In this document: piece by piece, positions 1 through 64,000 of the stretch
Position numbering within the stretch: the stretch's first letter is position 1
How the letters are laid out: every line of letters begins with the position of its first letter
From: Spirochaetia bacterium
GTDB taxonomy: Bacteria; Spirochaetota; Spirochaetia; CADAEX01
Assembly (NCBI GenBank): GCA_963662265.2
Contig: CAXXHA010000011.1
Coordinates: forward strand, 128,001 to 192,000
Length of the DNA stretch: 64,000 nt
Reading direction: 5' to 3'
Made by a program: the position numbers and the translations under genes
Notes under the pieces: model-generated
What the model was told of the DNA's origin: nothing
Database searches by the model: none
Seen by the model: the letters and a program-made list of their open reading frames with translations, nothing else

Positions 1-147
1 CCCCAGTTTTTCATCTGCCCATGGAGCGTTTTTGCCCTGTTTTAAAACTGGTACAGGGAGTGGTTTTCCTGTTTCATGTGAATAAACAGAAAGAAAATTA
101 AACATGAATAATGTAAATAATAAAAATATTCTGTATCTGAATCTCAT
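1..147 (-). CDS. 5' part of an exported protein, possibly C39-like peptidase (runs off window edge)
   Basis: Manual translation from ATG at 147: MRFRYRIFLLFTLFMFNFLSVYSHETGKPLPVPVLKQGKNAPWADEKLG, open to base 1. Signal-peptide-like start; LxVPxxxQ...WxxxxLG resembles C39-like N-termini. Confidence 0.5.
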   Translation of the reverse strand, partial: MRFRYRIFLLFTLFMFNFLSVYSHETGKPLPVPVLKQGKNAPWADEKLG

Positions 148-419
148 AAAAATACCGTCTCTTAAAATCTGTTAAAACAGAACTGATCATACCATAAAAA
201 TGTATTCTGTTAACAGTTAAAAAAGTTAACTGGAAAAACTTCTCCGGTCGAGTAGTTCGACAAAAAGGGCGAATCTCAATAGGTGTATTGGAAAGTATTT
301 ATCCTTAGTATATGTAAATCTATATATAGAATGAACTTATATATAGATGGTGATTAATTATGAAGTTGGCACAAATAATGCTTTTATATCATTGGAAAAC
401 AATTACCAAGGGGGATTGT

Positions 420-938
420 ATGAGAAATATAGTAAATACGGTTTTTATTATTTTTACATTGACAGTGCTTTTTTCATGTTCAGATCCTACTGCAGCAGGA
501 TATGATGAAACAGCTGATATAACTGAAAATACTACTGCCGGTACAGATACAGCTGATTCAGTAGGTGCAGTAGAATCAACAGATTCAACTGATTCAGCTG
601 ATTCAACCGATTCAACCGATTCAACCGATTCAACCGATTCAACCGATTCAACCGACAGGATTGAAGCAGCAGACTTTTCAGAAGTTTCTGACGGCTCATC
701 ACTGACAGATTACGGATTTACAGTAAGCGTTGACAGTTCAGGTAATGAAGCATTTGTAATCAACGATGGAGCAATTGAATTAAACAGCGAAAATGGCTGG
801 TTTGACTTTTCCACTACTGATTTTGAAATTGACAGAAGCAGCAGTAACGGAATTAAAGCAGAATGGGAAATCAGGTATCCTGAAGCAATAGATCAGCTTG
901 ACCGTGAAATGGCTAAGTATGAATTCCCTGTCAGCTGA
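420..938 (+). CDS. Lipoprotein with Asp-Ser-Thr low-complexity linker
   Basis: ATG at 420 follows the RBS AAGGGGG. Signal peptide ends in the lipobox LFSC; (DST)n linker. The ORF-track start at 360 is probably too long. Confidence 0.7.
   Translation: MRNIVNTVFIIFTLTVLFSCSDPTAAGYDETADITENTTAGTDTADSVGAVESTDSTDSADSTDSTDSTDSTDSTDSTDRIEAADFSEVSDGSSLTDYGFTVSVDSSGNEAFVINDGAIELNSENGWFDFSTTDFEIDRSSSNGIKAEWEIRYPEAIDQLDREMAKYEFPVS
582..653 (+). repeat. 9-bp coding tandem repeat (GATTCAACC x6 perfect at 600-653, plus 2 degenerate units)
   Basis: Read directly from the sequence; encodes DST repeats. Confidence 0.95.
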
Positions 939-949
939 TTCTTATGACA

Positions 950-2140
950 TTATGATTGTTTATGGCTGTAAATAACAGTTTCTATTTTTTCAACTGTTTC
1001 TGCTATCATTTCATCAAGCTTGAGAAGTTCGAAAGATTCATTTATTTTATCAAAGTCCGGCTTTACAAGGGGATGATCCGGCGCAAAAATTGTACAGCAG
1101 TCATCGTATGGCAGTATTGAAGTCTCAAAAGTGTCAATCTTCTTCGCTATCTGTATAATTTCCTCCTTATCAAGACCAATCAGAGGCCTGAAAACCGGAA
1201 GTGTTGTTTTTGAACCTGTAAATCTCATGCTTTCTGCTGTCTGGCTTGCAACCTGGCTCAGGCTTTCTCCTGTAATAAGAGAGTTCGCACGGATATTTTC
1301 CGCTGTGATATCTGCGATCTTCATCATTGCACCCCTTGAAAGGAGTGTAACCTCTTCTTTTCTGCAGTTTTCCCTTATGTAAATCTGTATATCTGTAAAC
1401 GGGACTATATGCAGCTTGATTGAGGGAAGATAAAGTGAAAGCCTTTCCGCAAGTTCCCTGACCTTGTCAAGTGACTGATCTGAAGTGTAGGGGTATGTAT
1501 GGAAATAGACTGCTTCAAGGTATGCGCCTCTCTTGCCCATCATCCATCCCGCAACAGGCGAATCTATGCCGCCGGAAAGAAGAAGTACGCTTTTTCCCGC
1601 AATTCCTGCCGGAAGTCCTCCCGGGCCCCTTGTCTCAGGTCCGTAGATAAAAGCCTGCTCCCTTATTTCAACTGATATTTTAAAATCCGGTTTCTTTACA
1701 TTGACTTTCAGTGAATCAAATTTATCAAGAATAATTTCACCAAGCCTGCATGAGATTTCATATGAGCCAAGCGGAAATCCCTTGTCAGATCTCCTGCTTT
1801 CAATTTTAAAAGTCTTAAGATCCTCATTTTCAGAAAGTATTTTCTCTGAAAGCGAGAGGACAGTTTTTTCAATAGTTTCCATATTTTTGGAAACTGAATA
1901 TGCCTTAGTGTAAGCTACAATGCCGAATACCCTGGAGAGAGTGTTTTCTATATGTTCAACAACTTCAGGTTTATCCATATCTTCTGATTGAAGAAAAAAC
2001 CTGCCTGCCCTGCCTGTTATCCGGACGCTGATGCTTCCTAGCTGTTTTTTTATATTATTGACAAGCTTTTTTTCAAAGGCTTTTCTGTTTCCCCCCTTAA
2101 GGCTGATTTCTCCAATTTTTATCAGAAAAAGCTGTTTCAT
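950..2140 (-). CDS. thiI: tRNA 4-thiouridine synthase ThiI (short form, no rhodanese domain)
   Basis: GEISLKGGNR N-terminus, THUMP domain, PP-loop LLSGGIDS, TGESLSQVASQT, PYDDCC. Confidence 0.95.
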   Translation of the reverse strand: MKQLFLIKIGEISLKGGNRKAFEKKLVNNIKKQLGSISVRITGRAGRFFLQSEDMDKPEVVEHIENTLSRVFGIVAYTKAYSVSKNMETIEKTVLSLSEKILSENEDLKTFKIESRRSDKGFPLGSYEISCRLGEIILDKFDSLKVNVKKPDFKISVEIREQAFIYGPETRGPGGLPAGIAGKSVLLLSGGIDSPVAGWMMGKRGAYLEAVYFHTYPYTSDQSLDKVRELAERLSLYLPSIKLHIVPFTDIQIYIRENCRKEEVTLLSRGAMMKIADITAENIRANSLITGESLSQVASQTAESMRFTGSKTTLPVFRPLIGLDKEEIIQIAKKIDTFETSILPYDDCCTIFAPDHPLVKPDFDKINESFELLKLDEMIAETVEKIETVIYSHKQS

Positions 2141-2473
2141 TTATTTCTCTCCGGGTTACTGATTATCTGAGCGTAAAATACAGTTTCATAGCTTCAGATT
2201 TATGTTTGAATTATTTAAAAATATTACACAGCAATATAGCATACAATTGAAACCTGTTTAAGAGGTTTTCAGAGACTGCAGAAATATTCTGTTCAGGGGA
2301 TATCCTTGTGTTTCCTGAAGAATTAAAAAACAGATCACGTGGATTATGTTGAATTACAGATATTTATCTAATAAAGCTGATTTCTGTAATCAGTCAGTAA
2401 TATATTCATAATAATCATTTTCAGAAGATTAAACCCGGTGCAGCTTGATTACGGGATTGTTCAGCCAGATTGT

Positions 2474-3637
2474 TTATCTTGAAATACCGAGAAGCTTGTT
2501 TACCTCTTCCTCCAGCGCATCACAGAAATTATTTATATCATCTTCAGTCGTTGTAAAGCCGGTGGAAATCCTGACAGCTGAGAATGCTTTTTTATTGTTA
2601 ATTTTCATTGCAGACAAGGTGTCTGAGTGTTTTTTATTGTTTGATGAGCATGCAGATCCTGATGAAATACAGAATCCCCTGTCGCTTAAAACCCTTGTAA
2701 GGACTTCTGCCGGAACAGGCTTGAATGATGTATTCAGTATATAAGGTGAATAGTTTTCATCAGACCTTTTTCTTTCATCCGGGATTATTTCACAGCCTCT
2801 GACAGAAGACAGCCTGTCAAAAAGCAATTTATAAAGCTTTTCAGCCTTGTTGTGTCTTTCTGAAAAATTATTAACCGCCTTTTCAAGTGCAAGCGCTGTA
2901 CCGTGTATTCCGGGAAGGTTTTCTGTACCGGCTCTCAATCCCCCCTCCTGTCCGCCCCCGGTAAACAGAGGCATTATGCTGCTGTTTACAACAAGAATAC
3001 CGCAGCCTCTCGGCCCTGAGAACTTATGAGCGCTAATTGAGACAGTATCAATATTATTGTCTGCCGGATTGAAACTGACTTTTCCTATTCCCTGAACTGC
3101 ATCGCAGTGGAAATGTATTTTAAGGCTGTTATCTTTTGCATATTTCTTCACAGCCGAGGCAGTTTCATGTACCGGCTGAACAGCTCCTGTTTCATTATTT
3201 ACAAGCATCAGTGAAACAAACTGAACATCACTGTCCATTTGTTTCATGAAAGATTCAGGTCTGGCAATACCGTTTTTTTCAGGATTTATCATGATTACAG
3301 TAAATCCTGCCTCTTTGAGAATTTTACATGGTTCTGATACTGCGGGGTGTTCAATTGAGGAAACAAGTATTTTCCCCCGCTTTTTTTTCCTCAGGAGAGA
3401 CAAGAGAGCTATATTGTTTGATTCTGTGCCGCCTGAAGTGAAATATATGTTTTTATTCTGAACTGAAAGAGATTTTGCACAGATCTCCCTTGATTTTTCG
3501 AGTAGATTTTTTGCTTTAAGTCCCTCGCTGTGTAAAGATGAAGGATTTCCGAATATTTCTGATGCTGTTTCAGCTGATTTCTTAATAATTTCAGGATCAG
3601 GAACAGATGTTGCTGCCCAGTCAAGATAAGTGCTCAT
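2474..3637 (-). CDS. Cysteine desulfurase (IscS/NifS/NifZ type), probable ThiI sulfur donor
   Basis: YLDWAAT, FTSGGTESNN, SAHKF (PLP Lys), GGGQEGGLRAGT, SSGSACSS (catalytic Cys). Confidence 0.93.
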   Translation of the reverse strand: MSTYLDWAATSVPDPEIIKKSAETASEIFGNPSSLHSEGLKAKNLLEKSREICAKSLSVQNKNIYFTSGGTESNNIALLSLLRKKKRGKILVSSIEHPAVSEPCKILKEAGFTVIMINPEKNGIARPESFMKQMDSDVQFVSLMLVNNETGAVQPVHETASAVKKYAKDNSLKIHFHCDAVQGIGKVSFNPADNNIDTVSISAHKFSGPRGCGILVVNSSIMPLFTGGGQEGGLRAGTENLPGIHGTALALEKAVNNFSERHNKAEKLYKLLFDRLSSVRGCEIIPDERKRSDENYSPYILNTSFKPVPAEVLTRVLSDRGFCISSGSACSSNNKKHSDTLSAMKINNKKAFSAVRISTGFTTTEDDINNFCDALEEEVNKLLGISR

Positions 3638-3643
3638 GGTTTT

Positions 3644-3729
3644 AGATTATAATTTGTTAAAAAAATCATCAATATATTTTATAAATATATTGGAACAATA
3701 TTGATGAAAAAATTTATTTAAGATATTAT
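3644..3729. promoter_or_regulatory. Divergent sigma70-like promoters with a 10-bp inverted repeat
   Basis: TCATCAATAT (3666-3675) and ATATTGATGA (3698-3707) form an inverted repeat. Plus strand: TTGATG-N17-TATTAT (3701/3724). Minus strand: TTGATG-N17-TAATCT, 6 nt before the desulfurase ATG. Confidence 0.5.
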
Positions 3730-3738
3730 ATATATATT

Positions 3739-4059
3739 ATGAAGACTATATATACATGTGAAAGTGACACCCTGAAAGTCTACTCACAGAAAATCAAGGT
3801 TTGTGGACATCCGGTTAGACTGAAAATACTATGCTTTATCAAAACAGGTGCACCCTGTGTTAAAGAGATGTGGGAATGTCTTGACCAGCCTCAGCCGGTT
3901 ATTTCACAGCACCTGGCAGTTCTGAAGGAAAATGGGGTTGTAAGTTCTGAAATTGACGGAAATAGAAGAATTTATAAGATAATAGATCCATTTGTTGACA
4001 ATATGCTGACATTGATTGCAGAGTGCCTTACAAAAGAAGCGGATGAAAAGAAAAAATAA
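3739..4059 (+). CDS. ArsR/SmtB family transcriptional regulator, Cys-rich
   Basis: HPVRLKILC, QPVISQHLAVLK, GNRRIY winged HTH. Confidence 0.9.
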   Translation: MKTIYTCESDTLKVYSQKIKVCGHPVRLKILCFIKTGAPCVKEMWECLDQPQPVISQHLAVLKENGVVSSEIDGNRRIYKIIDPFVDNMLTLIAECLTKEADEKKK

Positions 4060-4086
4060 AAATTTTTATTAATTAACATCAGCAAA

Positions 4087-4115
4087 ACCGGGAATAATAA
4101 TCCCGGTATTTTTTT
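4087..4115 (+). terminator. Intrinsic terminator
   Basis: ACCGGGA/TCCCGGT stem followed by a T-run, between convergent genes. Confidence 0.7.
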
Positions 4116-4176
4116 ATATATTTATATTTAACAGATGAAAACTGCTTTTGAAGCAGCATTCATCTGTTTTTTTATG

Positions 4177-6675
4177 CTAGAAATCTGTGTAATACTGTTT
4201 ATCAAGTATGAAATTAAGCCTTCTGTAGATAGAACTGATTTTCTCAATCATTCCGGAATCAGTGCTGTCGGGAAGTTCATCCATAAGATTATCGAGACTA
4301 CCTATGCTGGTGGCAAGAGCATTGTCAAAACTCTTAGATACTTTCAGCCAGTAATTTCCCCTGTTGTCTGTATTCAATGATATAAAGCCAAGCTGTTTCC
4401 CTTTTTTCTTTGCCGGGCATGTGTATAGCAGGAATTTGATATTCTGAATTATTATGTTGAGAGCTGTATATGAGTTCATGTTCCCCTTGTGCGGCAGGTT
4501 TTTTACCGACATCCTGACAGGATCCATAAAAGGTACAACCCTGAGAATATTTTTCAGTTTTTCACCGTACAGGAGTTCAAAATTTTTATAGACAATCTTG
4601 CCGGAAATGCCTGAAGGGATGAAAATCTTGCTGAAGTCAGATTTTCTGTGAATATCAACAAGTTTCTCCCAGTCAAGTACAGCCATTTTTTTCTTTTTAC
4701 CCTTGAAAGTTTCAATCTTGAAAAGATACTCTCCAAGTTTGAGTGAATTTGAAGTATCCCGCTTATTTCTCCTGTCGCCGGGTATTTCCTTACTCATAAG
4801 ACGGTCTGCAAGCCCCGGTGATATATTCTTAAGCCATTCTTTTCTCAGCGGTGAAACTGAGTGGGCAAACATCTTGCTTGTTCTTACAATTTCACCTGCA
4901 ACAATAAACTGCGGATTTTCCTTGAACATGACAGAACCGGGATGTATATGGATTTTATCGGCAGTAAGACTCCTGTAGCTGCCTTTACCCGCTTTTACAC
5001 ATACAAACTGTATTAACCCTTTGCAGACGCAGTAGAGGTAGTCAGCTGTGCTTCCTCCTGATGAAATAGGAACCCCTATATCTTCTCTTACAATATCTTC
5101 AAGCTGGGTTTTTATGTTCAGAAGTTCGTTCATCACTTTTATATCAAGGTAGTATCTGTCGCAGAATTCCTCTTTCTTTTCAGATGCTTCAAATTTCCTG
5201 AATATTTTAAGATATGAAACAAAGTCGCCTTCTTTTGTTCTGAGAGAGTGGTGTGCTTTTCTCGCTTCAAACTCCTCGCCCTGCGGCAGGAGGAAGGGTG
5301 AATTAGTGGAGAGAAATGTTGCTGCAATTAGAACTTCCTCAATAACATCCGGGTGGTTATAAACTGCCTCAACTATGATTCTTGAAAGCCTCGGGGAGAG
5401 GGGGAATTTAACCATCATTTCACCGGCCCTGGTAAGAGTATGGTCATTATTAATAGCTTCAAGAAGCTTGAGTGTATCAACAGCCCCTATAATACCCTGT
5501 TTGCCCGGGGATGAAATAAAATCGAATGATTCAAAATCTCTGATTCCAAGTTCAGCCATCCTGAGTACAACCTCGGAAAGGTCAGTCCTGTATATCTCTT
5601 CTTTTGTGAAAAGCTGCCTTGTTTCAAAATCGCTTCTTGTATAGAGCCTGTAACATGTCCCTTCCTGTGTTCTTCCGGCTCTCCCTTTTCTCTGGTTGCA
5701 GGATGCTTTTGAAATATCTGTTTCAAGAAGGGCAGAAGTAAATGTTCTCGGATTATAGTTGTTTATTTTCGCAAGACCTGAATCAATAACAGATGTAATC
5801 CCGTCAATTGTCACGCTGGTTTCTGCTATGTTTGTCGAAACAACAATCTTTGTTTTTCCCCTTGGGGTCTGCACAAAAACCCTTTCCTGCTCCTCTTTTG
5901 AAAGCCTTCCGTAGAGGGGGAGAATTACCATTTTTCTTCTCAAGGGGGATGCATTGAGCATTCTAATGCAGTCTTTTATCTGCTTTTCCCCTGACAGAAA
6001 TACAAGTATATCTCCCTTTCTCCTCTCCTTTATAACCCTGCTTATAATGTCGTTGATTTTCATAATCAGCTCATCATAGCTGTTTCTTCCCTCTTTAAGG
6101 GGTGAATATACAATTCCGACCGGAAATACAATCGAATCTATATGTACTACAGGAACTCCCCCGAAATATTCGGAAAAAACAGTTGTATTGATGGTAGCAG
6201 ATGAAATAATAACCTTAAAATCTTTTCTCTCCTCAATTACCCTCTTGAGAAGGCCGAGGATGAAATCAATATTGAGACTCCTTTCATGTGCCTCATCTAT
6301 AATTATACAGCTGTATTTTGATAGAAGCGGATCTGTTTTTATCTCCTGCAGAAGTATGCCGTCTGTCATTACTTTCAGAAGTGTCTCATGCGATGTCATA
6401 TCATTAAACCGCATCTTATAACCGACAAGACCGGGAACATTTGTCTTCAGCTGGTTTGCCATATAATCGCAGACAGAAAGGGTGGCTATTCTTCTGGGCT
6501 GTGTAACTCCGATTATCCCTTTTGCAGCCATCCCTGCTTCATAGAGAATAAGCGGCAGCTGAGTAGTTTTTCCTGATCCGGTCGGACTTTCTACAATTAT
6601 TACCTGGTTTGTTTCCAGTGCCTCCAGTATCTTGTCTTTCTGCTGGTATACCGGAAGAGTTTTCGGATCTATCAT
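4177..6675 (-). CDS. hrpA: DEAH-box RNA helicase HrpA
   Basis: SPTGSGKTT, TQPRRIA, DEAHER, SAT, STNIAETSVTI, QRKGRAGR. Confidence 0.93.
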   Translation of the reverse strand: MIDPKTLPVYQQKDKILEALETNQVIIVESPTGSGKTTQLPLILYEAGMAAKGIIGVTQPRRIATLSVCDYMANQLKTNVPGLVGYKMRFNDMTSHETLLKVMTDGILLQEIKTDPLLSKYSCIIIDEAHERSLNIDFILGLLKRVIEERKDFKVIISSATINTTVFSEYFGGVPVVHIDSIVFPVGIVYSPLKEGRNSYDELIMKINDIISRVIKERRKGDILVFLSGEKQIKDCIRMLNASPLRRKMVILPLYGRLSKEEQERVFVQTPRGKTKIVVSTNIAETSVTIDGITSVIDSGLAKINNYNPRTFTSALLETDISKASCNQRKGRAGRTQEGTCYRLYTRSDFETRQLFTKEEIYRTDLSEVVLRMAELGIRDFESFDFISSPGKQGIIGAVDTLKLLEAINNDHTLTRAGEMMVKFPLSPRLSRIIVEAVYNHPDVIEEVLIAATFLSTNSPFLLPQGEEFEARKAHHSLRTKEGDFVSYLKIFRKFEASEKKEEFCDRYYLDIKVMNELLNIKTQLEDIVREDIGVPISSGGSTADYLYCVCKGLIQFVCVKAGKGSYRSLTADKIHIHPGSVMFKENPQFIVAGEIVRTSKMFAHSVSPLRKEWLKNISPGLADRLMSKEIPGDRRNKRDTSNSLKLGEYLFKIETFKGKKKKMAVLDWEKLVDIHRKSDFSKIFIPSGISGKIVYKNFELLYGEKLKNILRVVPFMDPVRMSVKNLPHKGNMNSYTALNIIIQNIKFLLYTCPAKKKGKQLGFISLNTDNRGNYWLKVSKSFDNALATSIGSLDNLMDELPDSTDSGMIEKISSIYRRLNFILDKQYYTDF

Positions 6676-7992
6676 TTATTGTCCTTTCTTGATTATTTCT
6701 GCTATTTTATCAATTCCTTCATCAGTTTTTATCTGGTTGAAATTATCCCTGTTGAAAAGGTCTTTTACTGTTATTGTCCCTGATTCAAATTCATCCGATC
6801 CGCATATAATTCCGGCAGGAATATTCTTTTTTTCAGAATATTTAAACTGTTTATCAAGTTTTTTGTTGTCAGGGTAGACTTCGCAGGATAATCCCCTTGC
6901 TCTTATTTCCTCGGCCAGCCGATGGTAGTAGGGGAGAAGTTTGCTGTCAAAGTTGAATATTATGCAGTCGCACTGGTTTATTCCAGATTTCTTACTGTCA
7001 ATTTCTTCGAGTCCCGCGAGAAGCCTGTCAATGCCAATTGATGCACCTACTCCCGGAAGGTTGTCTTTTGTATATAGAGATGCAAGATTGTTGTATCTTC
7101 CTCCTGAGCATACAGAGCCGATAGATGGAAGTTCTGTAAGGAATGTTTCAAATACAATTCCTGTATAGTAATCAAGACCCCTTGTTATTGACGGGTCAAG
7201 CACATAGAAATCTTCCAGTTTGTTTTCCTTTATTGCTTCATAAATATCTGAAATTCTTTCTGTATCATCGCTTTTTCCACCGGCAAGTTCTGTTATTTTC
7301 GAGAGAGTTTCCGAAAAAGACTTTTCAGGAGTTATATAACTGAGGATTTTTCTGCTTTTTTCATCCCCTGTAATTTCTGAAAGAAGAGCCAGGACTTTTT
7401 CCTCACCGATTTTTGCAAGCTTATCAACAGTCCTGAGTATTTCCACTGATTTATCCTCAATTCCGAGGTGGTTCAGAAACCTGTTGAAAATTGCCCTGTT
7501 TGAAAGATGTATTTTAAAGTTATCAATACCAAGACTCTGTATTGATTTCTTCATCAGAAGGATTATCTCAAGGTCAGCTGCAGCTGAATCTGCCCCCACT
7601 ATATCGAAGTCACACTGGTAAAATTCCCTGTATCTCCCTTTCTGTGTGTTTTCTCCTCTCCATACTTTTGAGATGTGGAATCTTTTGAAAGGGAAGTAAA
7701 GGCTGTTTTTATTTGCAGCTACATACCGTGCAAAAGGTACTGTGAGGTCAAACCTCATTGAAACATCTCTGTCCCCGTGGTCATTGAAACGGTAAATCTG
7801 CTTATCTGTTTCTCCGCCACCTTTTCCAAGCAGTACTTCTGTATATTCAAGTGTCGGTGTATCTATTGGAACAAACCCGAACATGGAAAAATTTTTCTCA
7901 AGAATTTCAAATAGTTTTTTTCTCTTAATTTCAAAATCAGGAAGAGTGTCTCTGAATCCTTTCAGTATTTTTGGTTCAATTAATTTAGCCAT
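6676..7992 (-). CDS. hisS: Histidyl-tRNA synthetase
   Basis: KGFRD, RFDLTVPFAR, RGENTQKGRYREFYQCDFD, RGLDYYTG, GGRY. Confidence 0.97.
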   Translation of the reverse strand: MAKLIEPKILKGFRDTLPDFEIKRKKLFEILEKNFSMFGFVPIDTPTLEYTEVLLGKGGGETDKQIYRFNDHGDRDVSMRFDLTVPFARYVAANKNSLYFPFKRFHISKVWRGENTQKGRYREFYQCDFDIVGADSAAADLEIILLMKKSIQSLGIDNFKIHLSNRAIFNRFLNHLGIEDKSVEILRTVDKLAKIGEEKVLALLSEITGDEKSRKILSYITPEKSFSETLSKITELAGGKSDDTERISDIYEAIKENKLEDFYVLDPSITRGLDYYTGIVFETFLTELPSIGSVCSGGRYNNLASLYTKDNLPGVGASIGIDRLLAGLEEIDSKKSGINQCDCIIFNFDSKLLPYYHRLAEEIRARGLSCEVYPDNKKLDKQFKYSEKKNIPAGIICGSDEFESGTITVKDLFNRDNFNQIKTDEGIDKIAEIIKKGQ

Positions 7993-8566
7993 TTTGTATC
8001 TCTCATGTAAAAATATTTTGTATGCCGAAAATCGGTCAATTTATGCATAATTTCTGATCACTTTGCAGTATTCCCCGGTACAGAATCAGTAAATAAATAA
8101 AACTGATATTTCTGCAAAATCTGATATTGAATTATTACTTTAAATAATGCAAAAAACGCATCCATATGCATTAAATAATACAGCATATAATAGCCTCTAT
8201 CAACCGCCATATTTATCTACCCCTTTATCCTGAAATTATGTAATTAAAAACGAGATTATCATGAAGAATGTATCATCGAAATCATAATTAATATTTAGGC
8301 TTTTAAAAAAAAAGTATTTATGCAATAATTTAGGAAATTGAGAATTTTAACCTGATTTTACAGGATTTATATAAAAAAAAACTGATAAGGGTTTTATTTC
8401 AGTATAATTCCGGAGGGAAGCAATTATACCGGCAAAGGAAAGCAGGATTTATTTCTGTCCCTTTTCCCGGTATATTCAGCAAATATCAGAAAGCTGAAAA
8501 TATCCATGACAAACGCATGGTTATCAATGGTTTATAATATTTCTGTTTTACGTATTCTTTTCCGGA

Positions 8567-9700
8567 GTGCTGTATGAAGACTTTATCAGGTACAGGAAGC
8601 TGGAACAGAGATTGATAATCAGATATACGAAAACAGATAAAGGGAAAACCAGAAAACTAGCAGTTTTATATACCAAAAAAGAACACGATATTTCAAAACA
8701 TAAAATAGATCCGGAAGCCTTGTATATATGTGACAAGCTTCGCAACGAGGGGCACCAGGCATATATAGTCGGCGGTGCAGTCAGGGATCTTGTAATAAAG
8801 AAAACTCCTAAAGATTTTGATATTGTAACTGATGCTCTTCCCGGTCAGATTAAAAAACTTTTCCGGCATTCCAGGATAATAGGGCGAAGATTCAGACTTG
8901 TCCATGTGTATCTTGGTTCACAGATTTATGAAGTATCTACTTTCAGGTCAAGCATATCGCGTGAAGGGGACAATAATAATTTCGGAACAATGAAAGAGGA
9001 TGTATTCAGGCGGGATTTTTCAATAAATGCATTATATTATGATCCCAAGGATGAATATATAATAGATTTCATCGGGGGCTTCAAAGACCTCAAGAAAAGA
9101 AAAGTGAAGCCTGTAATTCCTCTCAAGACAATTTTTCTTGAAGACCCGGTCAGGCTTATACGGGCTGTAAAATATTCAGTAATGATTGAGGGAGATATCC
9201 CTTTTGTCCTCCGCATGAGGATGAAGAAACATTCCAAAGAGATAATGTATACTTCCCCCTCAAGGCTGACAGAGGAAATACTGAAGATTCTTAAAATGGA
9301 TAATACTGCTGCAGTTATGAAAAAACTTGCTGAATCAGGAATACTGAAGTATATTCTGCCCGGCGTGTTTGAAATGCAGAAAAATTCATATTTCTATGAA
9401 AGTCTTGAAAAATTCGACAGGGAAAAAATCCGTAAAAATACAGATAATATCAGTAATGTAATCCAGCCCATAATCGAAGATTTTATTCTGAATTTCATAT
9501 GCTTTGACAGGGATGAAAAATATTCTGTAAGGGAGATTACAGATGATGTGAAATCATATCTGCGTCCGATAACTCCTCCCAATAAAGATATATCTGAAGC
9601 AGTAAGGAAAATTCTGAAAAGAAACGGTATCAGGCAGAAAAACATAAGAAGACCGGCTCTTAAAAGCGGTAAGAAAATAAGCCCTGCAAACAACAACTAG
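8567..9700 (+). CDS. pcnB: Poly(A) polymerase I (true start possibly TTG at 8612)
   Basis: YIVGGAVRD, PKDFD, PAP-specific IIGRRFRLVHV, RRDFSINAL, EDPVRLIRA. Confidence 0.88.
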   Translation: MLYEDFIRYRKLEQRLIIRYTKTDKGKTRKLAVLYTKKEHDISKHKIDPEALYICDKLRNEGHQAYIVGGAVRDLVIKKTPKDFDIVTDALPGQIKKLFRHSRIIGRRFRLVHVYLGSQIYEVSTFRSSISREGDNNNFGTMKEDVFRRDFSINALYYDPKDEYIIDFIGGFKDLKKRKVKPVIPLKTIFLEDPVRLIRAVKYSVMIEGDIPFVLRMRMKKHSKEIMYTSPSRLTEEILKILKMDNTAAVMKKLAESGILKYILPGVFEMQKNSYFYESLEKFDREKIRKNTDNISNVIQPIIEDFILNFICFDRDEKYSVREITDDVKSYLRPITPPNKDISEAVRKILKRNGIRQKNIRRPALKSGKKISPANNN

Positions 9701-9765
9701 GCAGAAAACAGGTAACGGCATTTGGGGAAAGTAATTTTCCGGCAGCTTTTAAACTATCCCCGGTA

Positions 9766-10635
9766 TTACCTGCTTAGAAGGTTTTCAATTTTCAGGTTTA
9801 CTTCATTTATAATGATGCCTGCATATCTTTCAATATTGGTTATGACATACTGCTGGAAATTGTGTATTTTCCCTGAAAGCTGGGTCCTATAGGGGACCTG
9901 CAGGTAGAGTTTTATCCTGTAACCTGTAAAATCATTCTTTACTTTGACTTTTTTTATTTTAATTGTGTGGTCGAATTCATCTGCGCAGTGGATAATCATC
10001 TGGGTAAGGGCAGTTTCTGAAATTGTCACCTTTCCCTTTTTCTGGGAAAAATCAGGCTGAACAACAGTTTTTTCATAGAATTTGTCTTTATTTTTGCCGA
10101 AGTTGAATATTTTTCTTTTTACAAAAACCTTGACTGAATCGTAAATTATATGGGAGTAATCTCTTTGAATTTCCACTGTAGGTACTGGAATTATATGTTT
10201 TCCTTCAATATGCCGCGATTTAATTGCCTTGTTTATCTCGTCCTCGGTTGCAATATCCTCAATATGAATCATCTTGGAAATATGGGGAAGCTTGAGCCTT
10301 TTTGTTATCTTTCTTACCATTTTTTCGGATGTACCGAGAATAAGAATCCTTTTGAAATTTGTATTCTGCAGTGCATGAATAACTTCTTCCCTGTGCTGAG
10401 CTTCATCGAACAGTGCTGTTTTTATTGCACCCAGAAATGCCGCCTCTTTCTTGGCTGATTTTCCTGCAATAATGTTTTTTTCCTTGATAAGAAGTCCGTC
10501 ATCTATTATCAAGTCAATTCCATACTTCTCGGCAATAAGTTTTGCCCTGAAGCTTTTACCTGTTCCGCTTTTTCCGACAAGCGCAAATACTTTAATTCCT
10601 TTAAAAAGCCACAATATATAGTAAAAAAGTTTCAT
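9766..10635 (-). CDS. P-loop protein with C-terminal Asp23/Gls24-like domain
   Basis: Walker A GKSGTGKS, IIDDGLLI; C-terminal ISETAL...IERYAGI segment. ATG at 10635 preferred to 10653. Confidence 0.65.
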   Translation of the reverse strand: MKLFYYILWLFKGIKVFALVGKSGTGKSFRAKLIAEKYGIDLIIDDGLLIKEKNIIAGKSAKKEAAFLGAIKTALFDEAQHREEVIHALQNTNFKRILILGTSEKMVRKITKRLKLPHISKMIHIEDIATEDEINKAIKSRHIEGKHIIPVPTVEIQRDYSHIIYDSVKVFVKRKIFNFGKNKDKFYEKTVVQPDFSQKKGKVTISETALTQMIIHCADEFDHTIKIKKVKVKNDFTGYRIKLYLQVPYRTQLSGKIHNFQQYVITNIERYAGIIINEVNLKIENLLSR

Positions 10636-10745
10636 ACATAAAATATACCACAAAAATAATTAAAAGAAAGTATTTAGGAGATTAACTTTTCGTTTAAATG
10701 AAATGCGGAATTATTATCTTCTGGAATCTGTTCTGCCGTTTTGTT

Positions 10746-11774
10746 TTAAAAAGTCTTAATAAAATTTCTGAATATTTCCATTGCTTCATCGCCAAAAATC
10801 TTGACAGCAGTGTTTATGAAATAATCAGGTACCGGGGCTTTCAGGCTGCTGAATCCTGTTGTTTCTGAATATTCTTTTAAATCAATCCTGTATGCGTGGA
10901 GAAGGTAACAGGGGATAACAGGTTTACCCCCGTATTTTTTATCGCCGGTTAACGGATGCCTGTTAAGCTGTCCCTGTTTTCTGATCTGGTGATATCTTCC
11001 GGTGGGGATATTAACAAGTGCCAGTGTATTTCTGCTGTTGAACAGCAGCGGTTTTACAATTGTAACAGCTTTTTTTGATTTCCCGGATTTGTCCTGATCA
11101 GCATCGACCGCTTTTTTCTGATTATTGTCCTGGGTTATCCTGTTCTCCCACCTGACTTCTCTTCCAATTTTTCCGTCAAAAAGTGCAAGGTAGTATTTTT
11201 CAGTTTTTCCGTTTCTCAGCATTTCTGAAAATATCCTTGCACCATCTATGGATTTACCAAAAAGAACAAGACCTGAAGTGTTCCTGTCCAGCCGGTGCAG
11301 GGGACCTGGGCTGAAAGTCAGCGACTGTTCAATTTTACCTTTCAGGTATATTTTAATGCAATCTTCAAGTGTTTCTGTCTTTTTTCCGAAATTCCCGCCA
11401 TGTACAGGAACACCTCTTTTTTTGTTGACAGCTAATATATTTTGGTTTTCAAAAATAATATCTTTTTTTATATCTGCGGCAATTTTCACAGTTTCAGGTG
11501 AAAATGCCATGTTTCCGGTTTTACCCGATTTAAGACCCTTTTCAAGTGATGGAAGATTTTCAAGAAGCGATTTATGAACAGAAATAACATCACCTTCACT
11601 GACCCTGTATTCAGGCTTGATTTTCCTGCTGTTGATCCTGATTCTTCCGCTTCTTATTTCTTTATATACTGATGATAAATTCAGATCTGACAGCACTTTC
11701 CTTATTATTTTATCAGCTCTTTTCCCTGAGTCATTTTTCCCTGTTACAGCTGCAGTTTTAAAGTTTATATTCAA
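10746..11774 (-). CDS. RluA/RluC family pseudouridine synthase with S4 domain
   Basis: S4 domain, HRLDRNTSG catalytic motif, TGRYHQIR, GDKKYG. Confidence 0.92.
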   Translation of the reverse strand: MNINFKTAAVTGKNDSGKRADKIIRKVLSDLNLSSVYKEIRSGRIRINSRKIKPEYRVSEGDVISVHKSLLENLPSLEKGLKSGKTGNMAFSPETVKIAADIKKDIIFENQNILAVNKKRGVPVHGGNFGKKTETLEDCIKIYLKGKIEQSLTFSPGPLHRLDRNTSGLVLFGKSIDGARIFSEMLRNGKTEKYYLALFDGKIGREVRWENRITQDNNQKKAVDADQDKSGKSKKAVTIVKPLLFNSRNTLALVNIPTGRYHQIRKQGQLNRHPLTGDKKYGGKPVIPCYLLHAYRIDLKEYSETTGFSSLKAPVPDYFINTAVKIFGDEAMEIFRNFIKTF

Positions 11775-11832
11775 CTTCTTTTATATCCTTTACCTACTTG
11801 ACAATACACCTGCTACATAAGACTATATCTTT

Positions 11833-12312
11833 ATGCAGGAGACAGGTTTTTACTATATTAACAGAATTTTTCAAAATCCTGTATTTTTATCAGCCGTTTT
11901 CAGCTGGTTTATTGCGCAATTTATAAAAACTGTAATTGTTGTTCTTTATCCCATGCAGAAACCGATAAAATACTATCTCGGTGTGCTATTATGGAAGACA
12001 GGAGGAATGCCGTCAAGCCATTCTGCTCTTGTAACTTCCGTGGCAATATCGGCAGGTTTTCAGGAAGGATTCAATACACCTCTGTTTATTGCTCTAAGCT
12101 GTTATGGTCTCCTTGTAATCCGGGATTCTGTCGGTGTCAGACGTGCAGCCGGTATTCAGGCAAAAATGCTTAACAGGCTCGGCAGGGAATTGGAAAAAAG
12201 AAACGGAATACCGTACAGGCCGGTTAAAGAGGTTAACGGTCATACAGCATCGGAAGCTATTGTAGGCTCTATCATCGGGTTTTTCATTGCTGTGGCTTTT
12301 AACAGTCTTTAA
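11833..12312 (+). CDS. Divergent PAP2 family (DUF212) membrane protein
   Basis: AQFIK, TGGMPSSHSA, DSVGVRRAAG, GHT motifs. Confidence 0.88.
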   Translation: MQETGFYYINRIFQNPVFLSAVFSWFIAQFIKTVIVVLYPMQKPIKYYLGVLLWKTGGMPSSHSALVTSVAISAGFQEGFNTPLFIALSCYGLLVIRDSVGVRRAAGIQAKMLNRLGRELEKRNGIPYRPVKEVNGHTASEAIVGSIIGFFIAVAFNSL

Positions 12313-12323
12313 CAGGAACTATA

Positions 12324-13955
12324 ATGACAGATATTGATACAATAGTAAGAAAAACAACAGTTATATATATATTACTCATACTGGCTGCCTTGCTGACATT
12401 TGCCGCAACAGTTTTATTTAAAATTCCTTCAGGGAAATTTTCACTGTGGTCCGGTTATCATATTCTGGTTGTTGATAAATATGAATCAGGTAACGAAGTC
12501 CCGGAAAGCAGATTATCTGCTCTTTCTGAATTGCTTGAAAAAGAAGGCAGTTTTGATGAAATTGTTTCCAGGTACAACACAGAAATAGAATACAGCAATT
12601 ATAATGAGCTTAGAAAAGTTAAACTGTCAGATCTGGAAAAAAGGTTTAATATTCTCGATCCCAGATATGACAGTTATATGAAAAAAATACCGCTTTATTT
12701 CACTACAGGTGATGAAAAAGATGAAAAAGAGATTTATTATATCAAAACATCAATGAGCGAGGATGAGGCAGTATCAGTGCTTGACAGCATAATGCCTGAA
12801 AGCATGGTCTGGGAAATTGCTTCGATGTCAGTTGCCAGATCAGTTTTCATTTTACCTGCAATATTTATTTTAATTACAGCATCTCTTGTTTTCATCAAAA
12901 AAATGAAATCTATGTTTTTTCTGTTTATATCGGCAGTCTGGCTTTTTGTGATTCTTAAAACAGATATAAGCCTGTTTTATGCTGCTGTAATCAATATTGT
13001 TTTTATCAGTTATTATATAGAAATTATCGAGCTTACATTGAGAAAGTGGTTTGATAACGAAATATTTTCAATAGAACAGCTTCTGAACAGGAGAAATGCG
13101 TTAATAAGTGCAGCAGTTTTCATTTTCTCAAATACTGTAATAGCAGTTTTGAATCCTTCGGTAAAATCCTTCATTCTTTTCAATTTATTATTTATTTCTG
13201 AGTGTTCTGTTCTTTCCCTTGATCTTGTATGCAGCATGAGAAGAGCTGTGAATTATATGCATAAAATATTCAGCAGCGTTCCTATACTTGAAACAAATAA
13301 AAACAGGATCTTTGACAGGTGGATGATAAGAAAACCGGTTTACTTTTATCTTTTCGTACTGCTGATTTCATTACCATCGGTATTTCTCCTCACAGGAAAA
13401 AGCAGTTTTCTGCTTCCGTCACCCGAGCCTGTAAAAGGGATTGAAAACGGGGATGCTTTTACTGAAATCAGGCTGCTTTCAGAATATGTTCCTGAAAAAA
13501 ATGAAGCGGGTAACGGTTTGGGCAATCGGCATCTGCCGGATATCTCCGATTATATGGCACACCTGGCTTACCAGATAAGGCTTCCCTATAAATTAGATTA
13601 TTCAATTCCGGATAAAAATGAAATGATAAGTATTTCTCATTATTTTTTAAATAAAAATAACTTTCAGGAAGAAAAAAAGACAGCCTACCTGTTTACAGAT
13701 TCATGGTTAAGAGATAATATTATTCGCGTCAAAGAAAGCGGATTAACCGGGCTGATTATGTCGGCCGGTGAACATGTAAAAGTAGTTTTTACTGATACAT
13801 CATCAGTAATAAATCCGGTTTTTTTTGGAAGTATGTATTGTTTTTTCTATGTTGCCCTGATTCTGATGGTTGTCTGGAAAGAAAAAGCAGGAAAAACAAA
13901 TTATGAAAAACATATATTACCTTTAATAAAAAGGAGAAAACAGCAAGCGGCATGA
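12324..13955 (+). CDS. Multi-pass membrane hypothetical protein, overlapping the rnfC start (ATGA)
   Basis: 543-aa ORF with several hydrophobic segments. Confidence 0.75.
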   Translation: MTDIDTIVRKTTVIYILLILAALLTFAATVLFKIPSGKFSLWSGYHILVVDKYESGNEVPESRLSALSELLEKEGSFDEIVSRYNTEIEYSNYNELRKVKLSDLEKRFNILDPRYDSYMKKIPLYFTTGDEKDEKEIYYIKTSMSEDEAVSVLDSIMPESMVWEIASMSVARSVFILPAIFILITASLVFIKKMKSMFFLFISAVWLFVILKTDISLFYAAVINIVFISYYIEIIELTLRKWFDNEIFSIEQLLNRRNALISAAVFIFSNTVIAVLNPSVKSFILFNLLFISECSVLSLDLVCSMRRAVNYMHKIFSSVPILETNKNRIFDRWMIRKPVYFYLFVLLISLPSVFLLTGKSSFLLPSPEPVKGIENGDAFTEIRLLSEYVPEKNEAGNGLGNRHLPDISDYMAHLAYQIRLPYKLDYSIPDKNEMISISHYFLNKNNFQEEKKTAYLFTDSWLRDNIIRVKESGLTGLIMSAGEHVKVVFTDTSSVINPVFFGSMYCFFYVALILMVVWKEKAGKTNYEKHILPLIKRRKQQAA

Positions 13956-15276
13956 AATCATTAAAAACTTTTTCTAAAGGCGGTATTCATCCGGGTGATT
14001 TTAAGGATTTAACCAATAAAGTTGAAATCCAGAATGCTCTGATAAAAGACCTGTTTATAGTCCCTTTGTCACAGCATATCGGTGCTCCGGCTGAATGTCT
14101 TGTAGCCTCAGGTGATGAGGTTAAAGAGGGGATGCTTATCGGAAAGGCTTCCGGATTTATTTCAGCAAATATTCATTCTCCGGTTCCCGGAACTGTTAAG
14201 GAAATTACTGAAGTATATCTTGCAAACGGAATGAAAAGCAAAGCTGTGGTAATTGAACCATCCGGTTCGTTTGAGCAGCTTGGAAAAACTGTCCAGCCTG
14301 TTGACTGGGAGTCTTTTTCTGCAGATGAAATCAGAGACAAAGTATTTGAAATGGGAATTGTTGGTCTTGGAGGCGCAACATTTCCTGCAAATGTTAAATA
14401 CGCAATCCCTGCCGATTCCAAAGTGGAGTCTCTTGTTATCAATGCGGTTGAATGTGAGCCATACCTTACTGCAGACCACAGGCTGATGCTTGAGAAACAG
14501 AGGAAATATTTACAGGATTAAAAATACTGAAAAAAGTTCTTGAACCTGAAAATATTTTAATAGGGATTGAGGCTAACAAGCCGGATGCAATTGAAATAAT
14601 GGAAAAATTCGCATCAGAGTCAGATCTAGGTGTAGAAATTGTTCCTTTGAAACTCAAGTATCCCCAGGGTGATGAAAAACAGCTTTTAAAGGCAGTTCTT
14701 GATAAAGAGGTTCCGTCAGGAAAACTTCCTATCCATATCGGGGCAGTTGTCTCAAATGTGGGAACTGTGTTTTCCGTATACGAAGCAGTTGCCTTCAACA
14801 AACCTCTCATCGAAAGGGTAGTAACAGTTTCCGGAAAAGGAATCAAAAATCCTTCAAACATTAAAGTCAGAATCGGTACCAAGGTTCAGGATATTATTGA
14901 AGACTGCGGAGGACTCACCGATGACACTGTGAAAATTGTCATGGGTGGACCTATGATGGGTTTTACAATGTGCAGCCTTGATACTCCTGTTATCAAGGGA
15001 ACTTCCGGTATTCTTGCACTTACTGAGAAAGAGATAAAAGGTAACAAGCAGACTGCCTGTCTTAACTGCGGCAGATGTACCCGTGCATGCCCTATGGGAC
15101 TTTCTCCAACCAGATTGTACAAAAACATTGATTTCGGAAAATATGAAGAAGCAATGAGAATGAATCTTATGGACTGTAAAGAATGCGGATGCTGTGCTTA
15201 TACATGTCCTGCCAATATTCCTCTTGTACAGGGAATGAGACTTGGTAAAAGAATGGCAAAAAAGAAGGTAAAGTAA
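13952..15276 (+). CDS. rnfC: Rnf subunit C, split by a 1-nt deletion near 14495
   Basis: GGIHP, QHIGAPA, GIVGLGGATFP, NAVECEPYLTADHRLM in the first ORF; YPQGDEK and two CxxCxxCxxxCP clusters in the second. One extra A in GAGAAACAG restores ...LEKTEEIFTGLKIL... Confidence 0.9.
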
Positions 15277-16362
15277 ATGAAAGATGATAAATTGTTTCTG
15301 GTAGCCAGTTCACCTCAGATCCATCATCCGGATTCTACAGCCAGAATCATGCTTGATGTGATTATCGCTCTTGTTCCAGCAGGTATCTGGGGAGTATATG
15401 TTTTCGGCGTTAGAGCGCTTGTTGTTGTTGCAGTTTCAATAATTGCTGCTGTTGTATGTGAATATTTACTCGGAAAAGTTTCCGGTAAAAACACTATTGA
15501 TGATTACAGTGCATTGCTGACTGGACTTCTGATCGGTTACAATATGCCGGCAGATGTAAAGCTGTTTGTGCCTGTTGTTGCTTCTGTTTTTGCCGTAATA
15601 GTTATTAAATGGTCATTCGGAGGTCTTGGAGGAAACATGATGAATCCTGCTCTCGCAGGTCGTGTTTTCGTATTCTTTTCATGGACCGGTACAATGACAA
15701 AATGGAAAGCTCCTGTCACAAACATAGGTATTGACTCACTAAGCGGAGCATCCCCTTTAGGTTATCTTAAAACAGGGCTGATGGATTTCTCCGGAAAGGT
15801 CAGCGGCCCGATGGAATTCATGAAGGAATACCCTAAAAGCCCGGTAGATTCATCCCTTACAGAGTGGTTTAATTCTGCTTTCGGGGCAAAAATAGACGGC
15901 GGATATTTTGATCTTTTACTTGGAAATGTTTCAGGATGTATCGGCGAGGTATCAGCTCTTCTTCTCGTTCTCGGAGCAATATATCTCCTTGTCAGAAAAG
16001 TAATTACATGGGAAATCCCCGTGGCATACCTTGTTTCTTTTTCCGTGCTGATCTGGATCTTTGACGGAGTGAGATTCGGCAACGGGCTTTTTTCAGGCGA
16101 TGTGATGTTCAACCTTCTTTCAGGCGGATTGATGCTCGGTGCCCTCTATATGGCAACAGATATGGTAACATCTCCTTTGACAGCAAAGGGGCAGATTGTA
16201 TTCGGTATCGGATGCGGCTTTCTTACTTTCCTGATCAGAGTCTACGGTTCTTTCCCGGAAGGTGTATCACTTGCAATTATTCTGATGAATATTTTCGTTG
16301 CAATGATTGACAGAACCACAGCACCAAAACTTTTCGGAGCTGTAAAGAAGGGGAAAGAATAA
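15277..16362 (+). CDS. rnfD: Rnf subunit D
   Basis: SSPQIH, FGGLGGNMMNPALAGR, SGASPL (FMN site), GCIGEVS, ATDMVTSP. Confidence 0.95.
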   Translation: MKDDKLFLVASSPQIHHPDSTARIMLDVIIALVPAGIWGVYVFGVRALVVVAVSIIAAVVCEYLLGKVSGKNTIDDYSALLTGLLIGYNMPADVKLFVPVVASVFAVIVIKWSFGGLGGNMMNPALAGRVFVFFSWTGTMTKWKAPVTNIGIDSLSGASPLGYLKTGLMDFSGKVSGPMEFMKEYPKSPVDSSLTEWFNSAFGAKIDGGYFDLLLGNVSGCIGEVSALLLVLGAIYLLVRKVITWEIPVAYLVSFSVLIWIFDGVRFGNGLFSGDVMFNLLSGGLMLGALYMATDMVTSPLTAKGQIVFGIGCGFLTFLIRVYGSFPEGVSLAIILMNIFVAMIDRTTAPKLFGAVKKGKE

Positions 16363-16916
16363 TGAAGAATATACTGATTATCGGTTTAAAACTGACAATT
16401 ATCTGTGCAGCAGCAGCACTCTGCCTTGGAATGGTAAATGCGCTTACAGCTCCAAGAATAGCAGAGCTTAAAAAAATTGCACTCGCAGAAGCTCTTCAGG
16501 TTATAAATAAAACAGGTACACCGGGAGAAGAGGTTGTTATAGAAGATGACAGCGTTGTTAAAGGTTATTATCCTGTTAAACTGGACAGCGGAGACATGAA
16601 GGGGTATATCCTTACTCTCAGGGGCGACGGTTATGCAGGTGACATGAAAATCCTTGCCAACTATGAAAAGAACGGTAAACTTCTGGGGTGTGTTCTGATG
16701 GATAACCAGGAAACACCGGGCCTTGGAAAAGAAGCTGAAAGAATCGAATATATGGATAAGTATAAAGGATTCGGGGCAGATTCTCCAATTCCTGTCAAGA
16801 AGAGTCAGCTGTCTGCGGACGATGCTGATGCAATCGGAGGAGCCACAATTACCTTTGTCGGAATAGGCAAAGCGCTTGATTACGGCTCAAACTATGTAAA
16901 AGATCTAGGAGAATAG
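16362..16916 (+). CDS. rnfG: Rnf subunit G
   Basis: N-terminal TM helix, GYAG, ETPGLG, GGATIT FMN motif. Confidence 0.92.
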   Translation: MKNILIIGLKLTIICAAAALCLGMVNALTAPRIAELKKIALAEALQVINKTGTPGEEVVIEDDSVVKGYYPVKLDSGDMKGYILTLRGDGYAGDMKILANYEKNGKLLGCVLMDNQETPGLGKEAERIEYMDKYKGFGADSPIPVKKSQLSADDADAIGGATITFVGIGKALDYGSNYVKDLGE

Positions 16917-16918
16917 CC

Positions 16919-17530
16919 GTGATAAAGGAATTTACAAAAGGACTTTTTAAAGAAAATCCTATTTTTATAATTGTACTGGGACTCTGTCCGGCGCTGGGTG
17001 TTTCGACAAAGGTTGTAAATGCGCTGGGTATGGGTGCAGGTGTAATATTTGTTCTTCTCTGTTCAAATATTCTTGTTTCACTACTTAAGGATTTTATTCC
17101 GGACAAGGTAAGAATCCCTTCCTATATTGTAATAATTGCATCATTTGTAACAATTGTTGAAATGGTAATGCAGGCTTATTCACCGGCTCTTTATAAAAAC
17201 CTCGGTGTATTTGTACCGCTTATTGTAGTAAACTGTGTAATCCTCGGTAGAGCCGAGGCTTTTGCAAATAAAAACTCTGTACTGCCTTCAATACTCGATG
17301 CTCTGGGCATGGGACTGGGTTTTACAATAGGACTTGTTCTCATAGCTGTAGTCAGGGAAATCCTGGGTGCAGGAACAATAACAGTATTTCCTCTCGGCAG
17401 TTTCGACGGTGTTATCAGGATACCTGGACTATATGAAGCTCCGGTAAGGGTAATAGGACTTGCTGCAGGTGCTCTTCTTGTAATGGGCTATCTTAAGGCA
17501 TTCTTCAACTGGTACCTGGACAGGAAATAG
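16919..17530 (+). CDS. rnfE: Rnf subunit E
   Basis: ENPIF..LGLCPALGVS, PLIVVNC..LGRAEAFA. Confidence 0.95.
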   Translation: MIKEFTKGLFKENPIFIIVLGLCPALGVSTKVVNALGMGAGVIFVLLCSNILVSLLKDFIPDKVRIPSYIVIIASFVTIVEMVMQAYSPALYKNLGVFVPLIVVNCVILGRAEAFANKNSVLPSILDALGMGLGFTIGLVLIAVVREILGAGTITVFPLGSFDGVIRIPGLYEAPVRVIGLAAGALLVMGYLKAFFNWYLDRK

Positions 17531-17539
17531 GGGGAAATC

Positions 17540-18130
17540 ATGACTTATATAAGTATTATAATAACATATGTATTTATCAGTAACCTGATTCTTACACAGT
17601 TTTTGGGAATGTGCCCTTTTATCGGTGTATCAAAAAATGTTGAATCAGCCGTAGGTATGGGGTTTGCCGTAACTTTTGTTATGGCTCTTGCATCTCTTAC
17701 AACATGGGCAATACAGTATTTCATACTTGTTCCCCTTCATATAGAATTTCTTCAGACAATTACATTTATTCTTGTAATAGCTTCACTGGTACAGTTTGTG
17801 GAAATGGTGATACAGAAGGTTGCTCCACCTCTTTACAAGGCGCTTGGGATATTCCTTCCTCTCATAACAACAAACTGTGCTGTACTCGGTATAGCGCTCA
17901 TAGTTGTAAGAAGCGGATACAATGCAATGGAAAGCTTCCTGGGCGGAGTTTCTGCAGGTCTCGGATTTCTCCTTGCTATTCTTATTATGTCTACAATCAG
18001 GGAAAGACTTGATACAGAAAGAGTTCCTAAGGCTATTAAGGGGATCCCTATAGCATTTATTGCAGGGGGACTGATGGCTCTTGCCTTTATGGCATTTGAT
18101 AAAGCACTCTTGAAAAATCTACTTGGTTAG
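17540..18130 (+). CDS. rnfA: Rnf subunit A
   Basis: FLGMCPFIGVS, LPLITTNCAVLG. Confidence 0.95.
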   Translation: MTYISIIITYVFISNLILTQFLGMCPFIGVSKNVESAVGMGFAVTFVMALASLTTWAIQYFILVPLHIEFLQTITFILVIASLVQFVEMVIQKVAPPLYKALGIFLPLITTNCAVLGIALIVVRSGYNAMESFLGGVSAGLGFLLAILIMSTIRERLDTERVPKAIKGIPIAFIAGGLMALAFMAFDKALLKNLLG

Positions 18131-18139
18131 GAGCTTTAT

Positions 18140-18940
18140 ATGTTGATTACTATATTTTATGCGTTTATTTCTGTTGCTCTGCTGGGAGCTGTTTTCGGAA
18201 TAGGTCTGGCAATTGCGGCAAAATACTTACATGTTAAGAAAGATGAAAAGCTTATCAGTCTTGAAGAGGCAATGCCTGGATATAACTGCGGTGCCTGCGG
18301 ATATGCCGGATGTTCTTCATATGCAGAGGCAATATTTGAAGGAACAGCAGAGGATCTCACATTATGTGCTCCAGGTGCTGCCGAAACTGCTCACAAGCTT
18401 GCTGATATAATGGGTGTTACTGTTGAAGTTCCTGCTGAAAAAATGGTTGCACAGGTTCACTGCCGGGGAGGCAGGGAAAATGCCAAAATTGCATTTGATT
18501 ACAAGGGGATAAGCGACTGTAATGCTGCTTCAATCCTGTTTCAGGGAGAAAAAGTTTGTAAATATGGTTGCCTTGGATATGGAAGCTGTATTAAAGTATG
18601 TCCTGTTGATGCAATTGATTATGATGATGAAGGGCTGATCTGGATTGACCGCGACAAATGTATAGCCTGCGGAAAATGTATTGATGTATGTCCGACACAT
18701 GTAATTAAAATGATACCATATTCTGCTGATTATATTGTTGCATGTAATTCAAATGATAAGGGTGCTGTAACAAGAAAAGCTTGCAAAGTTGGTTGCATAG
18801 GTTGTAAAATGTGTGATAAGCAATCGCCGGAAGGGGGCTATGTAATAGACAATTTCCTTGCAGCTATTGACTACAGCAAGGATGGTGAACGTTCTGCCGG
18901 TGCAGAAAAATGTCCTGCAAAGTGCATTAAAAAGCTATAG
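18140..18940 (+). CDS. rnfB: Rnf subunit B
   Basis: PGYNCGACGYAGC, CKYGCLGYGSC, CIACGKC ferredoxin motifs. Confidence 0.95.
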   Translation: MLITIFYAFISVALLGAVFGIGLAIAAKYLHVKKDEKLISLEEAMPGYNCGACGYAGCSSYAEAIFEGTAEDLTLCAPGAAETAHKLADIMGVTVEVPAEKMVAQVHCRGGRENAKIAFDYKGISDCNAASILFQGEKVCKYGCLGYGSCIKVCPVDAIDYDDEGLIWIDRDKCIACGKCIDVCPTHVIKMIPYSADYIVACNSNDKGAVTRKACKVGCIGCKMCDKQSPEGGYVIDNFLAAIDYSKDGERSAGAEKCPAKCIKKL

Positions 18941-18965
18941 AAAGGTTTTGAAAAGTAAATAATGA

Positions 18966-20729
18966 ATGAAAAATAAGATTGTAATTGGTCTGTCATGCAT
19001 GAAATATATCGAAGAGCATGATGAACCTAACGAGGAATTATATTTAAAAGTAATAAAACCCTTTTTAAGGGAATTATATAAATATCCTGAAATCAATGCA
19101 GTACTCCATTTTCCCGGGGTACTGCTTGATTGGCTTGAAGATAAACACCCTGAATTAATAATGCTTATAAGCGAGCTTATTAAGAAGAAAAAACAGCTAG
19201 AACTCTTGGGCTCAGGATATTATGAACCTATACTCACAATGATCTCTCCAACCGACAGAACAGGTCAGATTGAATCACTTACTACTCTTATAAGAAAAAA
19301 ATTCGGAAAAAGACCTCGTGGCTGCTGGATAGCAGGCAATTACTGGGATAATTCACTTGTCAATCCTATAAAAAACAGCGGTATGGACTATATTTTTCTT
19401 GATTTCGAGAAAATGATGATAGCCGGTATTACTGAAGAAGATATGTTCAGTTCATGTGTGACTGAAGAAAACGGAAAATTACTTAATGTATTTCCTATAC
19501 ACAGGGAAATTATAAAAAAACATAAAACAAACGAAGCAGGCGAATTTGTATCTTTTCTGAATATAAAAGAAAAAAAGGAAAAACTCTTTTCTGTTATATT
19601 CAGGGAATATGATTTTGAAAACAAAGATGAACAATGGATTGCTGATTTTTTCAGGGGAATAAGCGAAGCAGACAATCTTGAGACAATAAGCCCCTTTAAT
19701 TATATAAAAAATAACGGAAGGTTTAAAAAAGCCTATTTTCAGAATAATAATTTCTTCAAGAAAATCCTTGCAGAGTCTCCAGAAACCAACCTTCTTTACT
19801 CTAAAATGATACATATACAGACACTTATCAATCAGATACGGGGCGATAAGTACAAGAAAAAAGCTGCGCAGGAAAGCCTTTGGGCAGGCCAGAATTTCAA
19901 CCTGTTCAACATTATAAACAACAGTGATTCAAAAGAAGCCAGATGCGACATGATACAGTTCAGGAAAAAGGCATATAAGTACCTGATTGATGCAGAGCTT
20001 GAAGCAAGGCAGCAGGGTGTATTTATTCCTTCACTGATAAAGACAGATTTCGATCTTGACGGTGTTGAAGAATATATGTATCAGGGTGAGGAATATAATT
20101 TCTATCTGCATGTTGACGGCGGAACTGTTTTTGAATTTGACAGGTTTAAAAACCTCTGGAACTATGCTGATGCAGTAAGATGTGAAAATGGAAAATCAGA
20201 AATATGCAGAAGTTTCCAGGACCGAATATATAAAACAAGTCTTGAAGATGATCAGCTTGAAAATGATGAATTGAAGAAAGACAGCCTGTTCCTTGGGAAA
20301 GAGGAATACCTTGTTGAAAACTATGATCGTGAAAATAAAATCATTAAATTCATCAAACGGATCAAGCAGGATGATATAAATATAAAACTGTCAAAACAGT
20401 ACAGGTTCCTGAAAAAAAGGGCAGAAGTGATCTATGAAATATCAAATATTGGAAGCAGAATTGTAAACAGGACTTTTTCAACTGAAATTAATTTTTCATT
20501 TTCAAATGATTCAGAGGGAAAAGATTACTACAAAGCTGATTCATATGATATTCAAATGAAAGATGAAAAATACAGGTTTCATATAAATTCAACTGTACCG
20601 TTCAGAAACAGTATCAGGGAAATTAATGAGAACAATGTAAATAATTTCAGCAGGTTTGAAATGTTCTGGAACCTTGATGAACTCACACCCGGTAAAACTG
20701 TTACTTTTAAAATAGAAATTAAAATATAA
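18966..20729 (+). CDS. GH57 family (4-alpha-glucanotransferase-like) protein, catalytic residues apparently lost
   Basis: ELLGSGYYEPIL, DRTGQIE, FGKRPRGCW, YPE-like SPETNLLYSKM, DFDLDGVEE, GGTVFEFD. Confidence 0.8.
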   Translation: MKNKIVIGLSCMKYIEEHDEPNEELYLKVIKPFLRELYKYPEINAVLHFPGVLLDWLEDKHPELIMLISELIKKKKQLELLGSGYYEPILTMISPTDRTGQIESLTTLIRKKFGKRPRGCWIAGNYWDNSLVNPIKNSGMDYIFLDFEKMMIAGITEEDMFSSCVTEENGKLLNVFPIHREIIKKHKTNEAGEFVSFLNIKEKKEKLFSVIFREYDFENKDEQWIADFFRGISEADNLETISPFNYIKNNGRFKKAYFQNNNFFKKILAESPETNLLYSKMIHIQTLINQIRGDKYKKKAAQESLWAGQNFNLFNIINNSDSKEARCDMIQFRKKAYKYLIDAELEARQQGVFIPSLIKTDFDLDGVEEYMYQGEEYNFYLHVDGGTVFEFDRFKNLWNYADAVRCENGKSEICRSFQDRIYKTSLEDDQLENDELKKDSLFLGKEEYLVENYDRENKIIKFIKRIKQDDINIKLSKQYRFLKKRAEVIYEISNIGSRIVNRTFSTEINFSFSNDSEGKDYYKADSYDIQMKDEKYRFHINSTVPFRNSIREINENNVNNFSRFEMFWNLDELTPGKTVTFKIEIKI

Positions 20730-20810
20730 ATATATTTTCTTTCAAATGATTCCAAATAAAGAAGATTCTTAAGAAAGATAAAAGGCAATCCTGGTTCTAA
20801 GGCTGAAGAA

Positions 20811-22043
20811 TTAAAAAAGATTTATATCGTTTTTTAATTGGAGAATATTGTCCATCCATTTTCTTGATTCAGGATAATAACTGTCTGATGATGTAAGAAA
20901 TTCCATAAAAGATTTGTTGTAATTCCCCTGGTAAAAATAACACTGTCCAAGATAAAAAGAGGCTCTTTTATTGAGAGAATTCTGTCTGTTGTTTCTGATA
21001 AAGTCTTTAAGCTTCAATTCAAGGTTTTTCCAGTCTTCTTTGAAAAAATAACGGCTTAAGATTACTGTAAGCTGAATATTTTCCCTCTGGCTGTAGAAAT
21101 CTTCACTGTTTATTATTTCCGGTTCTGGTTTTTCCGGTTTTGGTTCATTTTCCAGTATATTTCTGACAAGATTTTCTGTATTTTTTCCCAGTTTTATTTC
21201 AGGGAAGAATTTTTCATATGCTGATGATATCTTTCTGCCTGTTTCTATGTTTATATCGAGATTTACTGCCGGAAGCGGTTCAGGTCTTAAAGGGATACTT
21301 TTTTTAAATACTGTTATTACCTTATCAGTAATTTTAATCTCGGAAGGTGTAAGAGTGGTATTTTCAAATGGGATTATATCCATATTGTAGGACTTGAGAA
21401 GCTCTGCATCTACAACAGTATAGTAGCATGGTATTCCTGCAACAGGAAAATCTGAATAGCTCTCCCTTCCTGAAGAAATTACAGACAGGAGATCTGATTT
21501 TTTAAGATCATCTGTTGTGAATATTGGTGTATGGCTCCTGAGAACAGCAGCGTTCCTGTCCGGATTGGAAGATCGGAATGTCAGATATAGAGAGTCTTCT
21601 TTTTCTGTTACCCGGAGGTATGTTATATAGGTGAGATTATCATCTATTTTTCTGATTTCAGAAATAGAAACTGGATAGGAAGTTACATTTCTGTATGGGA
21701 TGAATATATCATACTGTTTATTTTCAGCAGTTTTAAGAATAACAGAATAGTAGAAATCGGTTCCGGCCATTGCTGTATCTGTGTAGTTTTCAACACCAGA
21801 ATTGACTTCCGACACCAGAAAGGCATCTGAAAAATTATTCCTGCTTATTTTTTCTGTATGTCTGTATATTAAATATGTTCCTTTTGCATCTCCTGAATCT
21901 TTCCAAGTCAGTTTGATTGCTGAATTATCCTCAACAGCTTTCAGACGGGATATAAACGGGGCAAATACATAATTATCTGCAAAAGAAATACAGGATGGCA
22001 ATAAAAGAAAAATAATTATGACAGTAAGTCTGTATGATTTCAT
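20811..22043 (-). CDS. Exported hypothetical protein with FN3-like repeats and C-terminal TPR-like motif
   Basis: Signal peptide; two repeats (LTW..YLIYR..YTD..YYSV); ASFYLGQCYFY. Confidence 0.7.
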   Translation of the reverse strand: MKSYRLTVIIIFLLLPSCISFADNYVFAPFISRLKAVEDNSAIKLTWKDSGDAKGTYLIYRHTEKISRNNFSDAFLVSEVNSGVENYTDTAMAGTDFYYSVILKTAENKQYDIFIPYRNVTSYPVSISEIRKIDDNLTYITYLRVTEKEDSLYLTFRSSNPDRNAAVLRSHTPIFTTDDLKKSDLLSVISSGRESYSDFPVAGIPCYYTVVDAELLKSYNMDIIPFENTTLTPSEIKITDKVITVFKKSIPLRPEPLPAVNLDINIETGRKISSAYEKFFPEIKLGKNTENLVRNILENEPKPEKPEPEIINSEDFYSQRENIQLTVILSRYFFKEDWKNLELKLKDFIRNNRQNSLNKRASFYLGQCYFYQGNYNKSFMEFLTSSDSYYPESRKWMDNILQLKNDINLF

Positions 22044-22102
22044 AGATATATACCTGAATTATTTATCGGAATAAATAGTTGTAATCAAAAGTATAAAGGG
22101 GT

Positions 22103-22130
22103 TTGACAATAAAAAAAAATCATTTAAACT
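22103..22130 (+). promoter_or_regulatory. sigma70-type promoter, probably giving a leaderless cas2-like/prfB mRNA
   Basis: TTGACA (22103-22108), N16, TAAACT (22125-22130); ATG at 22137 with no SD. Confidence 0.6.
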
Positions 22131-22136
22131 ATAACC

Positions 22137-22406
22137 ATGTTTGTGTCAGTAACCTATGATCTCTCAGGAGAGGATTCAGTAAATAAAATAAAGGAAATCC
22201 TTGTATTTTATGGATTTAAGGAAGTCCTGGCAGGTGTTTTTGAATCGGAAAAGATAATGGAAAACACCCTGAAACGGTTGAAAAGGGATATCGATCGTAT
22301 AACTGATCATTTTGACAGAGTACGTTTTTATCAGTATCCTTATGAAGATAAAATGATTATAACCATGCTTGAAAAGAAAAGATGGAAAAGAATAATTTTG
22401 GAATGA
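22137..22406 (+). CDS. cas2: Orphan Cas2-like (Cas2/VapD fold) protein
   Basis: 89 aa; MFVSVTYDL...ILVFYGFKEV..GVFE...DRVRFY matches the Cas2 pattern xxVxYDI...LxxYGxxxQxSVFE...DxVxxY. Confidence 0.75.
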   Translation: MFVSVTYDLSGEDSVNKIKEILVFYGFKEVLAGVFESEKIMENTLKRLKRDIDRITDHFDRVRFYQYPYEDKMIITMLEKKRWKRIILE

Positions 22407-22416
22407 GGTATTAAAG

Positions 22417-23523
22417 ATGTTAATTGATTATCAGACACAGGTGAACAGGCTTTTTGAAGAGATAAATGAAACATGGAGGCATCTTTGACCCGGACGGGAT
22501 CAAGAAGGAAATAAAGAAATTAGAAGAAAAAAGTTATGATGAAAATTTCTGGAATGACCGGAAAGAAGCTGAAAAAGTTCTTACCGAAATAAAAAGGAAA
22601 AAAGAATCTTACGAACCCTGGGAGGAGCTGTTCAATTCAGTATCTGATACAAAAGAGTTACTGGAACTGGCGCTTGAAGAGGGAGATGAATCACAGGAAA
22701 ATGATATAAAATCAAGCTGTGAAGATATTGAGAAAAAATTTTCAGATATGAAGACTCTGCAGCTTTTAAGCGGTGAGATGGACCATGCTTCCGCCTTCAT
22801 GACAATCCATTCAGGGGCCGGTGGAACTGAGGCCTGTGACTGGGTAAGAATGCTCTACAGAATGTATACAAGGTGGGCCGAAAGAAAGGATATAAAGGTA
22901 GAAGTCATAGACCTGCTTGAGGCTGAGGGGGGGGATAAAATCTGTCACTATTCAGATGACTGGAAATTATGCCCACGGATATCTTCAGTCAGAATCCGGT
23001 ATACACCGCTTGGTAAGGATTTCCCCTTTTGATTCAAATGCAAGGCGACATACATCTTTTGCATCGGTGCATATATCTCCTGTAATTGATGATGATATTG
23101 AAATTGACATACGGCCGGATGATATCCGGATTGATACCTACAGGGCTCAGGGGGCAGGCGGCCAGCATGTCAACAAGACAGATTCAGCTGTCCGTATTAC
23201 TCACCATGAAACTGGAATTGTTGTGCAGTGCCAGAACGAAAGAAGCCAGCATAAAAACAAGGCCAATGCAATGAAAGTCCTTAAATCGCGGCTGTATGAA
23301 TATTACAGGGAAAAACAGGAAGAGGAAAATGAGAAATATGCCCAGGAAAAGAAAGATATTGCCTGGGGGAGTCAGATAAGGTCCTATGTTTTTCAGCCTT
23401 ATACAATGGTAAAAGGATCACAGGACAAAACTTGAAATAGGAAATATTCAGAGTGTGATGGATGGTAATATTGAACCGTTTATTGAAAAATACCTGAACT
23501 ATATCTGGAAAAACAAAGGATAA
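22417..23523 (+). CDS. prfB: Peptide chain release factor 2 with programmed +1 frameshift; two extra indels (G8 at 22927-22934, A4 at 23411-23414)
   Basis: ATG at 22417; GGAGG-CAT-CTT-TGA-C at 22475-22489; [38 protein letters not shown]. The C-terminus [15 protein letters not shown] is in another frame. Confidence 0.93.
22475..22489 (+). promoter_or_regulatory. prfB programmed +1 ribosomal frameshift site
   Basis: Internal SD GGAGG, 3 nt, then CTT TGA C: the canonical RF2 autoregulatory motif. Confidence 0.95.
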
Positions 23524-23894
23524 TGAAACCTAGAATTCTTAATTGCAGACGATTTGGAATTTGTCAGAGTCACAATCAGGGAAATAATTGAAAGACACGG
23601 ATGGACTGTTTCCGGGGAAGCGGAAAACGGGAAAACTGCCCTGTTTATGTATGAAAAAAACAGACCCGATATCCTGCTTCTTGATATATCAATGCCTGTA
23701 ATGAACGGGCTGACTGCCTTGAAGGATGCTGAAGGTATAAGTATCCGGAAGCTAAAGTTATAATGTGTTCGGCGCTGGGTCAGCAGAAATACATTGTCAA
23801 GGCAATTCAGCTCGGCGCAGCAGATTTTGTTGTTAAACCATTTAAGGCTGAAAGATTGATATCATCTATCAGCAAGGTAATGAGAAACAGCTGA
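23523..23894 (+). pseudogene. CheY-like single-domain response regulator with 2 or more indels (likely assembly errors)
   Basis: Fragments read MKPRIL-IADDLEFVR...LLDISMPVMNGL...YPEAKVIMCSALGQ...GAADFVVKPF across frames. Confidence 0.75.
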
Positions 23895-25333
23895 TGTTAT
23901 GTTCCGCACTGAAGAAAAAAATATTTATTTTTAATTTTTTTTTTCAGTTTCTTATTCCCTGTTTTCAGAAAAACTGATAATTCAGGATTCTGATGAATAC
24001 TGGAATATAGGAATAATTGATCTGGATACTCAGACAGATGGTATTAATAATTTTTTCGGCAAGTCTGTATCGGCCTATATACTCAACAGGCTCTCAGTCT
24101 GCGGCGATCATAGGCTGTCGGATGAAGAAGTTATAAAGCTGAAAGATTATTTAAAAAAGAAACGTCTTGAAGAACGAGAATCAGAATTTAAATGAAAAAC
24201 AGATCAGTTATGATAAGAAATAACTTTACAGATGAAAGAAACAGGAAAGACCTTAAAAATGATATAAAAGATATAAAAAAGCTTATAAAAAAGATAAACT
24301 GGTTCAAAACTGACCGTATAATGATGTAAAAAAAAACAAAAAAAATCAAGCTGACAGGCTCTGCCGGGAATGAAAAACTGGAAAAATGCGGAAAAAAACA
24401 GCTACTTTACAGAAAAGCCGAAGATAACAGCCTCGACTATATAATACATGGAAAAGTTAATATATTTGATGATTTTGTTTTTCACAGATATATCTTTATA
24501 CAGCCGCCTCGAAGACAGGGATATTTTACAGATTTTCAAGGGCTTTTGATATATAAAAGCTATTTCACTGAGCTTGATGATGCAATGAAACCTCTTTTTA
24601 CTACTGTACTTGGAAAGAGCTGGAGTTCAATCACAGTCAATACTTCAGATAACAATGCAGATATTTATATCGACGGGATATATTACGGCACAGGGAGTCT
24701 TTCCGGCAAGATTATTGATCCCGGCAGCCATGAAATAAGTATTTCAGGAACAGGTGTGGAGGAGAAAACTTATCCGGTTGTTCTGGAAGAAAACAGTCAT
24801 CTTGTGATAGGGGCTGATTCAGATTATGAAGAGGAAAAACTCATTGCTGTAAAATACTTTTCCCGATGGTGCAGATATATATTATGATTCGCTCTGGCAG
24901 GGAAAAAGCCCGGTAAATTGTGAACAGCAATGAAGGAGAAATATTTATACGGAAAGAGGGATTCCGTGAATCAAGGTTTCTGGTTGAAGAGATTGAAGAT
25001 GATTATATTGACTTTAACCTGTCCCCTGAACTGTTTTCACAGCAGGACTATCTTTTAAACAAGAGGGATAGTTTTTACAGGAACCTGTCCTGGTTTGTTC
25101 TTTCCGCGCCATTACCTTTTTTCATGTTTGCTGTTTTAAATGATTATACAAATTCATACAACAGCGCAGTGTCTTCAGGTACAAGCCAGTCCGAAATTGA
25201 CCGCTTGGAAAAAATCAGGAATTACTGTTATTATGGTTATTACGGAACTTTGTTTATAAGTATCAGTCTGTTTGTTAATATGATTTTCCATCTTAATGAT
25301 TATATTGAAGCAGGTGATATTCTGAAAGAATGA
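23894..25333 (+). pseudogene. PEGA-domain exported/membrane protein, fragmented by several indels
   Basis: Fragment 24546-24887 has the PEGA-like NADIYIDGIYYG..PGSHEISIS; 24920-25333 carries C-terminal TM helices; frames break at A/T homopolymers. Confidence 0.6.
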
Positions 25334-25433
25334 AAAAAACTTGTTTTTTTTCATAAGCGGCAGAGACTTCCTGGAAGGAAGTGCTCGGAAGCGGTAAGGA
25401 AGAATGAAAAAAACTTGTTTTTTTTCATAAGCG
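25326..25433. repeat. Two identical palindromic 34-bp direct repeats separated by 40 bp
   Basis: AAGAATGAAAAAAACTTGTTTTTTTTCATAAGCG at 25326-25359 and 25400-25433. Confidence 0.9.
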
Positions 25434-25476
25434 ACAGGGCTTTAGTGAAAAGCTCTAAAGTGATACAGGAGAAAAA

Positions 25477-26346
25477 ATGAAAAATCTTGGTAGTCGACTA
25501 AAGGAAATATTCGGATTCGCAAAAATTGATGAAGAATTTTATTATGATATAGAGGATGCTCTTGTTGAATCAGATATTGGAGCATCCATGTCTGTAAAAA
25601 TTGTTGATACTCTTAAGCAGGAAGCATCAAGCAGGAAAATATCTGATAAAAATGAGCTTCTCGGGGTACTGAAGGAGATCATGTCTGAGCAGGTCCTCGA
25701 CTGTAAACTGACACCTGCTGAAGATGATTTAAGCCTTTTTCTTTTTCTCGGGGTAAACGGTGTAGGGAAAACAACTACAATTGCAAAAGTTGCAAATTTA
25801 TTCAAGGAAAAGATACCTGGTGCAGGAATTGTCCTCTCTGCCGGAGATACATTCAGGGCAGCTGCGATAGACCAGCTTAAGCTTCACGGAGAACGGCTGA
25901 GCCTTAGGGTTGTTCATCAGTCTCACGGTTCAGACCCCGGTGCTGTTATTTTTGATACAATAGAAAGTGCAAAATCAAAAGGGGATAAAATTATTCTTGC
26001 CGATACTGCAGGCAGAATGCATAACAAGGCAAACCTTGTAAAAGAGCTTCAGAAAATCGATAAGATTATCAGGGGAAAGATAAAAGAGGAGAATTACAAG
26101 AAAATACTTATTATTGATTCCACTACAGGTCAGAATGGTGTTAACCAGGCTGAAATATTCAATGAAGCTGTAGGTATTGATGCAATAATAATGACAAAAT
26201 ATGATTCTGCAGCAAAGGGGGGAATAGCTGTTTCCATTTCAGGAAAGCTGGGAATACCTTTTGCATTTACCGGGACAGGTGAGAAATATGGCGATATACA
26301 GGAATTCAGCAAGGATAAATACCTTGATTCGCTGTTAAATGTTTAG
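25477..26346 (+). CDS. ftsY: SRP receptor FtsY (NG domain only)
   Basis: GVNGVGKTTTIAK, GDTFRAAAIDQL, DTAGR, TKYDSAAKGG. Confidence 0.96.
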   Translation: MKNLGSRLKEIFGFAKIDEEFYYDIEDALVESDIGASMSVKIVDTLKQEASSRKISDKNELLGVLKEIMSEQVLDCKLTPAEDDLSLFLFLGVNGVGKTTTIAKVANLFKEKIPGAGIVLSAGDTFRAAAIDQLKLHGERLSLRVVHQSHGSDPGAVIFDTIESAKSKGDKIILADTAGRMHNKANLVKELQKIDKIIRGKIKEENYKKILIIDSTTGQNGVNQAEIFNEAVGIDAIIMTKYDSAAKGGIAVSISGKLGIPFAFTGTGEKYGDIQEFSKDKYLDSLLNV

Positions 26347-27382
26347 AAACCTGATTCTATTTACATTTTTATTATATTCCGCAGTACCAGGCTATAGCCA
26401 GCAGTATTACAGGTCAAACAGCATTGGGATGCCTCTTGAGAAGCTTGGAAAATACAGATCTGAAATGCTTACATCAGAATATATACTTGAAATCAGCCGG
26501 TCTGGTTCTTCTGAGAAGAGGGTGCTTCTTAAAAATGGTGAGATTATAAAAAAATGGGAAATTGTTTTAAACAGCTTTGGTGAAGTTGTAAAAGAAATAT
26601 TTTATGAAGGTGAAAGAAAAACTGTAACAAATTACAGGTCAGGCCATATTCTGGATAAAGAAGAATATTCAGGCGGAGAACTGGAAGGCAGAAGCAGGTA
26701 TATTTATACTGCAGCAGGCAGAATGTCATCAATTGAAGAATATGACAGCAGCGGAAGCCTTATATTGAAAAGAGAATATATTAACCCTGAATCAGGTCGG
26801 ATCAGCAGGATAGGGACAGAATCAGCTTCTGATAACAGGGAAGATATTTCCAGTTACAGCTTTTCAGGTACTGATGTAAGATATGAATGGCAGGGGAATT
26901 CCGAAGGGACCGGACGTTATTTTTATTACAGTTCAGGCAGGGTTGTTTATATGGAGAAATGGTCTCTTAACAGCCTGGTTTCCCGGACTGATTATTTTTA
27001 TGATGACGATGTACTTGAACAGACAGTTGAAAGAATATTTTCCGGCAACATTGAAATATTGAAAAACTATGATGAAAAAAGAAGGGTAGTTTCAGAGACT
27101 GAAAAGAAAGGTGATGAAATCTTTAGAAAAGTGCATAACACTTATGACGGGGAAAATATTTCAAAGAAAGTTGTTTCTTCTGATAGCGGAACTGAAAAAT
27201 ATCTTTATAATTATTCTGATGATAAACTGTCAAGCGAGCTTTATTATTTCAACGGGAGCCTGAGGAAAAAAACTGTCTACCAGGAAGGGGATGGTAATTA
27301 TTTTGAAGATCTGTATTCCGAAAATGTGAAATACATGAGAATATATTATAAAGACAGTGAGAAATACAAGACAGAAAGATGA
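26339..27382 (+). CDS. Exported hypothetical protein with Tyr-rich beta repeats (YD/MORN-like)
   Basis: Signal peptide; periodic Y..G.L motifs; overlaps ftsY and the next gene. Confidence 0.7.
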   Translation: MFRNLILFTFLLYSAVPGYSQQYYRSNSIGMPLEKLGKYRSEMLTSEYILEISRSGSSEKRVLLKNGEIIKKWEIVLNSFGEVVKEIFYEGERKTVTNYRSGHILDKEEYSGGELEGRSRYIYTAAGRMSSIEEYDSSGSLILKREYINPESGRISRIGTESASDNREDISSYSFSGTDVRYEWQGNSEGTGRYFYYSSGRVVYMEKWSLNSLVSRTDYFYDDDVLEQTVERIFSGNIEILKNYDEKRRVVSETEKKGDEIFRKVHNTYDGENISKKVVSSDSGTEKYLYNYSDDKLSSELYYFNGSLRKKTVYQEGDGNYFEDLYSENVKYMRIYYKDSEKYKTER

Positions 27383-28665
27383 TTGAAAAATGGGCGCTAT
27401 TTATAGCTGAAAAATATATTAAAAAAGGGCAAAATGAAAGGCGCAATACAACAATGCGGCTTTCAATTACAGGAATAGCGGCAGGTGTAATTACACTGAT
27501 TGCTGTTATATCTGTAATGAACGGCCTGCAGATGGGATATATAGATGATATTCTTGAAATCTCCTCATATCATATACAGATTCCCGATTACACAGCTGAA
27601 AAATATCCGGATATCGGAAAAATAAGGGGAATTAAAAAAACAGTACCTTTTCTTGATATACAGAGCCTTGTTCAGGGAAACAGGAGCCGCCTGGATCCTG
27701 TAATGCTGAGAGCTGTTGATGAGGACGCAGTTATGGATGACAGCAGTTTTCTCAATCAGATTGGAATGGTTGAAGGTGATTTTTCTCTTACGGACAGGAG
27801 TATTGTTGTCGGTTTCGAACTTGCAAGAATGCTGCGGCTTGAAATCGGAGACAGGGTTAACCTGATGATGCTTTCAGGTAAATCATTTAAAAAGCTTACT
27901 CCCGATCTTCATGAATTCACTGTATCAGCTGTTTTCAAGAGCGGATATTATGAATATGACAGAAACCTTGCATTTATATCACTGAAGTCAGGTTTTCTTA
28001 TCAATGCAGATTCAGATAAAACCAGTAAACTGGGTATAAAAATAAACAATATATATAAAGACAGGGAAGTTATTTCCGCATTAAGGGATAAATATGGTGA
28101 AGAAACCGGGGCTGTTTCCTGGAGAGACTATAACAGATCATTTTTCAGTGCGCTGAGAATGGAAAAAATATCAATGATGCTTCTTATAGGGCTTATTTTT
28201 GTTGTAATCGGCGTTAATATATATAATTCCATTAAGCGTTCTGTCTCTGAAAAAATGGAGGATATTGCTGTAATATATGCTGTCGGGGGATCTGAGAAGT
28301 CTGTTAAGAGAATATTTCTTGCTGAAGGTTTTCTGATCGGCTTTACCGGGGGACTTATCGGCACTGCAGCAGGTCTTCTCATAATAGTTAACCTTGATTT
28401 TATATTTGCTGCGACAGGAGTTGTTCTGCAGTATGCTGCAGATTTAATAATGCATGTTTTTGCTGTCTCTGATCTTCTCCCATACGTGGAAATATCAATA
28501 TTTCCGGAAAGTTATTTTTATCTTACTGAAGTTCCCTACAGAATACTTCTTCATGAAGTTGTATTAATATTTCTCTTTGCAGTAATGTCTGCAGTATGTT
28601 CAGCATATTTTGCATCCAGGAAAATATCTGTTGAAACACCGGCTGAATATCTGAGGTATGAATAG
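27379..28665 (+). CDS. Lipoprotein-releasing ABC permease, LolC/E family
   Basis: GIAAGVITLIAVISVMNG, EKISMMLL, C-terminal PAEYLRYE. Confidence 0.88.
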   Translation: MIEKWALFIAEKYIKKGQNERRNTTMRLSITGIAAGVITLIAVISVMNGLQMGYIDDILEISSYHIQIPDYTAEKYPDIGKIRGIKKTVPFLDIQSLVQGNRSRLDPVMLRAVDEDAVMDDSSFLNQIGMVEGDFSLTDRSIVVGFELARMLRLEIGDRVNLMMLSGKSFKKLTPDLHEFTVSAVFKSGYYEYDRNLAFISLKSGFLINADSDKTSKLGIKINNIYKDREVISALRDKYGEETGAVSWRDYNRSFFSALRMEKISMMLLIGLIFVVIGVNIYNSIKRSVSEKMEDIAVIYAVGGSEKSVKRIFLAEGFLIGFTGGLIGTAAGLLIIVNLDFIFAATGVVLQYAADLIMHVFAVSDLLPYVEISIFPESYFYLTEVPYRILLHEVVLIFLFAVMSAVCSAYFASRKISVETPAEYLRYE

Positions 28666-29340
28666 ATGAGTTTGCTAGAAATAAGAAACCTTGTGAAAAT
28701 TTATGACAACGGGTCAGAAGAACTTAAAATTCTGAATAATATTGATCTTGATCTCGATAGAGGAGACAACCTTGTCATAACCGGAGAGAGCGGCTGCGGT
28801 AAAAGCACGCTTCTTAATATAATCGGTTCGCTTGATAAGGCGCAGAGCGGAACTGTAAGGGTAGGTGATACTTTTGTATCAGAGCTTAAAGAGGAAGATC
28901 TTTACAGCTACAGGAATAATACGGTTGGATTTATTTTCCAGTTTCATTACCTTTTAAAAGAACTCACAGCTGTTGAAAACGTGATGTTCCCACTCTTTAT
29001 ATCAGGTGTGCCCAGGAAAGAGGCGATTGATAAGGCTGAGCACCTTCTGGAGCGGGTTAATCTGTACGGCAGGAAGGATCATTATTCAAGACAGCTGTCA
29101 GGCGGAGAAAGGCAGAGAGTTGCTGTTGCAAGGGCAATGATAAATGATCCTGAACTGATACTTGCAGATGAACCGACAGGAAACCTTGATGCAGACAATT
29201 CTGATATTGTGGAAAACCTTCTATTCAGGCTTGTGGAGGAAAACAATACAACACTGGTGCTGGTGACACATGATGCAGCTATTGCAAAAAGGGGCAGCAG
29301 GCGAATTACAATAGACAAGGGAAATCTGCACATATTATGA
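28666..29340 (+). CDS. lolD: Lipoprotein-releasing ABC ATPase LolD
   Basis: GESGCGKST, GFIFQFHYLL, LSGGERQRVAVARA, ADEPTGNLD. Confidence 0.9.
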   Translation: MSLLEIRNLVKIYDNGSEELKILNNIDLDLDRGDNLVITGESGCGKSTLLNIIGSLDKAQSGTVRVGDTFVSELKEEDLYSYRNNTVGFIFQFHYLLKELTAVENVMFPLFISGVPRKEAIDKAEHLLERVNLYGRKDHYSRQLSGGERQRVAVARAMINDPELILADEPTGNLDADNSDIVENLLFRLVEENNTTLVLVTHDAAIAKRGSRRITIDKGNLHIL

Positions 29341-30641
29341 GAATACGGGGGCCTATATACCTTTCCTTTAAAAATATATACAAAAGCCGGAAAAGCGACC
29401 TGTTCAGGCACATAAGGGGAGCTGTGCTCGGAATTGCACTCAGCCTGATACCTCTCATAGTAGTGCTTCAGATATCAGACGGAATGATTCAGGGAATTAC
29501 AGGCAGGTATATTGAAATAGGAAGCTATCATTTTCAGGTTAAACAGCTGTCAAGAAGGTCTGAGTATACTTTTTCCGAAATTGCCGAAATTGTTAATAAA
29601 AATGATCATGTTGAAAATGCATTTGTTTTTATTACAGGAACATCTCTCGCATATACTGAACATGGGAGAACAGGTCTTGCCATCCGCGGAATTCCTGAAA
29701 ATCTGTACAGAAACGACAGCAGTATGAAAAAATACCTTGAAGTTGTGGCTGGGGAATTTGACCTGTCTGATGACAGAAATATTGTACTTTCGGCAACTAT
29801 TGCAGAAAAACTGGGAGCGGAAGCAGGTGATGAACTTAAAATCCTCACTGCCTATTCTCTTCCCGGGCGGCCTCCGCTTTTAAAACCGTCCCGGTTCAAG
29901 GTACAGGGTATTGTGACAACCGGTTACAATGATCTGGATGATACTGTTGTATTTATAAAAGATACAAGGGCTGAGAGAATATTCAGGGACAATAACAGCC
30001 GGAGAGTAGGAATAAAGGTTAAAAACCCGTATAAAAACACTGCAGCTGTGGGGAGGTCAATAAAATCTTCAATACCTCCCGAATATTTCCTCATGAGCTG
30101 GGAAAGGATAAATTACACTTTCTACAAGAGTCTTGAAACAACAAAAAAACTTCTTATTTTTATTATGTTCCTGATTCTTGGAGTTGCATCTGTTAACATA
30201 TCCTCTTCAATGATTATGATGGTTCATTCTGCAAGGAAAGAGATTGCAGTTCTGAAAAGTGTAGGTGTTTCATCTTCAGAAATTGTTCTTACATACATGA
30301 TTACAGGCTTTTTCATAGGCGCATCAGGGACTTTTGCAGGTACTGTCACAGGTATTATGTGTTCCCTTAAAATCAATGAAATAATAAATTTCATCGAAGT
30401 AATGCTTAATAAATCAAATTATATAATCTGGAAAATAACCGGGAGCTTCACAGGAGTCTCATATAACCCGTATAAAATACTGAATTCAGGATATTACCTG
30501 GAAAAAATACCTGTTAATCTTAATTTTACTGAGATATACCTGGTTGCTGTTGTATCTGTATTGCTTGCAGTAGGCGCATCGTGTATTCCGTCATTAAAGG
30601 CGGGAAAAATCAGGCCTGTTGAAATATTTCAGAAATACTGA
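29337..30641 (+). CDS. Lipoprotein-releasing ABC permease, LolC/E family
   Basis: FtsX/MacB-type layout, EIAVLKSVG, YYLEKIPV. Confidence 0.85.
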   Translation: MRIRGPIYLSFKNIYKSRKSDLFRHIRGAVLGIALSLIPLIVVLQISDGMIQGITGRYIEIGSYHFQVKQLSRRSEYTFSEIAEIVNKNDHVENAFVFITGTSLAYTEHGRTGLAIRGIPENLYRNDSSMKKYLEVVAGEFDLSDDRNIVLSATIAEKLGAEAGDELKILTAYSLPGRPPLLKPSRFKVQGIVTTGYNDLDDTVVFIKDTRAERIFRDNNSRRVGIKVKNPYKNTAAVGRSIKSSIPPEYFLMSWERINYTFYKSLETTKKLLIFIMFLILGVASVNISSSMIMMVHSARKEIAVLKSVGVSSSEIVLTYMITGFFIGASGTFAGTVTGIMCSLKINEIINFIEVMLNKSNYIIWKITGSFTGVSYNPYKILNSGYYLEKIPVNLNFTEIYLVAVVSVLLAVGASCIPSLKAGKIRPVEIFQKY

Positions 30642-30909
30642 TTTTCCTGTTATTATCAGTTTTTCTGCATGGATATTTTGTAACAAGGGAATCTCTAAAA
30701 AATATTTTTCTCGACAAACAGTCCAATTTTTACTAATTTATAATTAAGATATAATAAGAGTTTTTTTATTTGCAATATTGGTAAAAGAAGCAGTCTATGA
30801 AACAGAAGCTTTTAAATGCTTAGATATTCATTATCTTATGGATAGCGGAATATTGCCTGAATAAGAATACTCATCTGAAGATCTGCAGGGGAATTACAGG
30901 CGGTAGTAA

Positions 30910-31410
30910 ATGAAATGCGATATTTGCGGCAGCAGCAAAGCTGTAATACATATTCAACAGATATTTGAAAATACAGAAATAAATATAAAAATATGTGAAA
31001 AATGCGCCCGGGATAAGGGGCTGACCCTCGATAACAGGGAAATAGGCAGAAACCTGAAAGTGCTTCTTTCAAATTTCGAGCAGATAAAAAAAGTAATAGA
31101 TACAAAGAATGAAAAAAGAAGGTGCCCGGTCTGCGGTACCGAGTTTAATGTCCTGAAAAAGGACTGCAGGGCAGGCTGTGCTTCATGCTACAGTGAATTT
31201 GAAAATTATCTTGAAAATTTTTACAAAAGCACTGCCGGAAGTTCGGAACACAAAGGTAAATATCCGGGAAAAGTTGCTCTTTTAATAAGAAAAAAACAGA
31301 ACTATGCAAGGCTGGAAAAGGAACTTGAAGATGCTGTCAGCAATGAAAATTATGAAAAGGCTGCTGTACTCAGAGACCGGATCAAGTTTATGGGAAATTA
31401 TATAGATTAG
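30910..31410 (+). CDS. mcsA: McsA (UvrB/UvrC motif protein)
   Basis: Four CxxC pairs, HKGKYP, AVSNENYEKAAVLRDRI. Confidence 0.9.
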   Translation: MKCDICGSSKAVIHIQQIFENTEINIKICEKCARDKGLTLDNREIGRNLKVLLSNFEQIKKVIDTKNEKRRCPVCGTEFNVLKKDCRAGCASCYSEFENYLENFYKSTAGSSEHKGKYPGKVALLIRKKQNYARLEKELEDAVSNENYEKAAVLRDRIKFMGNYID

Positions 31411-31413
31411 AAG

Positions 31414-32469
31414 ATGAGTAATAAAATAAAACTAAACAACAGGGGCTGGTTCACTGAAGAGGGATCTGAAAATGATGTAATAGTTTACAGCAGGATCAGT
31501 TTAAGCCGGAACATCAGGGAAACAGTCTTTCCTGCAAACATGGACAGGGAAACTGAAGAAAAATTTTACAGAGAAATAAGGACTGCTGTCGATAATCTTG
31601 ATAAGGGCAGTTTTTTTCATTTTTCAAAGCTTGACTACGATGCGAGGAAGCTTCTTTCCGAGAGGCACTATATCAAGGGTGGCGCTTCATTTGAAAGGGA
31701 CCCTGCAGTTTATATAACTGATGATGAAAAATATCTGATTGTTTTCAACCAGGATGATCATGTGATGATTAAATCATTCCGGGCAGGACTTGATTTACGT
31801 AAAGCATATAATAACTGCAATCTTGCGGATAATCTGCTTGAAGAGAAGCTCAGTTATGCCTGGTCTTCCAAATTCGGTTATCTCACATCTGACCTGACAG
31901 CTGCAGGCACAGGTCTTAAAAGCTCGGTAATGCTTTTTCTACCTGCAATAACAAGGACAGGGAAAATCGACAAGGTTATGAAGGATGTTATGCAGTCAGG
32001 TCTTTCTGTAACAGGTTTTGTCGGTGATGGAGATAATTCATCCGGCGATCAGTATATTATTGAAAACCAGTTTTCCATAGGGGAAAGTGAAGAGGAAATT
32101 ATAAACAGGATTGAGAGTATTTCTGTGATGATTACTGATTACGAACGTGAGGTCAGGGATTTTCTCTTTAAAAAAGAGGGAGCTGCACTGGAAGATGAGG
32201 TGATGAGAGCCTACGGAATACTTAAATACTGCAGAATATTGACAATTAATGAGGCTATTAAGAATCTTTCCCTGTTAAAATTGGGAAAATATCTTAATAT
32301 TATTAATGAAGGGTATATAACTTACTGTAATATCAATTGTTTATTAATTGAGATACAGAAAGCCCACTTGAATATGGCTTTATCGGGAAATGATGAAGCA
32401 GACATGAAAAGGGCTGAGTTAGTTCAAACCAGACTTTTTAAAGGGAAGGGAAAATGTTTAAAGGATTAA
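31414..32469 (+). CDS. mcsB: McsB-like protein arginine kinase (divergent active site)
   Basis: SRISLSRNI, LSERHYI, NQDDH, FGYLTS..GTGL, ENQFSIGESEEE; lies between mcsA and clpC. Confidence 0.82.
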   Translation: MSNKIKLNNRGWFTEEGSENDVIVYSRISLSRNIRETVFPANMDRETEEKFYREIRTAVDNLDKGSFFHFSKLDYDARKLLSERHYIKGGASFERDPAVYITDDEKYLIVFNQDDHVMIKSFRAGLDLRKAYNNCNLADNLLEEKLSYAWSSKFGYLTSDLTAAGTGLKSSVMLFLPAITRTGKIDKVMKDVMQSGLSVTGFVGDGDNSSGDQYIIENQFSIGESEEEIINRIESISVMITDYEREVRDFLFKKEGAALEDEVMRAYGILKYCRILTINEAIKNLSLLKLGKYLNIINEGYITYCNINCLLIEIQKAHLNMALSGNDEADMKRAELVQTRLFKGKGKCLKD

Positions 32470-34922
32470 CCAAAAGAGCACAGAAAATACTTGCATTGAT
32501 GGCTCAGGAAGAGGCTAAACGGTTTCATGCAGATCAGTTGCTTCCTGAACACATTATCCTTGCTGTCCTCAAAGAGGGGGAGGGACAGGCTCTTAAGGTA
32601 CTGCATAAAAACGGAATAGATTCCGCAAAACTTCAGCTTGAAATTGAAAAAAATATTTTCAGGAATAAAGCTGGATTTATTCTCGGCGATGTCCCCCTTT
32701 CGAAACGTGGTAAAAAAATACTCGAAGATTCAGCTGAAGAAGCAAGAAAACTCAACCAGGAATATATTGGAACAGAGCACCTGATTCTTGCAGCTGCCAA
32801 AGAGCCGGGAAGCATTATATCAATGTTTTTCTACAACAACGGTGTAAGCATAGAAATGCTCAGAGAATCTATTGTTGAATTGACAGCTCTTGTAAGAAAT
32901 GACAGCAAGATTACAAAGCAGATTTCCGTAAATAAGAAAAATGTTCTGCCTGTTTCAAAAAACACTCCTCTTCTGAATGAATTTGCAAAAGATCTTACTG
33001 ATATGGCAAGAAACAACAAGCTTGATCCGATTATAGGGAGGGAAAAAGAGATCTCCAGGGTTGTTCAGGTACTTGCTAGAAGAACAAAGAATAATCCTAT
33101 TCTTCTAGGCGAACCGGGAGTTGGAAAAACAGCAATTGTTGAGGGACTTGCCACAATAATTTCAAACAGGAGCGCTCCTGAAGTGCTTCACGGAAAGAGG
33201 CTGATGGTTCTTGATCTTGCATCTGTCATAGCAGGAACCAAGTACAGGGGCGAATTCGAAGAAAGACTCAAGAGAATAATGAAGGAAATAAAGAATTCCC
33301 GTGATGTTATTCTCTTCATCGATGAAATACACACAATAGTCGGAGCTGGCGGAGCTGAGGGCGCTATTGATGCATCAAACATGCTCAAACCTGCTCTCTC
33401 AAGAGGTGAAATACAGTGCATTGGTGCTACAACTTTAGGTGAATACCGAAAAAATATAGAAAAAGATACAGCGCTGGAAAGACGGTTTCAGCCTATACTG
33501 ATTGAGGAACCGACCCAGGACGAGACAATCGATATACTTAAAGGGATAAAAAACTATTATGAGGAATTCCATAATGTTACTTATACAGAAGAAGCCCTTG
33601 TATTGAGCGTAAAGCTTGCATCCCGGTATATCACAGACAGGCTTCTTCCTGACAAGGCAATTGATATAATTGATGAGGCAGGATCCAGGAAGAGGATAAT
33701 GTCCAGGGAAAAACCGGAAGAACTTGACAGTGTAATAAAACAGATAGAAGACCTTAACCATGAGAAAAAAGGGCATGTGAATAACCAGGATTATGAAAAA
33801 GCTGCTGCTGTCAGGGATTCCCTCAATAATCTGAAGGAAAAAAAGGATTCCCTTGAAAACAAATGGAAGCAGGAAATCAGGCTTGAACATAACCTGATTG
33901 AAGAGGGTGATGTATACAGGGTTATTTCTGAAATAACAGGAATACCTCTTTCCAGGATTGCTGAAAATGAAACAGACAAGCTTCTCAAGATTGAAGATTA
34001 CCTCCACGAAACTGTTGTCGGCCAGGAAGAGGCAATATCATCTGTAGCATCCGCAATAAGAAGAGGACGGGCAGGTATATCTGCACCTGAAAGACCTCTC
34101 GGTTCTTTCATTTTCCTCGGACCTACAGGTGTCGGAAAAACTCTTCTTGCAAAAACACTTGCTGAATTCCTTTTCGGAACCCAGGATGCTCTTATCAGGA
34201 TTGATATGTCAGACTACATGGAAAAGCATAATTCATCCCGTCTGGTAGGTTCTCCTCCGGGTTACGTGGGGTATGAAGAGGGTGGTGTTCTCACAGAAAA
34301 GGTGAGAAGGAAACCCTACTGTGTAATTCTCTTTGATGAAATTGAAAAAGCACACCCTGATGTATTCAACCTGATGCTGCAGATCCTCGAAGAGGGTGAA
34401 CTTCAGGACAACCTCGGGCACAGGGTATCATTCAGGAATGCGGTTATTATAATGACTTCAAATGCAGGGGCTAGAGATATCTCAACAGGATTTTCTCTCG
34501 GCTTCAAGGCTCAGGAGCATATTACATATGCGGAAATAAAGTCTTCCGCTCTCAATGAGCTTAAAAGGATATTCAGGCCGGAATTCCTCAACAGGGTTGA
34601 TGAAACTGTAGTTTTTGACAGCCTTTCAAGGAAGCAGATAGAAATGATTCTTGAAAAACAGCTTGATGAACTCAGGAGAAGGGTCAGCGATAAGAATCTT
34701 GTAATCGAAGTGACTGAATCTGCAAAAGAATATCTTATTCATGAAGGATGGGACACTAGATACGGCGCAAGACCGCTTCGAAGAGTTCTTCAGAAAGAGG
34801 TTGAAGACAGAATGTCCACTCTGATAATAAAGAGGGAAATAGTTGACAATGCTTCTGTCCTTATAGATTTTAACGGGGATGAACTTGTAATAATGAACAA
34901 GGCGGAAAAAGTAAATACATAA
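32454..34922 (+). CDS. clpC: ATP-dependent Clp protease ATPase ClpC
   Basis: Clp-N repeats, [11 protein letters not shown] coiled coil, [23 protein letters not shown]. Confidence 0.96.
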
Positions 34923-34950
34923 AAAAGCCTCATAAAAACCGGATAAACAT

Positions 34951-34984
34951 AAAAGCAGCCTGTTCAAGCAGCAGGCTGCTTTTT
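34951..34984 (+). terminator. Intrinsic terminator
   Basis: AAAAGCAGCCTG / CAGGCTGCTTTT stem. Confidence 0.8.
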
Positions 34985-35032
34985 ATATATAATACTTGAT
35001 AATTGATTATTAACAATTTATAATCAATCAGA

Positions 35033-35962
35033 ATGAATCTTGAATTATTTGTCCTTGGATGCGGTGGTATGATGCCTCTCCCCGGAAGGCATCTTACATC
35101 TGTGCTGCTCAGGCGTGAAGGCGATCTTTTCATGTTTGACTGCGGCGAAGCAACACAGATATCACTGAAACGATTAAATCTCAGATGGAAGAAAATATCT
35201 GTAATACTCATTTCCCATACACATGCCGACCATATAACAGGTCTGCCCGGTATACTCATGCTCTCCTCCCAGGTTGACCGTGATGAACCTCTTTACATAA
35301 TTGGTCCTCCCAAAACAGCGGAATATGTTGAGGAGAGCAGAAGAATACTTGATATGTATATCAATTACGAAATAGTTATAAAAGAGATCACTGAGCCTGG
35401 AATTGTCTTTGAAACAGATGATTATTATATAAACAGCTTCCGGCTGAATCATACAAAAATATGTTACGGCTATAGCTTTAAAGAGAAGGAAAGACCGGGC
35501 GAGTTTTTCCCTGATAAGGCTCTGTCGCTTGGTGTTCCCAAGGGAAGAGACTGGTCAAGGCTGCAGAACGGTGCAAGTGTTGAGCTTGAAAACGGATCAG
35601 TTATAACGCCTGATATGGTAACCGGTGAAAAACGTTCAGGTAGAAAGGTGAGTTTCGTGACTGATACAGCCTATCTTCCCACTATTGCAGAAAATGTTAC
35701 CGGTTCTGATGTGTTTATATGTGAAGGGATGTTTACTGACGATCTTGAAGAAAGCGCTGCCTCAAAAAGGCACCTTACGTCCCGGCAGGCTGCAAAAATA
35801 GCAAATGAAGCAGGCGGAATAGGTAAGATGGGGCTTATCCATTACAGCCCCAGGTATACTGACAGGGACCTTAAAAGGCTGCTTGAAGAAGCATCTGAAG
35901 ATTTTCCCGATACATTTTTAACACGAGACAGGCAGGTCCTTAAAATAAAATACAGGGACTGA
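35033..35962 (+). CDS. rnz: Ribonuclease Z
   Basis: FDCGEATQ, SHTHADHITG, exosite with GVPKG, TDT, HLT, HYSPRY. Confidence 0.93.
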   Translation: MNLELFVLGCGGMMPLPGRHLTSVLLRREGDLFMFDCGEATQISLKRLNLRWKKISVILISHTHADHITGLPGILMLSSQVDRDEPLYIIGPPKTAEYVEESRRILDMYINYEIVIKEITEPGIVFETDDYYINSFRLNHTKICYGYSFKEKERPGEFFPDKALSLGVPKGRDWSRLQNGASVELENGSVITPDMVTGEKRSGRKVSFVTDTAYLPTIAENVTGSDVFICEGMFTDDLEESAASKRHLTSRQAAKIANEAGGIGKMGLIHYSPRYTDRDLKRLLEEASEDFPDTFLTRDRQVLKIKYRD

Positions 35963-36193
35963 AATGTTTAACAAATGTTATAATTCAAACGCATTTATTT
36001 ATGATATAAATAAATGCATAAAAATAACTTGATTGCTTGTAATAAATTAGTAATTTTATATGTGTAAAATATTCTTCCCGGAAAGAGAGGAAGTAATGAT
36101 AAGGCATGTATAAAATGAAAGTTGAAAATCAGCCTGAAAATTAAACTGGATGAAAGCTTCTAAAAATTAAAAATGAAGGAGGGAAACTTATAA

Positions 36194-37126
36194 ATGATTA
36201 ATACTGATAATGTTGTCAAAAAATACGGCAAAGTGAAAGCTGTAGACAAAGTTTCTATTAATATCGGTAAAGGCGAAATTGTCGGATTGCTTGGACCCAA
36301 CGGCGCCGGAAAAACAACAATAATGAAGATCCTTACCGGTTACCATTTTCCGTCTAACGGCAGTGCATCTATTAATGGTTTTGATGTATATGATAATCCG
36401 CTTAAAGTTAAGGAATCAATCGGGTATCTTCCCGAAATGGCACCTCTGTATAATGACCTCAATGTATATGAATACCTCTCTTTTATAGCAGATGTCAGAA
36501 AAATACCTGCTGACAGAAAAAAGAAAGAGATAGAACGGGTTGTTGAAGAGTGCGGACTTCAGGCAGTTCTCTACAGACAGATTGAAAAACTGTCAAAGGG
36601 TTACAGACAGAGGGTTGGACTTGCCCAGGCAATTATCCATTCACCTGAAATCCTTATTCTTGATGAACCTACAACAGGTCTTGATCCGAACCAGATTATT
36701 GAAATCAGAAAGCTTATTAAGAGACTGGGAGAAAAGAAAACAGTAATTCTTTCAACTCATATTCTTCAGGAAGTGGAAGCTGTATGCAACAGGGTTCTTA
36801 TACTGAATAAAGGTGCAATTGTTGCCAAAGGTACAGCAGATGAAATAAGGAAGGAACTGAAAGGGGATACCAGAATTTCACTTGAAATCAAGGCAGACAG
36901 CTACAACGGGGCAGTCCAGTCGCTTGAGGCTCTCTCTTCTGTTAAAGAGATAATAAAATCAGAAGAAACAAACAGTCTTCTGGAAATAAAGGTTGCTGTT
37001 GATTCAGATACAGAAAACGCTGCAGAGGAAATATTTGACTGGGCTGTATCTAAGGGTTACAAAATTCTTTCAATGGTTCCTGAAAAAGTAAGCCTTGAAG
37101 ATATTTTTATTAAGCTGACAAATTAG
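36194..37126 (+). CDS. ABC ATP-binding protein (GldA-like)
   Basis: GPNGAGKTT, LSKGYRQRVGLAQA, LDEPTTGLDPNQI. Confidence 0.9.
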   Translation: MINTDNVVKKYGKVKAVDKVSINIGKGEIVGLLGPNGAGKTTIMKILTGYHFPSNGSASINGFDVYDNPLKVKESIGYLPEMAPLYNDLNVYEYLSFIADVRKIPADRKKKEIERVVEECGLQAVLYRQIEKLSKGYRQRVGLAQAIIHSPEILILDEPTTGLDPNQIIEIRKLIKRLGEKKTVILSTHILQEVEAVCNRVLILNKGAIVAKGTADEIRKELKGDTRISLEIKADSYNGAVQSLEALSSVKEIIKSEETNSLLEIKVAVDSDTENAAEEIFDWAVSKGYKILSMVPEKVSLEDIFIKLTN

Positions 37127-37136
37127 GAGATTAAAA

Positions 37137-37850
37137 GTGAATATATCCGGATTGATAAAGAAGGAATTAAAATCATATTTTAATTCCCCTATTGCATATA
37201 TTGTTGTATTGTTTTTTGTGATGTTTTCAAACATCTACTATTTTTTCTTTAACCAGTTCTTTGCGCAGAATATTGCATCAATGAGATCATATTTTGCTCT
37301 CATGCCGGTCATTTTTGTAATACTTATACCTTCAATAACAATGAGAAGCTGGGCGGAGGAAAAGAAACTCGGGACAGAAGAGCTTCTTCTCACACTTCCT
37401 ATGAGAGATGTTGATTTTGTGCTTGGAAAATTTTTAAGCTCACTTATCCTTCTTGGAATAATGCTTCTTCTTACAGTCCCTGTTCCAATGACTCTGAGCA
37501 TTATGGGTGATTTTGAAAACGGGCAGATAATTGGAGAATATTTCGGTACGCTTCTTCTCGGAGCTGCAGGGCTTGCTGTCGGACAGTTTATTTCATCTGT
37601 AACATCCAACCAGATAAGCGCTTTTATCTTCAGCGTTATAGGACTTCTTTTTATAACAATGATTGGAGAAGTAAGCTTTCTCTTTAATATGCCGGGATGG
37701 CTTGCAGATTTTTGCAGCTACCTTTCTTTTTCATACCACTTCGAATCACTCAAGAAAGGGCTTCTTGATACACGTGACTTAATATACTTCATGATAATTA
37801 CGCTGTATTTTCTGTATCTTAACACTAAAGTGATTGAAATAAGGAAATAA
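37137..37850 (+). CDS. ABC-2 permease (GldF-like)
   Basis: YFNSPIAY, TMRSWAEEKKLGTEELLLTLP, NQISAF. Confidence 0.88.
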   Translation: MNISGLIKKELKSYFNSPIAYIVVLFFVMFSNIYYFFFNQFFAQNIASMRSYFALMPVIFVILIPSITMRSWAEEKKLGTEELLLTLPMRDVDFVLGKFLSSLILLGIMLLLTVPVPMTLSIMGDFENGQIIGEYFGTLLLGAAGLAVGQFISSVTSNQISAFIFSVIGLLFITMIGEVSFLFNMPGWLADFCSYLSFSYHFESLKKGLLDTRDLIYFMIITLYFLYLNTKVIEIRK

Positions 37851-37867
37851 GGGGAGGAGGAATAAAA

Positions 37868-39379
37868 GTGAACAATAAAATAAAACAGATAATCCTGCTT
37901 GTGCTTGTTTCCGCACTGTTTGTGGTTATAGGACTGAACAGCACACGGTTTTTCAGGAGATTGGACTTAACTGAGAATAAATCATTTACAATTTCCGATG
38001 TATCAAAAGATATAATCAGTACAATACCGGGTAATGTACAGATTACATATTTTCTTTCTGACAAGATCAGGAATATTACTCCTGTAGCTGCGGAAATTGA
38101 AGACCTTCTTTATGAATATTCGGCAAATTCCAGGGGACATGTAGCTGTAACAGTTCTTGATCCGCTGAAAACAAATACAGGGAAAAAAGCAGAGAATCTG
38201 GGGGTCCAGGCCCAGCAGATAGAAGTTTATGAGAAAAATGAACAGTCTTTTGCAATGGTTTATTCAGGTATAACAGTACAGTACCTGGACCAGGTGGAAA
38301 CAATCCCGTTTATAATAAACCTTGAGACACTTGAATATGAAATAACATATAAAATCAGAAAACTTGTCGAAAACCTGAATACAAAAATCGGGATAGTAAT
38401 CGGGGACAACCGGAAAACAATGGAAAACAGTTTTTCATTCCTCGGAGAAAAGCTTTCAGCATCATTTGAAATTGAACAGATACAGCCGGGTATGGAAATT
38501 GCAGATGACTACTCGGGAATCATAGTTCTCGGTGGAAAAGATCTTACAGAAAGCGATCTTCTTTATATTGATGAATACATAATGCACGGCGGCAAGGTGA
38601 TGTTCTGTGTTGACGGTGTAGAAGTTGAAATGACAAGAAACCTTGAAGCAACAGTTCTCGAAGATGCCCCTGTATTTAAAATGATAGAAAAATACGGAGT
38701 TAAGATCAACAGAGACCTTGTTATTGATAAATATGCAAGAAGAATACCTTTGAGAGGATCTTTCCCCATGCTTTATCCTCAGTGGGTTTCTGTTGCGGCT
38801 GAAAATGTTTCAAAAGAAAATCCTGTTACAAGCAGGTTTGCAGGCCTTGATCTTCTATGGACCAGCTCAATAGAAAAATCAGAAACAGACAGTAAAGTTG
38901 AAATAGAAAAACTGCTTTCCTCTTCAGACCAGGCATACTCAATAAAGGAAAATATAACTGCCAATCCTTATGAGGTTAACGGACTTGCAGCGAATGAAAA
39001 CCTTGAAAGAGGTGTTGTTGATTTCGGGTATGTTGTAAGCGGTAATTTCAAGAGCTACTTTACAGACAAGGAAAGCCCTGATAACAGGATGATTGTAATA
39101 GGGGATTCCGACTTTGCATCAGATGTAATAAGATATTCAGACAGCCCGTTTAATATTGTTTTTGCTGAAAATGCGCTTGAATGGCTTGCTATTGATGATT
39201 CCCTTCTTTCTATCAAAACAAGGGACAAGAGAGATATGAGGCTTAATAAGATTCAGATTCCCGAACAGAAAGTAAAGGCAATTCTTTTTGTTTATCTTGT
39301 CAATATCGTATTAATTCCTGCTGCAGTAATTGCATTTGGAGTAATAAGATTCATAAAACGAAAAAGAAAAGAATCTTAA
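37868..39379 (+). CDS. GldG-like ABC auxiliary protein
   Basis: RLDLTENKSFTIS, LEYEIT, DEYIMHGG, VIGDSDF; N- and C-terminal TM helices. Confidence 0.85.
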   Translation: MNNKIKQIILLVLVSALFVVIGLNSTRFFRRLDLTENKSFTISDVSKDIISTIPGNVQITYFLSDKIRNITPVAAEIEDLLYEYSANSRGHVAVTVLDPLKTNTGKKAENLGVQAQQIEVYEKNEQSFAMVYSGITVQYLDQVETIPFIINLETLEYEITYKIRKLVENLNTKIGIVIGDNRKTMENSFSFLGEKLSASFEIEQIQPGMEIADDYSGIIVLGGKDLTESDLLYIDEYIMHGGKVMFCVDGVEVEMTRNLEATVLEDAPVFKMIEKYGVKINRDLVIDKYARRIPLRGSFPMLYPQWVSVAAENVSKENPVTSRFAGLDLLWTSSIEKSETDSKVEIEKLLSSSDQAYSIKENITANPYEVNGLAANENLERGVVDFGYVVSGNFKSYFTDKESPDNRMIVIGDSDFASDVIRYSDSPFNIVFAENALEWLAIDDSLLSIKTRDKRDMRLNKIQIPEQKVKAILFVYLVNIVLIPAAVIAFGVIRFIKRKRKES

Positions 39380-39400
39380 TGTTGAAGCGGGGTAATAATC

Positions 39401-40339
39401 ATGACTTTTAAAAACAAAATAATATCACTATCATCTGCTATTGCAGTGCTGACAATAATTTATATACTTGGTGCAGTTTTTTCTCCCGAAAGGATGCAGG
39501 AAAAAAAATCACAGGAAAAGCTTTTTGATATCAAGCAGCTTGAAACTGTCGTCAAAATAAAAGTATCAACAAATGACGGATTTGCTGAAATTGTGAAAGA
39601 GGGCGGGGAATGGATGGTTTATTCCGGAAGCAGCAAATATCCGGCCTCAGAACATAAAATTGATAATTTTCTTGATTCCATATTCAATCTGAATAAATTC
39701 CAGACAGTGGGAACTGATAAAAAACACTGGGAAAAGTTTGATCTTACAGAAGATAAAGCAAGAAGTGTTACGCTTGATAATGACAGCGGAGAAATGTTTA
39801 CCCTCTACCTTGGTAAAAGCGGACCGGCTGAGCGCGGTGAATATATCAGAAGCACAAAATCCGATGAATGCTATCTTACAGACGGATCATTCAAAAGATA
39901 TTTTTACAAAGATATCAATTACTGGAGTCATCTGAGAATTCTTGATGAAGAAATTGACAGTGCAAGCATTATTTCAATGGATATAACTGCTGATGTTGAT
40001 GTAAAGGGTGAAAACTTTAAAGGCGCTCTCAAACTTGTAAAAGAGGATGCAGAGGGTAATTATGAGTGGTACAATCCTGAAAATAATGAAAAATTCCAGA
40101 GAAGCAAGGCTGACACTATTGCCAACAATATATCAGCACTTGTTGCAGACAGCTATACTGAGGAAAAACTCTCAAGAAAAGATGTTGTAATCAAAATAGA
40201 AACTGAAAAATTCGGAAAGCAGATTATCGATATACAGAAAAAAAGTGAAGACCGCTTCCTGATAAATATAAGAGGTGATAAATATACTTTTATAATAAAT
40301 CAGTATAAGATACACAGAATAATCAGCCGTATTAACTAA
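39401..40339 (+). CDS. DUF4340-like protein
   Basis: N-terminal TM helix; usual fourth gene of GldA/F/G-like clusters; YPA...LYLGK...YIR pattern. Confidence 0.7.
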   Translation: MTFKNKIISLSSAIAVLTIIYILGAVFSPERMQEKKSQEKLFDIKQLETVVKIKVSTNDGFAEIVKEGGEWMVYSGSSKYPASEHKIDNFLDSIFNLNKFQTVGTDKKHWEKFDLTEDKARSVTLDNDSGEMFTLYLGKSGPAERGEYIRSTKSDECYLTDGSFKRYFYKDINYWSHLRILDEEIDSASIISMDITADVDVKGENFKGALKLVKEDAEGNYEWYNPENNEKFQRSKADTIANNISALVADSYTEEKLSRKDVVIKIETEKFGKQIIDIQKKSEDRFLINIRGDKYTFIINQYKIHRIISRIN

Positions 40340-40488
40340 ACGCCTGATACAGGCTGCACCTGGAACAGAGTATCGTAATTATTTATATGCTTTGTCTGAC
40401 AGGTGTCAGCCGGATTAAACATAATAACTATACCTTAAATGTGGTAAAGCTTATTCTTATAGTCTTAAATATTGGGTGAAAGAATAAT

Positions 40489-40533
40489 AAAAGCTGCAGG
40501 ATCTGTAAAATCTTACATCCTGCAGCTTTTTTT
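40489..40533 (+). terminator. Intrinsic terminator
   Basis: AAAAGCTGCAGGAT / ATCCTGCAGCTTTT followed by a T-run. Confidence 0.8.
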
Positions 40534-40546
40534 GATTAATGTAAGA

Positions 40547-40574
40547 TTGACAATAAGTAAAAATATTATATAAT
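40547..40574 (+). promoter_or_regulatory. Consensus sigma70 promoter
   Basis: TTGACA-N16-TATAAT upstream of the TIM-barrel gene. Confidence 0.65.
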
Positions 40575-40749
40575 TGATTGAAGAAAGCAATTAAAGCTTT
40601 TATATTATGGCTGACACCGGGGATGATTTATCTGTGATATATGCATAAAAATGCATGAAACAATGTCTGCTGATGAATGTAAACAGTTTATCATCATAAA
40701 TAAATCTAACCCAGTATCTGCCATAAATTTATCACAATGGAGAAAAATT

Positions 40750-41574
40750 ATGGGTAAGTTAAATTACGGTCTCAACAGAATCATGGCACCGGGTCATGAC
40801 CTTGAAACATTTTTCAGAATTACATCAGAAATGGGGTTGAAGTACCTGGAAGTACGAAATGATCTCCCGGGTAATAAAATTTATGACGGCTACTCTGCTG
40901 AAAAAGTGAATGAATTATCTGAAAAATACGGTGTAACAATTATTACTGTAAATGCAGTACAGCAGTTCAACAGAAAAGGTAATCTTGATGAAAAACTCGA
41001 TGAAGTTGAAAAGATGGTTGAAGATGCTGCAAAAGTGGGATGCAGGGGAATAATACTGTGCCCTTTGAATGATCCTGAAGATAAAAGGTCAGATGATGAA
41101 TCACTTGATGATACAGTAAAAGCACTTAATAAATATGGAAGAGTTTTCAGAGACAATAATGTTACAGGACTTGTAGAACCTCTCGGATTTTCCATATGTT
41201 CAATCAGGACAAAGAAAAAAGCTGTAAACGCTATTAATGCATCAGATTTTTCTGAAAGCTATAAAATAGTACACGACACATTCCATCATTATCTTGCAGG
41301 GGAAGGTGAAATATTTCCTGCGGAGACAGGTCTTGTTCATATTTCAGGAGTTGAAGATAACCTTCCCAAAGAAGATATTACTGATGACAACAGAATCCTT
41401 ATCAGAGAAAAAGATATTATGGGTAATCTCAAGCAGATTAAAGATATGTTTGACGGAGGGTATAAAGGTGTATTTTCTTTTGAACCTTTTGGACCGGCAG
41501 TACAGAAACTCAGCATAGCTGAACTTGAAGAAGGACTTAAGGAAAGCATAAGCCTTATAGAAGCAGCTGTATAA
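40750..41574 (+). CDS. Xylose-isomerase-like TIM barrel sugar isomerase/epimerase (IolI-like)
   Basis: ATG at 40750 after GGAG; LNRIMAP, EVRNDL, LCPLND, VEPLGF, HDTFHH, HISGV, SFEPF. Confidence 0.8.
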   Translation: MGKLNYGLNRIMAPGHDLETFFRITSEMGLKYLEVRNDLPGNKIYDGYSAEKVNELSEKYGVTIITVNAVQQFNRKGNLDEKLDEVEKMVEDAAKVGCRGIILCPLNDPEDKRSDDESLDDTVKALNKYGRVFRDNNVTGLVEPLGFSICSIRTKKKAVNAINASDFSESYKIVHDTFHHYLAGEGEIFPAETGLVHISGVEDNLPKEDITDDNRILIREKDIMGNLKQIKDMFDGGYKGVFSFEPFGPAVQKLSIAELEEGLKESISLIEAAV

Positions 41575-41772
41575 ACAATTATTTGAATAGTTTATGCATG
41601 TTATATAAAATAATATGATTGCATAACAATGTTTAATTTGAAGATTTTTATTCGCAGGTCGGGAGTAATACCCAGAAGATTGCTGCATAATTTTGAAAAA
41701 AAGTAAGATTTTAATTGTATATTTTTTTTGAATCCTGGATCCGATGTACAATCAATTCCTTACCAGGATGGA

Positions 41773-41807
41773 TGGGCTTCTCGTAACCTTCGGTTACGAG
41801 AAGCCCA
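41773..41807. repeat. Perfect 16-bp inverted repeat with a 3-nt loop
   Basis: TGGGCTTCTCGTAACC-TTC-GGTTACGAGAAGCCCA. Confidence 0.9.
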
Positions 41808-41945
41808 GAACCGCATACTACGCTGCTTATTGATATATACTTCAGGGTTAGGCAATGTCGTTGATTTCTCCCCCGGATTTCATATCCGGGGGATGTTTTA
41901 GGTAAATATAATCAAACAGTAAATTATCAGTTCAGGGAGAATTTC

Positions 41946-43199
41946 ATGTTTCAGAACAATCAAGCACACAGACTTGTTAAAAATACAAATCAGAATAAAT
42001 ATGAAATTCTCAAAATAATTATTCAAAACAAAGGTATTTCCAGAAAAGAAATATCAGATATAACAGGACTTACAAGATCAGCAATTACCAGAAATGTTAA
42101 TTCATTAATAGAAGATGAAATAGTATGTGAAACTGAATCCAGGGAAACAGGAAATATAGGAAGAAAGGAAATAGGGCTTTCTGTATGTCCCGGGAAAAAT
42201 GCTGTCATTACACTTGACTGCGGACGTTTAAGTCTTGAATGCACTGTTTTTGATCTGACAGGAGAAGAGATATTCAATATCAAGGGACATAAAGGTCTTT
42301 TTTCTTTTAATAATTCTGATGAGGCAAGTGATGAAATAGAAATGCTTCTGAAAAAAGTTATAAGAAAGACAGAAGAAAGACATGAAAATATAATTGGAAT
42401 TGGAATATCTGTACTCAGTTCAGTTTACTATGATGATAAAGAGCACGTAAATAATGATTCAAGGGAAAATCACAGAACATATTCATTCGGATGGGTGCCG
42501 TGGGGATGGAATAAGCTGAAAGAGCGGCTTGAAGAAAATCTGCAAATGAATGTTTTTATAGAAAATCAGGCAAATATACTGGCACTTGGCGAGCTATGGT
42601 TCGGAAAAGGAAAGGGAACAGATAATTTTACTGTTGTTTCCTATGGAATGGGATTTGGAGGAGGCGCTGTTATAAACGGCACTCTGTTCAGAGGCGATCT
42701 CAATACTGTCGGAGAAATAGGCCATATCCCGATTATCAAGGATGGACCGGAGTGCTACTGCGGTCAGAAAGGGTGCCTTGAATCATATGTAATTCCTGAT
42801 AATATGATCAGGCAGTATTATTTAAAAAAAGGTGAACAAAAGGAGCTGCCTGCAGATTATTCTGAAATTGCAGCTGAACTTAAAAAACTATTTGATGATG
42901 CATATAACGGTGATCCTGACGCATCTGGAATTATAAGTGAATTTGCATGGTATATAAGCCTCGGCTGCATCATGCTTATCAACACTTTCGGAAGCAGGAA
43001 AATGATTTTTTCATTCTATGAACTCGATGAACTTGACAATTCACTTTTATATAATGAGATTAAAAAAAATATTGAAGAAAAAAGCTTTTATATTCTGCTT
43101 GATAAACTTGAAATTGCAAAAAGCAGACCTGGAAGAAAAAGTTACCTGCTGGGAGCTTTTTCACTTGTTGTAGATGACTATTTCTCCAACAGGATATAA
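41946..43199 (+). CDS. ROK family transcriptional regulator
   Basis: N-terminal HTH (ISRKEISDITGLT), ENQAN..ALGE.WFG, GEIGH, CYCGQKGCLE. Confidence 0.92.
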   Translation: MFQNNQAHRLVKNTNQNKYEILKIIIQNKGISRKEISDITGLTRSAITRNVNSLIEDEIVCETESRETGNIGRKEIGLSVCPGKNAVITLDCGRLSLECTVFDLTGEEIFNIKGHKGLFSFNNSDEASDEIEMLLKKVIRKTEERHENIIGIGISVLSSVYYDDKEHVNNDSRENHRTYSFGWVPWGWNKLKERLEENLQMNVFIENQANILALGELWFGKGKGTDNFTVVSYGMGFGGGAVINGTLFRGDLNTVGEIGHIPIIKDGPECYCGQKGCLESYVIPDNMIRQYYLKKGEQKELPADYSEIAAELKKLFDDAYNGDPDASGIISEFAWYISLGCIMLINTFGSRKMIFSFYELDELDNSLLYNEIKKNIEEKSFYILLDKLEIAKSRPGRKSYLLGAFSLVVDDYFSNRI

Positions 43200-43222
43200 A
43201 ATTAAGACTTTTTATGACATAA

Positions 43223-43255
43223 AAAAAGCATACCTGTTTATCAAGGCATGCTTTT
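43223..43255. terminator. Probable bidirectional terminator
   Basis: Imperfect stem AAAAGCATACCT / AGGCATGCTTTT between convergent genes. Confidence 0.5.
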
Positions 43256-43296
43256 CGAAAATATAAATTAAATTGTTTACTTGTTAAATACAGAAA

Positions 43297-44433
43297 TCAT
43301 GTATTAAAGTTTTTTGATGAAATATATTCCCTGTATTTTTCAGGATCTGATCTGAATGCAATAATATCCCTTTCCGGTTCAGAAAAAGCCTTGTTTAAAG
43401 CTCCTTCAGCTTCTTTTATGAGAATTGTGGGAGAAAGAATCCTTCCGTTACGGGAGCTTAAACCTGATTTTAAATTATCTGCCCCGAACAGCTGTTCAAG
43501 CCTGATGAGAAAAGCCTTAACTTCAGAAATGCCTGTTTCCAGTTCCTTGTCAGGCATGATAAGGGCCAGACCCTTTTTGCCGTATTCAAATGACAGGTCA
43601 AGTGAAAAGTAACTGTTTACAGTATCTATAAGGTCTTTTTTAATCTGTTTAAGTTTCACACCGCTGTTTTCAAAGCTGATAATTGCAAATGAAACATCAA
43701 GATCAAATGAAGCTGCTTTTTCAAGTTCGTATTTAAGCTTTTTTTCAAGATATTCTTCCCATACCAGGTTGTTGTCTCCTTTATCAGGTTTCGCTTTTTC
43801 CTGTTTTTCAGTTATATCTGATTCTTTTTCTTTCTTATTTGAATCAGTATCCCTGTATGTATTGACTGAAATAACAGTTTTATTTCTCTGAGGCATGTAT
43901 AGAATAAAAATTATTGAAACAATAATAAAAACCAGGAGAAAGATAATTGATATCTTTATTAACCTTATGATTTCAGAATCAGAGACTATTTTGTATAGAA
44001 TTTCTATGTTGAATGTGTCATGTCCGGGAATAATAAATGAATCATTGAGAACTGAATATGAAAACCCTGTGCCTGTATATTCCGGATAAGAAATATTTCC
44101 CATGCTGTCCGGTTCAGGTTTTGTTTTTATATGCTTTCTGCTCTTGATATATAAATATTTAACATTATTATTTTTATCGGAAATAATCACAGAATAAATT
44201 CTGTTGTTATCTGAAATAGCTTTTTTAACTCGGTTTTTAAACAGGTTAGAACTGAAACTTCCTTCTGCAAGATATACAGTTGTGAGGTCTGTTTTTAATT
44301 TATTAACTGTTTTTAAACCGACTTTTGAATTATTCTTATAAACTGAACCAAGATAGATTCCAGCTGTTAAAGTTATTAGAAGCAGTACTGATAAACTTAT
44401 TATCAGATATGTTTTAAATAAATTAGTTTTCAT
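43297..44433 (-). CDS. Two-TM protein with a periplasmic domain and a degenerate GGDEF-like cytoplasmic domain
   Basis: ATG at 44433; two TM segments; ELEKAA..D.S.AII, FEYGKKGLALIMPD, SGLSSR, LIKEAEGAL.KA. Confidence 0.6.
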   Translation of the reverse strand: MKTNLFKTYLIISLSVLLLITLTAGIYLGSVYKNNSKVGLKTVNKLKTDLTTVYLAEGSFSSNLFKNRVKKAISDNNRIYSVIISDKNNNVKYLYIKSRKHIKTKPEPDSMGNISYPEYTGTGFSYSVLNDSFIIPGHDTFNIEILYKIVSDSEIIRLIKISIIFLLVFIIVSIIFILYMPQRNKTVISVNTYRDTDSNKKEKESDITEKQEKAKPDKGDNNLVWEEYLEKKLKYELEKAASFDLDVSFAIISFENSGVKLKQIKKDLIDTVNSYFSLDLSFEYGKKGLALIMPDKELETGISEVKAFLIRLEQLFGADNLKSGLSSRNGRILSPTILIKEAEGALNKAFSEPERDIIAFRSDPEKYREYISSKNFNT

Positions 44434-44667
44434 AAGTTTATTATTACTTATAATTGAAAATTTGTGAACACTTTTTTTTATTCTGCATAAAAATGACAAC
44501 TTATGAAAATATAAAATATGTAGTATAATATAATATTTTTTGATAGATCATGGTTGAATTATTTTTATTTTATCCCTGCTGCCGGATGCAGTTTAAGGGA
44601 TTTTTATTATGTTATATAATATTCTTCTGTGAGTATTTTAACAGACAGATAAATAGTTGTTGTATAT

Positions 44668-46020
44668 ATGTTTAAATTAGACGGTATATCCGGTATCAAA
44701 AAAGTAAAATGGAAACACCTTAGGCCTGGAGTAATCTTCCTTTCAGGCGCTTCAGTGAATGGTTCTCCAATACCTGAACTGCTTGATTTCCCGGTAATCA
44801 CTGAACAGCTTTTATATGAACTCTTTAACAAATACAGATTTTTATCTGACAGGGAAGTTGTAATTGCAGAACCTGTATATAATTACAGCCCTTTCAGCCT
44901 GTCAAAAATCCTTAAAGAGGGAAATGAAAAAAGGGAACTGCTCAATCAGCTAAGGGCAAACCATGAAAAAGAAAAGAAAATGCTTCTTTTCGAGGCAGGT
45001 TTTGATGAATCTCCCGGCATCCCCCTGATAAATACAGATGTAGTTGACCGTGATTTCCTGATAAAAGATACTTATAATTCCTTTTCTTATCTTTACGGAC
45101 TGAACAACAGCCTTGATCTTATCCCCTCTGTATTTCATGATCTTGATCTTCAGATGTCTGTTGGGGACCTTTTAACAGGAAAGATAAACAGTAAATTCAA
45201 TATACCGGATGACAAAGAGGTACTTATTCATATTGCTGTTGATTTTTCAAAAAGCATGGATTCAATGGGAAAGCTTGATCTGGTGATCTCTTCAGTTGAA
45301 TACTTTTGTAATACAATTCCTCTGGTTTTTAAAAATACAAAAATTAAGCTGTATATTTTTTCTGACAGCTGTATACCTGCTGAACTTCCTTTCCGGTCGG
45401 GGGCAATCGAAAGAGGAGATACATCTTACAGCAGCTTTATGAAAAAAGTGCTGCATTTCCGTGATAAGGAAGTTCACAACAAGGTAATTGTTTTTACTGA
45501 CGGAATCCCCACAGACAGAACAGAAGCACTGAAAATCGGTGAACTTATTAAGAAAAATAGTGTAGATTATACCCAGATCATCTTTGATATTAAAGATGAA
45601 CAGAGACATGAAATAGAGTTTCCTTTCGGTAAAGAGAGGATTGATACTGCTGATAATGTTGTAACAGATGTAACTGATAAAATGATACAGGTGGAACTCG
45701 ATGATGAGGCGCTTGACAGGAAGATGAAGAGGATATTCAGCGAGTTTACAGAAATCGCCGAAGTCTGCGGAGGAAACCAGATAATCCTTAAAATAAACAA
45801 ATTTATAAATCTGGTTTCAGTCGAATGTTATGACAGGTATATGGGACTCCTTACCCTTGCAAGCAGGGAGGAGGCTGAGGCTCTGGAAAAGGAAAGCTCT
45901 GAAGAGGCTAAAAGAAGAGTAAAGAACTGGAACAACCCGGGGACGAAAAAACAGGTAGAGAGCAGCAGCTTTACCGGGACAGAAAAACAGGTTAAAAAGT
46001 GGAACTTTCCCAGGGTGTAA
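44668..46020 (+). CDS. vWA-domain protein
   Basis: MIDAS DxSxS (VDFSKSM), GDT, VIVFTDG. Confidence 0.75.
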   Translation: MFKLDGISGIKKVKWKHLRPGVIFLSGASVNGSPIPELLDFPVITEQLLYELFNKYRFLSDREVVIAEPVYNYSPFSLSKILKEGNEKRELLNQLRANHEKEKKMLLFEAGFDESPGIPLINTDVVDRDFLIKDTYNSFSYLYGLNNSLDLIPSVFHDLDLQMSVGDLLTGKINSKFNIPDDKEVLIHIAVDFSKSMDSMGKLDLVISSVEYFCNTIPLVFKNTKIKLYIFSDSCIPAELPFRSGAIERGDTSYSSFMKKVLHFRDKEVHNKVIVFTDGIPTDRTEALKIGELIKKNSVDYTQIIFDIKDEQRHEIEFPFGKERIDTADNVVTDVTDKMIQVELDDEALDRKMKRIFSEFTEIAEVCGGNQIILKINKFINLVSVECYDRYMGLLTLASREEAEALEKESSEEAKRRVKNWNNPGTKKQVESSSFTGTEKQVKKWNFPRV

Positions 46021-46168
46021 AGGCAGAATTTAACAAAAAAGCAGCAGGGCTGTGGTATATCAGCTCCGATTTTTGAATAAAACTGCTGAATAAATCATCT
46101 ATTTGACTAGTTGCACAATCTCATTTAACATATAAACAATTAAAATACCTTATAAAAAGGAATAAAAA

Positions 46169-47146
46169 ATGAGAATTAAAAATATATTTATGCTTATCCT
46201 GATTCTGATATCAGTATCCTCCTGGGCACTGTCTTCAGAAGATGCTTCAAAACAGGCAGTATCTGCATTTGAAAAGTCAGTTTCTTCAAGATCTGTTGCA
46301 GGTGTCGGAAACATAGTATACGGTGAAAAAAAGATAGGAAGCAGCTATTCCCTTTATCTTCAGGAACTTATCTCGGGAGAAATCCAGAAATCTGAAAGCT
46401 TTGAGCTTTCCGACAGGGGAAACCTTGATGATATCATGAAAGAGGTAAAGCTGGCACTGTCAGGTATGACAGATTCCGACACATCAATTGATATCGGGAT
46501 GCTTAAAGGGCTAGAATACATAGTTACAGGCAAATTCTTTGATAACGGAACTAATATCAAGCTCTTCCTTGACCTTGTAAAATCAGATACAGGTGTAAGT
46601 GTTTCAAAAATGCAGTATGTAATCAGCAAATCTACACTTCCGACCGGAGTAGAGCTCCTCCCTGAAAACTACAACGATGCAATGTTTGTGCTTGAAGAAC
46701 TTTCAGACCTTACAAAAAGCAGCGGAAAAGGTCTTGATGTAAGGGCCTGGAATGTACGGGGGGACGGAGGAATATACAGGGACGGAGAGGAGCTTCAGGT
46801 AAACTTTTTTGCAAACCGGGACTGTTTTATCAAGGTCTATCACATTGATGTAAATAAAAAGGCAAGCCTGATATTTCCCAATCCGTATTACTCTGACAAT
46901 CATATAAAAGGAAAGCAGATCGTTAAAATCCCTGACAGCAGATATCCTTTTAAATTCAAGCTTACATCTCCCTACGGATCTGAGTTTATCAAGGTTATAG
47001 CATCCACCACACAGTTCAAGGATATAGAGGATTCTTTTAAAGAACTCGGTACTGCATCAGGCGAGCTTCTTACTAGGGGATTGGTTGTAGAAGCAAAAGA
47101 AACACTTACAGATGAGGCGCTTTTCAGCTACACGATATTAAAGTAA
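46169..47146 (+). CDS. Exported protein: CsgG/FlgO-like N-domain plus DUF4384-like C-domain
   Basis: Signal peptide; DRGNLDDIMKE..L..SG....IG.L....YIVTG; YRDGE...NRDCFIKVYHID....LIFPN...PYGSEFIKVIAS. Confidence 0.72.
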   Translation: MRIKNIFMLILILISVSSWALSSEDASKQAVSAFEKSVSSRSVAGVGNIVYGEKKIGSSYSLYLQELISGEIQKSESFELSDRGNLDDIMKEVKLALSGMTDSDTSIDIGMLKGLEYIVTGKFFDNGTNIKLFLDLVKSDTGVSVSKMQYVISKSTLPTGVELLPENYNDAMFVLEELSDLTKSSGKGLDVRAWNVRGDGGIYRDGEELQVNFFANRDCFIKVYHIDVNKKASLIFPNPYYSDNHIKGKQIVKIPDSRYPFKFKLTSPYGSEFIKVIASTTQFKDIEDSFKELGTASGELLTRGLVVEAKETLTDEALFSYTILK

Positions 47147-47262
47147 TCAGGGAAGCGGTAAATAATTCTGTTGTTATAATAATTTTGCCTGAATAAGGCT
47201 GATAACAATATTACTTTTGGAAAATGAAAACTGAATATTAAAAAGTGAATCAGGAGTGGTTT

Positions 47263-49083
47263 ATGAGAAAAACACTTATTCTTGTCTTTATGATTTTTTT
47301 ATTTCTGACAAATATTATCTATGCACAGAACAAAACAGCCCTCGTCATAGGAAACGGAAGCTATAAGCATTTCTCCCCGTTAAGCAGTCCTAAAAATGAA
47401 GCTTCCGATATGAAGAATGCATTAACACGGCTCGGATTCGATGTAATTCTCCTTCTTGACGGGACACAGGACAGCATTCTGGATGCTGTTTCAGACTTTG
47501 AATATAAACTTAAAAACAGGGGCGGGATTGCATTCTTTCATTACGGTGGTCACGGAGTACAGGTTGAAGGAAGCAACTACATAATACCTGTAGATGCAGA
47601 TATTCCTGATGAGAGAAGGGTAAAGTCGCGTGCTGTTGATATTGATGAGATAATAAGCGCAATGGATGCATCTGGAAGTAAAACCAATATCGTAATACTT
47701 GATGCATGCCGTGATAATCCCCTTCCCGGAGCTTCCCGTTCAGGCACAAGAGGGCTTGCTGTAACAGGACACCAGCCTCCCGACTCAATTATTGTTTACT
47801 CTGCTGATGCCGGAACAACTGCGGAAGACGGCCTTTTTACACCGACACTATTAAAATACCTTGAAAATCCCGGAATGGAATTTACAGATATTCTCAGAAA
47901 GGTACGGAGAGATGTAAGAAAGAAATCCGGAGGAAGGCAGAGGACAGGGGACTATAACCAGCTTGAAAGCGAAATCTACCTTGCAGGGAGAACAGGAAGC
48001 AGCAGCTCTTCCAGTAATTCTTATGCCTCAGCCTCTTCAAAAAAGCCCAGTCTCAGCGTGGAGTCTGCAAAATACGGCTCAGTAAAGCTGATGGTAAAAG
48101 AGGCGGGAACATTATATCTTGACGGTGTAAATATGGGAAAAATAGCTGCAAACAGGTCTGCAACATTAAATAATATTGAGACGGGAAGTCATGCTATAGA
48201 GATAAGATATGCAGGAAATACAGAAAGGAAAACAGTGACTGTCTATGAAAACAGGACAGCAAGCCTTTCATTTTCTTATGAAAAGCCACGTTCTGTGACT
48301 CCAACATCCAGCAATAATACCGGCAAAAACATGGTCTTTGTTGAAGGCGGCACCTTCCAGATGGGCAGTAATTCCGGCGCCAGCCATGAAAAGCCTGTGC
48401 ACAGCGTGACAGTATCGAGTTTTTACATAGGAAAGTATGAGGTAACACAAAGTGAGTATAGCACTGTTACGGGAAAAGACCCTTCTTTTTTAAAGGGAGA
48501 CAGCCTTCCTGTAGAAATGGTTAGCTTTTATGATGCAGTTGAGTACTGTAATGAGTTAAGCAGAAGGGAAGGTCTTTCTACTGCCTATAATATTAACAAA
48601 AGCAGACAGGACTCAAATAACAAGGCCGAATATGATAGACTTAAATGGACAATAACAGTAAACTGGAATGCTGACGGATACAGGCTTCCGACAGAGGCTG
48701 AATGGGAATATGCAGCCCGAGGTGGAAAAATGAGCAGAGGATATAAATACTCAGGATCAAATAATTCAGGAGACGTTGCTTGGAATCGTGATAATTCAGG
48801 AGGGAAAAAACATCCGGTGGGCCAGAAATCAGCAAACGAACTTGGGATATATGATATGAGCGGGAATATCTGTGAGATGTGCTGGGATTGGTATGGAAAA
48901 ACATATTACTCCTCTTCAAGCCAGAGAGATCCACGGGGTCCTGCTTCGGGGGAGAACCGCGTGGTACGGGGAGGCGGAACGGGCTATGATATTTTTTCAC
49001 GGTCTGCCAGTCGCGGCTACTGCAGTCCAAGCGGTTTCGGCGACGGTATAGGCTTCCGCCTTGTTCGATCCGCAGTTCAGTAG
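47263..49083 (+). CDS. Exported caspase-family (peptidase C14)-PEGA-FGE/C-type-lectin protein; candidate DGR target
   Basis: RBS CAGGAG, ATG at 47263, signal peptide; ALVIGN, YGGHG, LDACR; PEGA-like GTLYLDG; MVFVEGGTFQMG, YRLPTEAEWEYAARGG, N.LGIYDMSGN, GFRLVR. Confidence 0.88.
   Translation: MRKTLILVFMIFLFLTNIIYAQNKTALVIGNGSYKHFSPLSSPKNEASDMKNALTRLGFDVILLLDGTQDSILDAVSDFEYKLKNRGGIAFFHYGGHGVQVEGSNYIIPVDADIPDERRVKSRAVDIDEIISAMDASGSKTNIVILDACRDNPLPGASRSGTRGLAVTGHQPPDSIIVYSADAGTTAEDGLFTPTLLKYLENPGMEFTDILRKVRRDVRKKSGGRQRTGDYNQLESEIYLAGRTGSSSSSSNSYASASSKKPSLSVESAKYGSVKLMVKEAGTLYLDGVNMGKIAANRSATLNNIETGSHAIEIRYAGNTERKTVTVYENRTASLSFSYEKPRSVTPTSSNNTGKNMVFVEGGTFQMGSNSGASHEKPVHSVTVSSFYIGKYEVTQSEYSTVTGKDPSFLKGDSLPVEMVSFYDAVEYCNELSRREGLSTAYNINKSRQDSNNKAEYDRLKWTITVNWNADGYRLPTEAEWEYAARGGKMSRGYKYSGSNNSGDVAWNRDNSGGKKHPVGQKSANELGIYDMSGNICEMCWDWYGKTYYSSSSQRDPRGPASGENRVVRGGGTGYDIFSRSASRGYCSPSGFGDGIGFRLVRSAVQ
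48931..49083 (+). other. Putative DGR variable region (VR) plus IMH-like end
   Basis: GC-rich; 7 of 7 Arg codons are CGN; 11 NNY codons at the positions where DGR templates typically carry AAY. Confidence 0.6.
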
Positions 49084-49144
49084 CAGCCGGGAGGAGGCCG
49101 GCTGTTCAGGGGAAGGAGCCGGAGGCAGCCCCCTGAAGCGGAGC
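49084..49144 (+). other. GC-rich hairpins immediately 3' of the putative VR
   Basis: CAGCCGG/CCGGCTG (49084-49104); TTCAGGGG/CCCCTGAA (49105-49137) enclosing GCC-GGA-GGC; GC-GGA-GC at 49138-49144; no T-tail. Confidence 0.7.
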
Positions 49145-49298
49145 TTAAGGGGGCATACTGTAGGCGGAGAAACCGGTAAAAAAATAATTATTATAAGCTG
49201 AATAAATTATTCAGAATTAACATAAAACTAATAAAAAGTTTCTGCAAATAATTTTAAAAAATATATATAATATCTTTAAAAATATCCGGGGAATGTTT

Positions 49299-51124
49299 AT
49301 GAGAAAAGTAATTATTTTTATCAGTTTATTATTGATATTAACAGCTGCTATCCTTCCTGCACAGGATAAATTTGCCCTGGTAATAGGAAACAGCAGCTAC
49401 AAAGGTCTGTCTCCCCTTAAAAATCCTGTAAATGATGCAACTGATATTGCATCAGCTTTAAGGAACATGGGATATAATGTTGAACTTCTCAAGAACAGCA
49501 GTCTGAGCGCCATGGAAACAGGGGTCCTTAATCTTAAAAACAGGTTATCTGTCAGCAAGCACAGTATCGGATTTGTATACTATGCAGGGCACGGAATTCA
49601 GTCAAACGGTGAGAATTTTCTTATTCCTTCAGATGCTGATATAAGGGATGAAGCTTTTTTAAAAACAAAGAGTCTATCAACACAGGTAATGATGGATCTT
49701 CTCGGGGTGCAAGAAATAAACTGAATGTAGTTGTGCTTGATGCGTGCCGTGATAATCCTTTTTCCTGGAACAGGAGCGGGAGCAGGGGGCTTTCTGTAGT
49801 CGGTTCACAGCCACCCGGAAGTATTATTGTATATGCTACAAGTGCAGGAAGTGTTGCCAGGGATGGTTCAGGCCGGAACGGCATATTCACAAAAGAGCTT
49901 CTTAAAAATATGAAAACTCCCGGTATTGATGTAAGCGAGGTATTCCGGCTGACAGGAGCCGGAGTAAGCCGGGTAACAAACGGTAAGCAGGTGCCTGCTG
50001 TATATAATCAGTATTTTGAAAAGATATCACTTTCTGCAGGAACTGTGTCAGGTTCAAATTTAAATAATTCATCTACCGGACCTAAAAATAATCCCGGATT
50101 TAAAGTTGATTCACTGAAATACGGTTCTGTAAAAATCAGTTCTATGGAAGCCGGAAGCGTATTTCTTGACGGAAGCAAAATCGGAGATCTTACTGCAAAC
50201 CGGTCTGCAACACTCACAGATATCCTGACCGGTTCACATAGCATTGAAATGAGGTATACAGACTATACTGAAAGAAAAAGTATTACTATATATGAAAACC
50301 GAACATCAAGTCTGTCATTCACATGGAGAAAATCAGCTTCAGGCAATACTGCTGCCCTGAATAAATCAGCAGCTGACAAACCACAGCTGGTTTATGTAAG
50401 CGGCGGAACATTTCAGATGGGAAGTAAATATAAATCATTTACAGGTCCTGTCCACAGTGTTACCCTGGGAAGTTTTTATATCAGCAAGTATGAAATAACT
50501 CAGGAACAGTATGAATCTGTTATGGGAAAGAATCCCTCAAATTTCAGGGGGAAGAATTTCCCGGTTGATAAGGTGAGCTGGTATGATGCTGTTGAATACT
50601 GCAATGCGCTGAGCAGAAGCGAAGGATTTAATCCTGCATATAACATAAAAAAAAGCAGCTTAATGACAAAAGACGGAAAACCTGATAAATCAAAATGGAC
50701 AGTAACATGCGACTGGAATGCAGATGGATACAGGCTGCCGACAGAAGCAGAATGGGAATATGCTGCCATTGGCGGGAATAAAAGCAGGGGATACAGTTAT
50801 TCAGGTTCAAATAACCCTTCTGAAGTTTCCTGGAATAAGACTACAGGCGGGAAAGTAAGTGCTGTAGGCATGAAAAAACCCAATGAACTGGGTATACATG
50901 ATATGAGCGGGAACCACTGGGAATGGGTCTGGGACTGGTACGGATCTTATTCAGCAGCAAATCAGACAAACCCCAAAGGACCTGAAACAGGTACAAAGAA
51001 AGTGGAGAGAGGCGGTGCATATTATGCCGATCCTGAACTATGCAATGTGAAGTACAGGCTTATGTGTCTGCCTACAGTGGAATACAGCAGTTTAACAATA
51101 AGGGTAGTAAGGCCTGCAAGATAA
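49299..51124 (+). CDS. Paralogous exported caspase-PEGA-FGE protein, split by a 1-nt deletion near 49704
   Basis: Signal peptide, ALVIGN, YAGHG in the first ORF; GARNKLNVVVLDACRDNP, PEGA and FGE motifs continue in the next frame. Confidence 0.85.
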
Positions 51125-51165
51125 AGATCTTCGCAAAATAGCGGAAAATAAAATATAATAGATAT

Positions 51166-51996
51166 ATGAAAGAAAAATTGAGAAAAAGGCGGCTTCCCGA
51201 AGGCTGGTATCCTGATACAGAAAAAGGGGTAACAGGGAGCATTAAAAGCTGGGAAAAAATAAATACAGAGACAAAGGCAAGATCTGTAGTTGTTCCCCAT
51301 GCCGGATGGTATTTTTCCGGTAAAATAGCATCAAATACTATCAGACTTCTTTCAGATGATTCATCTATCATAGTTGTTGCTGGCGGACATCTAAGCGAAT
51401 ATGATCCTGTGCTTGTGGCAGAAGAGGAAAGTTTTGAGACACCGCTGGGAAATATCAGGAATTCTCCCGATCTTCTTGATAAATTATTCGATTCCGAAAT
51501 AGTAACTGCTGACCGTGTCCCTGATAATACTGTGGAAATACAGCTCCCTTTTGTTAAGAACTTTTTTCCCTCAGCTGAAATAATCTGGCTGAGAATGCCT
51601 CCGGAAGCTGAAAAAGTCAGGAAAATATCATCAATTCTTACATCTTTTGAAAATGAATCAGGAAAGAAAATTTCTGTGATCGGATCTACTGATCTTACAC
51701 ATTATGGTATTAATTATGGATTCATGACACACGGCACAGGCGAAAAGGCTCTTTCATGGGTGAAAAATGTCAATGACAGGAATTATATAGACCTGCTTCT
51801 TGAATATAAAATTGATGAATCACTAACCCACAGTAAGAGTGAAAGATCTGCCTGTTCAGCAGGGGGAGCAGCTCTTGCAGCATCATTTGCCCGTGGATCA
51901 GGCTGCAGCGAAGCAGAGCTTTTATATTATTACACAAGTAATGATATATATCCGTCAGATTCTTTTGTTGGTTATGCCGGGATTATTTACTATTGA
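51166..51996 (+). CDS. amrB: AmmeMemoRadiSam system protein B (MEMO1 family)
   Basis: GWYP, VVPHAGWYFSG, FETPLG, DNTVEIQLPF, STDLTHYG, FVGYAG. Confidence 0.88.
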   Translation: MKEKLRKRRLPEGWYPDTEKGVTGSIKSWEKINTETKARSVVVPHAGWYFSGKIASNTIRLLSDDSSIIVVAGGHLSEYDPVLVAEEESFETPLGNIRNSPDLLDKLFDSEIVTADRVPDNTVEIQLPFVKNFFPSAEIIWLRMPPEAEKVRKISSILTSFENESGKKISVIGSTDLTHYGINYGFMTHGTGEKALSWVKNVNDRNYIDLLLEYKIDESLTHSKSERSACSAGGAALAASFARGSGCSEAELLYYYTSNDIYPSDSFVGYAGIIYY

Positions 51997-52131
51997 AATT
52001 TCATGTTGTCCAGTCTTGAAATATTTTGACTGTAATACTGAGATTTTATGTTGTCCAGTCTTGGATTTTACATAATACCGGGATTTCATATGTTCAGTCC
52101 CGTTTGAAGTTAGTTATAATTAATACTGAGA
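51988..52131. repeat. Degenerate ~31-bp direct repeats, period 40-48 bp
   Basis: Consensus TAATACTGAGATTTYATGTTGTCCAGTCTTG starting at 51988, 52033, 52073 and (partial) 52121. Confidence 0.7.
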
Positions 52132-52139
52132 ATATATGA

Positions 52140-53810
52140 TCAGATATATTTTAATATTTCATTTATACACCATGATCTGCTTTCTTCGAGAAGAACAGGT
52201 ATTTGTATTTTTTCTTCCCTGTGTTCTTTTCTTACAGAAGCGCAGACCGGAAAAACAGTTGTCCACAGTTCTTTTTCCTTTCTGCTCAGTGACTGGTAAT
52301 AACTCTTGAAGTTACTGTCGGGAGCAGGCAGATGTTTCAGCTTATTTGAATAATCATATAGAAAATCCTTCCATGATACAGATGCGCTTCCTGCACCGAA
52401 AAAAACAGGATTAGCTGTATGATTTTCACCGGTGAAAACACTGGAACAGTCCTGTATATCTGATCTGAAAGAAAGATCCCGTGCAGAACCTTCTGGTGTT
52501 ACTGTTGTCAGGCAGTTTGATCTGATATAGTCGGATATGTGTGAATAGTAGGAATCAAGTTTGCTGTTTGTAACAATATTTCCATCATAGATGTTTTTAC
52601 TGTTTGAAAAAACAAAGTTATATACATTGTTTTCACAGGATTGTTTCCTGTTTTCAGTCTTCATGAAATAGTTGTAAATCAGACTGTCTCTTGCATAAGG
52701 TTTTCCTTTCGGATAGGAATAGTCGAGTCCGTAAAGTTCTATTTCTCTGGCGCCGAGGGATTTTGCAAGCGAAACTGCTGAATGTCCTACATTTCCACCT
52801 GATGTATCAATAACAGGGAAATATTTCCAGTATGTAGCTATGTATCTTGAAAATGGATGACCGGAGGAAAAGTAAGACCTGTTTTTAAACTTCCTGGAAA
52901 TATACGGCTGTGATGACAAGTCAAGTACAACAGGAATGTCAGAATAACCGATACCCATGAAATGGTTATAAGTTATATGCTGGCAATCAATGGATATTAT
53001 TATATCAGGTGTGATTTGTTTGCCTGAAAGATAGGGAAGAACTGTGTCTGTTGCAATAAGGAGACTCTTATCTCTGTTTGCCTTTAGTGTATCAAGCTGT
53101 TTTTCTATTGACGGACCGGCACCTGCTATCATTATTCTTGAAGAGGGAGATATTGGTTTTGAGTATTCTTCAGCATAGCTGAGATTCATGAGTGTGTTTC
53201 TGAACCATCTTTTGCCGAACTGTGCCTGTACAGCAAAATCATCATATACAGAATCCAGAATAATTTTTATATCCATGAAAAGATTTTCAAAAAAAACTGT
53301 TTCAGTTTTTACCCTGTTTTTAAGCTGAACAATACTTAAATTACCGAATATTGAGGGATTATATTTTTCTGCAAGTTTATTCTGAAGATCAATTATATCA
53401 GGGTCTACCAGGAGATCGGTTTTCCTGTCAGAGAAAATATTGGTAAGATCAATATTCTCTATAATTTTTCTTAAGATATTTTTATCTTTTTCAATAATTA
53501 AAATATGGTGAATATCCGGATCGTTGAGATATGGAAGAATATGATATCCTCCGCCAAGGCCGAAAAAAATAACAAAACCGCTGTTGTTTTTCCCTGACAG
53601 ATATAATTTTTCCCCTTCACGTTCGGGATTGTAGAGAGAGTGGAGCTGTATGTCTGCAGCTGTATCTTTTATAACAGGAACCGGGGAACTGTTTTTTGCT
53701 ATATCAATTCTGCATTTATCTGATGATGAAACCTGGCTTATTTTAAAAGCAAGTTCAGGATCAACCGAGGATAATGATATAATATTCTGCTGAAATACTG
53801 AATTATTCAT
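52140..53810 (-). CDS. Motility-associated factor (MAF/DUF115) family protein
   Basis: LHSLYNPEREG, FFGLGGGYH, IAGAGPS, IATDT, PDIIISID, GGNVGH, GLDYSY. Confidence 0.8.
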   Translation of the reverse strand: MNNSVFQQNIISLSSVDPELAFKISQVSSSDKCRIDIAKNSSPVPVIKDTAADIQLHSLYNPEREGEKLYLSGKNNSGFVIFFGLGGGYHILPYLNDPDIHHILIIEKDKNILRKIIENIDLTNIFSDRKTDLLVDPDIIDLQNKLAEKYNPSIFGNLSIVQLKNRVKTETVFFENLFMDIKIILDSVYDDFAVQAQFGKRWFRNTLMNLSYAEEYSKPISPSSRIMIAGAGPSIEKQLDTLKANRDKSLLIATDTVLPYLSGKQITPDIIISIDCQHITYNHFMGIGYSDIPVVLDLSSQPYISRKFKNRSYFSSGHPFSRYIATYWKYFPVIDTSGGNVGHSAVSLAKSLGAREIELYGLDYSYPKGKPYARDSLIYNYFMKTENRKQSCENNVYNFVFSNSKNIYDGNIVTNSKLDSYYSHISDYIRSNCLTTVTPEGSARDLSFRSDIQDCSSVFTGENHTANPVFFGAGSASVSWKDFLYDYSNKLKHLPAPDSNFKSYYQSLSRKEKELWTTVFPVCASVRKEHREEKIQIPVLLEESRSWCINEILKYI

Positions 53811-55395
53811 AATTTTCTGTCTTTGTTTTCAGAAATTCGAAAAAACTGATGCATTCATCATTTAAATCCCTGTATTTTTTTAGTGCTGTATCTTTATTGC
53901 CCGATTTAAAATCACCATAGATATCAAGATAAACTGAAGCTGAATAATTATAAAGTATATCAAAGTAAAAACTTCTGAAATAACTGTCATCGAGATTTTT
54001 ATTTTTTTTGCTTATAATATCTTTATTCAGGTTTTCAAGTGAGTCTATGACAGATTTCCTTACAGATTCTTTATCAGCAGATGTTTCTTCAGTAACCGGA
54101 TCGCTGATTGCCTGATTATTAATAATACCACCTGCTTCAATAATATTTATATTTTCAAAAGATCTTATATCAATATCTGAGCTGTTAATCCTGTATATTT
54201 TCCGGCCCGGAATTATACTGTCAAACCATGATGAATAAGTCTTCAGCTGTATCGATGTCCTGTTTCCCTTATCTGTGTCATATGTGTAATGTTCTGTATA
54301 CTTATTATACATCATGCCGAGATGAGGATTTGTCCTTGATGAAAAAGATATTTCACTGCTGCTGAATTCATTTGGCATGCAGTGTGATTTAATATCTGAA
54401 GAACAGAAATCAAGACCTGCAAAAAAAACAGGATAACTGCTTATTGAAAGTGCAAGATGAAGAGCTGATCCTGAAACAGTCCCGTTCTGCTGAATATCAG
54501 AATATTTTAACGGGAAATTGCTGAGAAAAAACTTTTCCTGCAAAGTATTCTGATTTAAAAGGAATAATGGCTTGTTGCAGTTCTCAAGGTGGTAAGATGT
54601 AAGCGGCGCTGCTGTTGTAAAATTACCTTGACTTTTTTTCCTCAGGTGGTATGTGGAATAAAATCCAGGATCGGTAGTGAGCAGCAGATCCGGTTCTATA
54701 TTATTTTCAATAAGAAAGGAAAGCGATGATGAAAGCGCAAGAAGAAAGATTTTATCCCTGTTGTTTTTTATGAGATCTGCAGATTTTTCCAGGGTAGGTC
54801 CTGAAGATGTTATAAAAACAGGTTTGCCAGTATCTTTATAAACAATTGTTTTATCAAGAGATAATGCATTCTTTATAATATTTGAAAAATATCTCTTTCC
54901 GAAGTAATTGGTTGTATTTATATTTCCGTTATACTCCCTGATGACTCTGGATACACAGTTGCTTATAAATTCAGAAGAGTCTGGAAAAGATTTGAAAACT
55001 GGAGTCCAGTCAAAGAGCAGAAGACCCTTAAGATCAATTTCATCTATGACTGATTTTAGATAACTATACAGATCCTTTTTGTTTATCTCATTAATTTCTG
55101 GGTGCCAGGCATAAACATTGTTGTTACTGTATTTTGATATATTATTTTCAAACATCTGTTTTGATGCATGAAGAATAATATATTTTGTTTCCGGATATTT
55201 TTTTATAAGACAGTCATATATATAATTCAGACCCGGATACAGGATAATAATTACAGAAGGTTCTGTATCAGTTTCCTGCAGCTTGAGTTTTACATATTTT
55301 TCAGCTTCTTTTAACGGATCATAACTGGAATGAAGAAGGTTGTTATTAAAGGAACATGTAATGAGACCTTTTCTGGATTTGAAAAATTCAAGCAT
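53803..55395 (-). CDS. MAF/DUF115 family protein
   Basis: LHSSYDPLKEA, SSGPTL, PDLLLTTDPG, NGTVSGSA, FAGLDF. Confidence 0.78.
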   Translation of the reverse strand: MLEFFKSRKGLITCSFNNNLLHSSYDPLKEAEKYVKLKLQETDTEPSVIIILYPGLNYIYDCLIKKYPETKYIILHASKQMFENNISKYSNNNVYAWHPEINEINKKDLYSYLKSVIDEIDLKGLLLFDWTPVFKSFPDSSEFISNCVSRVIREYNGNINTTNYFGKRYFSNIIKNALSLDKTIVYKDTGKPVFITSSGPTLEKSADLIKNNRDKIFLLALSSSLSFLIENNIEPDLLLTTDPGFYSTYHLRKKSQGNFTTAAPLTSYHLENCNKPLFLLNQNTLQEKFFLSNFPLKYSDIQQNGTVSGSALHLALSISSYPVFFAGLDFCSSDIKSHCMPNEFSSSEISFSSRTNPHLGMMYNKYTEHYTYDTDKGNRTSIQLKTYSSWFDSIIPGRKIYRINSSDIDIRSFENINIIEAGGIINNQAISDPVTEETSADKESVRKSVIDSLENLNKDIISKKNKNLDDSYFRSFYFDILYNYSASVYLDIYGDFKSGNKDTALKKYRDLNDECISFFEFLKTKTENYE

Positions 55396-56440
55396 TTATA
55401 TAATCATTGATCAGCCGATTTTCCGACGGATATGAAAAAATATTCAAAAAATCATTATCTGAATTATCAAGATCAGGGAGCATATTTTTCAAAAGAATAT
55501 TAATCTGATGTTTCAGAAGCTGTTTATCAAGCAGTGTATCTGAATTTATTATCAGAAAAAGTCTGTTGCCAGGCAGTATGAATATTCTCCCTCCGTTTGC
55601 AGTAAGTGCAGAGAAAATCCTGTATATTTCCGTATTAAAGCCGGTTGAAATAATATCGGATGATAGTTTATAAAGTTTATCAACAATAATCTCTGTATTG
55701 ATGAAAATTGCGTAAAAACTTTTGTTATCCTTTTCTGAAAAAATACTTATTTCATCAATAACCTTGTTTCCTGAAAGATAGAGTGTACTGTCTTTGACTT
55801 TTTTCCTGTTATTGCAGAACCTGATTATCGTAGAATATGATTTTTTATGAAAATATTCCGAGTATTTAAACAGCTCTTCATAATTGGTGAAAACAGAATT
55901 CAATTCAGAAACAAGGAGAAAGGATAAAAGCTTATTGTTGCTGTCTGAATAGGGTATTATCAAAACATCATCAAGAAGACCGTATTCCCGTGTTGAAAAA
56001 TACTTTTTCAATGCAGATTTTCTTGATTTGGGAATAAAAAACGGTTTACTGGAATTTTTATCTGAAAATTTAATCAGGTCATCAGATTTTAATCTTAAAC
56101 GGGAAGAAGTTGTCCTGTCATAACCTGTTGAAATCCATGGAAGGAATGTTTCATCATCCTCATCTGCAAAAAAGGCTGCTCCTTTAAGGAGATTGAAAGT
56201 GTGTTTGAAAAAATTGAATGTATTAACTGGTATTTTCAGATTAAAGTCATCTGTGAAAGATGAAGAATAATAAGTATCAATCAGTACTTTTATTTTTTTT
56301 TTTTTGGTTTCAATATCAGTACTGTCCGATTTATTATCGGACAGTATATTTTCAGCTTTTCTTAAAAGACTGTTTTTATATTCAAGAGGATTTTTTTCTT
56401 TTTTTACATCTGTATTTAATACTTTATCAAGAAGACCCAT
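55388..56440 (-). CDS. Hypothetical protein with an A13 tract near its 5' end
   Basis: 350-aa ORF packed in the operon; MGLLDK start; GAF-like central segment (weak). Confidence 0.65.
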   Translation of the reverse strand: MGLLDKVLNTDVKKEKNPLEYKNSLLRKAENILSDNKSDSTDIETKKKKIKVLIDTYYSSSFTDDFNLKIPVNTFNFFKHTFNLLKGAAFFADEDDETFLPWISTGYDRTTSSRLRLKSDDLIKFSDKNSSKPFFIPKSRKSALKKYFSTREYGLLDDVLIIPYSDSNNKLLSFLLVSELNSVFTNYEELFKYSEYFHKKSYSTIIRFCNNRKKVKDSTLYLSGNKVIDEISIFSEKDNKSFYAIFINTEIIVDKLYKLSSDIISTGFNTEIYRIFSALTANGGRIFILPGNRLFLIINSDTLLDKQLLKHQINILLKNMLPDLDNSDNDFLNIFSYPSENRLINDYINA

Positions 56441-56441
56441 C

Positions 56442-59063
56442 TTAGATTAAACCCAGTTCCTCAAAAAGTTTTTTGTAAGTTTTAAAATGATCGGATTTCG
56501 CAAATTCCTCTATTTTACTGTCAGGAAGTGATTCAAGAAGCTGATCAAGATAGAGAAGTACAGATTTGATTTCTGTTTTAATGTTGTCAGGCATGTCAGC
56601 TGTACTTACTTCCTCTTTAATTTCCTCTTCAGCCTCTCCAATTTCTATTTCTTCACTCACTGAATCAGTTTCTTCCAGTTCTTCAGCAGTTTCTTCAAGA
56701 CTGTCAAGTTCAAGACCTTCTGATTCTGAAAGAATATCATCTACAGAAATTACATCTTCATCAATGTTCTCAATTTCCTCATCAGGGAATTCTTCAACTT
56801 CTTCTTCTGGTAATTCTTCTTCAAGAGAAATATCTTCTATGATTTCTTCTTCCAGTTCAGGAGTTTCTTCTTCGAAAGCAGCTGTATCTTCCTCTAATGT
56901 TAAAGAATCTTCAAAACCGGTTAAATCTTCTTCAACTTCCTCTTCAGTCGCAGCTTCAGCTGTTTCAATTTCTTCATCAAAGGATATTTCTTCCTCTTCA
57001 GCATCTTCGGGTTCAGCCTCTGCTGTTAAATCAACATCCAGAGAAAGATCTTCTTCGAGTGAAATCCCTTCTTCAAGTGCCATTTCTTCTTCTATGATAA
57101 TATCTTCTTCAGATCTTTCTTCAGGTATTATTTCCTCTTCAAGTGCAGTACCAGCTTCAGAAAAACTTTCTTCTTCAAAGGTGATATCTTCATCACTTGA
57201 GACAATATCATCAAGGTCTGTTTCAGATATTTCTTCCGCAATATCCTCATCCAGGATAATATCCTCTTCAGGAATTACGGTTTCTTCAGATATTTTTTCA
57301 GCTGTTTCATCAAATACTGCAGTTTCTTCTACTTCTGATAAATCAATATCAACAGGTATCTCTTCAGATGCAATTTCTTCATCAATTGCAGATAATTCAG
57401 AATCATCAATTGAAAAATCATCAAGTGAAAGTTCTTCTTCAGAAGAGAGTGTTTCTTCTGAAACTGATATTTCCTCCTGGATATCTTCAGTAATATCAGC
57501 TGTAGGTATTTCAGTCTCTGTAGTTTCAATAATAGTTGTTACTGTTTCACTTACTGCAGATGAATCAGCAACCGGCGATGTTTCTTCTTCCATGGCTTCT
57601 GATTCAATTGAAGGTTCAAATTCCTGATGATCTATCACCAGTTCTTCTGAAGGAAGTATTGAAGGGGCAGTGAAATCTTCTTCAGGCTGCTCTTCAATAG
57701 TGATTATATTTTCAGTTTCTTCGACAATATCATCTTCCATATCAACGGAAATATCATCAAGAGGGATATCAATGTCCTTATCCAGCTCATCTTCAGAAAA
57801 ATCAATTGATATTTCTTCATCTGCAGGTATTTCCTCTTCAGTAATTACTGTATCTTCAAGTTCCTGCTCTTCAAAAGACAGATCTTCTTCTGCAGGTGCC
57901 TCTTCTTCTATATCAATATTTATCTGATCAGTATCCAGATCTTCATCAAGATCAAGAGTTATATCATCAAGTGATATTTCATCATCTTCAAGACCTGTTA
58001 TTGTATCAGTTTCAGATACCAGGTTTTCACCTGATAGTGAATCAACATCAAGATCTGCTTCTTCTTCAAAATCTATTTTATTTTCATCAAGATCTGAGCT
58101 TTCATCTGTAAAATCAATATCAGCTTCTTTATCGAAGTCTACATCTATATCGATTTCTTCAGTTTCTTCGAGATCTTCTTCTATAATATCAATTTCGCCG
58201 CTTTCAGCTTCAGTCAGTTTTATGTCTTCTGACAAGTCTTCTTCAGTTATTTCAATGTCTTCTTCATGTGATTCTTCTATGTCGATGTTACCATCAAGAA
58301 AACTGAGTTCATCCTGATTTTCTTCAAAGACAGGCTCTTCCTCTTCAGGTAACTGGAAATCTTCATCTTCAGATACAACTGTTTCGTCTTCTGTTATTTG
58401 AGATTCCAGATCTTCAGCAATTTCTTCTTCAGTTATTTCCGCTGTATTGAAAATGTTGTCAAGTTCGTCACCTGTCAGAGCTATTGTTTCATCGCCGTCA
58501 TCTGAGAAAAATCCACCAGGAGGAACTTCTTCTGACCCGGTTTCAGTTTCAGATATTTCCTCATCTGATTTATAATGAGAGAGTTCCTTTTTGAGTTCAC
58601 TGAGTTCATTCTTGATTGCAGATAGATCATTTTTAAGATCGTTTGCAATTTCTGTAAGCATTTTAATGGAATTATCAGAATCCCCTGTATCTCTTTTACC
58701 TGCCGGAGGATTTGAATAGGATTCAGAAGAGTATTTTGCTTCAACTGATTCTGGAATATCTATATCTATAAATTCCTCATCTGCAGCAGTTTTTTCTCCC
58801 TGTTCAATATCCTGAAGATCCTGAATATCATATAAATCTTCTTCACTTTCAGTGATATCATCTTCAAGAGACCCGAGAAGGTTTTCCTCTTCTTCTGTAA
58901 GCAGAAAGTCTTCATTGCTTTCTGTATTTTCTGTATCTAAATCCATCATTTTATAATCATCCGGAGCAGGATTACTATTGTCATCAACAATATCTTCGGG
59001 GCCTGATTTTACCCAGACTCCATAATTTTCCAGTTCATTATTGTTATCATTGTTATCTAACAT
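56442..59063 (-). CDS. Very large acidic (D/E-rich), largely disordered protein with structured ends
   Basis: RBS AGGAG; N-terminal YGVWVK motif, coiled coil (LSAIKNELSELKKEL), GGFFSDD..ETIALTGDELDNI, C-terminal helices EIKSVLLYLDQLLESLP..KLFEELGL. Confidence 0.85.
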   Translation of the reverse strand: MLDNNDNNNELENYGVWVKSGPEDIVDDNSNPAPDDYKMMDLDTENTESNEDFLLTEEEENLLGSLEDDITESEEDLYDIQDLQDIEQGEKTAADEEFIDIDIPESVEAKYSSESYSNPPAGKRDTGDSDNSIKMLTEIANDLKNDLSAIKNELSELKKELSHYKSDEEISETETGSEEVPPGGFFSDDGDETIALTGDELDNIFNTAEITEEEIAEDLESQITEDETVVSEDEDFQLPEEEEPVFEENQDELSFLDGNIDIEESHEEDIEITEEDLSEDIKLTEAESGEIDIIEEDLEETEEIDIDVDFDKEADIDFTDESSDLDENKIDFEEEADLDVDSLSGENLVSETDTITGLEDDEISLDDITLDLDEDLDTDQINIDIEEEAPAEEDLSFEEQELEDTVITEEEIPADEEISIDFSEDELDKDIDIPLDDISVDMEDDIVEETENIITIEEQPEEDFTAPSILPSEELVIDHQEFEPSIESEAMEEETSPVADSSAVSETVTTIIETTETEIPTADITEDIQEEISVSEETLSSEEELSLDDFSIDDSELSAIDEEIASEEIPVDIDLSEVEETAVFDETAEKISEETVIPEEDIILDEDIAEEISETDLDDIVSSDEDITFEEESFSEAGTALEEEIIPEERSEEDIIIEEEMALEEGISLEEDLSLDVDLTAEAEPEDAEEEEISFDEEIETAEAATEEEVEEDLTGFEDSLTLEEDTAAFEEETPELEEEIIEDISLEEELPEEEVEEFPDEEIENIDEDVISVDDILSESEGLELDSLEETAEELEETDSVSEEIEIGEAEEEIKEEVSTADMPDNIKTEIKSVLLYLDQLLESLPDSKIEEFAKSDHFKTYKKLFEELGLI

Positions 59064-59504
59064 TTCCTACTCCTGAATAAAAATTCTTTGTATATAATTT
59101 TATGGTTCTATTATCGACTAATGAATACAAAAAATTGATTATTAAATATTTTATAACAATTATAAACTGAAAAAGGACTGTTTTCAATCTATCTATTTTG
59201 TTTTTTATTTCATGATAATAATATTTAGATGGATTAGATTTTACTGCCGAAACCGACCTTGAATTCCACATAATTGAGCATCATATCTGAACTGTCTAAA
59301 AAACTGGTAAATAGATGTGTATATCTCAAATCAGTGAAAAATACATTTCTTCTTAATCTGAATTCATAGCCGGTTACAGCTGCTGCTCCAGGATTAAATA
59401 CTTTATATGCTTTAATTCATTGACGGTTCATTCTGCAGGCTTGTAAAAAAATATATTGATAATAATTTTATTGATTGTCTAAACCTTTTATAATAAAATT
59501 AGCA

Positions 59505-60134
59505 ATGCAAATGTATGGGAAAACACTTTTTTTTATAGTTATATTGTCACTTTTTGTTTTATTTCCTGCAATATCCCAGGATAGCAGTACAGATGAAACA
59601 GTTCCGGCAGCAGAAAGAAGCAAATATGCTACATCACTTTATTTACGTTACAACCTGACAAGGCCTGATTATGCTAAAACTCCCTATTATATAGGGTTTG
59701 ACGCAGGAGCTGACATGGATTTCGGCGGAGATGTCCCAGTACTCAATCTCGCAGGGGTTGGATTTTCCGGAAAATACATCTTTTTAAATAATAAAAATGA
59801 TATTACTGATGAAAAATCCGAATCACACTATTTATCAACCGGATTATCTTTCTACCTGAAAACAAGACTTGAAAAACCGCTGAACCTGGGACTCAGGGGC
59901 GGTGTAGGCAGCGGATGGATGGTTGCCGGAGAAATTGATGAACAGACAGACAACAATAAAAGGCTTAACGGTATATATTTTGATGTGGGATTTTTCACCG
60001 AAATCAAGCTGTCGGAAAGGTATTATATAGAAACAGGAGTAGATGCCAGAAAACAGCATTATTATCAGAAGGAAACTGAAATTGATCCTGTTGATATGGG
60101 TTTTATATATTTTAAAGCAGGTATTAAACTATAA
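59505..60134 (+). CDS. Exported, probable outer-membrane beta-barrel protein
   Basis: Signal peptide after ATG at 59505/59511; alternating amphipathic strands; ends FKAGIKL. Confidence 0.65.
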   Translation: MQMYGKTLFFIVILSLFVLFPAISQDSSTDETVPAAERSKYATSLYLRYNLTRPDYAKTPYYIGFDAGADMDFGGDVPVLNLAGVGFSGKYIFLNNKNDITDEKSESHYLSTGLSFYLKTRLEKPLNLGLRGGVGSGWMVAGEIDEQTDNNKRLNGIYFDVGFFTEIKLSERYYIETGVDARKQHYYQKETEIDPVDMGFIYFKAGIKL

Positions 60135-60143
60135 ATAATAGAG

Positions 60144-61520
60144 ATGAATAACATGAAAATAACAAAAACAGTAATTATGCTGATTCTTGCAGGTCTGATA
60201 TTAAGCTTTCCGGTATTCGGACAGGAAGAAGAGGACAGCAGGGTCTTGAAATGGAAAAAGATAGATGGTGCTTCCAGTTATCTTATTGAAATTAAAAAAG
60301 GCGAGAGACAGGTCTTAAAAACTGAGAGCATTGATAATTTTATTTATCTGGATCTTCCCCCTGGAGAATATCTGTTTAATATTTCTGTTCTCAACAAGTT
60401 CAGTAAAAAAACCGCCGAAACAGGATGGAAAAAGCTGTCAATTGAAGCTGCAAAACAGCCTGTGATCAGGAATTATTCACCATCCCATATCTATCTCAAT
60501 AAAGATGAAGCCCTGCTTGCCATTGATGCATATAATATCAAAGACAGGTCGAAATTCAAGCTTGTTTCTGAAAGCGGCGAAGAAACTGAAGGGGAAGTCA
60601 GGGATATAAACGATTCAATTTACAAAGTATTTTTCCCTTCTGATAAGCTTGTAAAAGGGGTGTATTCACTGAGTGTTGAAAACCCTTCAGGTCTGAATGA
60701 TACAGCTGCTGCCCTGTTTGAAATACGTGAAGAACTCCTTCCCTCGGTTTCGAAAATAAGCAGCAGGGAATTTCTCAACAGGGGAGTCTACAGCGGAATT
60801 AAAATTACCGGTAAAAACTTCGAGGAAAATATCAAGGTGGAATTCCGATCTGATTCAGAAGTGATTAGGCCTGCTTCTGTTGATTTTATTTCTGAAACAG
60901 AAATATCTGTTATTCTTGATTTATCAACTGCCAGGGCTGACAAATACAGGCTGTATGTAGAAAATCCGTCAGGTTTATCAGATTTTTCAAGGGAAAATAT
61001 CAGGGTTCTTGAAAGAACAGATGAAACAGAACTCATGATGAAAGGTTTCAGAAAAGATAAACTAACCCTGCATGCAGGGTATGAATACGGATATTTCCTT
61101 GAAAATGTTTCAGATTATCATAACTACAATTATGCTGGAATTATATTAAGGGCGCAGTTCGACCTGAATAATGATTTTTTCAATAAATATATCTGGCTTT
61201 ACCCGATAGGGGCGGAAATATCAATTGCCCACTATCCAAAAGATATATATTTCAATGAATTCGGATTCAGTATTTATTACAAGAGCCGTTTTGAAACACC
61301 TGTTAATTTCATCATAAAGGGCGGGGGCGGTTTCAGTGTATTTGAAAAGGAAGAATATGGTCCGGATTATGGCAGATATATGGCTGCTACAGGAGGACTG
61401 TCCATAAAACTCATGAAACATCTGTATATTGAAGCGACTACAGGGCTTAAGACATGGAATGTTGATGGTGATTATCTGACATACATGGTAAGTTCAGCAT
61501 CGGCCGGGTTTACATACTGA
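60144..61520 (+). CDS. Exported protein with FN3/IPT-TIG-like domains and C-terminal beta-barrel-like region
   Basis: Signal peptide; LKW...GASSY.IEI; two Y.L.VENPSG repeats; ITGKNF; ends SAGFTY. Confidence 0.7.
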   Translation: MNNMKITKTVIMLILAGLILSFPVFGQEEEDSRVLKWKKIDGASSYLIEIKKGERQVLKTESIDNFIYLDLPPGEYLFNISVLNKFSKKTAETGWKKLSIEAAKQPVIRNYSPSHIYLNKDEALLAIDAYNIKDRSKFKLVSESGEETEGEVRDINDSIYKVFFPSDKLVKGVYSLSVENPSGLNDTAAALFEIREELLPSVSKISSREFLNRGVYSGIKITGKNFEENIKVEFRSDSEVIRPASVDFISETEISVILDLSTARADKYRLYVENPSGLSDFSRENIRVLERTDETELMMKGFRKDKLTLHAGYEYGYFLENVSDYHNYNYAGIILRAQFDLNNDFFNKYIWLYPIGAEISIAHYPKDIYFNEFGFSIYYKSRFETPVNFIIKGGGGFSVFEKEEYGPDYGRYMAATGGLSIKLMKHLYIEATTGLKTWNVDGDYLTYMVSSASAGFTY

Positions 61521-61572
61521 TTAAATAAAAGCGATGAAAGAATAAAATATTCAGATTCATTTCATGAATCAT

Positions 61573-61599
61573 AAAGGCAGCTATAAAGCTGCCTTTTTT
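61573..61599. terminator. Intrinsic terminator between convergent genes
   Basis: AAAGGCAGCT/AGCTGCCTTT followed by a T-run. Confidence 0.8.
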
Positions 61600-61633
61600 C
61601 ATCTTTATTAGTTAAAAGATGTTTTAATCTTTC

Positions 61634-62752
61634 TTAATCTGAACTATATCTGACAGCAGAAAGCTCGAAGATCTGGCCCGGCATCCCCCCCCTGATATTG
61701 AAAGTACTTTCAGGAAGATCTCCGTTCATTCTGTGTATGTTTATCTGAAAACCTCCGCCCCCGTCTTCCGATGCTGTAAAGAAAAACTCCCTGTACGGGT
61801 CGATAGCCGCTGCCCCTGGATTTACCCCTGTTGGAATATAGTTTATCGTACTTATTGTTCCGTCGGTGTTTGTCCTCAAGCAGTAAATATTGTTTTCATT
61901 GATGCTTACAAAGTATAGAAAACGTTCTTTCGGGTCTTTCACAAGGGCATTGCTGGTACTTGATCCGGCAGTTGCTCCCACGATCGGGCTCGATATCTGG
62001 GCTGCTGTAGTATTGTGAATATCCAGATTGTAGCTGTACCCGTAGTTTGATCCCCCTGCACCCAGAAGCAGTTTGAAAAGATAGCCGTTTAAGACGGCAG
62101 GGCATTCGCCTGTTCCTGCACCCAGACTGTAGCCGTTTAAATAATTACCTAAAGTCCCGTCTCCTGCAATAGTATAGGAATTCCAGCCAGTCCCGTCATT
62201 TTTCAAGAGATGGGTGTCAAAGATGAGAAATCCTTCTGCAGGTGGAGTATAAGCAGAGAAAGTCCCCTGGGCTGTCGGGGAGAGGGATCCGTCGCTGTTG
62301 TAGTTGAAACCTGAAATAACATGCGGAGTCGAGCCGTCTGATGAAATTGCATATAAAAATCTTTTATCATCAGTGAAAACATAATCATCAACCGGATATG
62401 TTCCAAAGCTGGCTGGGTAACCAGGAAGCATATCAAGCGATCCGTCACCTTTTACATCATATCCGCTTATATAATAGGGATTTGTTCCGTATGAAAAAAA
62501 GAGATTTTTTTTTTCATTTTCATACACAAATTTACAGGCATTGATCTGTGTCGGTATACTGCTGTCTGTTCCTTTATCGGATAATGAACCGGATACTGTA
62601 TCTACCTGAAAAGTAAGAAGTCCTGATGCAGTTGCAGCATAAAGATACAGGGCACCGTCATTATTGTCTCTTATATCCATGAAGTTCCCGATCTTGCATG
62701 AAACGAGAAGTGATGTAAACAGCAGAGCTGTAAATATTTTATTTAGTCGCAT
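61634..62752 (-). CDS. Lipoprotein, lactonase-like beta-propeller
   Basis: Lipobox LVSC; repeated D..RFLY and DGSL/DGTL blade motifs. Confidence 0.72.
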   Translation of the reverse strand: MRLNKIFTALLFTSLLVSCKIGNFMDIRDNNDGALYLYAATASGLLTFQVDTVSGSLSDKGTDSSIPTQINACKFVYENEKKNLFFSYGTNPYYISGYDVKGDGSLDMLPGYPASFGTYPVDDYVFTDDKRFLYAISSDGSTPHVISGFNYNSDGSLSPTAQGTFSAYTPPAEGFLIFDTHLLKNDGTGWNSYTIAGDGTLGNYLNGYSLGAGTGECPAVLNGYLFKLLLGAGGSNYGYSYNLDIHNTTAAQISSPIVGATAGSSTSNALVKDPKERFLYFVSINENNIYCLRTNTDGTISTINYIPTGVNPGAAAIDPYREFFFTASEDGGGGFQINIHRMNGDLPESTFNIRGGMPGQIFELSAVRYSSD

Positions 62753-62875
62753 TATGATCCAATTATAGATTTTTTACAGGAAGTAATTCAATAAATATAC
62801 ATCCATAACAAACAGTATTTTGATGGTTTTACTTAATTATATCAAGTTTTAAGGTTGCTTTTGGTTGAGGATGGG

Positions 62876-63955
62876 TCAGTGTTCATATCTTACAGCAGTC
62901 ATTTCATATATAATTGGTGTCGGCATCTGTGTATAATTGCTGTCAGGAATACTTCCGCTCATGGAATGCTGGTTAAGCTGCCCAGATGTTGATGTATAAA
63001 AATACTGCTTATAGGGATCTATTGCTGCTGCATTTGTAATGGCTGCTGTAGGAACAGTTGTAATATTGTTTATCAAACCGTCATTTATTTCAATACAGTA
63101 AATATCACTGTTTGAATCATGTACAAAATAGAGGTAATTATTTTCCTTGTCCTTTATAAGGTCATTTCTGTTTGCAATTGCTGCCCATGGTGTAGCAGAA
63201 TAATTATCCCTTTGAACAGTACCTGCTCCAAAAGGATCAACATTGTAACTGAAAACATCGGCAGATGCTATTTTAAATAGATAGGGGCGGTTATCTGTTA
63301 TTGCCGGACCGGGAGTTTCTGTGTTTATTGTTGTTGGATTAACAGGATCAAACCCTGCATTATCAGAAAGTGTTCCGTCACCATTTATGGTAAATGTAAT
63401 CCATTGAGCATTCCCATGTATTATCAGATTATTGTTAAAAATATTTAAAGAAATACATGGAGAAGGATAACTTGTTGGATGAGGAGGGGCAAGGTAGCTT
63501 ATTACTCCGCTGCCATCATAGCTGAACCTGTAAATGTTTCCGGCTGACAATACATAGAAATAGTTTCTGCTATTGTTAAATACGAAATTTTCGATAGAAG
63601 CAGCTCCTATACTGTAGCTGTAGGCCCCTCCTGTATCAAGTGATCCATCCTCAAATACTTTGAGCCTTGTTATATAATTGTCAGCACCTGACATATGCGA
63701 TATGAAAAGATCTTTTCTTTCATAATCATAATCTACTTTACATGCTCCATCTGTAAAAGTGAATGATGGATTTGAATGTTTCTGAAATAATGAACCTGAG
63801 CGGGTATCTGTCTGGTACACATTCAGGCCGCTGTCAGTAAGTGTAAAAACAAAGAGAGGATTATCATAATTATTATTACCGATATCCATGAAATTACCGA
63901 TTTTACATGATGAGATAAGAATCAGAAGTAATATTATAGTAATGATATTTTTCAA
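62876..63955 (-). CDS. Lipoprotein, lactonase-like beta-propeller (paralog of 61634-62752)
   Basis: Lipobox ISSC; shares SCKIGNFMDI, LxKD...LYFV....IYC, AAAIDPY and E..AVRY with its neighbour. Confidence 0.72.
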   Translation of the reverse strand: MKNIITIILLLILISSCKIGNFMDIGNNNYDNPLFVFTLTDSGLNVYQTDTRSGSLFQKHSNPSFTFTDGACKVDYDYERKDLFISHMSGADNYITRLKVFEDGSLDTGGAYSYSIGAASIENFVFNNSRNYFYVLSAGNIYRFSYDGSGVISYLAPPHPTSYPSPCISLNIFNNNLIIHGNAQWITFTINGDGTLSDNAGFDPVNPTTINTETPGPAITDNRPYLFKIASADVFSYNVDPFGAGTVQRDNYSATPWAAIANRNDLIKDKENNYLYFVHDSNSDIYCIEINDGLINNITTVPTAAITNAAAIDPYKQYFYTSTSGQLNQHSMSGSIPDSNYTQMPTPIIYEMTAVRYEH

Positions 63956-64000
63956 TTTAATCTTCCTGAATTTAAGTATAGAACTATTAACGGTGTTTTT

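Follow-up and report, generated by a model that had tools for sequence, protein, structure and literature searches.

The end of one gene in a 64,000-nucleotide stretch of Spirochaetia bacterium DNA, hereafter the window, raises the question of whether it is a variable region (VR) written by a diversity-generating retroelement (DGR) and, if so, what has become of the template repeat (TR) and reverse transcriptase (RT) that wrote it.

A caspase domain and a lectin-fold domain in one predicted exported protein

The gene and its tandem paralog comprise the following features, in window coordinates:

47263..49083, + strand: caspase / PEGA-like / FGE (C-type-lectin fold) gene with a predicted exported product (ORF list, translation)
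47263..47325, + strand: predicted signal peptide, MRKTLILVFMIFLFLTNIIYA, read off the translation and conserved among homologues
47332..47961, + strand: Peptidase_C14 (caspase) domain (PF00656, Pfam residues 30-239, E 2.1e-33)
48109..48273, + strand: PEGA-like beta domain, a weak match (PF08308, E 0.002, 18.5 bits)
48325..49068, + strand: FGE-sulfatase / C-type-lectin-fold domain (PF03781, Pfam residues 361-608, E 8.2e-55)
49293..51124, + strand: tandem paralog of the caspase-FGE gene (51% identity)

Counted from the ATG at 47263 the product has 606 residues, as does the database copy P0002; the frame is open already from a GTG at 47245 and ends in a TAG stop codon at 49081-49083. The signal peptide, which has no lipobox Cys, predicts from the translation that the protein is exported. 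The caspase match spans profile positions 2-227 of 233 and includes a His motif, HYGGHG, and a Cys motif, DACRDNP; alignment A1 shows C155 as invariant and H103 as nearly so, and we take these two motif residues to be the catalytic His-Cys dyad. Searches against the PDB matched the MALT1 paracaspase (best E 2.6e-15). The protease domain is apparently active, and the fusion to an exported caspase with His-Cys motifs, as proposed in the initial annotation, is borne out by the profile match, the HYGGHG and DACR motifs and the predicted signal peptide. The middle domain scores 18.5 bits against a Pfam cut-off of 20.8 bits, which allows no more than the label 'PEGA-like'; an AlphaFold model places beta strands in this region, within a block of pLDDT 55-85.

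The best solved relative of the FGE domain is the DGR protein TvpA (PDB 2y3c, E 1.6e-37), whose C-terminal VR stretch aligns with residues 571-606, whereas matches to true FGEs are far weaker (E about 1e-17). According to the excerpted text of PMC5758913, TvpA carries the FGE motif but lacks sulfatase-maturing activity. A whole-protein structure prediction from a 14-row alignment (mean pLDDT 51.7, pTM 0.39) was set aside, its confidence being too poor for placing the VR residues. The tandem paralog is broken near 49690-49735 into two frames. The surroundings of the caspase-FGE gene showed neither an NTPase nor an adaptor gene.

A GC island with a distinct codon signature at the gene end

48931..49083, + strand: DGR-type variable-region block (GC 0.61, A 0.16, Arg codons all CGN)

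The last ~150 nt of the gene and ~80 nt past its stop codon form an island of GC 0.54-0.65 in a genome with a mean GC of 0.385. Per 100 nt, GC rises from 0.54 (48900-48999) through 0.60 (48950-49049) and 0.64 (49000-49099) to 0.65 (49050-49149), then falls to 0.52 (49100-49199), against 0.35-0.53 in the upstream gene body and 0.17-0.28 in the downstream spacer. Genome-wide, just 0.043% of 200-nt segments reach a GC of at least 0.58, and these group into 31 islands. The initial annotation had described the last ~50 codons as GC-rich, which these values confirm; the extension of ~80 nt beyond the stop is absent from it. Its contrast in arginine codons also stands: all seven from 48931 onward are CGN, whereas AGA/AGG account for 22/30 in the gene body, for 5/5 in the last 51 codons of the tandem paralog, and for 79% in the long frames of the genome. 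The tandem paralog has neither the GC island nor the CGN signature. Moreover, the third base is C or T in 24 of the 28 codons from 48982 (13 C, 11 T), compared with genome third positions of 18% C and 34% T. At least 24 such NNY codons occur in 3348 of 1,089,313 28-codon stretches (0.3%, in a tally that includes non-coding frames); the run is therefore only mildly unusual and no proof by itself.

Might the island be an artefact, a foreign GC-rich fragment chimerically joined to the gene end? The source is a metagenome-assembled genome and the adjacent paralog is frameshifted, as such an error might predict. Against this, in each of three runs of the source sample (X1-X3) a single contig of 18-28 kb spans 48500-49300 with 0 differences, the gene end and its flank are built alike in a relative from another study, and the frame continues to a stop (AVQ*) that is common to the homologues. 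We regard an artefact as very improbable.

A biological explanation without a DGR would invoke fast-evolving lectin loops under diversifying selection, together with gene conversion between tandem paralogs or import of a segment from a GC-richer relative, the NNY codons and the GC content being by-products. Conversion from the genome's own paralogs, or selection, cannot yield the CGN codons, the 13 NNC codons among 28 or an island of GC 0.6, because the paralogs are AT-rich there. An imported segment with such properties would be a DGR VR itself.

The 3' half of the region resembles DGR templates

Control VR/TR pairs were obtained by self-BLAST of 105 fetched loci, which yielded L022, L034, L046, L071 and L077. 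In these pairs 90-100% of mismatches sit at TR adenines, and in a Treponema-like DGR (L113) that was checked separately the figure is 8/10. The control VR blocks have a GC of 0.53-0.67 within loci of GC 0.42-0.54, an island like that in the caspase-FGE gene.

The 3' half of the VR, RSASRGYCSPSGFGDGIGFR, aligns ungapped with the TRs of L034, L071 and L077. Against the L034 TR the VR matches at 48/67 non-adenine positions (72%) and at 8/21 adenine positions (38%); against the L071 TR the counts are 44/66 and 9/26. For these two TRs the share of matching non-adenine positions is 43-45% in the genome's own paralog and in the C28 copy. The contrast is weak for the TRs of L046 (55% of non-adenine positions in the VR, 48-55% in the paralogs) and L077 (60%, and 62% in the paralog). 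The initial annotation had placed NNY codons at the Asn sites of FGE-type templates, and by eye this holds at 6/6 positions that are Asn in all three aligned TRs. The codons of GFRLVRS are identical to those in real TRs. Both the exact placement of the NNY codons and the identity of the GFRLVRS codons argue against an origin of the segment without a DGR.

The 5' half (RGG-GTGYDIFS) fits less well, a caveat that the initial annotation had itself raised. It is one codon shorter than the control VR/TR sets and is without the SW or SF found in 8/8 of them. The lost scaffold Trp/Phe and the deleted codon are changes beyond the capability of a DGR and speak for an orphaned region.

Conserved 3' end and post-stop hairpins

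49051..49083, + strand: conserved VR 3' end, GFRLVRSAVQ*, where an IMH would lie
49083..49105, + strand: GC hairpin 1, beginning at the final base of the stop codon (8 pairs, 7-nt loop)
49128..49154, + strand: GC hairpin 2, inside a folded 51-nt stretch (49110-49160)

An IMH is definable only by comparison with a TR. At 49051-49073, 22/23 bases are shared with L113, at the ends of both its TR and its VR, and likewise with the VRs of L111 and L112. Folded as DNA, hairpin 1 has an energy of -8.7 kcal/mol (z -3.83, with 0/200 shuffles equally good), and the stretch 49110-49160 that holds hairpin 2 has -13.2 kcal/mol (z -3.27, 1/200 shuffles equally good). A terminator scan listed no site past the stop on the + strand.

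Variability among homologues and in a close relative

48976..49050, + strand: hypervariable core, after RGG to before GFR (residues 578-602)

Compared with three close homologues (P0003-P0005), the protein (P0001) has an identity of 86-98% across its caspase domain and of 87-90% across the linker/PEGA part; the figure drops to 70-76% for the FGE body and to 19-23% for the VR core. The contig that encodes P0004 and P0005 is 32.2 kb long and holds four caspase-FGE paralogs. In a relative's contig from another study (run X4), 48976-49082 is swapped for 115 unalignable letters, and the adjoining flank, 49083-49300, differs at 8/218 places (~96% identical). These comparisons, together with codons, composition, likeness to TR and VR ends and the post-stop hairpins, uphold the assignment of the region to a DGR-type VR of the TvpA/FGE class.

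Variation on the X4 contig extends beyond the VR: the FGE-body pieces 48553-48633 and 48740-48879 are unalignable as well, so recombination also shapes the caspase-FGE gene and could have exchanged the VR too. The 75 nt at 48643-48717 are repeated with 0 differences ~1.4 kb past the aligned part of that contig. This repeat stands where the downstream paralog would be.

An origin without a DGR draws support from these diverged pieces, from the unchanged recurrence of 48643-48717 at the probable paralog position, and from the lower identity of the FGE body than of the caspase domain among homologues. The homologue VRs moreover include W and Q, residues beyond the reach of AAY mutagenesis alone. 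Weighed against the template-like codons and the composition of the island, we consider such an origin distinctly unlikely.

A search for the template, reverse transcriptase and Avd

The initial annotation had proposed a working remote target, diversified by a DGR core elsewhere. The assembly (3.77 Mb, 41 contigs, 90.6% complete) was searched for the parts of such a core. BLAST of this assembly found no second copy of the VR, and when both strands of its 41 contigs were scanned without gaps and with tolerance for changes at adenines, the best non-self match had 64 non-adenine mismatches in 231. The RT profile PF00078, which picks up the DGR RTs of the controls (E 1e-17 to 1e-21), gave 0 matches in the genome; tblastn with three true DGR RTs reached a best E of 0.29 and a profile built from them a best E of 1.1, although these tools, too, recover the control RTs. 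The Avd profile PF05635 likewise gave 0 matches, and the genome holds just one clear VR.

In runs X1-X3 (Logan contigs, unbinned ones included), a search with 48905-49039 at a likeness of at least 80% returned the source contig alone and no TR-like contig; Logan contigs omit rare variants, and a TR less than 80% alike would escape this search. The lack of variation across the VR in these runs says little about ongoing diversification, because the contigs drop rare variants. A further 19 genomes of the family yielded no TR-like match, and a search of viral contigs with the 3' end pattern and with a degenerate VR pattern gave 0 matches each. Phylum-wide, in 401 genomes including the source genome, neither a long DNA match nor a close full-length ortholog was found.

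Several candidates were examined and rejected. Nine of the 30 other GC islands were inspected for a hidden TR, and none is VR-like; they comprise coding repeats, among them a low-complexity one of RGG type, tandem repeats between genes, a membrane-protein gene and a stretch resembling a tRNA. RTs in three relatives (G014, G006 and G010) were considered as a source, and none matches the caspase-FGE VR: that of G014 lies in a non-DGR context, and G006 holds a true DGR (locus L022) whose VR is of another, non-FGE type. A metagenome protein scan led to one locus, L025 (63% identity), with neither TR nor RT on its 8.6 kb; no flank homology is claimed for it, because its 3' flank shares one 12-mer only with the window and gives no BLAST match.

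The working remote target is thus not upheld by the assembly or by the source-sample runs. The initial annotation had also held that a missing TR and RT, coupled with an absence of variation, would speak against a DGR; neither TR nor RT turned up, yet close relatives do differ in this region.

A probable orphaned variable region

The T. denticola DGR serves up to seven non-adjacent targets in trans. Remote DGR targets more than 100 kb from their core are documented in the portion of PMC5758913 drawn on here. A functioning core might accordingly be hidden in the ~9% of the genome that was not assembled, or be carried by an unbinned mobile element, and rewrite the gene in trans. At 90.6% completeness a 2-3 kb DGR cassette could sit in the missing part, and several features fit a target in use: the full GC and CGN signature is kept in a genome of 38.5% GC, the frame is intact, conservation covers both the 3' end and the hairpins, and the VR is wholly unlike that of the relative with ~96% identical flanks. 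Against it stand the absence of RT, TR and Avd from 3.77 Mb, the lack of a TR-like contig at least 80% alike in three whole-sample runs with unbinned contigs included, the one clean contig with 0 differences across the VR in 3/3 runs, the single clear VR of the genome, and a 5' half with non-adenine changes and a codon deletion. We think it rather unlikely that the target is still being rewritten in this way.

The gene end is probably the genuine but by now orphaned VR of a TvpA/FGE-class DGR; this reading is likelier than that of an active core left unassembled. A DGR RT would once have copied an adenine-rich TR into cDNA, randomising its adenines, and the mutated cDNA would have replaced the gene end to give a new ligand-binding face on the C-type-lectin head. 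The conserved 3' end, and probably also the GC hairpin directly past the stop, would have guided the replacement. The DGR was then most likely lost recently, leaving the VR as an orphaned, frozen product. In the parts of PMC4891356 relied on here, T. denticola isolates retain DGR target genes without RT and TR (cf. category 'b' of PMC5758913, likewise cited in part).

The writing appears recent, because the GC content is un-ameliorated and a relative with ~96% identical flanks has a different VR. These signs fit a long-dead element less easily. There is a slim chance that a mobile element missing from this cell line still carries the writing DGR within the population, so that a chromosomal gene for an exported sensor-protease would be re-diversified 'hit-and-run' whenever the element passes. 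Persistence on such an element would explain a pristine, strain-specific VR and conserved homing signals in a genome without RT or TR.

Relation to known systems and significance

The orphaned VR and its gene have their closest counterparts in Treponema. Like T. denticola TvpA, the best PDB match (E 1.6e-37), the protein belongs to the Spirochaetota and is predicted to be exported; its VR 3' end shares 22/23 bases with a Treponema-like DGR, and, as in the T. denticola isolates described in the cited portion of PMC4891356, the target gene is present and the DGR core missing. TvpA-type targets differ in being short lipoproteins without a protease, whereas caspase and PEGA-like domains and no lipobox Cys are found here; the cognate TR was not found and the conserved SW of the 5' half is lost.

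The diversifiable caspase proposed in the initial annotation has precedents and is no new concept. Cyanobacterial DGR variable proteins, most of which are predicted to be cytosolic, include orthocaspase-CLec proteins, as given in the extract of PMC7517822. These share with the present protein a caspase-family protease joined to a C-terminal FGE/CLec domain that is DGR-diversified or diversifiable, but come from another phylum and have their TR in the genome that encodes them; the present protein, in contrast to the mostly cytosolic cyanobacterial ones, has a predicted signal peptide. Metacaspase-FGE-sulfatase fusions make up 33/671 prokaryotic metacaspases in the section of PMC3501461 cited. 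Locus L046, from a Methylomonas MAG, is a complete caspase-FGE DGR, its target carrying PF00656 and PF03781. The domain pair, the position of the VR at the 3' end and the RGG...GFR frame are alike, whereas in L046 one contig holds the target together with an RT (PF00078, E 1.6e-21) and a TR, all 17 VR/TR mismatches fall at TR adenines, and the target is only 27% identical to the caspase-FGE protein. In the 'antigen sensor' conflict systems of multicellular bacteria, hypervariable CLec/FGS sensors act with caspase- or trypsin-type peptidase effectors (PMC10907252 and PMC7159879, in the parts quoted). Those systems are cytoplasmic STAND/MoxR-vWA systems with adaptor domains (same parts), whereas here a single, predicted exported chain bears both domains.

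Caspase-lectin DGR targets in cyanobacteria and Treponema targets without RT and TR are thus already published, and the caspase-FGE orphan target opens no new kind of system. Its sequence suggests that the protein is most likely a periplasmic or surface protease, tethered to or gated by the ligand of its lectin head. If the orphaned-VR reading is right, spirochaetes beyond T. denticola carry an exported caspase with a DGR-tuned lectin head, and the known caspase-CLec DGR targets, mostly cytosolic and cyanobacterial, are joined by an exported protein of another phylum. The gene would be a further example of a DGR target outliving its retroelement. Annotation would gain as well, since the C-terminal domain would be a variable binding head rather than a sulfatase-maturing enzyme, and the protein is a candidate for probing the role of a ligand-binding head on a bacterial caspase.

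A GC-rich island ends the caspase/FGE gene

The candidate variable region (VR) of a diversity-generating retroelement (DGR) forms the 3' end of the first of two tandem paralogs:

47245/47263-49083, + strand: caspase/PEGA-like/FGE open reading frame (ORF), whose end is the candidate VR (48931-49083)
49293-51124: tandem paralog (51% identical), downstream of the subject gene

The subject protein, P0001, features a hydrophobic, signal-like N-terminal segment followed by a caspase domain (Peptidase_C14, PF00656, E 2.1e-33), a beta domain with a weak, below-cut-off PEGA-like match (PF08308, E 0.002) and, at the C-terminus, an FGE-sulfatase domain (PF03781, E 8.2e-55). The best solved relative of the FGE domain is the Treponema denticola DGR variable protein TvpA (E 1.6e-37), with true formylglycine-generating enzymes at about 1e-17. 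The gene is flanked upstream by a DUF4384/CsgG-like gene, and downstream by a Memo-like gene, beyond which lie MptE-like genes and one for a ROK regulator; no retroelement-like or mobile genes were found in this neighborhood. The upstream gene (46169-47146) combines a DUF4384 domain with a CsgG/LpoB-like lipoprotein part, and its product may partner the exported caspase. The tandem paralog lies in two frames, with a break near 49690-49735: the caspase N-terminal part stops at 49724 and the remainder runs in another frame from 49733. The paralog could be a pseudogene, or the assembly could be wrong by a single base there.

Along the end of the subject gene, GC content rises from about 0.40-0.47 over the preceding 400 nt to 0.54-0.65 at 48900-49150, then falls to 0.17-0.28, against a genome mean of 0.385; 200-nt windows with GC of at least 0.58 make up 0.043% of the genome. 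The GC-rich gene end described in the initial annotation is thus confirmed, as is its reading of the Arg codons: all seven from 48931 onward are CGN, whereas AGA/AGG account for 22 of 30 in the gene body, 5/5 in the paralog's last 51 codons, and 79% in long frames genome-wide. From 48982, 24 of 28 codons end in C or T, with C in 13, compared with a genome-wide third-position C of 18%. The island extends approximately 80 nt past the stop codon, which is followed directly by two GC hairpins without a T tail (z -3.8 and -3.3). No comparable island is present in the genome's three other FGE copies (the tandem paralog and those on contigs C28 and C5). Elsewhere in this AT-rich genome, GC-rich intergenic tandem repeats occur at C17:50347-50718, C13:60689-60961, C23:22522-22857 and C10:325033-325302, adjoined in C17, C13 and C10 by a GC hairpin that, with its T run, resembles a terminator.

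The island resembles the variable regions of real DGRs

Control pairs of VR and template repeat (TR) were obtained by self-BLAST of loci fetched from relatives, with a filter for adenine-specific mismatches. Clear pairs were found in five of 105 loci, where mismatches fell at TR adenines in 18/18 (L022), 15/15 (L034), 17/17 (L046), 19/21 (L071) and 19/20 (L077) cases; 8/10 was found for a sixth pair, in L113, a locus of a Treponema-like genome that belongs to the same class. L030 and a second L077 match passed the adenine filter, yet have the appearance of tandem repeats. By a DGR reverse transcriptase (RT) profile, an RT adjoins the TR in five of the six loci, the exception being L034. The FGE-type templates read RGGSW-NN...C-R..NR-NN.N-P..R-NNN-.GFR. 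Control VR blocks have a GC content of 0.53-0.67 within loci of 0.42-0.54, an island of the same kind as the window's, and inverted repeats similar to its hairpins were seen by eye 3' of control VRs. Two of these loci contain the following parts:

L046 (2824-6590, Methylomonas MAG), complete DGR targeting a caspase + FGE protein of 692 aa: VR 4772-4892; RT ORF 5338-6432; TR 6470-6590
L022 (172-2233, from G006, a genome of the same family), true DGR whose target is of a non-FGE-like type (…VVPVRAF*): VR 172-297; TR 556-681; RT ORF 1076-2233

From RSASR to GFR, the window aligns without gaps to the L034, L071 and L077 templates. The proposed placement of NNY codons at template Asn positions is borne out, as the window reads AGT, GGC, AGT, GGC, GAC and GGT (6/6 NNY) at the six positions where all three templates encode Asn, while the scaffold codons R, R, P and GFR are identical or synonymous. 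Against L034, 48/67 non-A positions are matched and 8/21 A positions; against L071, the counts are 44/66 and 9/26. The genome's own paralog and C28 copy match just 43-45% of the non-A positions of these two templates, a contrast that is weak for L046 and L077 (window 55-60%, paralogs 39-62%). A phylum-wide DNA search of 401 genomes, own included, returned short matches only; 49051-49073 shares 22/23 bases with the very end of the L113 VR and TR, and of the L111 and L112 VRs.

On C5, the caspase-type signal/N-terminus of a short ORF (25900-26340) leads straight into the final ~90 residues of an FGE domain. Between RGG and GFR, this ORF agrees with the TRs of L034 and L071 at 65-68% of non-A sites and shows a mild GC bump (0.54-0.56), with no GC hairpin after it. 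It is perhaps a DGR target of greater age that has decayed.

The segment is hypervariable among close relatives

The closest BLASTP homologs of P0001 are P0003 (85%), P0004 (84%) and P0005 (78%), followed by matches of 61-63%. Identity to these three is 86-98% in the caspase part, 87-90% in the linker/PEGA part and 70-76% in the FGE body, and 19-23% (5-6/26 positions) in the RGG-to-GFR stretch. X4, a sequencing run of another study, shares 37% of the subject gene's 31-mers and contains a close relative's contig; this contig carries 115 unalignably different letters in place of 48976-49082, and the following 218 bases, hairpins included, show eight differences. Two further FGE-domain pieces (48553-48633 and 48740-48879) are likewise too diverged to align on this contig, and a 75-nt stretch (48643-48717) is repeated with no differences about 1.4 kb beyond the aligned stretch, at the expected site of a downstream paralog. 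These data indicate that recombination among paralogs is also active, and suggest that the FGE-domain mosaic arose by gene conversion among the tandem copies.

A 63% ortholog on the subsurface metagenome contig L025 has a similarly GC-rich end (0.58-0.69), with no TR or RT on its 8.6 kb. In its VR-like part (L025:2200-2450), one variable codon is an in-frame TAG, which cuts off the last ~16 residues, including the GFR-equivalent strand.

Together, the composition, codon placement, scaffold-codon identity, kinship to TvpA, hairpins and strain-level hypervariability make it very likely that the segment originated in a DGR. A non-DGR origin is improbable, and an artefact scarcely credible.

Template and reverse transcriptase were not found

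The whole-genome BLAST advised in the initial annotation was run on the 3.77 Mb assembly, which is 90.6% complete, and yielded the self match alone, with no second copy of the island. In an adenine-forgiving ungapped scan of the same assembly, the best non-self match had 64 non-A mismatches in 231. Neither RT (PF00078) nor the accessory protein Avd (PF05635) had a match there; tblastn with three real DGR RTs gave a best E of 0.29, and their profile 1.1. Three sequencing runs, all of a single and probably the source sample, contain this DNA; in them, no contig but the source contig resembled 48905-49039 at 80% likeness or more, and that one showed no differences. Such contigs hide rare variants, and a less similar template would be undetectable in them. 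Neither the 19 further genomes from the family and order nor two scans of viral contigs gave a match. Five genomes of one genus in the family (G015-G019) have 5-21 FGE-domain matches each and no PF00078 RT (0/5), so large FGE families can exist in this family without a detectable DGR.

Of the remote DGR target originally proposed, the DGR-type VR is supported by its codons, its likeness to templates, TvpA kinship and hypervariability; a working target is not supported, as TR, RT and Avd were not found. We lean towards an orphaned DGR relic, for which the missing TR, RT and Avd in the assembly and sample contigs, the single clean allele in those contigs, the loss of scaffold Trp/Phe, and a one-codon deletion relative to homologs, beyond the reach of adenine mutagenesis, all argue. 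The same observations make it rather unlikely that an active, unseen DGR core still services the VR. However, the pristine signature and the different VR in a relative with near-identical flanks argue that writing either stopped recently or continues from an unseen element.

Passages of earlier work offer parallels. Target genes in T. denticola isolates devoid of RT and TR have been described as relics of lost DGRs (excerpt of PMC4891356), and the Treponema DGR is reported to have up to seven non-adjacent targets (excerpt of PMC5758913). Fusions of metacaspase and FGE domains were already recognized in 2012 (33/671 prokaryotic metacaspases; excerpt of PMC3501461), cyanobacterial orthocaspase proteins with a C-type-lectin (CLec) fold are described as DGR variable proteins and remote targets (excerpt of PMC7517822), and in multicellular bacteria CLec sensors are coupled to caspase- or trypsin-type effectors (excerpts of PMC10907252 and PMC7159879). 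A limited literature search found no paper in which a caspase/PEGA-like/FGE protein exported by a spirochaete is named as a target of a DGR, which is a weak negative. From its sequence, P0001 is probably a protease that is exported, has a His/Cys dyad of intact appearance and carries a variable lectin head. By analogy with TvpA, as presented in a passage of PMC5758913, this head would bind a surface ligand rather than make formylglycine.
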